From Phoronis australis (Eukaryota > Animalia > Phoronida), in NCBI GenBank assembly GCA_002633005.1, contig NMRA01000071.1:306197-370196 (forward strand): a DNA stretch of 64,000 bases, written 5' to 3'. The notes under the pieces were generated by a model. It was not told the origin of the DNA. It made no database searches and saw only the letters and a list, made by a program, of their open reading frames with translations. The number at the start of each line of letters is the position of its first letter. Within the stretch, counting starts at the first letter, position 1. Both the position numbers and the translations under genes were made by a program. Of the stretch, positions 1 through 64,000 are shown piece by piece.

Positions 1-1641
1 TTGCTACGGGCATAGAATACAGGGTTTACAGAACATCGACCTCGGGAAACATCGGAATAGGAAAACGTCAGTTCTGGGTTATATCGGTCCCGGGACATTG
101 GGTCTTTTATAACCGCTGGAAATCTGAGTTCATTTTCAAATAAACCAGAGCCAAGCCGGTATACTCTTTCATTTAGGACTGTCGCTGTTCTTTGAAGTGG
201 TGCGCACGCGTGAGTTCACGCACTTGAATCGCTGGAGTAGGCCTACACTTTACGTTGGCGTGTGAAAGACAAATCATATTTCGCGCACGTAGCGCCAGAA
301 ACAAGTAAAGGGTTGAGAATTTCTTGGCAACTGAAAGTAAAGACGTGACCGTCATTAATAAGGTTGTCATTTTCACTTTAGCTGTCTTAATCCGATAAAA
401 GGCAGAAGCACATCTCAGTCTAAGTCACGATTGTCTGCGGTAGGAAGATTTCAACCTAGCCTCCTAGTGTCTTCAGTGTGAGAGCCAATCGAATTGGAGA
501 GGCTTTCATGTGTCAAAAAGCGGGACATTTTGATAGTGTGGCAGGAAGACGAACAAACTTTCAGTAAGGCGAGTAAGGACTTTTTAAGTGATAATTTTAG
601 GAGTAAAATGTATTTGACGGGGTGAAAACCTCTTATTCGGTAACCGGATTTACTATTCAGCCTACCCGCCTACTGCCTGGCACTCGTCACTGCCTGTTTA
701 AAACACACACATTATGAACTTGGTACGGAAAGTAATGGTCCACAACAGAATAAAGCTAGATAATAATTCCATGGATACTGCATGTAAAATTGAATACCTC
801 GCCAATCGTGGCATCGGGCGGTGTTTCAATTTCCTGTTTTTCTTTTGGAGTTTTCACCCAAACTTTAATCGTTTCAGCTGATTCAGAGTCGGCCATATTG
901 GTTTATATAGATGGTACTACAAAAAACGTAAATTTTAAATTAAATTGACAATTTACAAGAAACTATGTTAATTTCAAGTTAAAAAATTCAAATATTCGTC
1001 TAAAACCGTCTTGGAATAGAGGTATAATTTATATTTTAACTATTTTTTCATTTTACATTGTTTGGTTTATAGGATAGCCTTCTATACATATAGTGCTGCG
1101 TCATCCATTTATAGACCCTATTCACGCCGACAGGTAGCGCGTTCCAAAACGAGGCTTACGATAGCTCTGGTGGCTTAGTTAGCGTAGTTGTACTCCGCGT
1201 TGCACGAAAACTGAAGGAGCTAGAAAAAAATACGGACACTCAACTGTCTGTTTTAGAATCCTTATGGATGTTGGGATTCGGAAGCGTTGGGTCCTTGCGA
1301 CGAAGGAAAATATGTCCGTGTAAAATTTATAACTGTTTTCGAATCATACTGAACTTNGGGGGGGGGGGGCAAAATACATAAAAAAAACAAGTGAAATGGA
1401 TCTGTTGACTAGAAAAATATGTTACAAAGTGACTAAAAATATTCTATGTAGAAAATAAACTACCATATGAAAAAGTAACAATCACAAAACATAAGAACTA
1501 ACACCAATTAACAACAAGGTAGCATAGTAGGAGTTTAATAAACATATAACAGAACTGAACAGACCTACCCGCGCGAACGAGCATCCCTGGAACAGTCTTC
1601 CAATTTTGAGCGAAATGTAAATTTAATGTAAATAGTGACTA

Positions 1642-3361
1642 CTATGCTACTAATCCCAGATCTAAAGACGGTCTATAGAGACGCTGAGCATTCCGAGTAG
1701 TCTGCTGAGCCACCGGAATGTTACGATATTTGGCAACTACTTCAGCGACTTCTCCAATAAACTGTGGGTAGTTAGGTCGCTCGCGCAAGCACAGGTAGTG
1801 AGGCGAATCAGTCTCCAACAGAAGACGGTCTTCGGGCACCTCCCGTAACGCTTGGACGTGCCAGCAGGTAAAGGTGTTACAACTACCAGAGAACCCGAAG
1901 TAGCAATTCGGGAACTCACGGTGGAAGTTACTCACTGCCACGGAATCGCCGGTGAAGGTATGAAGATGGATTATCTGGGATATAGCTGCTCTCTAAGAAT
2001 GTCGAAAGCAGTGTGCAAGCCCCACTCATAATTTGAGCCTGGTGGCGCTGCCCTGATGTGAAGAACCACCACCTTGTCCCGAACACTCTTATGACGACGT
2101 CCAAGGCTGGCGAACTCCGAAATCAGACCTTCCACAAACCGGCGCTGATGTTTTTCCTTTCCCAAAGCTTGTTCAAATCCGATCTCCCCCAGACCGGCAA
2201 CTTCAGGTTCCCGCAAAAGACGGAAAAAGGTAATCCTAGCATTACCCGAAAAGCTGGACTCCTGTTTCGGATGCACACCAATGACTGCCTTGAACCCCGG
2301 GGAAGAGCTCTTAGGTACTCCTTAAGTGGATGACGGGAGTACACCGCCCAACGGCTTGATTGGATGGGATGGTATTCTGCGAAGCTTAGTCGCTAAAAGG
2401 TCCAAGACGGGCAGCAGAATACTTCCACAGACGTTACCTCTGGACCGATAAGCCGATGTTAGGCGGTCCATATCAAAATGCGAGTCGACTGCCCCTTCCA
2501 AGGTGGGGGTTGAAGATGTAGTAGGTGCCGAGGATGGCACACTGGCAGGTTGAGGAAACTGAAAAGGTTCCGATGATGATGACGGAACTACGAGCCTCTG
2601 AGAGCTGGTTGGCGACAGCATAGGTCCGGGTGGAAGTTCACACGGTCCATCATCAAAAGATAGTGCCCACACAGAGCGGTTCGGCTCGGGGATTCTCGCC
2701 ATCAACTGCAACACTACGAAACAGTGCATGCAGAGACCCAGGTTGACCACCCTCCCACAGAAAACTAAAGGGCCTGAAGGCATAGGCCACCCCAGGACTT
2801 TGCAGGAGATCATTACATGAAGTTCGTCTTCCACGGTTACAGGAGGAACGTGGAGCGCGCTTCTCATTGCCAGGCCAGCAAGGTCCAGAAGATCTTCATA
2901 AAGCTGAAGTTTCCTTCCCCTAATTTGCAAGAAAAGGGATCGACTTCAGTGCCTGAAACCGTGCACACTGAAAAGTGGAGGATGACAAGCGCTGGACGGG
3001 GTCAACCTTGAACACTGACGGTAGGTGGTTTTTCAAGTTGTGCTCACGTACAATCGTACCCTTGGCGACGAAACCACAGAGGGGACAAGCGAACCTCCCT
3101 CTTTCAAGGTTCCCTTTTTTAGGAACTGGCCTGGTTGGTTCGTGAACGTACACGGGACATCACTGGAATGATCGCATGGAGTGACATCTTTTGACACGGC
3201 AGGGGTGCCAGAAGAATCACTCACATCCATAGGTTCCGAGGATATAGGTGTCTCATTAGACACAGGAAGATCCTGCACGTCACGGGAGCCCTCGGAGAAG
3301 TTCACCCGCGGAAGGTCCGGGTTGGTGTTTAGTCGGACATCCGTACAAGAGATAACAATTT
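1642..3361 (-). pseudogene. Transposon-borne extra ORF (frameshifted): Ser/Pro-rich N-terminus, CxxC...HxxxxH Zn-finger-like segment, TatD-family DNase domain
   Basis: TatD motifs occur in the expected order across frameshifted ORFs: AVDSHFDMDRL (~2490), (G)MHPK (2276), VAGLGEIGFE, VVLHIR, IHLHTFTGD (~1970-1945), YFGFSG, VPEDRLLLETDSPHY, NYPQFIGEVA. Upstream is CPLCGF...EHNLKNHLP (2920-3153 ORF). Confidence 0.85.
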
Positions 3362-3379
3362 CTGCAACAAAAAGGAAAG

Positions 3380-3727
3380 TTAAGGCTTGCACCGAGGACA
3401 CCAGTAATCATCCATATCGCGTGCATCATCAGCCGCGATACTAACACATTTCCCATGAAACTAATCGTCACAAGAGTCACACTGGATCATGAGGCCACCA
3501 TGGTCGGGCTGACGACACACACAATACAACTGATCAGCAGTGTCGGGAGTCTGGTTAACTACGTTAACTATTCGTTGCAGCCAAACAGGAAGGTCAGCAT
3601 GACGAGTTTTACACAGTTTAATACAATTATGGTAAGTAACTGAGACAGTATTCTTCACACGAACTCTGTACAGGGGAGGTGTTAGAACTTCTATAACAAT
3701 ACCAGGTCTCCTGCAGGGAGACGACAC
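3380..3727 (-). mobile_element. Gypsy-type integrase C-terminus (GPY/F-like region) fused to a C4HC3 PHD finger; end of pol
   Basis: Translation SSPCRRPGIVIEVLTPPLYRVR...YHNCIKLC, then LYCVCRQPDHGGLMIQCDSCDD*FHGKCVSI...YWCPRCKP-stop. The internal TAG (3461-3463) falls where PHD fingers have a conserved Trp; the terminal TAA is at 3380-3382. Confidence 0.85.
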
Positions 3728-6700
3728 ACGCCCTTAGTTGAAGCAGTGTCTATGTAGCTGGATGCAAGTACATTGATTTCATGAATAAACTTCTTGATAA
3801 GGGATTTGCAGAAAAGGTTCCGATTATTGAGCTTGAGCTGGAAAACGGTTTCGTAAACTATATACCCCATCATGGCATATTTCATGCCAAGAAGCCTAAA
3901 AATTTAGAGTACTTTTTGATTGCAGCGCCAAGTTTCTAGAAGTATCCCTCAACGATCATTTATTATCTGGACCTTAATCTGACAAACACTTTAATTGGTT
4001 TCTCTGTCGTTTTAGACAAGACAGGGTAGCCCTCATATGCGATATTGAAGCAATGTTCCATCACTTTCACGTAGACGAGAAACATAAAAACTTCCTTAGG
4101 TTTTTGTGGTGGGAGCATGGTAATATAGATTTTGAACCCTGTGAGTATCGTATGACAATGCATCTGTTCGGGGCCACCTCTTCCCCAGGACGTGCGAACT
4201 TTGGGTTCAAATTTAATACCTCCAAATATGAATGTGAATTTGGTCCCGACGCCGTAAAATTTGTTCACAGAAATTTTTATGTGGACGACGTACTCGTGAA
4301 AGTGCCGACACAAGGAAGCGGTTACTTTGATTGAAAACACCAAGCTCTATGCGCTAAAGGTGGATTAAGATTGCACAAGTTTATGCCCAACTCTAAAACA
4401 ATGATGGAGTCACTTGATCCTCAGATATCTGAGCTTGATCCTAATGATCACTCACGTCAACTAAATGATGTGGATCTCTTGCACGATAGTCTTCCACTGG
4501 AAAAAGCATTCGGCGTGCATTGGTGTGTTGAATCGGACACTTTCCAATTTAGAATTACTCTGCAAGATAAGGCACTTTCCAGACGAGATATTTTAGCCAT
4601 TGTACCTTCTGTGTATGACCCCTTAGGTTTACTTGCTCCTGTCGTTTTACGAGGGAAGCAAATCTTGCAACAACTCTGTAGTGATCATGTAGACTAGGAT
4701 TGTTCCCTTCCAGAAGGTGTGAGGGCTCAGTGGGAACTATGGAGAAATCGTCTTCAAGAGTTAGAGAGTTTGAAAATCGAAAGGTGTTATAAACCACAGG
4801 CTTTAGGTGACATTTTGTCTGTTCAATTACATAGTTTCTCTGATGCTTGTAATGTTGGCTATGAGGAATGTTCCTACCTCCGTCTGAAGAATTCACTGTG
4901 CCTTAGTTATGGTCAAAAGTAGAGTTGTGCCTTTACGACCAGTTACGGTACCCGGATTGACAGCCGCTGTAGTAGCAGTTACAATCAGTTCGATTCTAGT
5001 GAAAGACTTAGAGTACGACAACATCAAGGACTTTTTCTGGACAGATAGTCAGATTACACTTGGTTACATCCAGAACGACGCCAAACGGTTCAAAGTATTT
5101 GTTGGCAATCGTGTCCAGCAAATACGGGAACACAGTGATCCCTACCAATGGAGGCACGTTAGCACAACCGAAAACCCGTCCGATTTGGCCTCAAGAAGTA
5201 TCGATTCCAGTAGTTTTGTTGGTCGTTCTGAATGGCTTTCAGGCCTTAGTTTTTTATGGAATGATGAATTTCTCTCGCATGATTTTGACATTTCAGATGT
5301 GCATCTCTCTGACGATGACCCTGAAGTTAAATGAGTGAAATCATTAGCGACTCAGTTCCCGCAGTTTATTGAGTCTGGTCGATTAGAAAGGTCTTCTGAT
5401 TGGTTCTGAGCCAGAAGAGCTATTGCCAATTGTATGAAGCTCAAGTCTAGACTGAGAAATCGCTCGAGTAATGCTAATGTTGACATGTCTGTTACAGTGC
5501 AAGATCTTCAAACGGCCGAAGTTGAAATTATCAAATCGGTCCAGAGAAATACTTTTGAAGCAGATGTTTCTACTCTTTTAAGCTCTACTGACCGAGCGTT
5601 AAAGAGATCTAGTCCGCTACTATCGTAGTACCCATTCTTAGATGCAGATGGCGTTCTGGTCGAATTAAACGTGCTAAGATGTCACGTGAGTTCAAGCACC
5701 CTGTGATTTTGCCACGTACGCATCATGTTACCCAATTGCTTATTAAAGATTTTCATGAACAACTTCAGCACCAAGGTCGTGGTTAAACTACTAATGAAAT
5801 ACGATCCAACAGTTATTGGATTATTGGCTTTAGTACTGCTGTTTCACACTTAATACATAATTGCGTTACATGCAGAAAGCTCAGATCTACCACTTGCGTA
5901 CAGAAGATGGCTGATTTGCCCGATGACAAATTAGAGCCCTCGACACCTTTTGCATATTGTGGAGTTGATTATTTTGACCCTTGGTATGTTAAGAGTGCTC
6001 GTAAGTCAGTTAAACGTTGGGCTTGTGTTTTCGTATGTATGTCGTCGAAAGCTATCCATATTGAACTATGCAATGATCTTACTACTGATTGCTTCATCAA
6101 TGCATTTAGACGTTTTTCGGCGTTGAGAGGCCCAGTTCGACTTTTGCGTTCCGACCAAGGAACCAATTTTATTGGCGCTCTAAATGAGCTTAAGACTGCG
6201 ATTAACGAACTTGATATTGATCAGATTAAGCACTGTCTATTGAGGAAGGGTTGCGACTATACTGTTTTTATGATGAATGTACCTCATGCCAGCCACATGG
6301 GCGGCATGTGGGAGATACAGATTCGTACCATTAGATGTGTACTGTGCTCCATGTTAGATCAAAGTAGCTCTCAGTTAAATGATGAATCACTGAGAACTTT
6401 GATGTATGAAGTAACTTCGATTGTCAACAGTCGACCTCTGTCGGTTGATAATCTTGATGACCCATTAATTGTCCTTAGAGCCCCTCACTCCAAACCATCT
6501 CTTGACATTGAAATCTAAAGTTTTGATGTCGCTTCCTGGCGCATTTGAGTCAGCCGATATGTACTCCAGAAAGATGTGGAGGCGAGTGCAACATTTAACA
6601 GAACTGATGTGTTTTGGTCTCGATGGAAATCCGAGTATTTGTCGAGTCTCCAAAAGAGACAAAAATGGACCAAACCAACGACTAATGTTAAGATTGGTGA

Positions 6701-7391
6701 TAGTTAAGTATGATAACTTGCCAGAGTTTGTGATGCTAATCTTAGTAAGGATGGTTTAGATCGCTCTGCTAGACTGACTGTTGGTGACCTCGATTGAATG
6801 CCAAGGGCAGGCGCAGCCTACTAATGGCGTTAAATTGATTGAGCGTCCAGTGCATAAGTTGATTATTTTGATCATTGTGACATTCACTGGCAGAATAGTG
6901 ACGTAGTTAATTTCTCGCACATGTAAGTTATGATATACCATATCGATTTGTATTGTATTGATTCTTGATTATATCTGCTTGATTTGTATAATTAAAATAA
7001 GTTAAACTTATTTTGAGGGGCGCTGTGAATGAAGTTAGCTCCGCCTACTGCGCATTGTGCTATGAGTTCTGTGAATACTAATTTGTTTAGGCCTGACAGA
7101 GTGCGCTCAGGTCGCTGAGACCGAGCCCGGGTTATACGGCATGTTCAGGCACTCTTGCAAATATTGTCACACTGGTCAGATGCGTTCTAGTCACTGTGCG
7201 AGTCTCAAGACATCATTATGGTAACATTTACTGTCATTTGCCGTTTTTCTTGCAATTGCGTTCTATTTTGCGAATTATGTGTCCGTGAAAAGTTACTGAA
7301 TATTTTGCGTCTTCCACTAATTTCACCGGACGGACGGACAGACACACATGTCATTTGTAATGCGTTGCGAAATAAAGCGTACCGTGTAACA
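3728..7391 (+). mobile_element. Degenerate BEL/Pao LTR retrotransposon, 5'-deleted (RT, RNase H/peptidase A17 region, integrase, 3' LTR)
   Basis: Motifs YIPHHGIF, SLNDHLLSGP, DIEAMFHHF, NFYVDD, SVYDPLG, LHSFSDAC, WTDSQI, ENPSDLASR, GVDYFDPW, SDQGTNF and HMGGMWE, with many stops and frameshifts. Purine tract ttttgaggggcgc precedes TGT at 7024. Confidence 0.93.
7024..7391 (+). repeat. 3' LTR of the BEL/Pao element
   Basis: Starts TGTGA just after the purine tract, has AATAAA near 7372, and ends TAACA at 7391, where the minus-strand Gypsy integrase frame resumes. Confidence 0.65.
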
Positions 7392-7445
7392 TGTTGTTTG
7401 ACTCGCATGCAGCTACAGTCTAAGATAAACACCAGATTGCCTGCC
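7392..7445 (-). mobile_element. Short Gypsy integrase segment left between the BEL and Kolobok insertions
   Basis: Reads (K)AGNLVFILDCSCMRVK, matching the GDxVxxL segment that lies between the YDL motif and the GPY/F region of Gypsy integrases. Confidence 0.65.
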
Positions 7446-8602
7446 TTAAAGGAGCATGCCACCCAAAAAACAACCTAATTTGTATCAATTTAGAACGAGT
7501 AGTTCTCCTCGATAGCGGTACGTACGGTTGCGTTACCTGACACCTGACGGCAGACGGAGGTGATGAAATTTTCCACTGACGTCATCGGTTTCACACGCAG
7601 TCTGTTCAGCAGTTCACAACACGGGTAACTGGTGTCAGCTTATCGCTTGAATTCATTGTTTAACACCAATAAATGATCAAACTTCGATGTAAAACCCTTA
7701 AAAATACACCGAGTTCTTATAAAAACGTGTTGTTTTATTTCACTGTTACGGATTTATTGGTATTTGGACACACCGTAGCCAACAAATTTCGGCAGTCCAA
7801 TTTACCAAGGTCCGTAGCAGGAGTTCGTGTTCTGTTCGGAGATAAATTCTAAGCATTTTTCCGTGAAATACAGACAGTAGGACCTAGATCTGTGTTGTTT
7901 AGACTTGTGTTTTTTAGTTCTAAACACAAAAAACGCTTGTTATCCCGGCCAGTGTCTCGGAACCCGATCAGGCCCGTCGCGGCCGGACTGACTCGTTATC
8001 CCGGCCAGTGGCTCGGAACCCAATCAGGCCCGTCGCGACCGGACTGAAGACATCACAAACATTAACCAGCCAAAGTTGGAAACTAAGCTTGAAGTCAAGA
8101 AAATACTATACTAGTGAGCTAAAGAAGTAATGTGCACGTGATTATTTTGGTGAAGCCACGAAACTGCAAATCTACTAAGGCCGATCGTCGGGGGCCGTGA
8201 ATTCAGGTTCCCGTTTGGCCACAGAACCGCCAGGGCAGAAGTTGTACACTGACAATCATTATTTGAATAATGTATAAGTAAATAAAGATTCCCCTAACAC
8301 CTGGCCGTGGGATGGAATATCGAGTAATTGTTTCACAACAGATTCTGTCAGCGAACACTGAATTAGCTTGCGCTCACACGGCCTCGGTGTCCGGTCAAAT
8401 TAGTTTTATTGCACCTGAAGCCGGTAACGCAGTGATTTATTCATTGCTGGCTTCTCAAATCATTTGCACTCACGAACACTCCACAGGCATTACAAATTGC
8501 ATCTAATGGGACACACTTTCTATCAGTTTTATATATAAGTATTGGTTAGGGTGAGAATAATACATTTTGAAACAGAACGCTTACTGAGTACTAAACGTCA
8601 AC

Positions 8603-8825
8603 ATGGACACTCGCAATCCCGACTTGGAGGAGTACTCATCTGACGAAGACTTCCCAGGTAGATCGTTAGTTTTCTCAGGATATCAGTTCGAACCAGCTAG
8701 AGTACACTGATCAAGAAGTATTAGAGAGGCGCCGTGAACGTGCACAAACAATGGAGCACATGGATAGTTCGGAAAACCGTCTCATGGTATCAGTGCGCTA
8801 ACTGCACCATAATGGAAACAACTGA
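8603..8825 (+). pseudogene. N-terminal remnant of the Kolobok accessory protein KolX (P2X7-ballast-like Cys-rich family)
   Basis: MDTRNPDLEEYSSDEDF...GYQFEP followed by SWYQCANCTIMET resembles the (P)YxFEP...WCxCxxCxxM signature; truncated by the internal deletion. Confidence 0.6.
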
Positions 8826-8921
8826 TCCACGTTTCTTTGCTTCCTGCCAGCCGAACGCAAACACACTAGGCACAGCATCTGATTTCAGCCTCGGTTGCTT
8901 TTTCTGCCCTGGTATGAGCTG

Positions 8922-9149
8922 TTAGGCAAGACGGAATTTGTCAGTGAAATCACTGTCCACGAAATGTCGGCCACAGACACGGAGATGTTTCACGGCCTCG
9001 TACTTGGTATGAACTCCGTACTTGTCCTTTTTCACTGCCGCGAGCCACTTCCGAAGCATTCCGGGCTCTCGAGGAAATCGAAAAAACGATGTACCCGCTT
9101 TCCTCGCCGCTTCATAGTTCGAACAGGCAGGAACGACACACCACACCAT
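8922..9149 (-). pseudogene. THAP Zn-finger N-terminus of the Kolobok transposase (catalytic domain deleted)
   Basis: MVWCVVPACSN...FFRFPRE...RKWLAAV...LRVCGRHFVDSDF is a complete C2CH THAP signature. Confidence 0.9.
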
Positions 9150-9325
9150 GGCGGAATTCACTCTGCATACGAACCACTGACGTCGCTGCGGACTTTCTCA
9201 CCTTCCTCACAGGCTAACGCGACACCTCTCGGCAAGGTAAGGTCGACCGTGTACGAGCCGATGTGGCCCCAGACCGATTAAGACGGTAAAAAAGACTAAT
9301 TAAATCGGGTGGCATTAGCCTTTAA

Positions 9326-9774
9326 GAACACGTCAGTTTAAAAACAGATAGGTCATAAAGATTGATTAGTTTGTAGAACACTACGTGCAGTTTCATGTGC
9401 CTTTGAAATAGCAGCACAAAGTTTAACTACATACCCCGACGGACAGTCAATGTCAGCACCGAACGGTGAGTGACGTCACGACCCAACATCATCATATTTG
9501 GTGTTAAACCTGTATGGCGATTTACTGACGAACGGATCGCGCTAGCGATTTGAGGAATGTATAGATCCCATTCCGTCTGAAAAGTATTCACACAGCATCT
9601 TACCGCATCCATAAGGGTTCTATTGTAACGTTCAACTTGACCATTTGCAGAGGGTCTATACGGAGTTGTACGTGCCTTGTGGATGTGCAAAAGTTCACAT
9701 ACAGCACGGAATAAATTGCTTTCGAAATTTTTCCCTTGATCAGAGAAAATCTGGAAGGGATATCCAACATTCAC
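9326..9774 (-). mobile_element. Gypsy-type integrase catalytic core and helical region (5' part of the element missing)
   Basis: GYPFQIFSDQGKNFES...KARTTPYRPSANGQVERYNRTL...TGLTPNMMMLGR; after a frameshift YVVKLCAAISKAHETARSVL...YDL. Confidence 0.92.
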
Positions 9775-10040
9775 AACAATTAATTAAACACACGACACTT
9801 TTCTCTGAGTCCTTATTGCCAATAAGGACAGTCTTTATTCCGTTCCGTTCGTATGCTCGGAATAAAACTCTACACTCAACGGTACATTGGTGAAGTAACT
9901 GACCAAAAAATAAAAGGTAGGCCTACACGATATTTTGAAACATACTTGTTTCATTTTCAAGTGGAAATAAAATGACGCGGTAATGCCACCACAGAGCATA
10001 AGCTGGAGACATACACCGTGCAATGGGACGCGGCAGGTGT

Positions 10041-10927
10041 TGTAATGTTCTGCGTTGGACAGACAAAATCATCAAGTCCGAGTTTGACGGGATGATTTTA
10101 TTTACAAATTTCACTTGGAACGTCAGTGAAAACTTGTGAGAACCGTGTGAGAACTGTAAATCTATGAAAATACACAGAATACTCTAAATACATGGCAATA
10201 TTATATAAAACCGAATCTAAATTAAATTATTAACAATAGTCACTCTAAGAAACTAGTCAAAATTACTCAAATCTAACTGAATCGGTATATGAACTTTAAA
10301 TCACATTTACAAAACAACTTTTATCTTAAAACATATTATATCCTAGAACATTTCATAGCTCATAAACTCTAATGAGACTTACAGAAATTGCTCCCTTTGA
10401 TCTTATCCACGCATGAACATCCAATTCTTGTTTAAAACACTCCTTGAAACTCTACAGACTCAGTGATCTGCCTAAAATACTTGATTCTCCAAAGTTACTG
10501 AGCTTCCTCGTCTCCTAACTTTTTTCTTTTGAGAATGATGCTTATGTTTGCTCCAGAAATATTTATACTCTAAGATATGACTAAACATCACAATCACGGA
10601 CACTGGTCAAGGCATAAGTACATCGGTGTGGGTGTTTCTTAGAATCAACCCACTTAAAGTTGACCACTCCAAAACATATTTTGATGATCATATCCTGTTT
10701 GTCAGAACAACACTGAGAACTTAGCAGAACTAAAGCTTTTCTGAAGAAATTGCGCAATACTCAAGTTTACCACAACAAGTTGTTCACAATAACAAGTCCT
10801 GTTCTAAAATATTTGTGACTTTCAAAATAGTTAACTGATATTAATTAACACAATTGTTCATAAATTTAATCATCGATTTATAATAAATCGTTACATAATT
10901 CTAACATTGTTCATCAAAAATGTTACA
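10041..10927. mobile_element. Probable solo LTR (887 bp)
   Basis: TGTAA...TTACA termini flanked by the 5-bp direct repeat GGTGT (10036-10040, 10928-10932); no coding capacity seen. Confidence 0.65.
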
Positions 10928-10935
10928 GGTGTCAC

Positions 10936-11021
10936 CATGGGCGGCGCACCATAGGGGGCTGGGGGGGGGGGCTATATGGGGGGCTATAGCCCCCACTTTT
11001 TTCAGTGCTGCGCCGCCCATG
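10936..11021. mobile_element. MITE with 13-bp TIR; related copies at ~12517-12660
   Basis: CATGGGCGGCGCA...TGCGCCGCCCATG, flanked by GTCAC on both sides. Confidence 0.7.
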
Positions 11022-11765
11022 GTCACTTACTTTACTGACTTATGTTGCTTGAGTGTAGAGTTTTATTCCGAGCATACGAACGGAACGGAACAAAGACTGT
11101 CAATAACGAAAAGTGTCGTGTGTTTAATCAATTTTGCATATCGAAAAACTTGCTCCTGAACTACAGCCAGTCAACCACGTGACTAATATGCCAACTGATC
11201 AGTAAAGGTTACTTTTCCAGATAGGCACGAACAAAACAATTGAAATTGTGCCCCATATGTCCATACCTAATGAATGAGGACCTTTTAATGGTTTAAAATA
11301 TGGCTGGGTCATTTTGAAAATTTATTTTATAGGCTTACCTCGTTTGGAAATTCAGGTAGGCCCTACTGAAGTCTCTTACCACTCACCTATAGATTTGTGC
11401 CCGGCCATACCTGTAACTGTAATTGCGCTCTAATTTGAAAATACCATGAAAATACCAGTCTAACCAGATTATATTCGGTCCTCCGGCCTATTGTTACCCT
11501 AGTCTGCCAAGTTCAGTGAAAATCATGCCACGGGAGGGACTCGTGATTGCCATGGCGACAGCATCATCCATCCCAATTTTACAACTCAGATCAAAATCAG
11601 TGGTTTAAATGAGACTCCAAATCCTCCCGATCCGCTCAAGGGGAATCCTCACCATCCCCAATACAATGACATCCCCTTTCTCCCTCTCCCTCTAACGATG
11701 TAGCAAAGAGATGTACCTTCTACACAATATTAGTACCGGTACTGCCACTAGATAGCCCCTGTCCT

Positions 11766-12252
11766 TTGCCAGGAAAGCTTGAATTTAGAGAGTCTGGATA
11801 CGGTCTCAGAAGTGAAAACTGTCTCTATGTGAAACGCTTTAATACGGTGACTTACGGATGTAACTCAATCTCCCTTACTTTGCTGTGGAACCCATTGCCA
11901 TCAGTAATGAGACAATGTACTGCCTTAAATGAATTTGCCACTCTTGCTCATGATTTTTTCCTCTGAGATCTGCTCTTGTGAAAACTGATATGGATGCCTA
12001 CACGCTCCGTAACTAACCTGGTTCCCGGGCCTCACAAGCTGACGTCAATTGAATCTCGTGAGTCTGTGTAGGAGACTAGCTCCGTAACATGTATGTGTAC
12101 TTTTGTATTTATATTTATGTTTAAGTTCTGTATATTCTCCGTACTGTAGAATTAGCTAGTATTTTAGCTCTGTATCTTCATTTTGTAGATTTTAAATTTG
12201 TCGGATAACAGCACTAGTGCTAACGTTTCATTGTTAAATCTCACCGACTTTT

Positions 12253-12285
<33 letters not shown>
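11766..12285 (+). mobile_element. 3' end of a CR1/L2-group LINE with a (CTA)n tail
   Basis: GYGLRSENCLYVKRFNTVTYGCNSI...LWNPLP resembles the ORF2 C-terminus of CR1/L2 LINEs; followed by an AT-rich UTR and (cta)~10 at 12256-12285. Confidence 0.6.
12014..12078. mobile_element. 65-bp insertion with a 10-bp TSD (possibly AcademH-type non-autonomous element)
   Basis: GCTCCGTAAC at 12004-12013 and 12079-12088 flanks TAACCTGG...GGAGACTA. The superfamily call is inference. Confidence 0.55.
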
Positions 12286-13143
12286 CAAAGATTTTATAGA
12301 TACCTAAGATCTCCGACTTATGACCTAAATAGTCACAGCGTTACAAGTAGCGCCACCTNATTGAATATGCGGCGACCTAATTTTGCTTGCTCATCCACTG
12401 GTCTGTGTACTTGTGGTCTTGTTAATTCGCGCCTTGTACCGTCTGAGGTACAACGTACCCTGGACTCCATGGTGTCCCGAGATTAAGATGAATCCCGACA
12501 ACTGAGGATACCGGGACATGGGCGGCGCACCATAGGGGACTGGGGAGCCTATAACCTCCCACTTTTCTCAGTGCTACGCCACGCATGGTCAATAGGTAAT
12601 GCACCACAGGGTTCTGAGGGGGCTTTAGCCCCCCACTTTTTTCAGTGCTGCGCCGCCCAAGCGGTACCCTGTGGCACTCGATCTCTGTCTGCGGCGACCG
12701 TTAGAAAATCCTCCAATCATTTCGAAAAATGATAAGTCAGTTGAATCAGATTTGATAGTCGTTCCTTCTTGCGGTCCTAGGGGTAGGCTAACAAGAATAC
12801 AGGACCTGCAGTCCGATGCAACGAGCCTGGGTGTTTCCGACCTGGAGTTCCATATCTACTTTCCACAGGGCTTGGTCTTCTTGTCTATGTCCCCGCCTTC
12901 AGTTGATAGTTTTGAGACAAAAAAAGAAACGTCATTGATCTTAAACTACAGACCATGCTTTTTGTATTACTTAAGATAGTTTTAGAGGCATTTCAGCTGT
13001 AAGTGTATTTAATTGTGTTTGATTCGAAAGAGATGACTGTTACATTGCTAATTATTATTGTTCTATTTTTACCCGAGGTGATGCCTTACTTGCAGCAAGG
13101 GTAAATAATTTTGGGAAGTATTACCAGCGATTTCCGTATATAA

Positions 13144-13656
13144 NNNNNNNNNNNNNNNNNNNNNNNNNNNNNNNNNNNNNNNNNNNNNNNNNNNNNNNNN
13201 NNNNNNNNNNNNNNNNNNNNNNNNNNNNNNNNNNNNNNNNNNNNNNNNNNNNNNNNNNNNNNNNNNNNNNNNNNNNNNNNNNNNNNNNNNNNNNNNNNNN
13301 NNNNNNNNNNNNNNNNNNNNNNNNNNNNNNNNNNNNNNNNNNNNNNNNNNNNNNNNNNNNNNNNNNNNNNNNNNNNNNNNNNNNNNNNNNNNNNNNNNNN
13401 NNNNNNNNNNNNNNNNNNNNNNNNNNNNNNNNNNNNNNNNNNNNNNNNNNNNNNNNNNNNNNNNNNNNNNNNNNNNNNNNNNNNNNNNNNNNNNNNNNNN
13501 NNNNNNNNNNNNNNNNNNNNNNNNNNNNNNNNNNNNNNNNNNNNNNNNNNNNNNNNNNNNNNNNNNNNNNNNNNNNNNNNNNNNNNNNNNNNNNNNNNNN
13601 NNNNNNNNNNNNNNNNNNNNNNNNNNNNNNNNNNNNNNNNNNNNNNNNNNNNNNNN
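13144..13656. other. Assembly gap (513 N)
   Basis: Run of n characters. Confidence 1.
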
Positions 13657-14078
13657 CAAATGATGTTTCCTCAAAATTGATATTGTATTGTATTACTATG
13701 CTTACAAAGGGATCTGAAAAATATTGTTATTCATTTGAATGGCATTTGCTTTCATTCTAGTATTATTGCATCACAATAATTATCGTATTGGCCATAACAT
13801 CATCAAAAATTATGTTTTCCTCAAGTAAATTATAAATATAATTCACCAAAATTGGTTTTATGTCTAAAAACGTATTTTTATTCAAGTTAGTTACAATCTT
13901 CACCACAGTCTCAGACCTGGTTTTGAGGGTCTCCGAATATAACTTGGTCTCCACCTAATAGGTGGCGCTGTTCCAAATGTGTGACTAGGCAAATTACACT
14001 AGGACGGCCATCTTGGGATATAGTATCTTTGCTACTACTACGCAGTACCTTACAGTAGATGGCGCTGTATGTTACAAT

Positions 14079-14124
14079 ATGGCAGCTTCCAATCTCCAGA
14101 CTCCTTCATTCTATACTTCTGCAG
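14079..14124 (+). CDS. Probable exon 1 of the LicD-family gene (MAASNLQTPSFYTSA)
   Basis: ATG in an aatATGGc context and a CAG|gtatat donor in phase 1, which joins in frame to the acceptor at 15885. Confidence 0.6.
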
Positions 14125-15885
14125 GTATATTAGACAGTGACCACCGTCTCTAGTTATGTGAGCTGAGGGTGGGTGAATGTTGATAACTTCATGTGAAGTG
14201 AGGGATTTGTTGTTTTTAGCTTGCCCTCACGCTCAGGCTCAGAAGTATGTATCTAGTTTTTTGAAAATTGACTCAGTGTTGGGGGTTTTGGTTGTTTTTT
14301 TAGTTGTGCGGTTTTTCAGAAAAGAAAAACTACTTGAGGTGAGCAAAAATGATGCATCATTTTTTACCTCTCGCTTGTCAAATTGTGGCATTTTAATGCT
14401 TATGTTGTGTTCGTAGAACCAGTAAAACAACACAGATGAGAGTAAAATAAAATACGTCTACTCACTTGAAGAACTACTGTAATACAAGAAGGGGACGAGC
14501 ACGTGGCCTGTGGGCATAAATACCACGTGACTATATTCTAAGGAAAACCACAAGTAACATTGCCAATACACAACAGCTTGCTTACTGCTAGCTTGTTTAG
14601 GTATTTTGTGTAACTTTTAAAAACATGAAACTTTTTCTGAAAATGAAATTGATACAAGTAGATGCTTTGGTCAAAACGAGTCGACGTAAAGACCCGAACC
14701 AACTTTCCTTTGTTTGTATTTTCATATACTTGCAACTATGTGGGTCTGTCTGTGTGTCTGTTTTCTTGAGAGAGTTGTATGAATGGTACAGGGATGACCA
14801 ATGACAAAAAACAGGAACATTTCCCAGGTGATGTATTCTTCCACAAATAAATAGGCTTGAGTTATGGAAATATTTTTTGTGTTGGAACATTTAAGTGAAA
14901 TGTAACGGGAATCGGTTGAGCAACCAGCACCAATGTACTTGGTATCTAAAATGTCGACTTTACGTAGCCGATAAAAATATTTGCTGCGTTGTGTAGTTTT
15001 TCACTCGTTCGAATCGCATATGAGAGAACCATGATGACAACTTATAGAGAGTGAAACAATTAAGAGAGAAGAAGCTAAATATACTGAGTTTATTAAGCAA
15101 TATGAAATACAAATCTACAAACTTACAACTCATCGCTAACTTCTGTCGACATCGCAGCTTTGACTTATAATCTTATGAATTTACAAACAAGAAGATTACA
15201 CCAAAAAACATTAAAAGTCCATATTTGAAAGGCCTAAACAGTTAGTTTGTTTGATTGGGATTCCTTGCGAATAGAGTCGAGACCCGGCAGAATCCAGAGT
15301 GTGAGCGTGAGGGGCCCATTTTTACAGGCGTATTCACACCGCGAATGTTCCAAACTGCGCTAAAATAGGTACTTACGTTAAACGTAAAAACGAATCAAAA
15401 TGCAAAGTGAAAATTTCGTCATCAGAAATACCAAATAAGGAATTGACCATCTTACATTCCTTTAAAATCCACTCTAGCTTCAACTTAACTCACGACTCCA
15501 TCACACTAATAAATGAATAAAGTGAAATAGCGATAAAAAAGAAAAAAAAAAGAGGATACATCTGGAAATAAAATAAGAGGAAATTGATGCCAAAAAAGAA
15601 GAAATCCTCTTAAAAGAGGATAATTCCAAGCCCTGGGGTGGACCTTTCCGTGTGTCTTCTTTTCCGCCATGTGTTTTGTTCAGAGATCTGTATGAGTGGT
15701 GAACCTGTTGGTGANTGTTCACCACTTGGCGGCGCTAGTAGTAGCGGTAACAGCGAACTCACAAGTGAACTCTTCTATACTACTACACTCCTTGATTTCA
15801 TCATATGTTCTGTTGACAGAGCTGTGTGAAGGGTGAGCCTGTCTGTGTGTCTTCATTTCAACATGTGTTCATTGAATCTTTCCAG

Positions 15886-16664
15886 ACCCCAAGAAGCCTT
15901 CAGGACAAACAGATAGTTTACGTGGTTATGATTATGCTGATGATGGCAATGTGGTGCACTATGATCACTGGGGTGACGCACGCTCCAACAACATTGAACT
16001 AGTGTTAGAAGAAAACAGACGCCTCAAACCAGCTCGCTTGGAGCTGTTTAAGCTCGTAGTGGAATTCTTAGAAAGACTCAAGGTCCCCTACTTCATATCT
16101 GATGGTACTGCACTTGCAGTGTACAGGGACGAGGGAGTAATGATACCACATGACTATGACACTGATATTGGTGTAATGGAAGAACACTTCATGGTGATTG
16201 AGAACCACTTGGACCTTCTTCCTGGTTATGTAAGAGTTCGTGACTTTGATAATCACACCAACATGCACTGGTTACATGATGATGGAACTGAAATATTATT
16301 TGAAGGATTTGGCTCAAAAACATTTGCGTTTAAAGACGCACGTGATTATAAACACTTGGCTTTGGAACAAGGTCATTATAAACTCACTGTAAGTGTTGAT
16401 GTGTTCACATGGCGGTCATGTGACAGTGGTAATACCCTTGCAGTAAATTATGCTTCACCGTTGTTGGACATGAGTAAAATGAGGTTTCCAAAAGAAGTTA
16501 TTTTCCCAACGAATTTGTTTGAAGGAATGAAGGTGCAGGGTCCACATGACCTTCAAAGATATCTGGAGATTAATTATGGATATATTGGCAAGGATGCTGA
16601 GTGGGATAGTGTCAGTCAGAGATATGTCAAAAGAATGAGCTGTAAACTGGCAGAATGTGAATAA
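15886..16664 (+). CDS. LicD/fukutin-family nucleotidyltransferase-fold protein, main exon
   Basis: YFISDGTALAVYRDEGVMIPHDYDTDIG (GTxLGAxR...IPWDxDxD-like), VDVF and GPHDLQRYLEINYG. Acceptor ctttccag ends at 15885, the frame is open to TAA at 16664, and AATAAA is at 16747. Confidence 0.88.
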
Positions 16665-17029
16665 CAAAGCTAGCAGTATGTGGTAGTATTTTTTATTTTG
16701 GGAAAGACCCGCTCTGGGATTTCAAGCACTGTTATCTTGCAAATGTAATAAAAGATAACAGTGTTTAGGAAGGCTGAACAAAACATTACTCATCAATGTC
16801 CGCTCCTAATGCAGTAGTTCACAGTCTTGCATAAAGAATGAACGTATAAATGTTCTCTCATAATTAGACGGAGTAGACCCCCTTTTTCATTTTCAATGCA
16901 GCGTCCACATGCCGTAAATTGACGTGTAGTGGCATGTAGACGCTTAAGATGATACGCTGGGCTTCGGGCGTTTACATACTTTTAAATTTATCGTTACACC
17001 ACAGTATTAGAACAAAAAGGAAGATGTGT

Positions 17030-17490
17030 AGATAGTCTGACCACATATGGTTAAAAAAATGATTTCTGACCAGGGATGGGAGTTAGACTGAAGGTGACGT
17101 CATAATGTGGTTAACTAAATTATCTCCACATCGCACATGGTTAAGAACCTGATTCATGGCAGGGCAGGGGAGTTAGACTCGTGGTGACGGCGTGTGGTTA
17201 ACTAAAATATCTCCACATCACATATAGTTAAGAAACTGATTGATGACGGGAGGGAGGTTAGACTCATGATGATGTCATCATGTGATTAACTAAAAGATTT
17301 TCACGCCAGGTTAAGAATCTTGATTTATGATGGGAGGGAGGTTAGACTCATGGTGACATCATCATGTGATTAACTAAAATATCTTCACATCACATATGGT
17401 TAAGAAACTGATTTATGACGGGGAGGGAGGTTTAACTCATGGTTACGTCATCATGTTGTTAACTAAAATATCTCCACATCACATATGGTT
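17030..17490. repeat. Minisatellite, ~75-80-bp unit, ~6 copies
   Basis: Recurrent gggagttagactc...taactaaaatatctccacatcacatatggttaa. Confidence 0.85.
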
Positions 17491-17492
17491 AA

Positions 17493-18085
17493 AGGAGAAT
17501 ATCACCCGATTTAATTAGTCTTTTTTACCGTCTTACTCGGTCTATATTCACATCGGCTCTTGTGTGGTCGACCTCACCTTGCCGAGAGGTGTCGCGTTAA
17601 CCTATGAGTAAGGTGAGAAACGACGCAGCGACGTCAGTGGTTCGTCTGCAGAGTAACTGCCGCTATATTACGGTGCATCGTTCCCGCGTGTCCGAACTAT
17701 GAAGCTGCGAAGAAAGCGGGTATATCGTTTTTTTCGACTTCCTCGAGAGCCCGAAATGTTTAGGAAGTGGCTCGTGGTAGTGAACAGAATATGAGGTACC
17801 CTGTAAGTATGAGGTCGTGAAACATCTCCGTGTCTGTGGTCAGCATTTCGTCAACAGTGATCCTAACCAAAGCTTAGGCCTATATAAAACTGAAACGAAG
17901 TCTGTCTCATTAGATACAATTCGTAATGCCTTTGCAGTGTTCGTGAGTGCAATTGTTGAGATGCCAGCAATGAATAAACCACTACGTTACCCGGCTTTTG
18001 ATGCCGGCAATAAAGGTAACTGACCGGCCATGTGAGCGCATTGTTTGCTGACAGAAAGCTGTTGAGAAACAATTACTCGATTTCA
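17493..18085 (+). mobile_element. Second, more deleted copy of the THAP-bearing Kolobok family
   Basis: TTAA followed by AGGAGAATATCACCCGATTTAATTAG. Sequence is the reverse-complement homologue of ~8940-9321 and then ~8315-8535; decayed THAP (KHLRVCGQHF). The other terminus is not found. Confidence 0.85.
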
Positions 18086-21000
18086 AGGTACCTAAACTAT
18101 GGCGGTTAACGGACTCATAACACGGTCAGAGACGCATGAACACGACTCACGTACCTGCAAACACCGTTCACTCACAAACACGGGAACGGACTCACAAAAC
18201 ACGATCCATTCATCCAAATACACGGGAAACGGACTCACATTCACGAAGAAACACGGTTAGACGGACCGCCAAACACGGGTCACGGACTCATCGGCTACCT
18301 GGTAGATAGAACTGGCAGCTAGGAAGAGTTCAAGTCAGTGTGGATGCTGGCCAGGGGCTGAGTGGCTGACTGCTGAGGGCCAAATGAATAGTGGCCAGGG
18401 CCTTAGTCTTTGGTTGTAGAAGACAGAATGGTTTATGGCCGAAACGAGAGTGAGTTGCAACAATAGAGCCAAATGGGTAGCATCAGGGGGCAGAAATCTT
18501 TGGCGGCCGAGTGCAAATTAGGTGGGTTACAGTGACCCAGATTGGCAGGATGGGTGGCAGTGTCCAGGATAGAAATCTGTGGCGGCCGAGTGCCGGATGG
18601 TGGCCTGAGGAGCAAAGTTTGTTTGTGGCTGAGGCACTGGTGCTGGCCCATTGTTAAATTGTGGTGGCCACGTCAGGGACAAAATGATAGTAGCCGAGGG
18701 TGGAATGGTGGCCATAGAGAATGAAAAGCAGTCAGAACTCAAGGGACAGAGATATAGATGTGATAATAGTAGCTTGTTTTTATCGATCACAATTGGAGTT
18801 TTACCGTGCTCGTCATATATTATATCTTTTAACGTAGTTAATCGTAGTTTTCAGTTGAGGTGAAATTACAGTAGACATAGCGAGCACCTTGGGCCCCACT
18901 GACCATCCGTTGGTAAGCCACAGAGTCAGTCACTCAGTACGTTTGCTATGAATTCGAGACCATTATTTTTGTTTACTTCATTCTGTCATGAATGAGTTAT
19001 TAATAAAATTGTCTCTCGTGAATTATTTTCTATTGACTGTGAATGTTTGCCCTTTTATATCATTGATGATCACCCCGTCAGAAATCATCATTCAACGTTA
19101 GGAGGCCCCGTGTGTATGGGGTGTAGGGAAACGACATGCAGTTTCTGGCGACTGGTGGCGATTAAAATTTGTAGCAGTCTGCTGGGACAATACAATATGA
19201 ACCCAAAGTTACAATGACTATTGACCGAGATGAGGGATTTTGACACTGAACAGGGGGCCATATCCCCCTTGGCGGGTGCCATGCCTCATTGGTTGTGGCT
19301 CGAACAAGGAAGATAAAAAACAAGAGGTAGGCAGGGGTGAGCTCAGTAACACTAGAACCTCTCTCAAATTTATCCAAAATCACGTGTTCTCATTTAAAAT
19401 ACACGGCAATACCTCGCGAAGTCTTGAATTATAGCATGGTCCTAGCGTTATTGTTCTTATTCTACCTCATACGTCTTCAGTCCCCATGTTAACAAACAGC
19501 AGCGCCATCTATCATTTAGAAGCACGCATTGTAATAAGCAATTATCATCAATGCCGTTTTCAGAGAATGGTAATTAGTAATGCTGTCTGCATTTTCTCCA
19601 AAATACAAGGTTTTATGTCGTATTTTGCAAGCTTATTATATTTCCAAGAGCCTCCTATTGGTGGCTGAGGCAACTGAGAACATGCATGACAAAGTGCAGT
19701 TCGTATAATACTTCGTAGGCAAAAAGTACGGGAGAGGCAAGATATATTTTTAGATTATGAACATATTAGTAATGACTGGACAAATTATTATTAAGTCAAT
19801 TTCTGGATAGGTGCGTTATGGCAGCTACAGAGTGCCAAATTTGGCCGAAAATGGCTTCAGTGAAAACCTGCAAAATAGCCGTTTTTGCCTTACAAAATCA
19901 AAACATACAAATTTAAAAATGATTTTGAAATTTATACCATTAAATTATTCAGCCATTGCCGTTTCAATTCGTATTATTCCTTAATTTTGACCTTACCACA
20001 CATGCTAGTAAAATGCATTCAAACATGCCTACTTCGACGCCCAAATTTGTTGCAAAATGGAGGTACAGGTCATAAAAACAAAAATAATGAATGAAAATTC
20101 TTAAAAAGTGAGGTTTTTATACATCTCACAGAACCAAACTCGTGCTAAGTTAAAAAAAAAACTGTGATTTTGAGTATAGACTCTACCTGTTGGTTTTACA
20201 TGGAGTCACTCTTAAGTAGTAACTACATTCAGGGCTCGACACTATGAAAATCGCCAGGTCGCATTTTGCGAACTAGCCAAAATCCCAGGTCGCATTTTCA
20301 AAATTCAGCTCGCATTCATAAATGCCAGGTCGCAAAATTTTCCCGCCATTTTCAAGCGCCAAAATATCTTTTTATTTTAGATTATCGAGAAAATGTTTAT
20401 ATTATGGTCTTACCTGCGGCGTTATATACTCACAAATTTCAGGTCGCAAAATTGAGTTCTTACATGCAGGTACGGCGTTACTGTTCTTTACAACCGTCAT
20501 TCAAAGGTTGTTGCCGACGTGAAAGTTGAATCAGTGCTTTCTAATCGACACGTGCATTCGAGTAACTAAGCTTGCAATGTGAAAAGGGAGAAAATGTTCG
20601 TTGAAAAAGCGTACGCGATTTTGCTAGGTCTGACCTGCTACATGACAGTCGTCATTGTCATTAAAGATCCAAACTAACTTTGAGTGCAAATTTTGTATAT
20701 TTTTAATTCGCAGCCCAAAATTTTCAACTTAACTTGGCGTTTGAAAAACATCCTGTCGAAAAATATCCGTGAAACGTTGCCCTGGCCGAATGACGTATGC
20801 AGATGCTCTTGTACAGATCAGTGCAAATTTCACAGCAAAAATGCTGGACTTAAGCTGTTTTAAGTACTTAACAATTAGTTTTCCATGAAATGAAAAGCCT
20901 TGAAATTAATCCCCAATCCGTGCGATTTCAATCAGGTAATTCAAGTTTGCTCCTCAATATCTTCCATGTACGGGAAAAATAGGTCAATCACAAAACAACA

Positions 21001-21612
21001 CGCATGTCACTTGTCTCATAGGAGAATTTGGGGGGCAGAGGGACCCCTCCCCACCCCCTTGGCTGCCGCAAAAAACAGGAAGAGCGTAGGGAAATGTTGA
21101 GTTTATTAATTAACCCAGCTAATTAAAATTATACGGCTGAAACAAGATTCAAATGTGTGCAGTTTTAATGTTTGGGGGGGGGGGCTCAGATCCAATTTCA
21201 AGCGTCAAATTCGGAACACGGCGCAATCGTAACGGAACTACGGCTAAGTATAGGCTCTCTCGCGATATCTCAGGCGACCGGCAGTGGCTCTGGGCACTAC
21301 GACTCCGTTTCCGTCGTCTGCTCCACTGTGCAATGAAGAAAATTACTTCATTTTTTAAAGAAACTGGAATCTGAGTGATGGTGAAGAAACAGATGCTGGT
21401 GGTAAGATGCCAATTTTAATCGAAGCTTTAGTGAATCACTCAGAAACTCATAATTCTTTCTTTGTCAAACCTTAACTTAAGACGATTTCCAAAGCAATCG
21501 CGTCGTTATTGCCAACAGAAAAAACGGACTTGGTCTTTTAGGCAATTGAAGACTATCTTAAATACAACAAATTTGTTACGAACTGATTGCACAAAATATA
21601 AAACATGTAATA

Positions 21613-21849
21613 CATGCGCGCACCCAGGGAGGCTTGGGGGGGGGGGGCTCGAACAAAGTGGGCAAAAAGGTCCACCTCAGAGAGACAAAAAGTCCGAGAA
21701 AAGGAGGCATGAGTTCATTAAACATGCGCAAACGCGCAACTCACAGTGGTGTTCCCGTTTTTTTTTTAGTCCGCCCGCTTTTTTGTAACCAAAAGGTCCA
21801 CAAAGTCAGAAATTCAAGACCCCCATATTGAAGGCTGGATGCGCGCATG
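21613..21849. mobile_element. MITE with 15-bp TIR and 5-bp TSD
   Basis: CATGCGCGCACCCAG...CTGGATGCGCGCATG flanked by TAATA on both sides. Confidence 0.8.
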
Positions 21850-22667
21850 TAATAAGCATTACAAAAAGAAGGAGTTTTTGAGCGCAAACGCTGAGGACCA
21901 TAAAAAAGTAAGTCTCTTAGTATCAAATTAAGAGTTAAATTGTGGTGGTGCAGTGGTAAAGCAAGTGCGCTCTATCCGCTAGGTCGTGAGTACGAGTCCG
22001 TGGCACTTGGGGTTTTTCCTGGTTGACTTCTTGTTTTATTTTTTTTGCCTTTTTTCTTGGATAATACTTCAGGAATCAAGGAAAATGCTTTATTTTAGAG
22101 GAAAAAAACAGAAAAATTTCCTGGGCGGGAGGGGGGCAAACTCCCCTGCCGACCACCCCCCATTCGGTGCTATGCGCATCTACAATCGTGCTTGGAGCAA
22201 TTGTTTACAGACAAAATGTTGGGCCCAACCTTGTGATATCCTAGATCCGCCACTGAGTCTTACTTTCTTTTGGAGGTAAAACAAAGCTGGGGGTGGTTTT
22301 TACATATTGAGAAAAGACGTTTTCTTTGAAAACTGAATTTGTTGTGTAAAATCAAATTGATTCCCTATATACAGGCTGCGTGTCAATTTCAAAACACGTG
22401 CGGTCGTTTGTAGTGTGCTACGATGGGCGCTGGCCTGAACTTAACGGTAAGATTAGACGGTTAGTAGAGCAGTAAGCGCATATTATGCAACAGTTCAAAG
22501 ATAGGGAGTAGGCGTATAATTTCGCATCTACCTGTTTAGTTGCAATAGCTGACTACGGGCATAAATCATCGGGCCTAGCCGGGGAACATCGACCCTGACA
22601 TCGGAACAGGAAAATATTGGGCTACATCGGACCTGGGAAATACCGTAAAGCATCGGGTCTTTCTTAA

Positions 22668-24064
22668 GGTTATCTTCAACCCTATTTAGTGGCCTCTATT
22701 CTAACTCGTATATAAAAAACTAAGCTTTTTCAACTAGTAAAAGTATATATTTTCTAAAAGAAAAAGATTAGGAAACACGAAGATACTTTTTGCATTAATG
22801 TACCATTATCATTTTTACGTAAAACCTTTTTTAAGTAAAAAAAATATTTTTAAAGAAAGTTACAAAATATACCCTCGGTCGATTTAAATGGTACTTTTTA
22901 TATGAAAACTTCACCAGTTACCTAAAACACTTACGAATTTTCGATTAGTCTTTTCGTTTGGTTTCTATGACAAATCAACTCGCAAAACGTAATGTATCTT
23001 TGTAAAAAACGGAAGTAAGTCGTATTCGTCTTTGTTACATTACGCAAAAATTGGACTTTATATCGAAAATCCTAACAACATTTTTGAGACTGATGCCTAA
23101 ATATGAAATTTGGAAAGTTTCAATGAAATCCACCGAGCCGTTTTCGAGAACTCGTGTTCCTAAGTTCAAATAAAGTCGATTTGCCGAAGCCGAGAAAAAG
23201 CCGATTTAACTGAGACAAGTGAAAATCTCAGTCTTCGATTAATTATTCTGTGAAAACTTGTTTTCGGTACACATAACGTATACAAGCCTTAAATTTGTTC
23301 GCCATTTCATCATTCACTTGCAATGTCAACTGATTTTGCAGTGCGTAATTAACTTCATTATCAGTAAAACGTACTGTTCCCACCCAACTCTGACTTTTAT
23401 TTGCGAACTTTGACCCACTTTTATATAAATAGGTCACAGTTCATTGTTGTACACATAGCCTGTCCACGTCACATGTTGGGAGACTGATACGAAACCAAGT
23501 AAGAAATGGATGACAAAAATCGAATCGGTGGTTAAAGCATGTCGTTAGCATGAGCTCGAAACATTGAAAAGTTATTAATTGAATGAAGGAATTAGAATGA
23601 GGATTTATCTCTTTTCACAATTTGCTTTGTTCATGACCACAAAGGCCTGAGGCGACCGTAGCATTCATTCTCAACGCCAACGGTCGTATGTGCATGTAGA
23701 CTCAAAACTCTCTTCGGATCAGAATGGCGTTTTGTCTGTTTTCCCCGGCACCATTCTGCCATAAGTGCATCTCGTTTACTCAATGTTATGGCGATTTTTT
23801 TAATGAAAGAACTGAGGGTATGTTCTGTACCTGGCGGGAGATTCGATTTGATTGAATGCCCTTTAACCTTTGACCTCGGATAAGTAGTAAACAAATATCC
23901 ACGCGGTTGTGCGGTACCAAAGTGGTTCTCTTAAATCTTTTTTTCTCGCTACGCAGTTTATGTTTTGTATTTGAAGTTCACGAGAATGAAGATAAGGTAT
24001 TTTACTAGACACATGTAAAATATTGTAAAAATGACCATTTTTGTGAATAAGGTTGGAGATGACC
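22668..24064. mobile_element. Non-autonomous Kolobok-like element, family B copy 1
   Basis: TTAA TSD (22664-22667, 24065-24068); TIR GGTTATCTTCAACCCTATT / AATAAGGTTGGAGATGACC; homologous to 43833-45032. Confidence 0.85.
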
Positions 24065-24947
24065 TTAACCACCGGGAATCTATTAAGTTCATTGTCAAAT
24101 TAACTATTGGCACCCGAGCGCTTAACAGAGCCAAGTCGGTATACTCTTTCATTTAGTATTGTCGCTGTTCTCTTTTGATGTGCAGCTTTGGAGTGGCGCG
24201 CGCGGAGGCCTACACTTTACGTTGGCAGCAACATGTGACAGACCTACGACTCGTATTTCGCGTACGTAGCCCCAGAAACAAGTAAAGGGTTTGAGAATTT
24301 CTTGGCGACTCAAAAACTACTTTGCTGAAAGTAAAGACGTGGCCGTCGTTTGGCAATTAATAGAAGCGGTGGATCCAGGGTTTTTAGTTAGGGGGAGAAG
24401 CTGGCTGGGCACAGTGTTAGCCAGGATTTTGCCCGTCAGACATTCGCACCCCCGAACTTTCAAATGGAATCTGGGAGAGTTGTGGGGGAGGCATGGCAGC
24501 CTTGCCCCCCCTCTAAATATTTTGGAAAATGAGGTCTATAAGGACCTGGTATGAGCACCTTTGTGGCCGTTTCAGAAACCCTTGATGAAATACAGCCGGT
24601 GGTCCAGTTACTGGTGGCTGAGGGAGTGTTCCAAAAATATACACACTTCAACGCCTGGAGTTCAAATTCAGTTCCCGTGGATGTGTGAGATTCTACGCAG
24701 GCCTATTGCATGGTTACACCTTATTTTGAAAGTGGGTGCGTCACTCATGACGTGCTCAGTCTAATATGCAAGGAGATGGAAGGCAAGCGATTCAGTTTTG
24801 AAGAACAAAAATTCATTGCTCAATTGGAAACTAAAAGCATCAAGGAAGTGAAAAGAGAACCTTTGTAAATTGATGAGCAATGAGTTTTCGACCTGCGGTT
24901 AGTGAACTTAAACCCACTAATCTACTTCCTAAGTTAATAGATAATTT

Positions 24948-25572
24948 ATTGTCATTTGAATTGTGAGAACATTTTGGGACACTTTGTAGAGCTAACTGAC
25001 ATTCATCAATATCTTTGAGACTTCTTTATAGACAAATCAAATCCTTTAGTGTACTTTTATATTTGGGGATCTGATGATAGATCCCAATGTCAGCATGCAA
25101 CTAAATTCCGTGAAGCACCGTAATTTCTTACAAGATTAGCTTCTAATTGTCAGAAAATTATCTGTCATTCTATTTTCGTACTGGATACATAAACATGTAA
25201 ATCAGAAACCAACAATTAAATCCATGAGCAATGCGTTTACCTTGATTTAATGACTTAATTATTTTTGATCTCCTGTTGGTGAGACAAAACTTGTACCGAA
25301 GTCAAAAAGCAATGAATTTGTTGTCATTTGAATTGCGAATAAATTTCTTGGAACTGCCCAAATTTCATCAATTTCTTTGAGAGTTATTATAGACAGCCAA
25401 AAAGAGTCCAAGTGCAATTTACTATTTGGGGATCGGATTACAGAGTTTTCCATTTCAGGCTGCAGCTAAATTCACTGAAACATTTCTTAAAAGATTAGCT
25501 TCTAATTTCCAAAAATCATCTATTAACCAATCGGTTTTCGTAGACACATAATCGTGTAAATCAGAAACCAAC
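24948..25572. repeat. Diverged direct duplication (~260-bp homologous segments starting ~370 bp apart)
   Basis: ttgtcatttgaattg...aagattagcttctaatt...gtaaatcagaaaccaac occurs at ~24948-25213 and ~25321-25572. Confidence 0.75.
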
Positions 25573-27595
25573 GAATTTGTTTATCAAAACGGAATGTTAC
25601 AAGTAATTTCCGCAGGTATACAGATTAATGTAAGTTGAGGAAGATGGGGGCATTCATATCAAGGTGTATTGTTGCACATTTGAGAGGTACCTAGAACGGT
25701 TCACGAGTTTAACTTGAACTCCAAAAGACGCTGAAATATTTTTTGTAATTGAGAGTATTTTGAGTACCCCCGTTTGACGTGTACACGGTCATCACAAATC
25801 ACAGCCCCCAGTCTCCTCGACATTTTTAACTTCATTACAAACAATTCCTGGTAACGATCTTCAAGAGAAATACTATTCTTGTGATACTATGGAAAAAAAT
25901 ATAACATTATTTGATAACTAACCATCGGAAGTAGCCTTTTTGTGTAAATCACAAATAGCGGTCTTCACGTTCTTCAGAATTCCACCTTTTTGATGGTGGT
26001 CAGTCCATTTTTGTTGTTTGGGTAGAATGTTTTGAAGCTGCTCTGTTGTGCACGAATGTTTTGTGTTTTTGATGAATTTGGAATCTCAGCTTCACTTCGT
26101 GAATACTTGGCAGTGTCAGATTTAAACGTATAGAGGGACAAAAGGACAATTCGCTCGAACTGCCTCACCGAGAGAGGGTCCCTTCTGAAATGGGACACCT
26201 AAGATGAAAGGCTACACTTTATTAAGCTTCCATTGTCGGGTGACCCTGCAAGTAGTGACTTTCCTCAGCATAACACCGGTTGTATGATTTGTCAACAAAA
26301 ACACGAAAAGGGTGGCTACTTGAATGTCATCAATGGCCCTCTTTAAGAGCTGGACCCCTAAATATGAAAAATCTATATTTTCAAAAGTCAGGAAATGTGC
26401 AGCAATTGATGTTATCTGCCAGGCCATCAATTTTCTCAAGTGGTACTCAATTTAGAGAAAAAAATACCCCGAAAAATAGAGTTAGAGTTATCTGTGTTAT
26501 TCTTTGCTAGAGAAGGGCCTTGGAAAATATAATGTTGCATTTCTGCATTTGCAAGACTGTCTCATTGAATTTAAGAATCCAGTGAGTTAACATGCTCCTC
26601 AAAAGCTTCGCTTAATGAATTTTCTCGAAATACATGTATGAATGATAAAATGCATATATTCAAGTGCGTTTAGACGATCTACATGTATGCTGCAAAAACG
26701 AGGACCCTAACAACAATGCCCTGGCCTGGGACTTCAAAGGGTAAACCATGCACCGATATTGAGTTGTCAAATGTTCTCTTGAATTTTCATTCTAGCCTAT
26801 GTTGGTTGCCATGGTTTAATCTGCACGTGCCCCAACCCCGGTTCCTATGGCCCTGCTTTTTAAGGCAACACCACTTACTTTGAACATACAAAAGATCCTC
26901 TGTCGTCATGTGTCCTTTGGTCTTTTATTGAAATGCTGCTGTTACTGCTACTGTTGCTGCTAGGTGAAACTTCACCGACGGAGTTTTTATGCCACGGTTT
27001 CACTGGTTGTGCACCGTCCCTAACACGTCATAAACTCGACCCGGCCACGCCATCTTGTGTTTACATCACTAACGATATAATCAGCATCGGTAATCACACA
27101 CCAAAAATAATCAAGTACTGGACCCGTACTTTTGAAGTAAAAACCGCGAACGATATTTCGGAAGACATTCATTGATAAGCGACTTCCATCGATACGGTTA
27201 CACGACCGCCATAATTTGGAATTCAAGTGATGGCCTTGCGCAAATTTTCAGCATGATCTATTAAGTGATCGTCATTAACTGTACTTATTTCGCGTATGCA
27301 TGAGATCAGGAAAACATTTACTGTTGTGACTCCGCCAGGTTACCAAACAAGCAGATCCCGGGGGCCAAGACCAAACGCGCAGATCCAGAGGGGTCAAGAC
27401 CAAACTTTTCTCTTGATTTTAGTGATATCAAATCTAGAATTTTCGAATTTTTGACTTGGACTCCGTTGATCCGACCTCACCTTTTGAAAAATCCTAGATC
27501 CGCCCCTGTCAAAGTTACAATATCCTCCACACAGGCTAGGCTACAACAGTTGATTGTTTTATTTGTTTGTAATATGTTCGAGGAATACTTGGCAA

Positions 27596-27800
27596 CAGTG
27601 GCAGATCTACGATTTCAGTAAGGGGGGGGGGGGTTAGGAGTCGAGAGAACAAGGACAAGGAAGGTCGCGAGAGGGTTTTCCTCCTCCCGTGTAAGATTTT
27701 TTGGGATTTTTAGTAGCTAATTTCGTTTTTCTGGCGATTTTTTTTCCAGTTTTTATTTTTGATTAAACCCCCTGAACCCCCCCCTGTAGATCCGCTACTG
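27596..27800. mobile_element. MITE with 14-bp TIR and 5-bp TSD
   Basis: CAGTGGCAGATCTA...TAGATCCGCTACTG flanked by GGCAA on both sides. Confidence 0.75.
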
Positions 27801-29321
27801 GGCAAAACTAGTGGGCCTTACAGAAAGACATTACGCATTTTGATAATTCTCCAAACCACCCTTCGTCTTTGAGGAAATTTTCGTTATTTTAAATGCGTTT
27901 TGCCGCCAGTCCATCGATCTGTCTTAATACACCCGTTGTTGCTGTTTCCAATGTTGTTCCAAAAGCAATCCTTTCAGAACTATCCAGATTGAAGCCAACA
28001 GTTACAAGTATCTTCGCTTTGCTAGCAAATGTTGCTTGAGTTTTGGGTATCGTGTATCACTGTTAGTACGTACTGGAGTAAAATCCTACACAAAAACTGG
28101 GCTTTTGTGTCGCTCATGCCTCAGTGTCTTCCGAGTGTCGATATACGCGCACTAGATAGACCTGTGTACGAACTATGAGCAGATTTAACATCTAACTTCG
28201 CCAAAAAATTGGCATAGTAAGGCCTAATAACTGAGTGAAATTGCAACCGAAAGTTTGTCGTTCGCCCGCAATATGGAGTCTCCAACCATTCGTGAGCTGT
28301 CACAGCCACATAGTCTACGGGCTTCATGCAACATTGACGGGGAGTTTTCATTCCGTACATTCGTGAAAGAACTGGAAACACATTTTTATACGTTGATGAA
28401 AGTTATTTGATATATTTCTTATTTTTAAAGTTGCAATTCACCCTGTGTAGTTAGCTAAAAAAGTTAAAAAAGACATTAATTCTCAAAAACGGTCTCCTAA
28501 TGTTCCTTATCGTCAGGTACTCAAGAAAACGCTTCACAGTTTAGTACGGTTGGCCAATCCTAAATTTGTGGATTGGAAAATTGTGTATGAACGCAATGCC
28601 GGTGATTTGATCGAGTTGCCGACTCTTTCGCTGAAAATTCAAGATCAGATGAGCGTGTTTGTGTTGTGAAACACCACTATGCTTGTTAAAATTACGTTAC
28701 TGAACACTGTCGAAATGCAGGTTTATATAGTACAAAGAAAATCTCCCTGAAAATTACAATTATAATGCTAGTCCAACTAAAAATGAAACAACATAGTCAA
28801 ACACTTATTCGCATTATTGCCATATTTTTTTACTCAAATGAAACTAAGTCTACGAAGTAGTTGAATAGCTTACGTCGCTGTCAAATCAAAGTCGCCTAAG
28901 GTAGAAGTTTCGGCTTCTGTTAAAGCGGAAGATTCCATTTATAATATGTATGGGGGGATAAGCCTGACCGGGCTGCGCTATGATAAAACGTCTCATAAAT
29001 ACCTAAATGGTATTTTATCGTAGGACAACCGTACTTGGTGCTCAAAGATAACATATACTTGGTCTGACAATGTATCTAAGTTTAGCTGTGTAAATTTAGG
29101 GTTGCTGAACCAACAAAAGAGCGTTTCCCCTCAGGCAAAATAAGACGACCCAAAGTTAAATAGCCATGGCGCGCGCTTTCCTGGACACTGTTGCGCTAAA
29201 TAACTGCGTCAAAGGTAGCTAAAACATCGTGTTTGGAATTTTTTAATATAATTGTATTTTTATAGTAACCTGCGCTTAACTGATAAGAATTCGATCATTG
29301 ATTATTTTTCTATTAGGCGAT

Positions 29322-29691
29322 ATGAGGCGATCGGGTGAAGCGGTAGTGGTATATCTGCTGGTGTTCAGTTTATCGTCGTTGACGGCAGGAAGAAAGGCGA
29401 AATATTCGCTTGGACTAAGTTCACATACAGAGCGCGCAGCCCTGTCATGCCCGCCATGTAAAGAAATTCACTGTACCCCCAAAAAGGCGAGCAAACTGAA
29501 ATGTAAGGGGGGTATCACACACGGTGTGTGTGACTGCTGTCCGGTTTGCGCCAAGTTGGAAGGAGAGCCGTGTGGCGGCGAGTGGAACTACTTGGGAAAG
29601 TGTGACACAGGACTTTACTGTGAGGCACAGAAGAACCCCAATCCGTATGGACCAAAAAATGAAGACGTGCTGGTAGGCAAGTGCAAAACAA
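29322..29691 (+). CDS. Secreted IGFBP(IB)-domain protein, exon 1 (signal peptide + IB domain)
   Basis: Hydrophobic VVVYLLVFSLSSLTAG, then a 12-Cys IB domain with GVCDCCPVCAKLEGEPCGG...GKCDTGLYC; donor A|gtgagt in phase 1. Confidence 0.9.
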
Positions 29692-32517
29692 GTGAGTCAG
29701 TTTGGAATCTTATACTCGAAATTGTCATCTACCTAAGTCAAATCACAGTCACTGATCTTACCATGGTCCATCCTGCTAAGTGGTGTTGTCTTAAAAAATA
29801 GACAAAAAAAGAGACACAGAGGTAAATACTATTATTGAGAAATATAAAAAGCCTGTTTTTTATGTTAAAATGAAGCAACATGAATTTCTCTTAAATTTAG
29901 CCCACAATTTGACCCAAAGTGGAGTTTTACTAAGTGTAGCTTTCCCTCCCTTGAAAAATATAAGAAAACAAACTTTGCCTGCCCTTATTTCCCCTTTATC
30001 TTGCCCCAAAAAATTCCTGGGCAAAATACTAAGCATTTGCCATCTATACAAATCAGGCATGTTGCTGGGCTTGAGCCTGAAACAACAAGCTAACATGGTT
30101 CATTGGTAACTGAACATGTTATTTACCTATGCTACTAATATTCAGCTTTAAAAACAGTGTGTTTAAAATGATGGAAACATTGGGTAAATTTGGGACAAAA
30201 CACTGCTTGTAATGAAAATTTAAAGGTACTGCTTCAAATTAAATTAATACAAATAGGCTAATCAAAATTATTGATTTCTGTATTGAGACCTCACATGTAC
30301 AATTAAAACAGGTTGTTTCCTGGTTTACAGAGGGGAAACATATCCTATGAGGCACAGCTAATCATTGTTCTTGATCTCAGAAGGCATGGTTCTGACCACA
30401 CACATTATACCCAAACTACCTCCTTGGGTTAGAGATTAGAGGCCAAATATTTGTACTGTGATGAATAAAACAATATGAAGGCTGATATATGAGATAACCC
30501 TTGATAAATGGCACCATGTTTGTAACTAGCATCTCTCATAGCCTTCACAGATAGTGTGTGTTTACTAGACCCTTGGCAAGCTCTCATTGCAATACTGTCA
30601 CCAGATACAATACTGTCACCAGATACAATACTAAAGTTAAGCTTCACAAACAACTGGCATTCACATTTGAGGTTTGTAATTAAATGTCCTTTAAATCAAA
30701 TGATTTTCTTAGGAATCACCATAGTCGCACTTGTAAAATATCAAAGAGAAAATAAATAATTACAGAAAGCCTTCAACATGTGACTTGAATGTCTTTTATA
30801 TAAATAATAAACTCATTTCATAAAACACATCATCATCTCTACCATATTCTCATAGACCATGTTATACTAATGATAAGTGATTTATGTGGTCTCTCATTCA
30901 GACTGTCACCCCTCCTCCACACTCCTATTTCTTTCTAGACAACACATGTTCTGTTAAACTACCATAATCAAATTTAATTTGAACAGAAAATTAAGAACAA
31001 TAGGTGTGAATGACTACAAGCCCCAGGCTTCACATGTCATCATCCACAACACAGGCTTACAGAAGTGCACTGCAGGGCCAGAGGTACTCTCCATCAACTG
31101 TACAAGGAGGCTTGTCAATCACCTTAAATGGAATGTGTACTAGTGACAAACAGATAGATTCCTGCAGGCCAAGTTTACCAACTCTCACAAAGGTGTGAAA
31201 CACTTCTTGACAAGCGTTTAACATGCTGCCATTGTTCTTTTTTATTCTGTTTAAACGCACTCTGGACTCCCATCATACTCATTTATATCCTATAGTCTAC
31301 AAACATGCACACAACAATGTGGTCATTATCTACCTGACTTAGTGACATAGCTTTCTCTTACAACTTCCCTTAACAGATTTAACAAGTACGAAAACAGTAA
31401 TCATGACAATAATAAAATAACTATGAATAAATTAAAAACATGTCTTGCAAAACAACTGGACCCCTTTAGTGGCATGTTCTGTTATGACCATCTTGCAACT
31501 CAGTGAAATTCACAACATTTTTAGACTTTATAATAATTTATAAAATTATTTATTTGAGTGACAGTTGGTAATGGTACTTGTTACCCTACAAACATGTGAC
31601 TATGCAGCAGTAATTAGTCAACAACAAGTGTTGTTTATTAGCCTGAATGTTACTCTTCACTGTATCTAACACTTGTCCTACCTGTCAATGACACCACTAC
31701 ACTGTGACAATAGTTTGTTTACAGAGTGCATTAGACTGAGCCCTACTTGCATAGGCTCAACAGTCTACTCTTATAAACTATTGTTTCCCAATATTTTGTC
31801 TGGTATGCCACTACATAATGCTATCATCAGAAGGCTACAGCTCACTGTTGGTCAGTCTTGTGTTATGGTCACACAAACCTTTTGACAACACAATGTGCTA
31901 TTGAGAGGTACTACCTGTACAATGTGCTATTGAGAGGTACTACCTGTCTTGGCTACAGTAGGTCTGCCCCCCAGGCTCTATTCCTATGAATGGACTGACT
32001 ATTAGTTGTTTGGTATTAATTTACACTTTCTGCTTTCAATAGGTTGTAGACAACAGATAACAATAGAGTATAATTAAGCATGTAGATTTAATCTCCAAGT
32101 ATGACTTTCATTACTATAAAGACTAGTTTTTGCAAGGCCTGAGGCTCACTGCCAACTGGTTGCTCCTTCAAAAGCACCAAATAAATAGCTACTTAGAATA
32201 AAACAACAACAAAATCATTATTTGTCTTTTTGTTTATGTACAAACTTTGATGAAAATCAAGCCCATAAACATTGCACAGTGTCACTTTCAAAAGAATTCA
32301 TAAAGTTTTCTATTTATAAATTCTTTTTCCTTGCCATGTCCTCACTGGTGGACTGTATAAATGGCTACTCAATCTTCTGCTTGGTGCAGTTCAGCACAAG
32401 TGATAATCATTACAGATTGTCATCTGTTATCTCTAGAGTTACAAAAGAAATCCTGTAAAGGTCTGTGTTCATATATTAACATTATAATGTCTGGGCTGTC
32501 CACTGTATCACTGACCA

Positions 32518-32763
32518 GGGGTCTGTCAGTTGGGAGGTGTGTGTTGGGGTTATGGATGGGGTCTGCCAGTTGGGAGGTGTGTGTTGGGGTTATGGATGGG
32601 GTCTGTCAGTTGGGAGGTGTGTGTTGGGGTTATGGATGGTGTCTGCCAGTTGGGAGGTGTGTGTTGGGGTTATGGATGGGGTCTGTCAGTTAGGAGGTGT
32701 GTGTTGGGGTTATGGATGGGGTCTGTAAGTTGGGAGGTGTGTGTTGGGGTTATGGATGGGGTC
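32518..32763. repeat. G-rich minisatellite, 40-bp unit x6
   Basis: gtctgtcagttgggaggtgtgtgttggggttatggatggg repeated. Confidence 0.95.
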
Positions 32764-34691
32764 CTTGTATTAACTTGCATGTTGCTCATGTAGAGAGAAG
32801 AAAATGTTTTAAAAATACAGCATTTAAGGTGTAACACCAAATGTGTACAGCTGATATGATGAGATGAAGTTTTCAAATGGATAAATCATCAATAAAATTA
32901 GAAGTATCGATCAATTTGAAGCCGACTTACTAACGTTGTGCACAAACAGATTCTTTGCAACATTTCGTTTGGAGAATACTCAACTCCCCAAATGTCACCT
33001 CAAGTTCCAAGATTCTCCACCACTTTTCTGTTTTGGATTGAACTTATTAACCATTCTGAACTTTTCCTGCCTATGAAGTATCAAAACAGAACCTTCGATA
33101 TTCTCATATGGGATTGAGGTCATGGGGTTTAGTGTTGGTTCATATAGCAACATTAGGTCTATGTAATGCAATCAAAATCCAGACAATTTTATTCATGACA
33201 TCACACAAAAACTGAATGACATAAGTTGATTAGTTTAGTATTGAGCAAAGGTCAATAAGTCAAAATTAACATCATGCAAGAGAACACCCAATAATTGAAA
33301 AATACCAAAGTCTGTCGCCTGTCGATTTCCCCAGAAATCAATAGTCTTCTGCATTGCATAATCATTTTCAAAACTAATTACCCAAAGAGAATGGGACATA
33401 GATTGTAACGTAGCAATCTATAGAAATGACTAACTAAATACAAAAAACGTCTCTTTCTCAAGTGACACTGGAAACATATGACAACAATTACTGCCTCCAG
33501 GCAAAACTAGAAATAGTAGGCCTGTTGAATGTTTTTTTCTCTATTTTCTTTGTAAAAATACAAATACTATTTGTGAGTGAGTGAAATGTTTTGTTTGTCT
33601 AATCCAGCAAGTGCTCGTTGTGTGTAAACTGGCTGAGCTTGAGAGTCTAGAAGAGTCTGGCATGTTGGGACAAAGTGGTACCACGTCTCTAAGGGAGGTT
33701 ACATTGGATCAAAAGTTGGAAGTGAATAACCTCCAATGTGCTAAATGGGTATGCTTTGCAGATATTGTGGCATGGCTTTCACATTTTAAAGATAATTTTT
33801 GTTCAGAGGAACGACTCTTGGCGAAATTGAATGAAAAGACGACCATGGAGATGATGATGATGATGGTGATGGCAATGACGAACATGAAGATGACAGTCAT
33901 ATGACGATTGAAGATGACAGAAATGAGTAAGAAATACAGTCTTGTTCAATAGAATGTAAACCAACAAAAATGCAGCAAATATCGATCAACAAAGGAACAG
34001 CGTCACCAGAAATCCCCAAATAATTCGAAAACGAGACGTCCAAGTGAAAAATGGAAAAAAATGAAAACATTTTCTGAAAGCCCATTTAAAACTCTATCTA
34101 ACAAAGTAGTTTCACAAAATTTTCGAAAAATTTTAAAATTTTGCATTTTTTTTAAATTGAAAGTCAAATAACTAAAACATGGCAAGTCAGTGAAAAAAAT
34201 TGTTGTAGTTCATTTAAGAGAGTATACCTTAGAGAATCCACTTGCAAAAATTCACGTCATTACCTCTTCCCGTTCAAAATAGCACCCCAACACGATTGAA
34301 AATGGATGAACATGCACCAAATCCACCATTTTGAAAATGACTTCCAGTTGAGCAGAACTCGATAATAACTATCTACTAAACAAAGGTGACATGTTACTAA
34401 CTCAGACAAAATATTCCAGAAATTTGAATTTTTTTCTAATCAACTTGTTCATTTTACCTCATGGGGTTAAATGAGGCAAGGAACGGTGAAAACTAAAACA
34501 TGCACAACTTGGTGTAACAGTGTGCGGTCACCTGACCTACTAGGGTCCAATCATATTTCTTTGGAATAAAAATCATTACTTTGATTTGTTATAGACACTT
34601 ATGCTAAAATTTGGGAAACACTTTTACCGTTTGTCATTTTAAGACATTGTCAAAAATGAGTCAACCATGAGTGTGCCAGTGTAAGGAATCG

Positions 34692-34815
34692 TGTAGAGTT
34701 AGTAAACAATCATGTAGAGTTTGTAAACAAATATGTAGAGTTAGTAAACAAATATGTAGAGTTCGTAAACAAATATGTAGAGTTAGTAAACAAATATGTA
34801 GAGTAAATAAACAAA
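34692..34815. repeat. Minisatellite, 21-bp unit x~6
   Basis: gtagagttagtaaacaaatat repeated. Confidence 0.9.
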
Positions 34816-37800
34816 AGCAAATACTTACACTTAACGACTTTACAAGCTTTAACCTTACAATACTTTCTCTGTAAATGCTAGTGTAATGAAACCACTTAAA
34901 ACACTGGCAAGTGTCATAGTTAGGCAAGTTGCTGTAGTAGCAAACAAAAGATGATGATTACAATAGGAAGGCAATGAGGCTATTGTTGTCAATAGATGTC
35001 AACCTGCACATGACCCCTACTGTTCTCTTCACTTATCTCTAATTTACAACAGGATGCTCATTAAGTAGGAAGGCCAGCCTTGGAAGTTGCTCAGTTACCT
35101 GAGGCCACCCATGATGTGTGGATACCTCAGGTGGTTCTTCTGTCACAAGATAGATACACAAACACAAGATACACAAGTGGTAAGAATAGCACTTTAAGTA
35201 ACTTACTGCAAAATCAACATTTTTGAAATAAAGTTATTTGTTACAGAAAAGTTTTTACTCATGTGGACGATAATTGAGACAATATGGCCGACAAGTGAGA
35301 AATATGTCCGACACGTGAGAAATATGGCCCATACGTAAAGTTTTATTTTGTTATCTTTTTCATATGTAGCACCAAGTTAAGTATTTCAATGTTCAAGCTG
35401 TGTTACCATAGCTATGGTCACCAGGCAACATTTTGAAAAACTGTGCACATGCAGAACAATGCAAGACTTAAAAAACAAAGAAGGTCAATTTCGGCAATTG
35501 TTTTGACCAAAATTGGATGAAATTTAGTTAAAATCAAAATTATTACTCAAATGTTTTGACAATTAGTCAATGTTGTAAAAATGACTGCTTTGTTACAATT
35601 TGGCAAACTGTGCTAAACACCTTAAAAATGCAAACACCCTAATTTGCGACAAACTGTCAGAGAGAGAGAACACAATCAGATGTGACACGGTCTTCACCTC
35701 ATATAACCACTGTGGGGTTCTAAGCACAGGCGGGGGGGGGGGNTATAGATAGCCACCGTGTGGTTGTAAGCACAGGCGAGGGGGGTCTATAGTGAAAACA
35801 AATGCTAGTATCAATTGCTGATACTCTGCTTGGGTGATCCAGTCCTCCTCAGTGAACACACGCATTCCTAACACTCACTTGATAAGTTGTAGTCCACTTA
35901 TCACATGTGTACACAGCTATAGATTAACATTACATGCATTAACAATACATCCAGTATTCTTTCATCATTGTTGTTCATGCTACTACTAACTTTTACCCCT
36001 CCCCCCTGCTGTGAAACTGACTGAGAAATGCATCAGCAAATCCCTCTGAAGACATCCTGATCTCAGCTGATAGCCTCCTATATAAAACCCAATGGCCAGG
36101 GTACTGGTAATCACCTTCCAAGAGTTCAGAGACTGAGTAACTGGGCTATCGAGTATGGGGCAATATTCATACCAGGTCAAAAATAGAAAAACAATGTCCA
36201 TATTTATTTCAAGAGGTAGACCCAATAGTCACCCATGCCTATATTCATTGAAAGAGGCCTTAAAACAAGACAATTCCTGCCAAAATTGCTATAGACTCTA
36301 ACCTGACAAGCACCCTGAGATTTCAATAAAAGTCATATTTTGTTTCTCCCTAAAACAACTAGTTGGCAAAGATTTAGCAGTAAATACCTGGGTGCTCTCC
36401 AAGTAGTATATCTTCTTTGACTGAAACATGGGATCAATCCGTTTACCAGAATTGACCATTCAGATAAATGCCCTCAACATGAGGAAGATTAGTTTTCTTC
36501 ATTTTAGCCGTGTCAAATAAAATAAACATGCAAATAATTATTTTTAAACCAGAAGAGCACTGTAGGTGGCGCCACCTCCCATTAACCCAAAAGACAATAC
36601 TTTAGCTTAGACCCAGTATTATAAAGTCGCTTTCCCATTAGAAGTTGGACAGATTAACTCCGACAGTTGATTTGCAAGCAAAACTTTGCTTAAAATATAG
36701 TTTAGAAACAAAAGTTCGGTACTGATCGAAGTTTTGGTGTAGTGGGAATACTAAAGGTCAACCTTAGTCAAAGTTATCAGTAGAGGTCACAGCAACGATA
36801 TACGATCATGCGAGACTTGCAAAACAGTGTAGCCGATGTGCTCTCAATAGATACACATAAATAAATAAATAAATGACAGTATATCTGATGAAGAATGACA
36901 CTGACCATTTTCATAAACACTCGCACATGGCAGCCCGAATAGTTTTTGGTTAGCCAACAACTCAGTATTTGTTTCAGAGTACGAATGGTCAGCATCGTCT
37001 GTTGTCATAGTGATAACACTGATATTGTTGTGTAGTTGAAAAGGTAAGCCAAGTTTCGGCAAAGCTACGGTTAACCAAAGTTGGCCTAATAGAAAATCAC
37101 CCATGCTAAGTCTGAGAGAATAGTTGGCACTTATTCTAGTTACTTTAAACTTCTGACTACACAAGAAATATTGCATGCAAAACCAAATACCGGGATCTTA
37201 TTTTCATTTAATCTCAGGTCTGTTTGTGGGTTTGCCTATCACCATTCCTGTTTTAAAGAGAGAGTGGAGGGGGGGGGGTGCAAGCCCTTCCTACATTCCT
37301 AGTTGTGAGCCTGAATTGACAGATTAAGTGAGTAATGTGTCATTATTTACAAACTCATTGTCTGCTGGAAATCAGCTGTTGACAACAGGAAATGCTAAAT
37401 GTCCTCTGCTACAATGAACACTGATGCCATGTAATTATCTTTTGTAATTCAGTGAATACTCAATCACCAGTCCAGACTCATTAGAACATGGACATACCAA
37501 TTAATTATGATGTAAGCGTTTGAAGTGTCCTGAAGTTGGCACGTTTGTGACAACTTGAAAATCACTGAGTTGTGAAAATGGATACTGAAAAATACCGTTG
37601 CATTTGTCAAATAGCTAATTATGGTTGTGTTCATTTGCGTGTGTGACACGTGAATTGTTATTGACATGACTGTGCAGTTCAATGTGGGTGGGATGACTAG
37701 CAGACTGCTGTAAAGAACTGTTTGCCTAACATTTTTAAGACTGTCTTCTTTCCAAACTATACGCCAGTATGAAATGCCTCTCCCAACTATATGCCAGTAT

Positions 37801-39554
37801 GAGATGCCTCTCCAAACTATACACCCATATTACATATTATAATTACATGTTATTGTTCTCATTATTAAGTAATGCTTACCACTTTAGTTATTATTGTTTC
37901 AATGAAAATGTTTGTTTACTCAATATATCTCCTAAAAACTCACTAATCATGATTTTTGAGGTGTTGGAAATGCATACTAAAATTTAGTAAAGGTATGTTT
38001 GTCTAACATTATCTAGTGCTGCAGTGCTCGGAGTTCTTCATAAAAGTTACTAGTGCTGCAGTGCTCAGAGTTCTTCATAAAAAGTTCCCTTGCTAAGTGT
38101 ATGGAAACTAAATTGGAAAATGCTGAGTGTCAGTGTGCTGTCAATGTGTTCTACCTAAGTTAAGACAGTACCAAGGCTCACTGAGTTAACATAGTATTTA
38201 GGCTACGGTAAATGAGTACCAAGACTCAATGAATTAACAGTGTGCTGAGGCTCAATGAGTTAGCATTAAATTGAGAGTTAACACAGTACTGAGCAGTTGA
38301 TTGAAATAAAGTCTGTCTGACACCTAGCCAATCCACTTGAATTCAGATGACTTAATTAAGAAAACGCCACTGGCTTTTGACCCTCACCACGATGTTTCAC
38401 AACCTTGTTGGCACTCTCATTTTTCAACTACTTTATATTTTTTTGTGGCTGCCAGACATTCCTTTCTAATTATGCACAGTTAATTTCAGTATTGCTGAGT
38501 GAACACTAATTTGTCAACACATTTGGTTGTTTTTCTAAACCCTGTGACATGTGGCTAGCCTGCTGAGTTACAAAACATTGGTAGAAGTTGAGGTGCTACA
38601 AAAATACACTTGTCACTGCAATACAGGACCTCAGCAGCAGGTCTGAGTAGTTAGTCAAATATCTAAAAAACACTGCAAGTTTTGAATAATTGCTCATCTT
38701 GTAGAAGTGCAACATTTTAATGATAATTTCATGAAGAGCTCTGTAGAACAGTGCATAACGCATAGCATCATTTCTGAGATGATTTTCTAGTGTCCTAAGT
38801 AATCTGAACAATTGATCATTTCTAAGATGATATTCTAGTGTCCTAAGTAATCTGAACAATTCATCATCCTCATCTTGGTTATGGCACCTAAATCTATCAA
38901 ACCAAATATCCACCAGGGAGTTTAACTGAGCATGGGTGGTTATTGGTTTATGGTCAGAGATGTACATTGATATACAAGTCGCTATAATTTGGCAGTAATC
39001 TTTCTTGCATACATATTTCATTGAAAACACGAATTTGATCTGTTTTTAATAGTTAAGTCTCAGTTCTTTCCAACTGCCTACTAAGTAAATAGAGATCTTG
39101 TCTTTACATCACAACAGTGCAACAAAAACCCAAACGACATCAGTAGGTAACATATTTTAAAAAGTGATCATTTCGAGACACATATCTCATCTTCAGGCTA
39201 CTATTTACAACATAGTTCACAATGAAACGCACATCAGAAATGATGAATGCAATATAACAAGTGAAGTTGGCATGCGCAACTACGACGATAAAAACATAAA
39301 TAAATATACATATGTTGCTGTGCAACATAATCTATAGATCACCGAAATAATGAAAGAGTCCTTCTAGTTCTAGGTAGCTGCTCGTTCAAAGTGGGTTTTT
39401 CAAACATTATTAGAAGCGACTCTAATGTTCTTGTGTTTTCAATGAAATATGATGTACAAGTGTCAACAGTGTGAACAGATTGGATGTAGGAAGGGGTTTC
39501 TTGAAATTTGATCAAGTTTCTTTGTAGTTCAGGACCATCTTTATTGGTCAGGCG

Positions 39555-39875
39555 GTACATGATGTGCTGCAGGTACAGCTAAAATGGTCTGTACATGATG
39601 TGCTGCAGGTACAGCTAAAATGGTCTGTACATGAGATGCTAAAGGTACAGCTAAAATGGTCTGTACATGATGTGCTGCAGGTACAGCTAAAATGGTCTGT
39701 ACATGAGATGATGCAGGTACAGCTAAACTGGTCTGTACATGAGATGCTGCAGGTACTGCTAAAATGGTCTGTACATGAGATGCTGCAGGTACAGCTAAAG
39801 TGGTCTGTACATGAGATGCTGCAGGTACAGCTAAAATGGTCTGTACATGATGTGCTGCAGGTACAGCTAAAATGG
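39555..39875. repeat. Minisatellite, 36-bp unit x~9
   Basis: gtacatgatgtgctgcaggtacagctaaaatggtct repeated; this explains the repetitive ORFs on both strands. Confidence 0.95.
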
Positions 39876-40593
39876 CCATCTGATGTTGAATAAAAGGGAC
39901 TAAATAAAGAGCAGGCAACCGATAGGTTGCCTACACTGGATATGTCATCAGTCTAACTTACAGTCTGGTTGCCTAAGCTGGATATGTCATCGGTCTTGTG
40001 TCTGTTGATGGCTGGAATTATGTTATTTTATATTGTGTGTTATTCATTGTTTTTGTATATTGATTTCAAATAGACCACCATGGATTTTTTGGTGTTATCA
40101 TGGTAACATGCATTTTCCTATTAATATTTACTTTAGTTACTATTATTTGTCTTAAGTGAAAATTTTCTTTATTATTGAATATGCGTGTTATCAAATAAAT
40201 AAAATAAAAATCAAAACAACATTAGGGGTGTGCTTGCGTCACTACCACTGGCTAATGGTCAGGCAATGATTGAACTGTTTACACAGTTTCTGACCACTAG
40301 TCGATTATATTCTCATGGCTTCTTATCGTTATTAAATCTCCCTAAAGCCTGTCTTCACACTTCAACTTTCTATATATGACATAGCATCTGATTATCTTAT
40401 GTAACTAATCAAGTGTGTACAGATAGGTGTACTGACACAACGTTTGAGGTGAGAAGTAGTATACCAAGTCCTGCAGGACAATTATTGGAATGTTTCTATA
40501 GTGCTCTACCAGTCCTATGTGAAGAACTGAAATGCCAGGACATGGCTGGTTATAATTCAACAAGGGAAGGACCAGCAGGCAGATAATAGTGGC

Positions 40594-41085
40594 TCTCATT
40601 TCTACAATACACAAACTGATCAGGTATTCAAGGTTCTCATTTCTACAATATACAACTGATCAGGTATTCAATGTTCTCATTTCTACAATATACAACTGAT
40701 CAGGTATTCAATGTTCTCATTTCTACAATACACAACTGATCAGGTATTCGATGTTCTCATTTCTACAATACACAACTGATCAGGTATTCAAGGTTCTCAT
40801 TTCTACAATATATAACTGATCAGGTATTCAATGTTCTCATTTCTACAATACACAACTGATCAGGCATTCAATGTTCTCATTTCTACAATATACAACTGAT
40901 CAGGTATTCAATGTTCTCATTTCTACAATATACAACTGATCAGGTATTCAAGGTTCTCATTTCTACAATATACAACTGATCAGGTATTCAATGTTCTCAT
41001 TTCTACAATATACAACTGATCAGGTATTCAATGTTCTCATTTCTACAATACACAACTGATCAGGTATTCAAGGTTCTCATTTCTA
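40594..41085. repeat. Minisatellite, 40-bp unit x~12
   Basis: ttctcatttctacaatatacaactgatcaggtattcaatg repeated. Confidence 0.95.
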
Positions 41086-43285
41086 AACAGTATGTCACTA
41101 AGGATCTGCAAGCTGATACCGTACTAAAGCTTGGCGCAGACAGAGTTGGGAGCTCAGCTATCAAGTGAGTTATCGGAACAGTGTCAGTGAGCACATAGCT
41201 CACATCAGGGCATGACAAGATGACCCCACTTGAATGATCTAGCATCTAGTTCTATTCTTTTCATTATTTATGTCTTGTTATCTTGTGTAGATTTGTGTAA
41301 ATGCATCAGGTTAGTCCGTTGCTATGTTTGTTACAGCAGTCACATCCAATTGGAATGTCCAAATGTTTGGTTCTCAGCCAATAGATTGTCAGAATATTTC
41401 TAGATTTTTATAATACGATACAAGATCCCCTATGGACAGACTGCTGTTAAGGCATGCAAAGAGTGCAGCCAATAGTGGATATGCTTTTCTATACTTACTG
41501 CAGGAATTAACTCCCATTGTAAATGTAAACCAATCCTTGTAAGGCTGGGAACCCATCTAGCACATAATCTGTTATCTTTGTGCTAAAAATCTGTAGTTTG
41601 CAACTGAACACAATAGGACACAAAATACAAGTAAATACACAATAGTTTATAGCCCTGTAATTGTCTGTTGTGTTAGAACTGCTTATTCTATTGACTTGAG
41701 TGGATCAACATTAATGAAATATAAAATTGTTTCTATCAAGTGAAACAAGTAAACAATAAATCAAGAGTCTTGAGTTTAATTAGTGCGAAAATCACCTATT
41801 TGCAGATTTTTTTTGTTTTCACAATTACAAGTTGTCAATGATTACATCTGCACTTTGTTTATTAAATGATGTTCAAATCACTGTCCTTTAATTCCTGCAA
41901 TACATTAGCATAGTTAGGAGCATGCAAATACATCTTTAAAACTGGCTGAAATTTAAGATTTGCCTTAGCTAAGTCAGTTTTCTTGGAATGGGCACCAGAA
42001 TTACCAACACCCACTGTCAGTAATTGTCCATGTAAAAATCATTTCAACAAAAATCAGTCAAATGAGAATATTATTGGCAGATGCCACTCAACGACCCTGG
42101 AGTGATATGCTTGACAAGCAGGGTTAGGGCAGTGCAACCTGTCTTAAGTCTGTCTCAACCTCCTGGCATTATGGAAGCACTTAGACACATCTCCAATATA
42201 GCCACAACATACCTACCCACTGTAAAAACACACTCATATTTTCACAACATTTAATGTTATTTTCATTCGCAATTCAGTGTTTCTACAAAATTACTAATAT
42301 ACTGTTGTGTGAACAAGTTAGCTGCCAATGAATAGTAAGGAATGTGAACATGGCCTGTTTTCTATATGTGATTTATTTGTTATATCACTTTAGATCAGCC
42401 ACCCACATTACATCCTGCATCCAGTCAATACAAAATGGCTGACTCGTATGTTTTCACTTGTTTGCTTTAAAAACGTAGTACTCGGATGTGATAATGAATT
42501 CACATGAACGCTACCTCCACTTAAGCCATATTGGTCTAGTCAGTGGCATTCTAACATATAAAGAAAAAAATCTATTTATTTGGTTTCATTCCAAATGTCT
42601 CATTCACAGAGCCTGCCACTATTGTTAATATGTCATCTGATTATTCATGTACTTTCATTCATCAGAAATAATGATTTTGTAATGCTGTATCTTACAATTT
42701 TAACTAAATGTATATATAAAAGCAGATCTCTGCACCTGGCCTTCAAGGAAAGTTTTGATTAATATACTTAAAATAAGGACCTCGTCTGCAATTCTTAATT
42801 TTTAGTCTTTGAGGAATTAGTAACACAATAGTTTTGTAAGAAATTGTAAATTTAAAGTACCTGCTATTGCCACAAGTGATGAAACTTTGGCCAGTTTTAA
42901 CTTAAAAGCAACTCAAAATGTGAAGTTACATTTTTTATGTAAAGCATAAGTACAAAACTGACAGCGTAAAGTCTCACCAATTTTGGACAAAAATAACGTC
43001 ATAGTTTAGTGTGGGGCATGAAGCTATGGTATGAGATATAAAGCTACATATACGTAAAGTAGGACATAGAGCTATACTATAGGTCATAGAACTACAATAT
43101 AGTATTTTACTGTGGCTCAAGTTTACAAATATTTTTGTGTAGCTATAATTTACATGTATTTTTCCATGGCAAGAATTTGCAAGTATTGTAGCTGGAGAAT
43201 TTGATTTTTGTGTATAAGCATATACGTGTTGATTAGACAAACAGTTGGTGTTGATACTTATGTGACTAAACCTTGTCATTTGCAG

Positions 43286-43385
43286 ACCCCCGTCATGCCG
43301 GAGATGAAGCTATCCCAGGCTACTGTCAACCCAAGTGTACACCCAAGTTCTGTAAAGCCAACCCGAAAGAAATATGCTCAGCAGT
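43286..43385 (+). CDS. IB-domain protein, exon 2
   Basis: Acceptor tttgcag; reads PRHAGDEAIPGYCQPKCTPKFCKANPKEICSA; donor gtaagt. Phases (1 in, 2 out) fit both neighbouring exons. Confidence 0.82.
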
Positions 43386-43832
43386 GTAAGTACTCACTTC
43401 TTTTGATGAAAATCAAATAATATGGTAAATTCTCACCCATTTCAGATAAAAATTATTGCCATAATTTTTCCATTTTAAAGGTGCTCTGATATTGTCAAGG
43501 TGATCTGATATTGAATAGTGGAAGCTATGATGTTGCACAACTTACAGAGTTGTGATCTTTGCCTTTGAGGCTCCTTAGAACAATTAAATTGTAGGAATTA
43601 TGAAAATTCACAATAACTGACTACAAATTGAAACATGTATCATGGCAATACACAATCACAATATGAATCTTGGTAAGGCACTATACTGACTGTAAATTGA
43701 GGTAGGAATCTTGGATATACATTACGCTGACTACAAATTAAAGTATGCATCTTGCTAATGTGTTATCACTTACTACAAATTAAAGAATTTGCCAAACATC
43801 AAAATCACAGTGCTATGGCATTTGGTTTTGAA

Positions 43833-45032
43833 GGTTATCTCCAACCTTATTTAGTGGCCTCTATTCTAACTCGTACATCAAAAAAATAGTTTGTCAACTA
43901 GTAAAAGTATATATTTTCTGAAAGACCAAAGTTAAGGATCATGAAAATACTTTTTGTATTAATGTACCATTATTATTTTTACATAAAAACCTTTTTTAAG
44001 TCAAAAAAAATTAAAAAAGGTACATTCATAGCAAAATAACCCCAAGGTTAATTTTAATGGATTTTTTTAAATGAAAACTACACCAGTTACCTCAAAAGCA
44101 CTGTTAGGAATTTTCGATTAGTCTTTTTGTTTGGTTTTTATGACAGATCAACAGGCAAAACGTAAGGTACCTTTGTAAAAAACGAAAATATCAAAGTCTT
44201 CGGTTGATTATTCCGTGAAAACTTGTTTTCGGTACACGTAACCTATACAAGCCTCAAATATGTTCGCTATTTCAACATTCACTTGCAATGTCAACTGATT
44301 TTGCTGTGCGTAATTAACATAATTATCATTAAAACGTACCATTCCCAGCTAACTCTTACTGTTGTTTGCGACCTATTTGACCTACTTTTATATAAATAGG
44401 TCATAGTTCATTGTCATACACATAGCCTGTACACGTCACGTGCTGGGACACTGACACGAAACCAAGTAAGAAATGGATAACAAAAATCGAATCAGTGGTT
44501 AAAGCATGTCGTCAGCATGAGATCAAAACATTGAAATGTCAATTTATTAATTTAATGAAGGAATTAGGGTGAGGATTTATCTCTTTTCACAACTTGCTGT
44601 ATTCATGACCACAGAGGCCTGAAGTGACCATAGCATTCATTCTCAACGCCAACGGTCGTATGCATGTAGACCCATAACTCCCTTAGTAGTTTTGTCTTAG
44701 TTTTCCCCGGCACCATCCCACCGTAAGTACACCTGGGTGACTCAATGTTATGGCGATTTGTAAATGAAAGGATTGAGGGTATACGAAGCTGTTCTGTACT
44801 TGGCGGGAGATTTGATTTGATTGAAAGCCTTTTAATCTTTGACCTTGGATAAATAGTAAACAAATCTCCACGCAGCTGTGCAGTTCCAAGGTGGTTCTGT
44901 TACATCTTTTTTCTCGCTACGCAGTATATATTTTGTATTTGAAGTTCCCCGAGAATGAAGATAAGGTATTTTAGTAGGCACGTGAAATATTGTAAAAACA
45001 GTAATTTTTTGTGAAAAAGGTTTGAGATAACC
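43833..45032. mobile_element. Non-autonomous Kolobok-like element, family B copy 2 (in intron 2 of the IB gene)
   Basis: TGAA/TTAA flanks; TIR GGTTATCTCCAACCTT / AAGGTTTGAGATAACC; colinear with 22668-24064 apart from an internal deletion of about 200 bp. Confidence 0.85.
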
Positions 45033-46101
45033 TTAAATGGAGTTCACTCTTATATTTGCCAGACTATACTCTGTCCAGACTTGACATGCTCATATACTAA
45101 TTAAATCAAACAAAATTGCGTTTCTTATTTCATTTTTTCTAATCATCATTTTTGAATTAATTTATTTACTATTTATTTATGTATATGTTTACTTATTTAT
45201 TATTTTTGTATGTTTGCGTATATTTTTATTTACCTGTTTACTTACTTATATACTTGTTTACTGCTGATTGTCTTATGTTTTCATTTTGTTTCTCTATTTT
45301 TACGGTCCATACTTGAGATAAATCTTTGACCTTTTATGTTATCCTTGTCTTGCACTTGTACTTTTATCTTGTGTTTTATGTTTCTCTTTTATTTCTCAGT
45401 TCTTGTATGATTCTAATAACTTAATTATAATTATTATTATTATTTTATTTGCATTGTAAAGTTAGAAAGCACAGTTTGAATTACATTATAGCCAGTACAG
45501 ATCTCAGAACAAATAACGCTACCTAGTGAGCATTAAGTGTAGTATATTAGAATAAAACAATGAAGCACTCATTGACCTCAAGCAACTAAAACAGAGAAAT
45601 GACAAAAATGTGAAAAGTAGAGATATTTATTTACAGATAATTAGAGATATTTATTTACAGATAATCAGAGATATTTACTTACAGTAGTCTGTTGGCGTTC
45701 ACCACTGGTCTGACTAGATGTGATAAACTTGAGTATTTTTAGAAAATGAGTGCAGACTTTCATTCTGCAGATACAATCAGACATCAAGACTACAGCTGAA
45801 CCTTTGGTACACTTCATCTTTTTGACATTTTAAGGAGTTGTGTGAGGAACTCTACCACAAATGTGCAAAGTATGAGTGACCTCTGTTGATCATTAAAGTG
45901 AATTAGATATTTAATAACTCGTTTTATCTGAAAACTATGGGTCTACGACTGATGACCATATATTTAATAACACGATTTATTTGAAAAGTGGGGGTCTATG
46001 GATGTTGACAATAATAGTGAATTAGGTATTTATCAGCTTGCTTTGTCTAAAAACTCTTTATCTAAAAATGTCATATTAAAGGTTATCTCTGACCTAAGTT
46101 C

Positions 46102-46260
46102 TGTTGTGAAAGTGCTTCCGGTGAATCATATAAAATTATGAGCCTGTTAGCCACTCACTAACGGGCAATTGCCTATTAGCTGAATGGTTAGCACGCTTGC
46201 CAGTTTTATGGGGGTCGCTGGTTCGATTCCCGAGGTCGGGTAATCTCGGCTATTACTACA
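46102..46260 (+). mobile_element. 159-bp solo LTR containing a tRNA-like sequence
   Basis: TGTTGTG...TACTACA termini with GTTC direct repeats at 46098-46101 and 46261-46264. Internal A box TAGCTGAATGG (46177) and B box GGTTCGATTCC (46220). Confidence 0.65.
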
Positions 46261-46611
46261 GTTCTGTAGCCAACATTAAAGACATTCTAAAGTAAACTAA
46301 AAAATTTTACATGCAATTCAACTTCAGAGGAGAATTTCAGTTCAATATCTATGAATGCCTTTATAATGAGTTTTCAGCAAATGTTGGAGCTGATTTGGGT
46401 CAAAAGGTGGATTAAAAAGTTTCCACTCATGCCTTTAAAATAATTTAAAGTCCACCTTTTGACCCATGAAGAAGCAAACATTTCCATGAATAGCCCAGTT
46501 TTCAGATATCATCAGCCACTAAAATAATTTTAGGACCATTTCAATTCAAGTCTTAAAGTACATAAAAGCTGGGTAGTAACCACTCATTCATGGCCACTTC
46601 CTGCCAAAATA

Positions 46612-46890
46612 TACAAGTAGGTTTCAATGCAGGTCTACCCCGATACAGGTAGGCTTTAATAGGCACCTACTCAGATACATGTAGGCTTCAATAGACACCT
46701 AATCAGATACAGGTATGCTTGAAAAGACACTTAGGCAGATACAGGTAGGCTTGAAAAGACACCTAGGCAGATACAGGTAGGTTTCAATAGACACCTACTC
46801 AGATACAGGTGGGCCTCAATAGATACCTACTCAGATACAGGTAGGTTTCAATAGACACCTACTCAGATACAGGTAGGCTTCAATACATAT
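46612..46890. repeat. Minisatellite, ~32-bp unit
   Basis: caggtaggyttcaatagacacctactcagata repeated. Confidence 0.9.
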
Positions 46891-46930
46891 CTACCTGGGC
46901 TAGTACAAGACTAGCTTAGGAATTTTTGTG

Positions 46931-47270
46931 AACTATTACGACATCCCAACTATTACGACATCACAACTATTACGACATCACAACTATTAGGGCATCGTAA
47001 CTATTAGGGCATCATAACTACTAAGTCATCATAACTATTAGGACATCGTAACTATTAGGGTATCACAACTATTAGGGCATTATAACTATTAGGACATCAC
47101 AACTATTAGGACGTCATAACTATTAGGGCATCATAACTATTAGGACATCATAACTATTAGGTCATCATAACTATTACGACATCATAACTATTAGGTCATC
47201 ATAACTACTAGGGCTTCATAACTATTAGGGCATCGTAACTATTAGCGGTTCATATCTATTAAGATATCAT
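46931..47270. repeat. Minisatellite, 17-bp unit x~19
   Basis: aactattaggrcatcat repeated. Confidence 0.92.
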
Positions 47271-50200
47271 ATCTGGACACCAGTTCATAACATGAACACG
47301 TACAAATATGAGAAAATGAAGTGGAAGTTTCTGCTACATTAAAAGTTTATTTATTCAAAGCAAAGCACTTCTCCATTGGTCCTCACTTCCTGCAGACATC
47401 GGACATTTTTTTCTATATTTAATTCCTTCCAAGCAGCCAACTAGAAAATCTGACTCTTAAAGAAGTGGTTAAGTGCTCTCAGTCAGACTGGAAATTGACA
47501 AAAATTGTCAAAATATTGGGATTACTGCTTAGTGGATAAACAGCACAGCTTGAACAGTTTTAAGTGTGAGAGTATAAGTTGAGAACAACGCCACTTTTAG
47601 GAGACATGTTGCATGGTTGTGAGTGTGAACTCTATTAAAACTGATTTTTTTACCTACTAAGATTATTGCATACTGTGAGCCAATCTTGATTTTCCAGTGA
47701 ATAAACAAATAAGTTTTCCTGCATGTGTGTTCAATATCTGCATGGCGACCCCAGTGGAAGGATTGGCCCAGGTTACCCCATAGAAATGTCCGTACTTGTG
47801 TTATGCCTGCGGAGGTGAAGGTGATAATACCTTACAGCTGTTTAAATGGTAACAATGCTTTTTTATAGAAAACTGAATTAGTGACTAATGTTTACATGCG
47901 CTGTACTAATGGGCTACAGACGGCTACCATTACCTCTAGTGGTGCAAGCTACGCTTAATTTTTGTGACATTCAGGGGGTTAACTCCAACTGAAGGGAGAT
48001 ATAGGACAGGCACTTCAAATGGGAAGGGTTAAATACAGAACTAAGTAAAAAGGTGGTTTTTCCCATTTAATTTCCTCAAAAAGGTACGCTTTGAAAACTA
48101 CAGAATCTAGGAATGCTGCTGGAAGAATACATCTCAATGTCCAGAAAGTTACTGACTGACCAGTGATTGACTGACTGACAGACTGACTGACCAGTCCTCA
48201 TTTTATTAATCCAACAACAACAGTCTAGAGTCCTACTTACATAACATTTCAAACAACAGAACCAACAGTTTGCTTACCCCACAGCTTGATTAACCTTTTT
48301 CAATGGCACTGCAAATACATTCCCTAAGGCAAATGACTTCTCCTATTTTGCTAAGAAAATTTTATTTATAAAATTAATCACTTTTATTGATTTACTGTTA
48401 GCAATTTGTTTTTCATAAATTCATAAGCAAATCAGAATAGCACACCTTTAACTGACTTAAGGCATAAGTTGTTTTGAGCTCTTTTATTCACTTCATGGAT
48501 TTCTCACTGGCTTTGATAAAATCAATCACAAATGTTGTGATTTCTCCAGCTATGATATGTCTGCGAAATACTAGTCCACTCACAACTGTGGTGCATGGAT
48601 GGCTGACTTCATAACTCTTGGCCTTATCAATTCATATTGAATTTCGCTGATGAATGCACATCTAGAGTTAATGGTTTGGTTTATTGTAGGACCCCACTTG
48701 AGTACATGTGCTGCTATCAATAACATCAAATTTAGTTTGCCATCATTGTTTAAGATTAAATGCTGTCACAGTTTTCTAACTTCTGATTTCATTTTAAGCA
48801 GCTTTTGTTTTTTTCATGAAAAACATCAGTCTTATTTTTTGATAGCCACTCATACAAAGGTGGGTCATTTAAAAAACAATGACGAACAGAATTTTGGGGA
48901 ACAGTGCATTGAGCATAGTATATGAAAGGTCTATATGATCCTACATAGCATAGTGTATGAAAGGTCTATATATGATCCTACATAGCGTTAATTAGTTAGA
49001 CTCATGGTTAGTCACAGTTAGTTTCTAGTTATCAGGTACCGGTATACATTGTTTGTGATGAACCAGCACATGTAATTGATTACTGTAGTCAAAGAAAGCT
49101 GTCATTCAAATCACTTTGAACCAAACTAAAGAGGGACAACTTCTAAACCAAGTACTGGCATGTCTTGAGTAGCTGGTTTTCAAATCATCATTATACGTCA
49201 ATGAAATCATAAATTTTTTAACCACATGTCGAAAATTAGTGATAAAACTAGCAGATGCGACAACACTTACAGTGAAGACATTCTCACAAGCGGCAACAGT
49301 TTAATACACTAAAGACATTCTGACATGCAGCTGCAGTTCAATACATGTTGGCATGTGTTGTAGTCTACATGTTGTTTTTAAACTTTTTCCCACCACAACT
49401 TGTACAACATGAACAACCAGTCAAGTCAAATGAACATGTCAAAGCACAAGCCTGTGCTCTTGATATCAGATGAAGTGGTATGAGACACGAATTTATTGCG
49501 AAATACACCATCCATGTTAACTATAACCAATTGTTAATAACTCAGAAAGGTTGTGAATATGGGTAGTACTCCTTCTCAATTGATTTCAAAGTTATATGCG
49601 CTGTAATTACTAATAATTTTTCTGCACGTCTTCAGTTATTCATATCCTCCTTTTTAATAACCCATTAAATGACAAACAAAATACATAACAATATGTAGCA
49701 CACTGCAGATCCACAAACCACTCAAGTCCCATTTAAGTTTTTCTGTGCCAATTTCCATAAGATAATGTTTAGAGTGCTTAAAATCACCAATTTCATATCA
49801 AAACATCAAAACCTACCCCACCAGTTGATCAGCTGTCAATATAGAACACTTGCAAATACTATCTGACGATATGTTAAATAGTCGAATTCGAGTTAAGAAA
49901 ATTGATTGGTCAAAACATACTGCGTAAAATCGGGACAACCAGTCACAGCATTAGTCATCCTCCACTGTAATTAGCGTGATATATTGTCAGATCTTGCAGC
50001 TCCTTGGAATGACCAAAGACAAAAACAGACAAAAATTTTCCAGGTGATGTATCTTTCCACAAATAAATAGGCTTGTGTGATAGAAATATTTTGCGTTGTA
50101 AAATTTAACTGAAATAAACGTTTTTGTATAAACAAAGTTAAAATAATAACAAAAAAGAGGAAGCTGGAAATGAAATAAGAGGAACTTGAAACCAAAAAGG

Positions 50201-52129
50201 AAGAATTCCCTTAAAAGCCCTGAATAAGAAAAAGCGAGGGACTGCGTTAGTGGTGGTTGTGACAGTTTAGTATTTGACTATCATAACGCCACTTTTCACT
50301 TTCCCACGGGACATCATGGAAGAAGCACGAATATGGGTTATGTTTTTTATAAGAAAGTCACGTGTTCGTAGTGGACATGACACATTGGACCTCGGTCCAT
50401 TCACACGTCAATGAAATCAATGAATCATCACCTAGGTCCAATGTGACGTGTGAACGGACCTAGGTGCACTGTGTCATGACGGACCTAGGTCCGTTCACAC
50501 GTCACACTCATGTCTGTGGAGCTAAGAAACTTTCTATTGAAATTGCTTTTTTCTAATTTCTCATTTTTGGGAAACTGAATTCAAAATTGGGATATGCAGT
50601 GCTATATAGGAAGGTTTAATGACACTGACAACGTAGTCACTTGTCAAACTACGGTAAATGATAGTTTGAAATACTTTAAATGTTCATGATATTGTAATTG
50701 CCATCTTGCTTTCTTATTAAGCCTTGTTAGTGGTAGACCACTATATAGATATATATGTCTTGGCACTGTGGCAGATCAGTTTCCAACTCTAAAATAAACA
50801 TTTCAATAAACTACATCACAGTAGCTGTGGTGGTCTCCATTATATGTGCATGATTGACATATCTCTTAATGGTGAACCCTGGCTTTTTTATTTATTTTGC
50901 ACAGTCTGAATTTTTGGAAAATAAAATAGAAGTGAAGTAATGAGCTTGATCAATTGTGAAATACACAGCCAGTGTGAGTGTGAAGACTTAACCATAGTAG
51001 AACTACTTCGCCAGCGATTCAATGCCCTATCAGTGTCTGTTTGAAGGCTTGCTCATACTTACATTGCAGTCACAGCAACAACCATTTAATTATCTGACAA
51101 TACAAACTGATACTCAATTGCTGGTTACATCACAGCTGACATGCCTCTAGCTATTAATGAGATGGGAACTTTATTTGGGTTGGCCATAATTAAATGTTAG
51201 TTTTGTTAATTTCAGATAATTCACTTTACTGGACAATTTAATCTTCCAAGTCTTCCTCCATCAGTTTACTGCTGCGAAACTAAACACTCCTCTTTATTGT
51301 GTTGTCTACACTGAAGCTGCCAATGGAATTTCATATTTTCTGGTTTTTCTTAATTAGAATTTGGCCTGATGATTTTGTATATTCTCAGGTTACTAACTAT
51401 TAATTGTTTTGCAAGTCTATTAAACGATTTAGACAATATTTAGACACTCTATCATATTATATAACCCATAAAGAAAAGGTTTAGATTTTTAAAAATTATT
51501 TTACTTAGTGTCCCAGACTTGCTGAAAATAAGCGAGAGTTATCTCTCTATTAATGACTGACTCAGCTGATTGAGAGATAGTTGACAAGAACTGGACCATG
51601 TGGCTAAGAATATTTTGGATGAATACATACAGTATGAAACATCTCTACTTAGTACACATGTACTGTACTTAGATCACATGTACTCTACTCAGTACACCTG
51701 TAATAAATAGTTTCAACTTAGAGCAAGTATTTCAAGAGAACAAACCCACTGTGTATATTAGCAGGAAGAGATAACCAGTTAATAGTTTCACAACGTACAA
51801 TTACAAAACATCCAACATGGAGCACTGTATTGTTCTTTCAAACGCACTACAGATGGAAAATTTAGGAACCAATTGTTAAGATAAGCATTACTTGTCATTA
51901 TACATTCATTTGTAATTTAGGTAGTAGGCCTAACCCATCAGGTGTGGTATTAAGGGGGATTCAAGCCTCCTGCCATCTAGCAACATTAGCATACATTAGG
52001 GGTGAGTGTCTGGGCATAGGACTTAGTCATTGGGAGACATTTGTAAACATCCAGCAAATGCCAGCCACACATTTGAACATTGTAGTACGTTGCACTGAGT
52101 GCTCTTTGACCTCTGTTTTTCTGTTGCAG

Positions 52130-52328
52130 GGACGTGGCAGAGGTGAAACAAGAGTGTCAGGGAGAGTGCCAACACACTTCTTGTCAGGCATGTAGGTTTG
52201 CTGACTATGATCCTGATTGCATCAAGTGCAGTAAAGATGACTTCTCATGTATGAAGAAGTACGCCAAGTGTGTCAAGAAACAGTACTGTACGCGGAACAA
52301 GTTTCCATGTCGGAAAGCAGCCTACAGG
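52130..52328 (+). CDS. IB-domain protein, exon 3 (Cys-rich)
   Basis: Acceptor tttttctgttgcag; reads DVAEVKQECQGECQHTSCQAC...CIKCSKDDFSCMKKYAKCVKKQYCTRNKFPCRKAAYR; donor gtgagt in phase 0. Confidence 0.85.
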
Positions 52329-53683
52329 GTGAGTAGAGAACATGTTGTAGGTTGTAATCTACAGGGTGAGTAGAGAACATGTAAGTAGTAATCTACAGGG
52401 TGAGTAGAGAACATGTAAGTAGTAATCTACAGGGTGAGTAAGAGTGTATGATGGAAATCACTGCTTCAGAGATGCCCACTAGTACACATTAAAATGTCAC
52501 CAACCTAGAATATCAGACAAACCAGTGCTCAATGCACAACATCAAATCAAACAACATGACTGCATCAACAACAGCCATGACTCAAAATCCACTTTTCACA
52601 ATTTAGTGAAAGCACAGGTTTTGAAAAATTAAATGATAATCAAAACCTATAAACACTGGGCCTTTAAAGTTAATCATTTGCTAATTTGGCAATAACACAA
52701 ATTTGGACATTCAACTGAAAGTTTGAAAATTTTTCATAATGTCCAAGAAAACGTTTTTATTTTTGTTTGTGAAAATACAGAAAAACCAAAAATACTAAAA
52801 CTTGTGGAAAAAATAATGGAGGCACAATTTTTGGGTAGGCACCACTGCTGCATGAATTTCCCCTCTCCCAGTGAGGGAGCAGCAGGCTATCATGTGTACA
52901 GCCCAGTGTAGTCTGGAGGGTCCAGACTATCATGTGCATAGGTCAGTGATGACTTGTGCTGTCTAGGGTTTCTTGTTTTGATGAACACAACCTCATTCAT
53001 GTTTTGGTCAGAGACCAACATTTTGATAAGTCAGCAACATTCAGAGGACCATGCCGTACCACAAAGAGAATTCAAAGTCTGCGCCTCTTTGTATGACACT
53101 ATGTGTCTGGTTGTGTAAACTGGTCAGAGCAGAATGGTCCACTTAAAATTTTTACATTGTCTGTAAGCATTGTCTGGTTGTGTAAACTGGTCAGAGCAGA
53201 ATGGTCCACTTAAAATTTTTACATTGTCTGTAAGCATTGTCTGCTTGTTACATTCTAATTTACTTTGTTGAGTTTTTGACAAAAGTAAGCGGTACTTACC
53301 ATTTTATATTCCTTGGTATTTGTCATTACATTTCCATAGAGCACCTAGAAAATTCTATGGATTTCATAAGCATTTTCAAAATTATAAGGTCTTTTTCACA
53401 ACAATTTACTTTGTAAATATACTTCATTTAAAACTAGTGGTCCATGTTTTCCAATATATTTTGTTTTGTCAACAATCACACCTCAAAACAACAGTTTTTT
53501 CACAGTGTGTTGTGATTGAAGTATTTATTCCAAAACATTCTATAATTCCCTTGGTTAACCTCTGATTAAAAACAAAAATGTTTTCAATACTAAGTCAGCA
53601 ATTGTGTGTTTACTGTAATTTAATATCAAATCTTAAGTGTTTTGGTTCTTAGTCACTAGAGATTATCCAGGTCGGGTATCACG

Positions 53684-53960
53684 ACTTCCACTGCCTGCCC
53701 CACCCCCCACCATGAAGTACAATGCTAGTCTAATCAAACCTATAGTCTTCCACTGGGCCCCCGATGAGGTAAAATGCTAGTCTAATCAAACCTATAGTCT
53801 TCCACTGGGCCCCCGATGAGGTAAAATGCTAGTCTAATCAAACCTATAGTCTTCCACTGGGCCCCCGATGAGGTAAAATGCTAGTCTAATCACACCTACA
53901 GTCTTCCACTGGGCCCCCCCGATGAGGTACAACGCTACTCTAACCTCAATCTTAGTCTTC
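53684..53960. repeat. Minisatellite, ~52-bp unit x4-5
   Basis: aatgctagtctaatcaaacctatagtcttccactgggcccccgatgaggtaa repeated. Confidence 0.9.
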
Positions 53961-55197
53961 CTCTTAAAGTGCTTTGCTATGCTAATCACAGCTGACAGAA
54001 GCTGTCGCCTGTCTCCTGCTAACATTTAGTGGTCCAACCCCCTTAATTGGCACTTTGTACAGTGTGTCACCACCTTGTGTGCATTTTTGAAACCACTGGA
54101 TGGCATTAGCAAAGGGAAATTGAATTCATTACTTAAAGAAATGTAACTTTTAAGTCAAATTGGTACCAGAAATATTTTGGGAAGTTTTCTTAATGGATGG
54201 TCACCTTGGTAATATTTTCTATTTAATACATCAGATTGATGTTGTGGTTTTACAAAAGAAAATAAACTACTTTGAAAAGCTTTATGAGGAAGAATAATTT
54301 TAAAACATAAAATTTTCCAACAAAATTATCTTGATATACTTTGAAAAGGAATGTTTAAACTGTTCATCAGAGCAAATCAGGTGCAGCCAATTGTTTCAAT
54401 GCATAACTTCTTGTGGATACTTTAGGTAATAAAAGAGAACTTAAATAATACCCAATCAACAAATCTAGTTACATTTCTGGGTACATTCACACCCACCATG
54501 ACAGCACTGCCTGTGAGATGCATAACTACACAATGTTTTTAAAGCATGCATTTTAACTAGTTTGACAGCCAACAAGCACATTAGGCTATTTTGTCTAGTT
54601 CTAACAATAACTCATATGCCAGCTTGACGCAACTTGCCCATAGTCACATCAACCAGTGGACACTTGGCCATGCCACTGCAGCAGACAGTGTGGTAGGATA
54701 ATAATGATTTAATCACTGCTTTATGTGCTAGACTTATTTTGAATGATAACACAAGGTACTCCAATTTAATTGGTAGGTTTTAGTTCACAGGCCACCCTCA
54801 TAAATGAAAACAGATCAGTGACATTTTGATGAGTTTGAGAATACTAAAGTCTCTACAAAATGTGTCTGGCATCCTGTAAATATACCAGTACATAACAACA
54901 TCAGCCAGGTTTGTTTTTAAACAACACTTAATATCGCAAACAGTATTTCTAATGAAAATAAACAGTAATTTGTTATTATTTTAAATGCAATATAATGTAT
55001 TATACACGACTCCATTGTATACTATAAAACAACATGAGAATAAATATGAATGTTTCCAATACACAATGTTTTATAGTTGCTGATTCCACCATCTACATTG
55101 TATCAATGGTATCTATGTGGTGTCCATAGCATCTTTGAGGAATCTATCAGAATTTGTCGTTTGATTTAATTTTTTCATGTAGAATTTTACTTTGCAG

Positions 55198-55251
55198 CTT
55201 AAAGAAGCAGGAAAGTTCCAGTGCATGGTTCCGCCATGTTTAAAACATTGA
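55198..55251 (+). CDS. IB-domain protein, probable last coding exon
   Basis: Acceptor ttttactttgcag; reads LKEAGKFQCMVPPCLKH-stop in phase 0 and brings the C-terminal Cys count to an even 16. Confidence 0.7.
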   Translation, partial: LKEAGKFQCMVPPCLKH

Positions 55252-58038
55252 CAGATCTGACCAAGGACCAGGTAAAACAGGGTACCATAAAACACCTAAA
55301 GGTGGCAGGACCAGTTCTAAATCGTCTGGTGCAGTGAAAATGAATGATGCAGCAACATAGGTTTCCCTGTTGAGGATTTTCTACCAACAAATATTGGACA
55401 AAGATATGATTGGCTGACAGTGAAGTAAGCCATGAGGACCATATCAGCACTTGTAGACCCTTGACACTAGAGTCTATTTGACTGAGGAGTAATGAACAAG
55501 CATACTTCCTTTACACAACAGTCTCAGTCAAGTCTTTCACCTCAGCGCTATTAAACCCAATGTATGTTCTGGTTCAGAACCTGACATTTCAAACAAGTGA
55601 CAAGTAACTACAAATCTTGGCAAAATCTTATTAATTCTGTTGTGTTGGTCGTCTGATACGATTGTATTAATGGGCAGTCTTTGTACGCTCGATAAGTACA
55701 TTTTTAGTGTCAACAGAAAGTGTAAAACACTGATTTATGCAGCTTATACAGCATACTGTGGGTTTGCTTTCATAGTCTTCTAAGGAGTTATAGATAAATA
55801 ACTTGTAACCCAGGGTAGAAGACCTTCCTCTCTCTCGAATTACAAGAGCATCCTCATCAATGCCTGTTTTTTTATTCCCTTCAATTATGTTCTTATGAAC
55901 TAATTTCTTTTTTTCAAAAACCACGATCATTGTGAGACAGTGAAAGGAAATATTATTGAAGTTTTTGAGAAAACATATGTCTTCATAAGAATAGAGTCAC
56001 ATATCATGAGAAAACAAACACAACATGCAAGTAAAAGGGTTTGTATGAAAATAGTTGCACTTCAAGCAAGAAATAATCGAGTTACTAATAAAGAAGGTGT
56101 CCGTGACAAAATAATGCTGCAAATGAGAACGGTCACGGAGTTCGTCAGGGGAGAAGATTATCTAACCTGTTGCTGAGATCACCAGGTATCTGATGATTCA
56201 CTGAGACATATTTTTAAGTAGGTGAAGGAAACCAAACTCCAGTTAATGGGAAACTCTAACTTCACTAGGTGTCTGTAGTGCAGCATGGGACCTACCTGTA
56301 GAAAGGTCTGCGATCAGGTAATCACGTGGGCCATTTATCCCATGAACACACAATATGATGGTGAAGTGCCTTTTGCTCTCACTCTATTCAGGTGTATAAA
56401 AAGTGGGACATTTCTTCATTAAGACCACCCTGTGAATGTGGAGTAAACCATACCATACATTGAAATAATTATACACTTTTAAAAGCGAAGACTTCCACCT
56501 TGAGTCTCATGTTATTAATATCATCACTTCCATGTCTTACAAATAACACCAGCTTAACTCTATTTGTTGTGCTTTTGATGTAGCTCGATACTATCCATGT
56601 TACTTTCAGCGTGAATAGTGTTTCACTGTATTAACCCAGTGTTCCACTGTATTAACCCAGTGTTCACAGTATTCATCTAAGAGTATGAACAGTGTTTCAT
56701 TGTACTGACCTAGTGTTCATGGTATTCATCAAAGAGTGTGAACAGTGTTTCTTTGTATTGACCCTGTGTTCATGGTATTCAACTAAGTTATGTCTAAGAT
56801 ATGTTATTGTTTTATTATAATTTCTATTTATTTGACGTCAATCAAAACTTTGCACATGTACTAAATGTCAGTGGTGTAAATATGTTATATGTTTTAATAA
56901 AATGATGGGTTTGTATTTGGGGTTTGTGTTGTGAAGAAAAATATCAGTTAAATCAGAGGCAATATGAAGACAATCAGTCCTCACTGTAATGGAAGGGTAC
57001 TTGAAAGACATGTCTGTTGAGACAAAACAAAACATAAGGGGACCAGAGAGACATGTCCATGGACACAATATGACACATAAGGGGACCAGGAAGACATGTA
57101 TTGAAAAGTAACGGTGCACCCTACTAGTTAATTGCAATTACACATCTACTTATTCATAATCACTGGAAATTACAAGAACTCCAATGGCTGCCATATTAAC
57201 TGAGAACTACAGCACACAGCTGTCTGCTTTATTCTAGTCTACAAATCTATTTTCCACTCAGTTCTGATAAGCACACGGCTGATAAAGGTACTAAACTGAG
57301 AGAACAGTCACAACTTTTGATTTAATTACAGTAAACAAGCACCAAATGCATTCTTTTAGTGAGTAAAACCTGCCAGTCAACACTGTTTAAACAGTATGTC
57401 ATTGACCTACTTATGGAGACCATCAGGTTATGTCATTGACCTACTTATGGAGACCAGCAGGTTATGTCATTGACCTACTTATGGAAACCAGCAGGCTAGT
57501 GATGTCCACAATTAGTGTTCTGTCACAAAATAGTATGTAATATTTTTATATTTTTGTACGTTCTCTTAAAAGCCCAAGTTTTGGCTGGGTATAGCAATTG
57601 ATACAGGACACTAAATAAACGATTATTGATTAATGGATTGATTGATATGAAGTTAATGAGAGAATACAAAGATGTAAAAATTAACTATATTTTCTAAAAA
57701 TTTATATTCAATTTAGTTGCAATTTTCCACGGAATAGCTGAACAAATATAAGTTCACAAAAATGGTGCATGAAATGAAACAAAAATGGCGTCTCCTAGAA
57801 GCTGGAAGTACTATAAACATCTGAGCAGCGAAAACAAAAACACCTTGCAAGCAACACAAAGAATCCACCAGGGGGCATTTCAGATACACATCAGCAGGAA
57901 ATACGACTTTCCTGAAATGATCCTGTGTAGTGGTCAACCTTTTAACTGCTCAGCACATTTATTAGGAAATTATTTTGTATCCAGATGACATCTGTTGCAA
58001 TTAAGCACGTTTTCTATGGGAATACTGTATCTGCTCCA

Positions 58039-58158
58039 AGACCATGCCTTGCACCAGACCATGCACCAGACCATGCCTCGCACCAGACCATGCCTCGCAC
58101 CAGACCATGCCTCGCACTAGACCATGCCTTGCACCAGACCATGCCTCGCACCAGACCA
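58039..58158. repeat. Minisatellite, 17-bp unit
   Basis: agaccatgcctcgcacc repeated. Confidence 0.9.
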
Positions 58159-59377
58159 GCTTCACAAGTTGATTTTTCTTGCATAAACTATGGACAAAGT
58201 CATTCACCACGATGTCACATCTCAATGTGAATTTAATTTTGGTATTCAAAATTTGTAATTGGTTTATGTTTGAAGCCACTGAATAATGCGTATTATATTT
58301 AACCAGTCAAATATTAAATGCATGTTCGTTGATCACTTATTTCACACATCAGATTCAAACAATACATAACTGTCTGTCTGGCTATATGGAACCAAAGCAT
58401 GAGAACCCAGATCCAAACCCAAAGTGGAACCATTGCAGACCAAGTTCCTACCATTTGTTTGAAATTAAAACTAGAAAAGATTGCATGAGTTTTGAGTTAT
58501 GATTTGTTTCAACAATCACACCTACAATTAATTGAGAAAATATACAATGACTAAAGTAGACAGTCTTACGACCACAGCTTTTCTGAGGACACAATATTGT
58601 TGTGACAGAGAATGCAAGTGATGCCACCTTTGGGAATTTTTTGTACCCTAATTAAAGATCATGGCTCTTTTCACTGCATAAACACATGACAATTTGGTTT
58701 AAGTTGAATTCTCCAACTCTTTTTTAGCAAATTTAGGAATACATTAAAATGGAAATCAATAATTCATTTGATGACTAACAACTTATTGACATATTTCATA
58801 CATGACCAGCAGAAAGTAAAACATAAATAATAAATTGAAACATTATTTATTATGCCATCATCTTAGCTTCAACTTTTTCTGTCTTTTAGCCAAGACACAC
58901 ATCATTAAGAATGCATGCACAATTAATGAGGCTGCTAACAGTCTTTAACAGCATTGTAAGCCATTACAAGTGTTCCATACACAAACTGATCCAAGAATTC
59001 TTAGACAGTGCAGTTTTATAAAGTCACCTCAAACCAAAACGTTTGGTTTTAATTATTCTTAATAGACAAATTGTGGTTTGTGAAATTTTGTACAGCTGAG
59101 ACAAAATGACTAAAGGGTACAGTACTAGTTGTTTTTGTCTGAAAATTGACTGGTGTTGCACTCTACAAAATACAAAATTAACACAGTCACATGCTAAGTT
59201 TTATGACAATCTTTCACATGCCTTTTAGATAACAAGGCAGATGACAAAAATTGAACTGCAAATGGGAGGGGCCACAGTTGTACCAGCACGGATAATTGAC
59301 CCCTTGGCAAGCAGCCAAATTTCAAGAGCCTTTCAAGAGTAAATACAGAAAAATATTACAACACCCAAAAACCATAA

Positions 59378-59680
59378 TTGAAAACTGCCACAAGGTGTCA
59401 GGCATAACTGTGACATATATGAAAACTGCCACAAGGTGTAAAGCATAACTGCGATTTGAATGAAAAATGCCACAAGATGCCAGGCATGACTCTGATATAA
59501 ATGAAAACTGCCACCAGGTGTCAGGCGTAAGTGTGATATAAATGAAAACTGCCACAAGGTGTCAGCCATAAGTGTGATATAAATGAAAACTGCCACAAGG
59601 TGTCAGGCATGACTGTGATTTAAATGGAAACTGCCACAAGACATCAGGCATGACTGTGATATAAATGAAAATTGACACAA
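59378..59680. repeat. Minisatellite, ~41-bp unit x7
   Basis: aaatgaaaactgccacaaggtgtcaggcatgactgtgatat repeated. Confidence 0.9.
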
Positions 59681-60100
59681 AATGCTGGAATTCAACGAAA
59701 AAGTGACTTCAGTTGTACTCGTGAAAAAGAAGTGCAAAGTTTCACGGCATCATTCAAGATTTAAGGAGATACAAGCGCATATACTGGATGCTGCCAGTAT
59801 AGAGTAGCAAATGGTGGAGACCACCAGATACAGAGGATGATAACATGTACCCAAATATTGAACACTTGGGTGCATGAAAAATTACTCAGATGTCTTTAAT
59901 CATTTTATTGCTGAAAATAACACAATATAACTACTAGTGATTCGTCACACTTAGTCCTGTGTAGCCTGTAATAACACAATATAACTACCAAGTGATTCGT
60001 CACACTTAGTCCTGGGTAGCCAGTAATCACCACTGTAACTTTGAGACCAACCTCCTCAAAACACTTCTATGACATCCCAGCAACACTGCTCCTGCACTTC

Positions 60101-60129
60101 TCAAAACACCAGTTTCTTGGCCAAGCCTC
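60101..60129 (-). CDS. CDK7: CDK7 terminal exon (GGLAKKLVF-stop)
   Basis: Acceptor cttgttttag in phase 1; matches the conserved CDK7 C-terminus GGLxKKLxF. AATAAA on the minus strand at 59904-59909. Confidence 0.85.
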
Positions 60130-60964
60130 CTAAAACAAGGGAATAGTGACAACTGAAGCATTAGTTAAAAAGAGCGCCGCGACTGAGTGGTAAATCTTGA
60201 ATATTATGAGAACGGTAAGCCGTAATAAGAAAGGAGTTTCACAACACTGATAACACTTGAAAAGATTCCATTGAACAGATCTGTCATGGGACGCCAAAGA
60301 TACGACTGAAATCTCAATTAACAGGAGACAGTCCTCACAAAAATTCACATAACTCGAGAACAGTAAGATCTAAAGAAAAACAAATGGCACACTTGTCACA
60401 GCCCTTGGAATTATCTATCCATAGAAAAAAAATTGCACAAGAAACAGCAGAACTCTGACTTTGCAAACCAAATAAAAGTGCTATCTTGCATCCGATTTTA
60501 ACCAAAAACCCAAAACAACAGGCTTTGAGCCATTCGCAAGACACATGTTGCATAGAAATTTTGCGTTGATCAGATAAGAATTGTGATCTGTAACACGCGA
60601 ACAAAGAAACAAACAAAACAACAAACTTTATGACAAAACGACATACTTGGAGAGATATCATTTCCCCACGTAATAAAGAAAACCATGATTCGCCTCAAAC
60701 ATAATGAAGTTGTAAGATGCCATGATTGAGTAAAATCATAAAATACGATGCATTATTGAACCCATAACATACAATTAATTTACTAATAAAACCCAATGGA
60801 TTAATGACCCTGTAAAGTGTGACAAACTGATAATACTATAAAAGTACAGCAGTAAAATGAGACAGAAATAACAAAGCCAGTAAAATGAGAAAATGTCACA
60901 GTATGCAACGAAGGAGCGCATACATCCTGCAGAACATGTCACATCCTCATTATTTCACACTTAC

Positions 60965-61106
60965 CTGCTTCACTCTCCATTTTCCTCTTCAAACTTTTCC
61001 GTCGTTCTTCAGCCTCTTTCAAGACATCCACAGGAGTACCAGGCCTGGGTAATGAAGGCCCTGGGGTGGGGGCAGGCTTGTTGCTGAAGTAGGGCATTTT
61101 GAGCGC
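60965..61106 (-). CDS. CDK7: CDK7 exon
   Basis: [22 protein letters not shown]...LKRK with ttcag / gtaagt boundaries. Confidence 0.92.
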
Positions 61107-61994
61107 CTGAAACACGTAATAAATACTCAAGGAACAAAAGTTACAAAGCATGCCACTTGAGCCTACTCACCAGTGTGAAGTAAGGGTTAAGTTAAGGGAG
61201 CACAGACCTGCATAGCAGTCAATGACTGTGGTGTAATTGTACGTGAAATACAACTCTACTTGTAAGGTTTGAACAGAGTTATAGTTTTATGACAACCCTA
61301 AGGTGTCTTCTGACATCCCTAGTGTGTCTGTCCTATGACACCTCTACAGTCTGTCTGATGACACGCCAACAGTGTACCTTTTGACACCCCTACAGTGTGT
61401 CTTATGGCTGCTCTACAGTGTGTTTGATGACACCCCTACAGTGTATATTTGACACCCCTTCAGTGTATATTTGACACCCTTACAGTGCGACTTATGATAC
61501 CCATGCAGTGTGTCTTTTGATACCTGTGCAGTGTCATGCCTTGTTAGTCTCAATTTTACAGTCTTCAGTGGCAAGTCTCAGAGTCAATCTGCAGACCCCT
61601 TGAAGCACAGGCGTCCACAAAATCAGACAATTTAATAATCCTTGATGTGGCTTTATGTTTTACAGTAACTTTTGTCATTTATGCTATGACATAGGTATAC
61701 CACAAACCTTCAAAAAAAACAAACAAGAGTAGATCACCTCCAGCACACCCCCAGCAGGTAGCAATAGACCAGTCCAGCACACCCCCAGCAGGCAGCAGTA
61801 GACCAGTTCAGCACACCCCCAGCAGGTAGCAATATACCAATCTAGCTTTAGCACATAATATAAGGACATATGACAGAGGGCACGCAACTCCATTATCCAG
61901 GAAATCCGAACAAAACTCCCATTTTGCCCAACATGCCACAAACCCCTCGAGAGACACCAATAGAATAACCATAGTTAGCCAACTTGTCACTCAC

Positions 61995-62144
61995 TAGGGT
62001 ACAGGTACACCTGCTGAGAGGATCCATGGACATCAAACTGGACAACAGGGTTAAAAGGTCATCACTGGCTGCTGTGAAAATCTGGTGAAGAGGTGTACCT
62101 GGGAACTCTTTGAACTTGACATAGTCAGGTAGGTGGACCATACC
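61995..62144 (-). CDS. CDK7: CDK7 exon (kinase subdomains X-XI)
   Basis: GMVHLPDYVKFKEFPGTPLHQIFTAASDDLL...DPLSRCTC; 150 nt with cag / gtgagt boundaries. Confidence 0.95.
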
Positions 62145-62608
62145 CTGTGAAAAAGAGGGAATGGTGTTATATGAAGTGTAGGTAATTACCCAGCTGGGTT
62201 CTTATACAAAGGAATCTATTAAATGAAGTTCAAGGTTTCCATGAAACAGGAAAAGTTTTGACTAACGAACATTGCATTCAATTTCTATCGTATTAAGAAA
62301 TATTTGTCGGCATATTACGAAAAAAACATCAATACAGGAAATGTTTTTGTAACAGAATTGATACAGAGCAAACCTTAACATCATTTGTCTAATTTAAAAT
62401 AACTGTTAAATATACATCTGAGGTTACTTGATTATTTTTACAGACATACCAAGAAAACATTAGCTCTTGTGTCCAATTTGTTAGTCATGAATAGTTTATG
62501 TTGTAACGTGTATAACACTAATACATTATGATGTATCGTGTATAACATTAATACAAAGAATAATGCTCCATGTCTACAGGTACAGTACTATCACTTAAGT
62601 GTAGTTAC

Positions 62609-62695
62609 CGGCCATTGTTCTGAGTTTGGTGTTCCCAGTGTCTGGAATATCCTGGACAGTTGATCAATGTCTGACTCCCCTGGCAGGAAGGGCAC
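62609..62695 (-). CDS. CDK7: CDK7 exon; upstream exons lie beyond the window
   Basis: [29 protein letters not shown]; 87 nt with tag / gtaac boundaries. Confidence 0.93.
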
Positions 62696-63171
62696 CTATG
62701 GGTAGAGAAAGGAACCAAATGACTGGTTGACAAATAGGTGGTGTTCTGTGATTATGTGAGACAGGGAGAGTTAGTACTACATGTCGCAATGGGGAAGTTA
62801 ATCTAAAATTCCAAACATGAGACAATAATAACATGGTGCACACCTTGGTCTAAAGCTTGAAGTATAGTTAATGACTGATCTCAGATTCTCTCATTTATCT
62901 GTCACAAATGAAGACAGGTGCATGTTAGACACTGCCACATCCCAGATTCAACTCTATTCTTTCATGCAGTTAGAAAGAAAAACATAGTGTTCATGGCCTA
63001 GTTTTTAAAAGAAAGGGCCACCTCGCAAGTACACATCTAAGTGTGAGACAAGAGAAGAGTGATTTATGCCTCACTCAGTTTTCCAATTTTTATAAGTCTG
63101 TTTTGCAAATCAATATGTAACCGTAAACATAGCGCCACCTATGGAGGAGAGAGGCCCTGTGAAAGGATGAT

Positions 63172-63340
63172 GACACAGACCAAGTGTAGGCATCAGTGTG
63201 TATGACAGACATACAGACATCCAACTGTGGGTATCAGTGTGTATGACAGACATACAGACATCCAACTGTGGGTATCAGTGTGTATGACAGACATACAGAC
63301 ATCCAACTGTGGGTATCAGTGTGTATGACAGACACAGACT
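63172..63340. repeat. Minisatellite, 40-bp unit x~4 (CDK7 intron)
   Basis: cagacatccaactgtgggtatcagtgtgtatgacagacata repeated. Confidence 0.9.
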
Positions 63341-64000
63341 GATCATCATTCATTCATCATTGGTCAGTGATAAGAAAGTATCATGACTAATGGTACACCA
63401 TTAATGTGAAGTCTTTAGACAATCATTTATATCATATAGTAATATTCATGTCAATTCATAGAAATGGTTGATAAGAAACCATATAAGATAATTTTAATTA
63501 TCACCAGACAAAATTGTTTGTGTGAACGTATCGTCATTTTGCTGTTTCTGTTTTACACCTAGTATATCTCGAGTGAGTCACAAACATCCTTCTTCTTGTT
63601 GCAGCAGCTGCAAGTCATCAACTCCTTTCCCAATAGATGGAGCAGTATACTGATCATTTCTCAATATCAACCAATCAGAGTATTCAAATATTACAATCTC
63701 TTGCTAATCAAAGAGAAGGCAATGATGTTACATGTTGCTATCACAGTGTTATAGTTTGAAGCGCTGGGAATAGGTGTAGTCTTAAAATACAATATTGACC
63801 AGTATGACAGCAGTGTACACCTTTGGGGCAAGAGTACATCTTTGGGGCAAGTGAAGCATTGTGGGTAATTACTGAGAGGATACTGTGAAGTTGAGAAGAG
63901 TGGACATTGTGACTAATTAACATGTTGCTAGGTAACAATGCATCACAATTCATCAATTACTGTTTTAACTGAAAGTATTAAATCTTATTGCAAGAAAATT

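Follow-up and report, generated by a model that had tools for sequence, protein, structure and literature searches.

A decayed Ty3/Gypsy element of Phoronis australis whose intact relatives carry a TatD nuclease as a third open reading frame

What does a TatD nuclease domain do directly downstream of a Gypsy-type integrase in a 64,000-nt stretch of the Phoronis australis genome (the window)? We found that the window preserves, in decayed form, the 3′ half of a Ty3/Gypsy LTR retrotransposon, intact relatives of which bear the nuclease as ORF3. On the minus strand, the copy opens with the 5′-truncated integrase catalytic core, of which the 3′ two-thirds and the next helix survive (9362–9765, frame change near 9436), with 9765–9362 matching pol residues 1164–1305 of the intact relative L001 (tblastn E = 4.8e-44; 65% identity over the first 110 amino acids). 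It continues with a short pol segment (7423–7445; AGNLVFIL, the counterpart of VGDLILML in L001), a GPY/F-type region of the integrase C-terminus (3532–3752) and a PHD finger at the pol C-terminus (3378–3531), which contains an internal stop (3463–3461) and ends, as had been read earlier, at the pol stop (3380–3378). The GPY/F-type region aligns to the pol of L001 and of a second intact relative, L003, in which Pfam places Integrase_p58_C (E = 0.0035 and 2.2e-5, respectively, both under the cut-off). The GPY/F and PHD regions together (3730–3386) align with L001 pol residues 1341–1452 at 38% identity (tblastn), and Pfam recovers PHD and rve from the broken window pieces below cut-off only.

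The third frame follows a predicted splice acceptor (polypyrimidine tract plus CAG; 3362–3377), 16 nt past the pol stop. Its low-complexity N-terminus (3091–3361), delimited from the translation and the family pattern, has a basic cluster right before the zinc site of a C2H2-type zinc/helical domain (CxxC..H...HLP; 2670–3090). A frame change near 2945 splits this domain into a first half with a profile match (3090–2938; E = 7.9e-5) and a second half that is weak in the window (2.9 bits, with 2 of 300 shuffles scoring as high). The terminal class II (HxH) TatD nuclease domain (1642–2513; stop codon 1644–1642) retains six of seven active-site residues and displays the motifs DSHFD, GEIG, LHIR, HLH and ETDSP; 2513–1675 aligns to residues 801–1075 of L001 ORF3 (tblastn), and two frame pieces are recognized by Pfam as TatD_DNase (E = 4.5e-15 and 3.2e-6). 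The sequence-only reading, which proposed a second ORF with a CxxC...HxxxxH segment and a full TatD domain, was correct about the domains but not about the frame, which is broken by a stop (2324–2322) and at least three frame changes, including those near 2340–2300 and 1985 in the TatD domain. The 3′ untranslated part (1376–1641) is common to other copies, as judged by read depth and indels among contigs. No PPT or LTR lies between the ORF3 stop and the assembly N at 1357, just past the 3′ end of the element, and tblastn with two intact pol/gag queries finds neither gag nor RT of this element in the window, in agreement with its earlier description as a dead copy.

Two insertions interrupt pol, and their excision restores a single colinear minus-strand unit in which all domains stand in the order first proposed and are colinear with L001. 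The first is a non-autonomous DNA transposon with a THAP ORF (7450–9321, ends exactly as previously placed; Pfam E = 3.7e-13) and very high read depth, which we take to be Kolobok-like from its TTAA duplications (7446–7449 and 9322–9325), RR..YY feature and THAP domain, with no library match behind the name. The second is a BEL/Pao LTR retrotransposon remnant on the plus strand (3753–7417; Pfam Peptidase_A17 and rve), bounded by a 5-bp duplication (3748–3752/7418–7422) that corrects the earlier ends of 3728–7391 by about 25 bp; accordingly, the pol segment between the insertions, once read as AGNLVFILD at 7445–7392, exists but extends only from 7445 to 7423. A read joint of 3536 to 7417 was also seen, with a short side of 27 letters and unresolved intervening letters, and was not taken as proof of an empty site. 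A non-coding element with terminal inverted repeats (9778–11133) sits where the 5′ side of the Gypsy copy is cut off, and within the window tblastn yields no pol match beyond it.

The class of the element is settled by its relatives. Three contigs were found, one of which (L002, 1.1 kb) is too short to judge; both of the long ones, metagenome contigs L001 and L003, encode gag-pol(PR-RT-RH-INT)-ORF3(TatD), with gag, PR, RT and RNase H upstream of the integrase in one frame in L001, whereas the window copy retains only the INT end. In L001, ORF3 is followed by a purine tract (PPT), a TG-starting 247-bp LTR-like segment (10066–10312) and a TGG-starting PBS-like site, and then by the 63-bp repeats also present ahead of gag; the contig is collapsed, and no paired LTRs or target duplication are seen in it or in the window. 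Because intact relatives are gag-pol-ORF3 and one has a PPT, an LTR-like segment and a PBS-like site, the element is an LTR retrotransposon, as the sequence-only reading held, and we regard the architecture described here as practically certain. A Ginger1-type DNA transposon that ends in a PHD and carries TatD as cargo would explain the lack of RT in the window copy, and Ginger1 transposases with a Gypsy-like integrase, GPY/F and, in one family, a PHD have been reported (PMC2836005); it has next to no probability left, since the closest intact relative, with its 65% identical integrase core, the same PHD and ORF3, encodes gag and RT and shows none of the TIR/OTU/Ulp1 architecture. The TatD might instead be a passenger, either a host gene or pseudogene adjacent by chance or useless cargo of an ordinary Gypsy element. 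Public annotation does treat these ORF3 proteins as host genes, and the intact contexts number only two, the remaining proteins being attributed to elements from the domains they share and the pattern of their copies. This explanation is nevertheless largely refuted and very improbable: gag-pol with RT directly precedes TatD in both relatives, the same layout occurs in elements whose RT-RNase H are 58% and whose TatDs are 29% identical, active sites are kept, the zinc domain is family-specific, the acceptor is positioned, and near-identical copies are dispersed. Further diverged copies of the TatD region are also present in the reads of the same species, where copies are visible through read contigs only, which speaks against a single-copy host pseudogene. 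Beyond these contigs, viral-contig scans with RT and integrase returned no relative of the element, other viral-contig scans returned nothing bar one with 20 ordinary TatD loci that have neither pol nor zinc domain, a bacterial/archaeal genome scan gave one weak match, and a word-indexed search with a 207-aa middle piece gave none.

The PHD finger is a non-obligatory part of these elements. The orthologous L001 domain is recognized by Pfam (PF00628, E = 4.4e-9), and the nearest solved PHDs are those of CXXC1, BPTF, PHF2 and DIDO1. The earlier linkage of an integrase-PHD fusion with TatD holds for L001 and the window, but not for L003, the pol of which lacks a PHD though the element is intact and carries TatD; hence, targeting by a PHD cannot account for ORF3 throughout the family. 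Integrase-PHD joining is not new in itself; many PHD/Chromo-transposon fusions have been reported (10.1101/2021.11.30.470311). Like chromoviruses and other reader-fused integrases covered by that report, some of the TatD-carrying elements have a histone-reader module at the integrase C-terminus, but of the CXXC1/BPTF/PHF2 PHD type in place of a chromodomain; lacking a chromodomain there (L003 has nothing in its stead), the element is not a chromovirus.

The env of retroviruses and errantiviruses is made by splicing. In three elements, the top-scoring of 125, 107 and 39 sites is an acceptor-like site 34, 27 and 16 nt past the pol stop, by a custom-made score written after the L001 site had been seen; the window acceptor is the best of 39 YAG sites within 1400–3752 and is like-placed in L001 and L003. 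ORF3 is thus likely to be translated, as env is, from a spliced sub-genomic RNA with its acceptor right after the pol stop. No spliced reads were found at an RNA depth of at most 5.8 over TatD, and the read orientation of run X5 would be antisense under the usual stranded protocol. The element shares with env-bearing Ty3/Gypsy elements and retroviruses a third ORF after pol, but the product is predicted to be a soluble enzyme rather than a fusogen: membrane or signal-like segments occur in 0 of 61 ORF3 proteins, so that the element is no env-type errantivirus.

The ORF3 family is large and diverged (median 34% identity among the best 150 matches), with named members in sea urchins, bivalves and a brachiopod and with sea-urchin proteins as the closest named relatives of the window TatD. 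ORF3 genes are annotated in Lytechinus, Diadema, Pecten and Lingula, and Mya arenaria alone has 13 dispersed ORF3 loci on 11 contigs, LOC128204145 among them, with seven full-length and 97–99.9% identical. The class II site (HxH, Glu, His, His, Glu-x-Asp; defined in PMC10085689) is complete, with all seven metal/catalytic residues, in 107 of 119 complete TatD domains, a count that favors intact active sites because the 150 matches were picked by a profile built from intact domains; the other 12 are substituted, some at several positions. By sequence, YcfH is the closest protein of solved structure, and ESM Atlas returns only TatD clusters for the nuclease part. Third-codon positions account for 9 of 15 listed TatD read differences (p about 0.03), a count made by eye among 40 of 303 listed rows, after three sites close to a frame change had been left out, and too weak for use. 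ORF3 is very probably a selected, active nuclease.

As to its source, motifs point to a likely capture of the ORF3 TatD from host TATDN2. By comparison with the published alignment, 82 of 126 ORF3 proteins carry the TATDN2-type G-x-V-x-x-F-C-x-P motif, whose cysteine stands before the G-x-H-P strand, the Cys-to-Glu spacing is 52 against 55 in human TATDN2, and NCBI labels two of the sea-urchin proteins "putative TATDN2". The F-C-x-P cysteine is missing from three L003-type TatDs, which in a quick tree (64 of 163 rows, without any host TATDN2) do not join the main clade, and a second "TATDN2-specific" cysteine is also found in bacterial TatDs. No protein search returned a host TATDN2 protein, the last giving three ORF3-type and six bacterial proteins. 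TATDN2, as reported, resembles ORF3 in its long disordered N-terminus with NLS-like signals and C-terminal class II TatD (PMC10711561, PMC12709183, PMC10085689), as well as in the above motif and near-equal catalytic spacing. ORF3 differs in being multi-copy and element-borne, in its C2H2/helical domain and in having G[IVLF]HP[KR] and HLHC where the published TATDN2 orthologues, sea-urchin and octopus included, have GCHPH and HRHC.

The C2H2/helical domain is present in 78 of 84 long ORF3 members, and C6, C11, H21 and H25 are invariant across all 61 aligned copies. Its predicted model is confident (pLDDT 95) but has no counterpart in PDB or BFVD by Foldseek at E 0.001, nothing above a VIA Z of 3.1 against 48,161 chains, and nothing at 0.9 or above in the ESM Atlas; it thus appears to be a confident fold without a solved structural match, which does not by itself make it a new fold. 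NLS-like motifs occur in 46 of 61 ORF3 proteins against 22 in shuffles, and such basic clusters suggest a nuclear location. Outside its two domains, ORF3 diverges rapidly.

Taken together, we propose, with a probability of roughly 0.55 for the reading as a whole, that this decayed Gypsy element belongs to a lineage with a spliced, TATDN2-derived and nuclear ORF3 that clears RNA from R-loops. Given a selected, active nuclease, R-loop RNA or RNA on chromatin is a somewhat better than even bet for its substrate. Human TATDN2 is reported to degrade R-loop RNA, to require its disordered N-terminus for binding and to have minimal activity on a plain RNA:DNA duplex (PMC10711561), the last of which counts against a spare RNase H role for ORF3. 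Through its disordered N-terminus and zinc/helical domain, the enzyme would be anchored to nucleic acid, and it would digest the RNA strand of R-loops, either those over the transcription unit of the element itself or those at active-chromatin targets to which an H3K4me3-type PHD would steer the integrase. R-loop removal could ease transcription or integration, thereby helping the element spread, and might blunt RNA-guided silencing. A more elaborate version, in which an old animal lineage captured the germline R-loop nuclease TATDN2 and joined it to a new-fold zinc domain that recognizes the DNA of the element itself, perhaps tandem repeats on either side of the ORFs, to make a self-targeted R-loop eraser shielding its copies from RNA-guided silencing, is speculative and we consider it doubtful.

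Competing proposals assign the enzyme other substrates. It may be a DNA-acting accessory, a 3′-5′ exonuclease or AP endonuclease that would trim or repair cDNA ends, clear damaged or uracil-derived abasic cDNA, or process integration gaps: TATDN1, TATDN3 and E. coli TatD, YcfH and YjjV are described as AP endonucleases and ssDNA exonucleases (PMC10085689), the family shares the class II HxH site and YcfH as best solved match, and the zinc/helical domain could bind DNA. We deem this unlikely, as the motifs favor TATDN2, an enzyme with little DNase and very weak AP activity, and ORF3 is separate from pol and shows nothing that would link it to the particle. Less probable again is a counter-defense nuclease that acts off chromatin on silencing RNAs (piRNA precursors, small RNAs) or on immune-sensed nucleic acid. 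TatD enzymes do accept ssRNA and hairpins, parasites use TatDs to degrade extracellular traps, involvement in silencing has been suggested for the rotifer DEDDy ORF3 (PMC5408684), and the divergence outside the two domains would fit; against it stand the enriched NLS-like clusters and, for a secreted version, the missing signal peptides, unless a spliced leader supplies one.

Our literature search found no description of an LTR retrotransposon lineage with a TatD ORF3. The closest parallel is Juno/Vesta of bdelloid rotifers (Rodriguez et al. 2017, PMC5408684), which are likewise Gypsy-type, with a putative nuclease ORF (a DEDDy 3′-5′ exonuclease) at the env position and intact catalytic residues. 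The present ORF3 is instead a TIM-barrel TatD with an extra zinc/helical domain, and the family spans at least echinoderms, bivalves and a brachiopod, whereas Juno/Vesta are reported from one class. Accessory enzymes are rare in animal retrotransposons and indicate host barriers that limit the elements. Of the gene models labeled "TATDN2/TatD-like" in sea urchins, bivalves and brachiopods, many probably belong to transposons, and the family offers hundreds of natural TATDN2 variants along with a confidently folded domain lacking a structural match. With a widespread, still-multiplying lineage whose TATDN2-like nuclease is intact, one could test directly what R-loops contribute to the expression, integration or silencing of retrotransposons.

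We found that the minus strand at 1642-9765 holds a decayed Ty3/Gypsy copy that runs from an integrase core through a GPY/F-type region and a PHD finger to the pol stop (3380-3378, minus strand) and on into a second ORF, broken in this copy, which ends with a TatD nuclease domain (ORF3, the third gene after gag and pol). Its pol is interrupted twice: by a Kolobok-like insertion (7450-9321) flanked by TTAA duplications, its ends exactly where the sequence-only reading had put them, and by a BEL insertion, whose presence that reading had recognized but whose ends it had placed about 25 bp away from the true ones, which are set by a flanking 5-bp duplication (3753-7417). The proposal that removing both insertions leaves one colinear minus-strand unit holds, as the pieces flanking them align one after the other with pol residues 1164-1305 and 1341-1452 of an intact relative. 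The BEL insertion lacks a 5′ LTR; within its perfect flanking duplication of 5 bp, its left 13 bases repeat its own right LTR end in inverted form, with 12/13 matching, as though the insertion had inverted ends. A second Kolobok-like THAP element copy, inverted and diverged, lies at 17489-17991. The Gypsy copy ends on its 5′ side at a non-coding inverted-repeat element (9778-11133), and toward its 3′ end the sequence up to the assembly N at 1357 shows neither PPT nor LTR; a truncated, very high-copy short repeat (1110-1343) abuts this 3′ end and the N. No gag or RT match is present elsewhere in the 64-kb window, and the copy is dead, as had been claimed. Other features include an unbroken 262-codon frame with a LicD-family domain (15876-16661, plus strand; E 9.8e-8), an exon-like frame with an IGFBP domain (29280-29798, plus strand; E 2e-8) and a minus-strand frame (61896-62201) without a Pfam match, which we take to resemble a cyclin-dependent kinase exon.

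When JGI metagenome contigs were scanned by pattern, with five TatD relatives as queries, the 219 pattern matches contained three loci, and the layout was judged in two of these (L001 and L003), the third (L002, 1.1 kb) being too short. L001 (11.4 kb) encodes gag, a pol of 1457 codons (PR-RT-RH-INT-PHD) and an ORF3 of 1081 codons with TatD at its end, and L003 encodes gag, a pol without PHD and a TatD ORF3 of 733 codons. These intact gag-pol units, with RT and then TatD, bear out the suggestion of a Gypsy-type element with a TatD ORF downstream of integrase. Since L001 and L003 are only 58% identical over RT-RNase H and 29% over TatD, the gag-pol-ORF3 layout is old. A Ginger transposon is rejected by the gag and RT upstream of TatD in both diverged elements, and a chance neighbour by their sharing the layout despite this deep divergence. 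The L001 contig continues past ORF3 with a purine tract, a segment starting in TG (10066-10312) and a PBS-like site starting in TGG, and then with the 63-bp repeats that also lie ahead of gag, as expected of a contig collapsed across the LTR. The L001 gag (228-1754) opens with a helix-hairpin-helix domain (PF12836, E 1.2e-6), unusual in Gypsy gag, and both pols share a cysteine-rich insert (C...LPCGGCxYCxxAH) between RNase H and integrase.

In a profile search, 511 of 1.84 billion protein representatives scored E 1e-30 or better, and the best 150 of them were examined. As TatD was found by Pfam in 58/58 long members and RT or integrase in none, ORF3 is a separate gene. Ahead of TatD lies a conserved C2H2-type/helical domain, present in 87/150 of these best proteins and in 78/84 of those with at least 430 aa, 25 of which seeded its profile; both of its Cys and both of its His are kept in every row of a 61-row alignment. 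Its predicted model (pLDDT 95, pTM 0.89) has no structural match in PDB or BFVD. In the window its first half is detected at E 7.9e-5 and its second half weakly. After 31 TatD domains had been dropped for gaps in the scored columns, 107 of the remaining 119 retain all seven metal/catalytic residues, a figure biased upward by profile-score selection; median pairwise identity is 34%. Four members (P0015, P0016, P0036 and P0088) show several active-site substitutions and are possibly a pseudo-enzyme branch or domesticated copies; P0015 carries the zinc domain twice. An organism is named for 9 of the 25 clusters looked up (six sea urchin, two bivalve, one brachiopod). One Mya arenaria cluster looks like that of an element that has multiplied recently: 13 gene models on 11 contigs, seven of them full-length, 97-99.9% identical and with intact motifs.

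The ORF3 TatD is of class II, as defined by HxH (PMC10085689), and was likely captured from the host TatD protein TATDN2. Compared with the orthologues in part 1 of the PMC12709183 supplement, 82/126 ORF3 proteins have the G-x-V-x-x-F-C-x-P motif, spacings are near-equal (52 versus 55; 48 versus 49) and a long disordered N-terminus is common to both, whereas other motifs depart and L003-type proteins lack the TATDN2-type motif cysteine. Host TATDN2 proteins came up in none of the searches, so that all a quick-method tree of 64 of 163 rows recovers is a well-supported main clade of 54 rows, L001 among them, which stands apart from the six bacterial rows and leaves the L003-type rows unplaced.

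In L001, L003 and the window, respectively, the top-scoring acceptor-like site of the scanned region follows the pol stop by 34, 27 and 16 nt, out of 125, 107 and 39 candidates (rough chance per element 0.006, 0.007 and 0.025, on a score of our own devised after the first case was seen). This placement in 3/3 elements suggests that ORF3 may be made by env-like splicing. Since membrane or signal-like segments occur in 0/61 full ORF3 proteins and an NLS-like motif in 46/61, versus 22 in shuffles, ORF3 is likely a soluble nuclear protein. Tandem repeats (L001 1-292, 6166-6375 and 11112-11370; L003 5714-5880) lie in the leader ahead of gag, with a unit of 63 bp, and in the stretch separating pol from ORF3, with units of about 107 bp in L001 and 56-69 bp in L003; they are candidate zinc-domain binding sites.

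We posit that ORF3 would serve the element in the nucleus as an accessory nuclease that removes the RNA of R-loops, either over the element's own loci or at active-chromatin targets. The PHD of L001 has its nearest matches in the CXXC1, BPTF, PHF2 and DIDO1 fingers, which read H3K4me3; this kinship would fit active-chromatin targeting, but L003 has no PHD. R-loop clearance is favoured because human TATDN2 degrades R-loop RNA with little action on plain RNA:DNA duplex or DNA, and requires its disordered N-terminus for binding and, for activity, Glu residues conserved in ORF3 (PMC10711561), and because the element already encodes RNase H. Fish Tatdn2 is described as expressed in germ cells (PMC12709183). 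The nuclease might instead do DNA-repair-type work on cDNA or destroy silencing RNAs, both of them live alternatives to R-loop clearance.

DNA reads over the stretch (four runs, two samples, one study) yield three contigs for the zinc-domain region, of which one differs from the window copy at 1 position and two at 22 positions in 280 bases, and two for the TatD end, which differ at 1 and at 39 positions in about 300 bases; thus, the element has a few diverged copies in P. australis. Summed depth in run X1 is 100-230 over 1600-3600, versus 20-33 for unique contigs, and is not a copy number. In two RNA runs (X5 and X6, with 18-19% of each covered), depth over TatD is at most 5.8, from reads differing from the window copy, and no splice joint is seen. 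In X5 the first mate is always on the minus strand, an antisense orientation if the usual stranded protocol was followed; in X6 the orientation over TatD is mixed.

The closest described parallel comes from the Juno/Vesta elements of rotifers, whose ORF3 encodes a DEDDy exonuclease (PMC5408684), and PHD-transposon fusions are already in print (10.1101/2021.11.30.470311; PMC2836005). Openly searchable full-text literature, covered by themes pairing TatD with retrotransposon/Gypsy, transposon/integrase, LTR, Repbase, Mya/Steamer and gene-family expansion, yielded no description of this TatD-bearing retrotransposon among the matches listed, although a Repbase/Dfam entry may exist; the TatD mention in PMC6962438 is a Hox-cluster label, and the searchable text of PMC12440569, PMC13524379 (including 7 supplements) and PMC8905726 has no TatD element by term. 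The TatD-carrying element is real and widespread, and apparently undescribed in that literature. It is a new form of the enzyme-carrying LTR retrotransposon, with an intact TATDN2-like nuclease and a domain that lacks a structural match.
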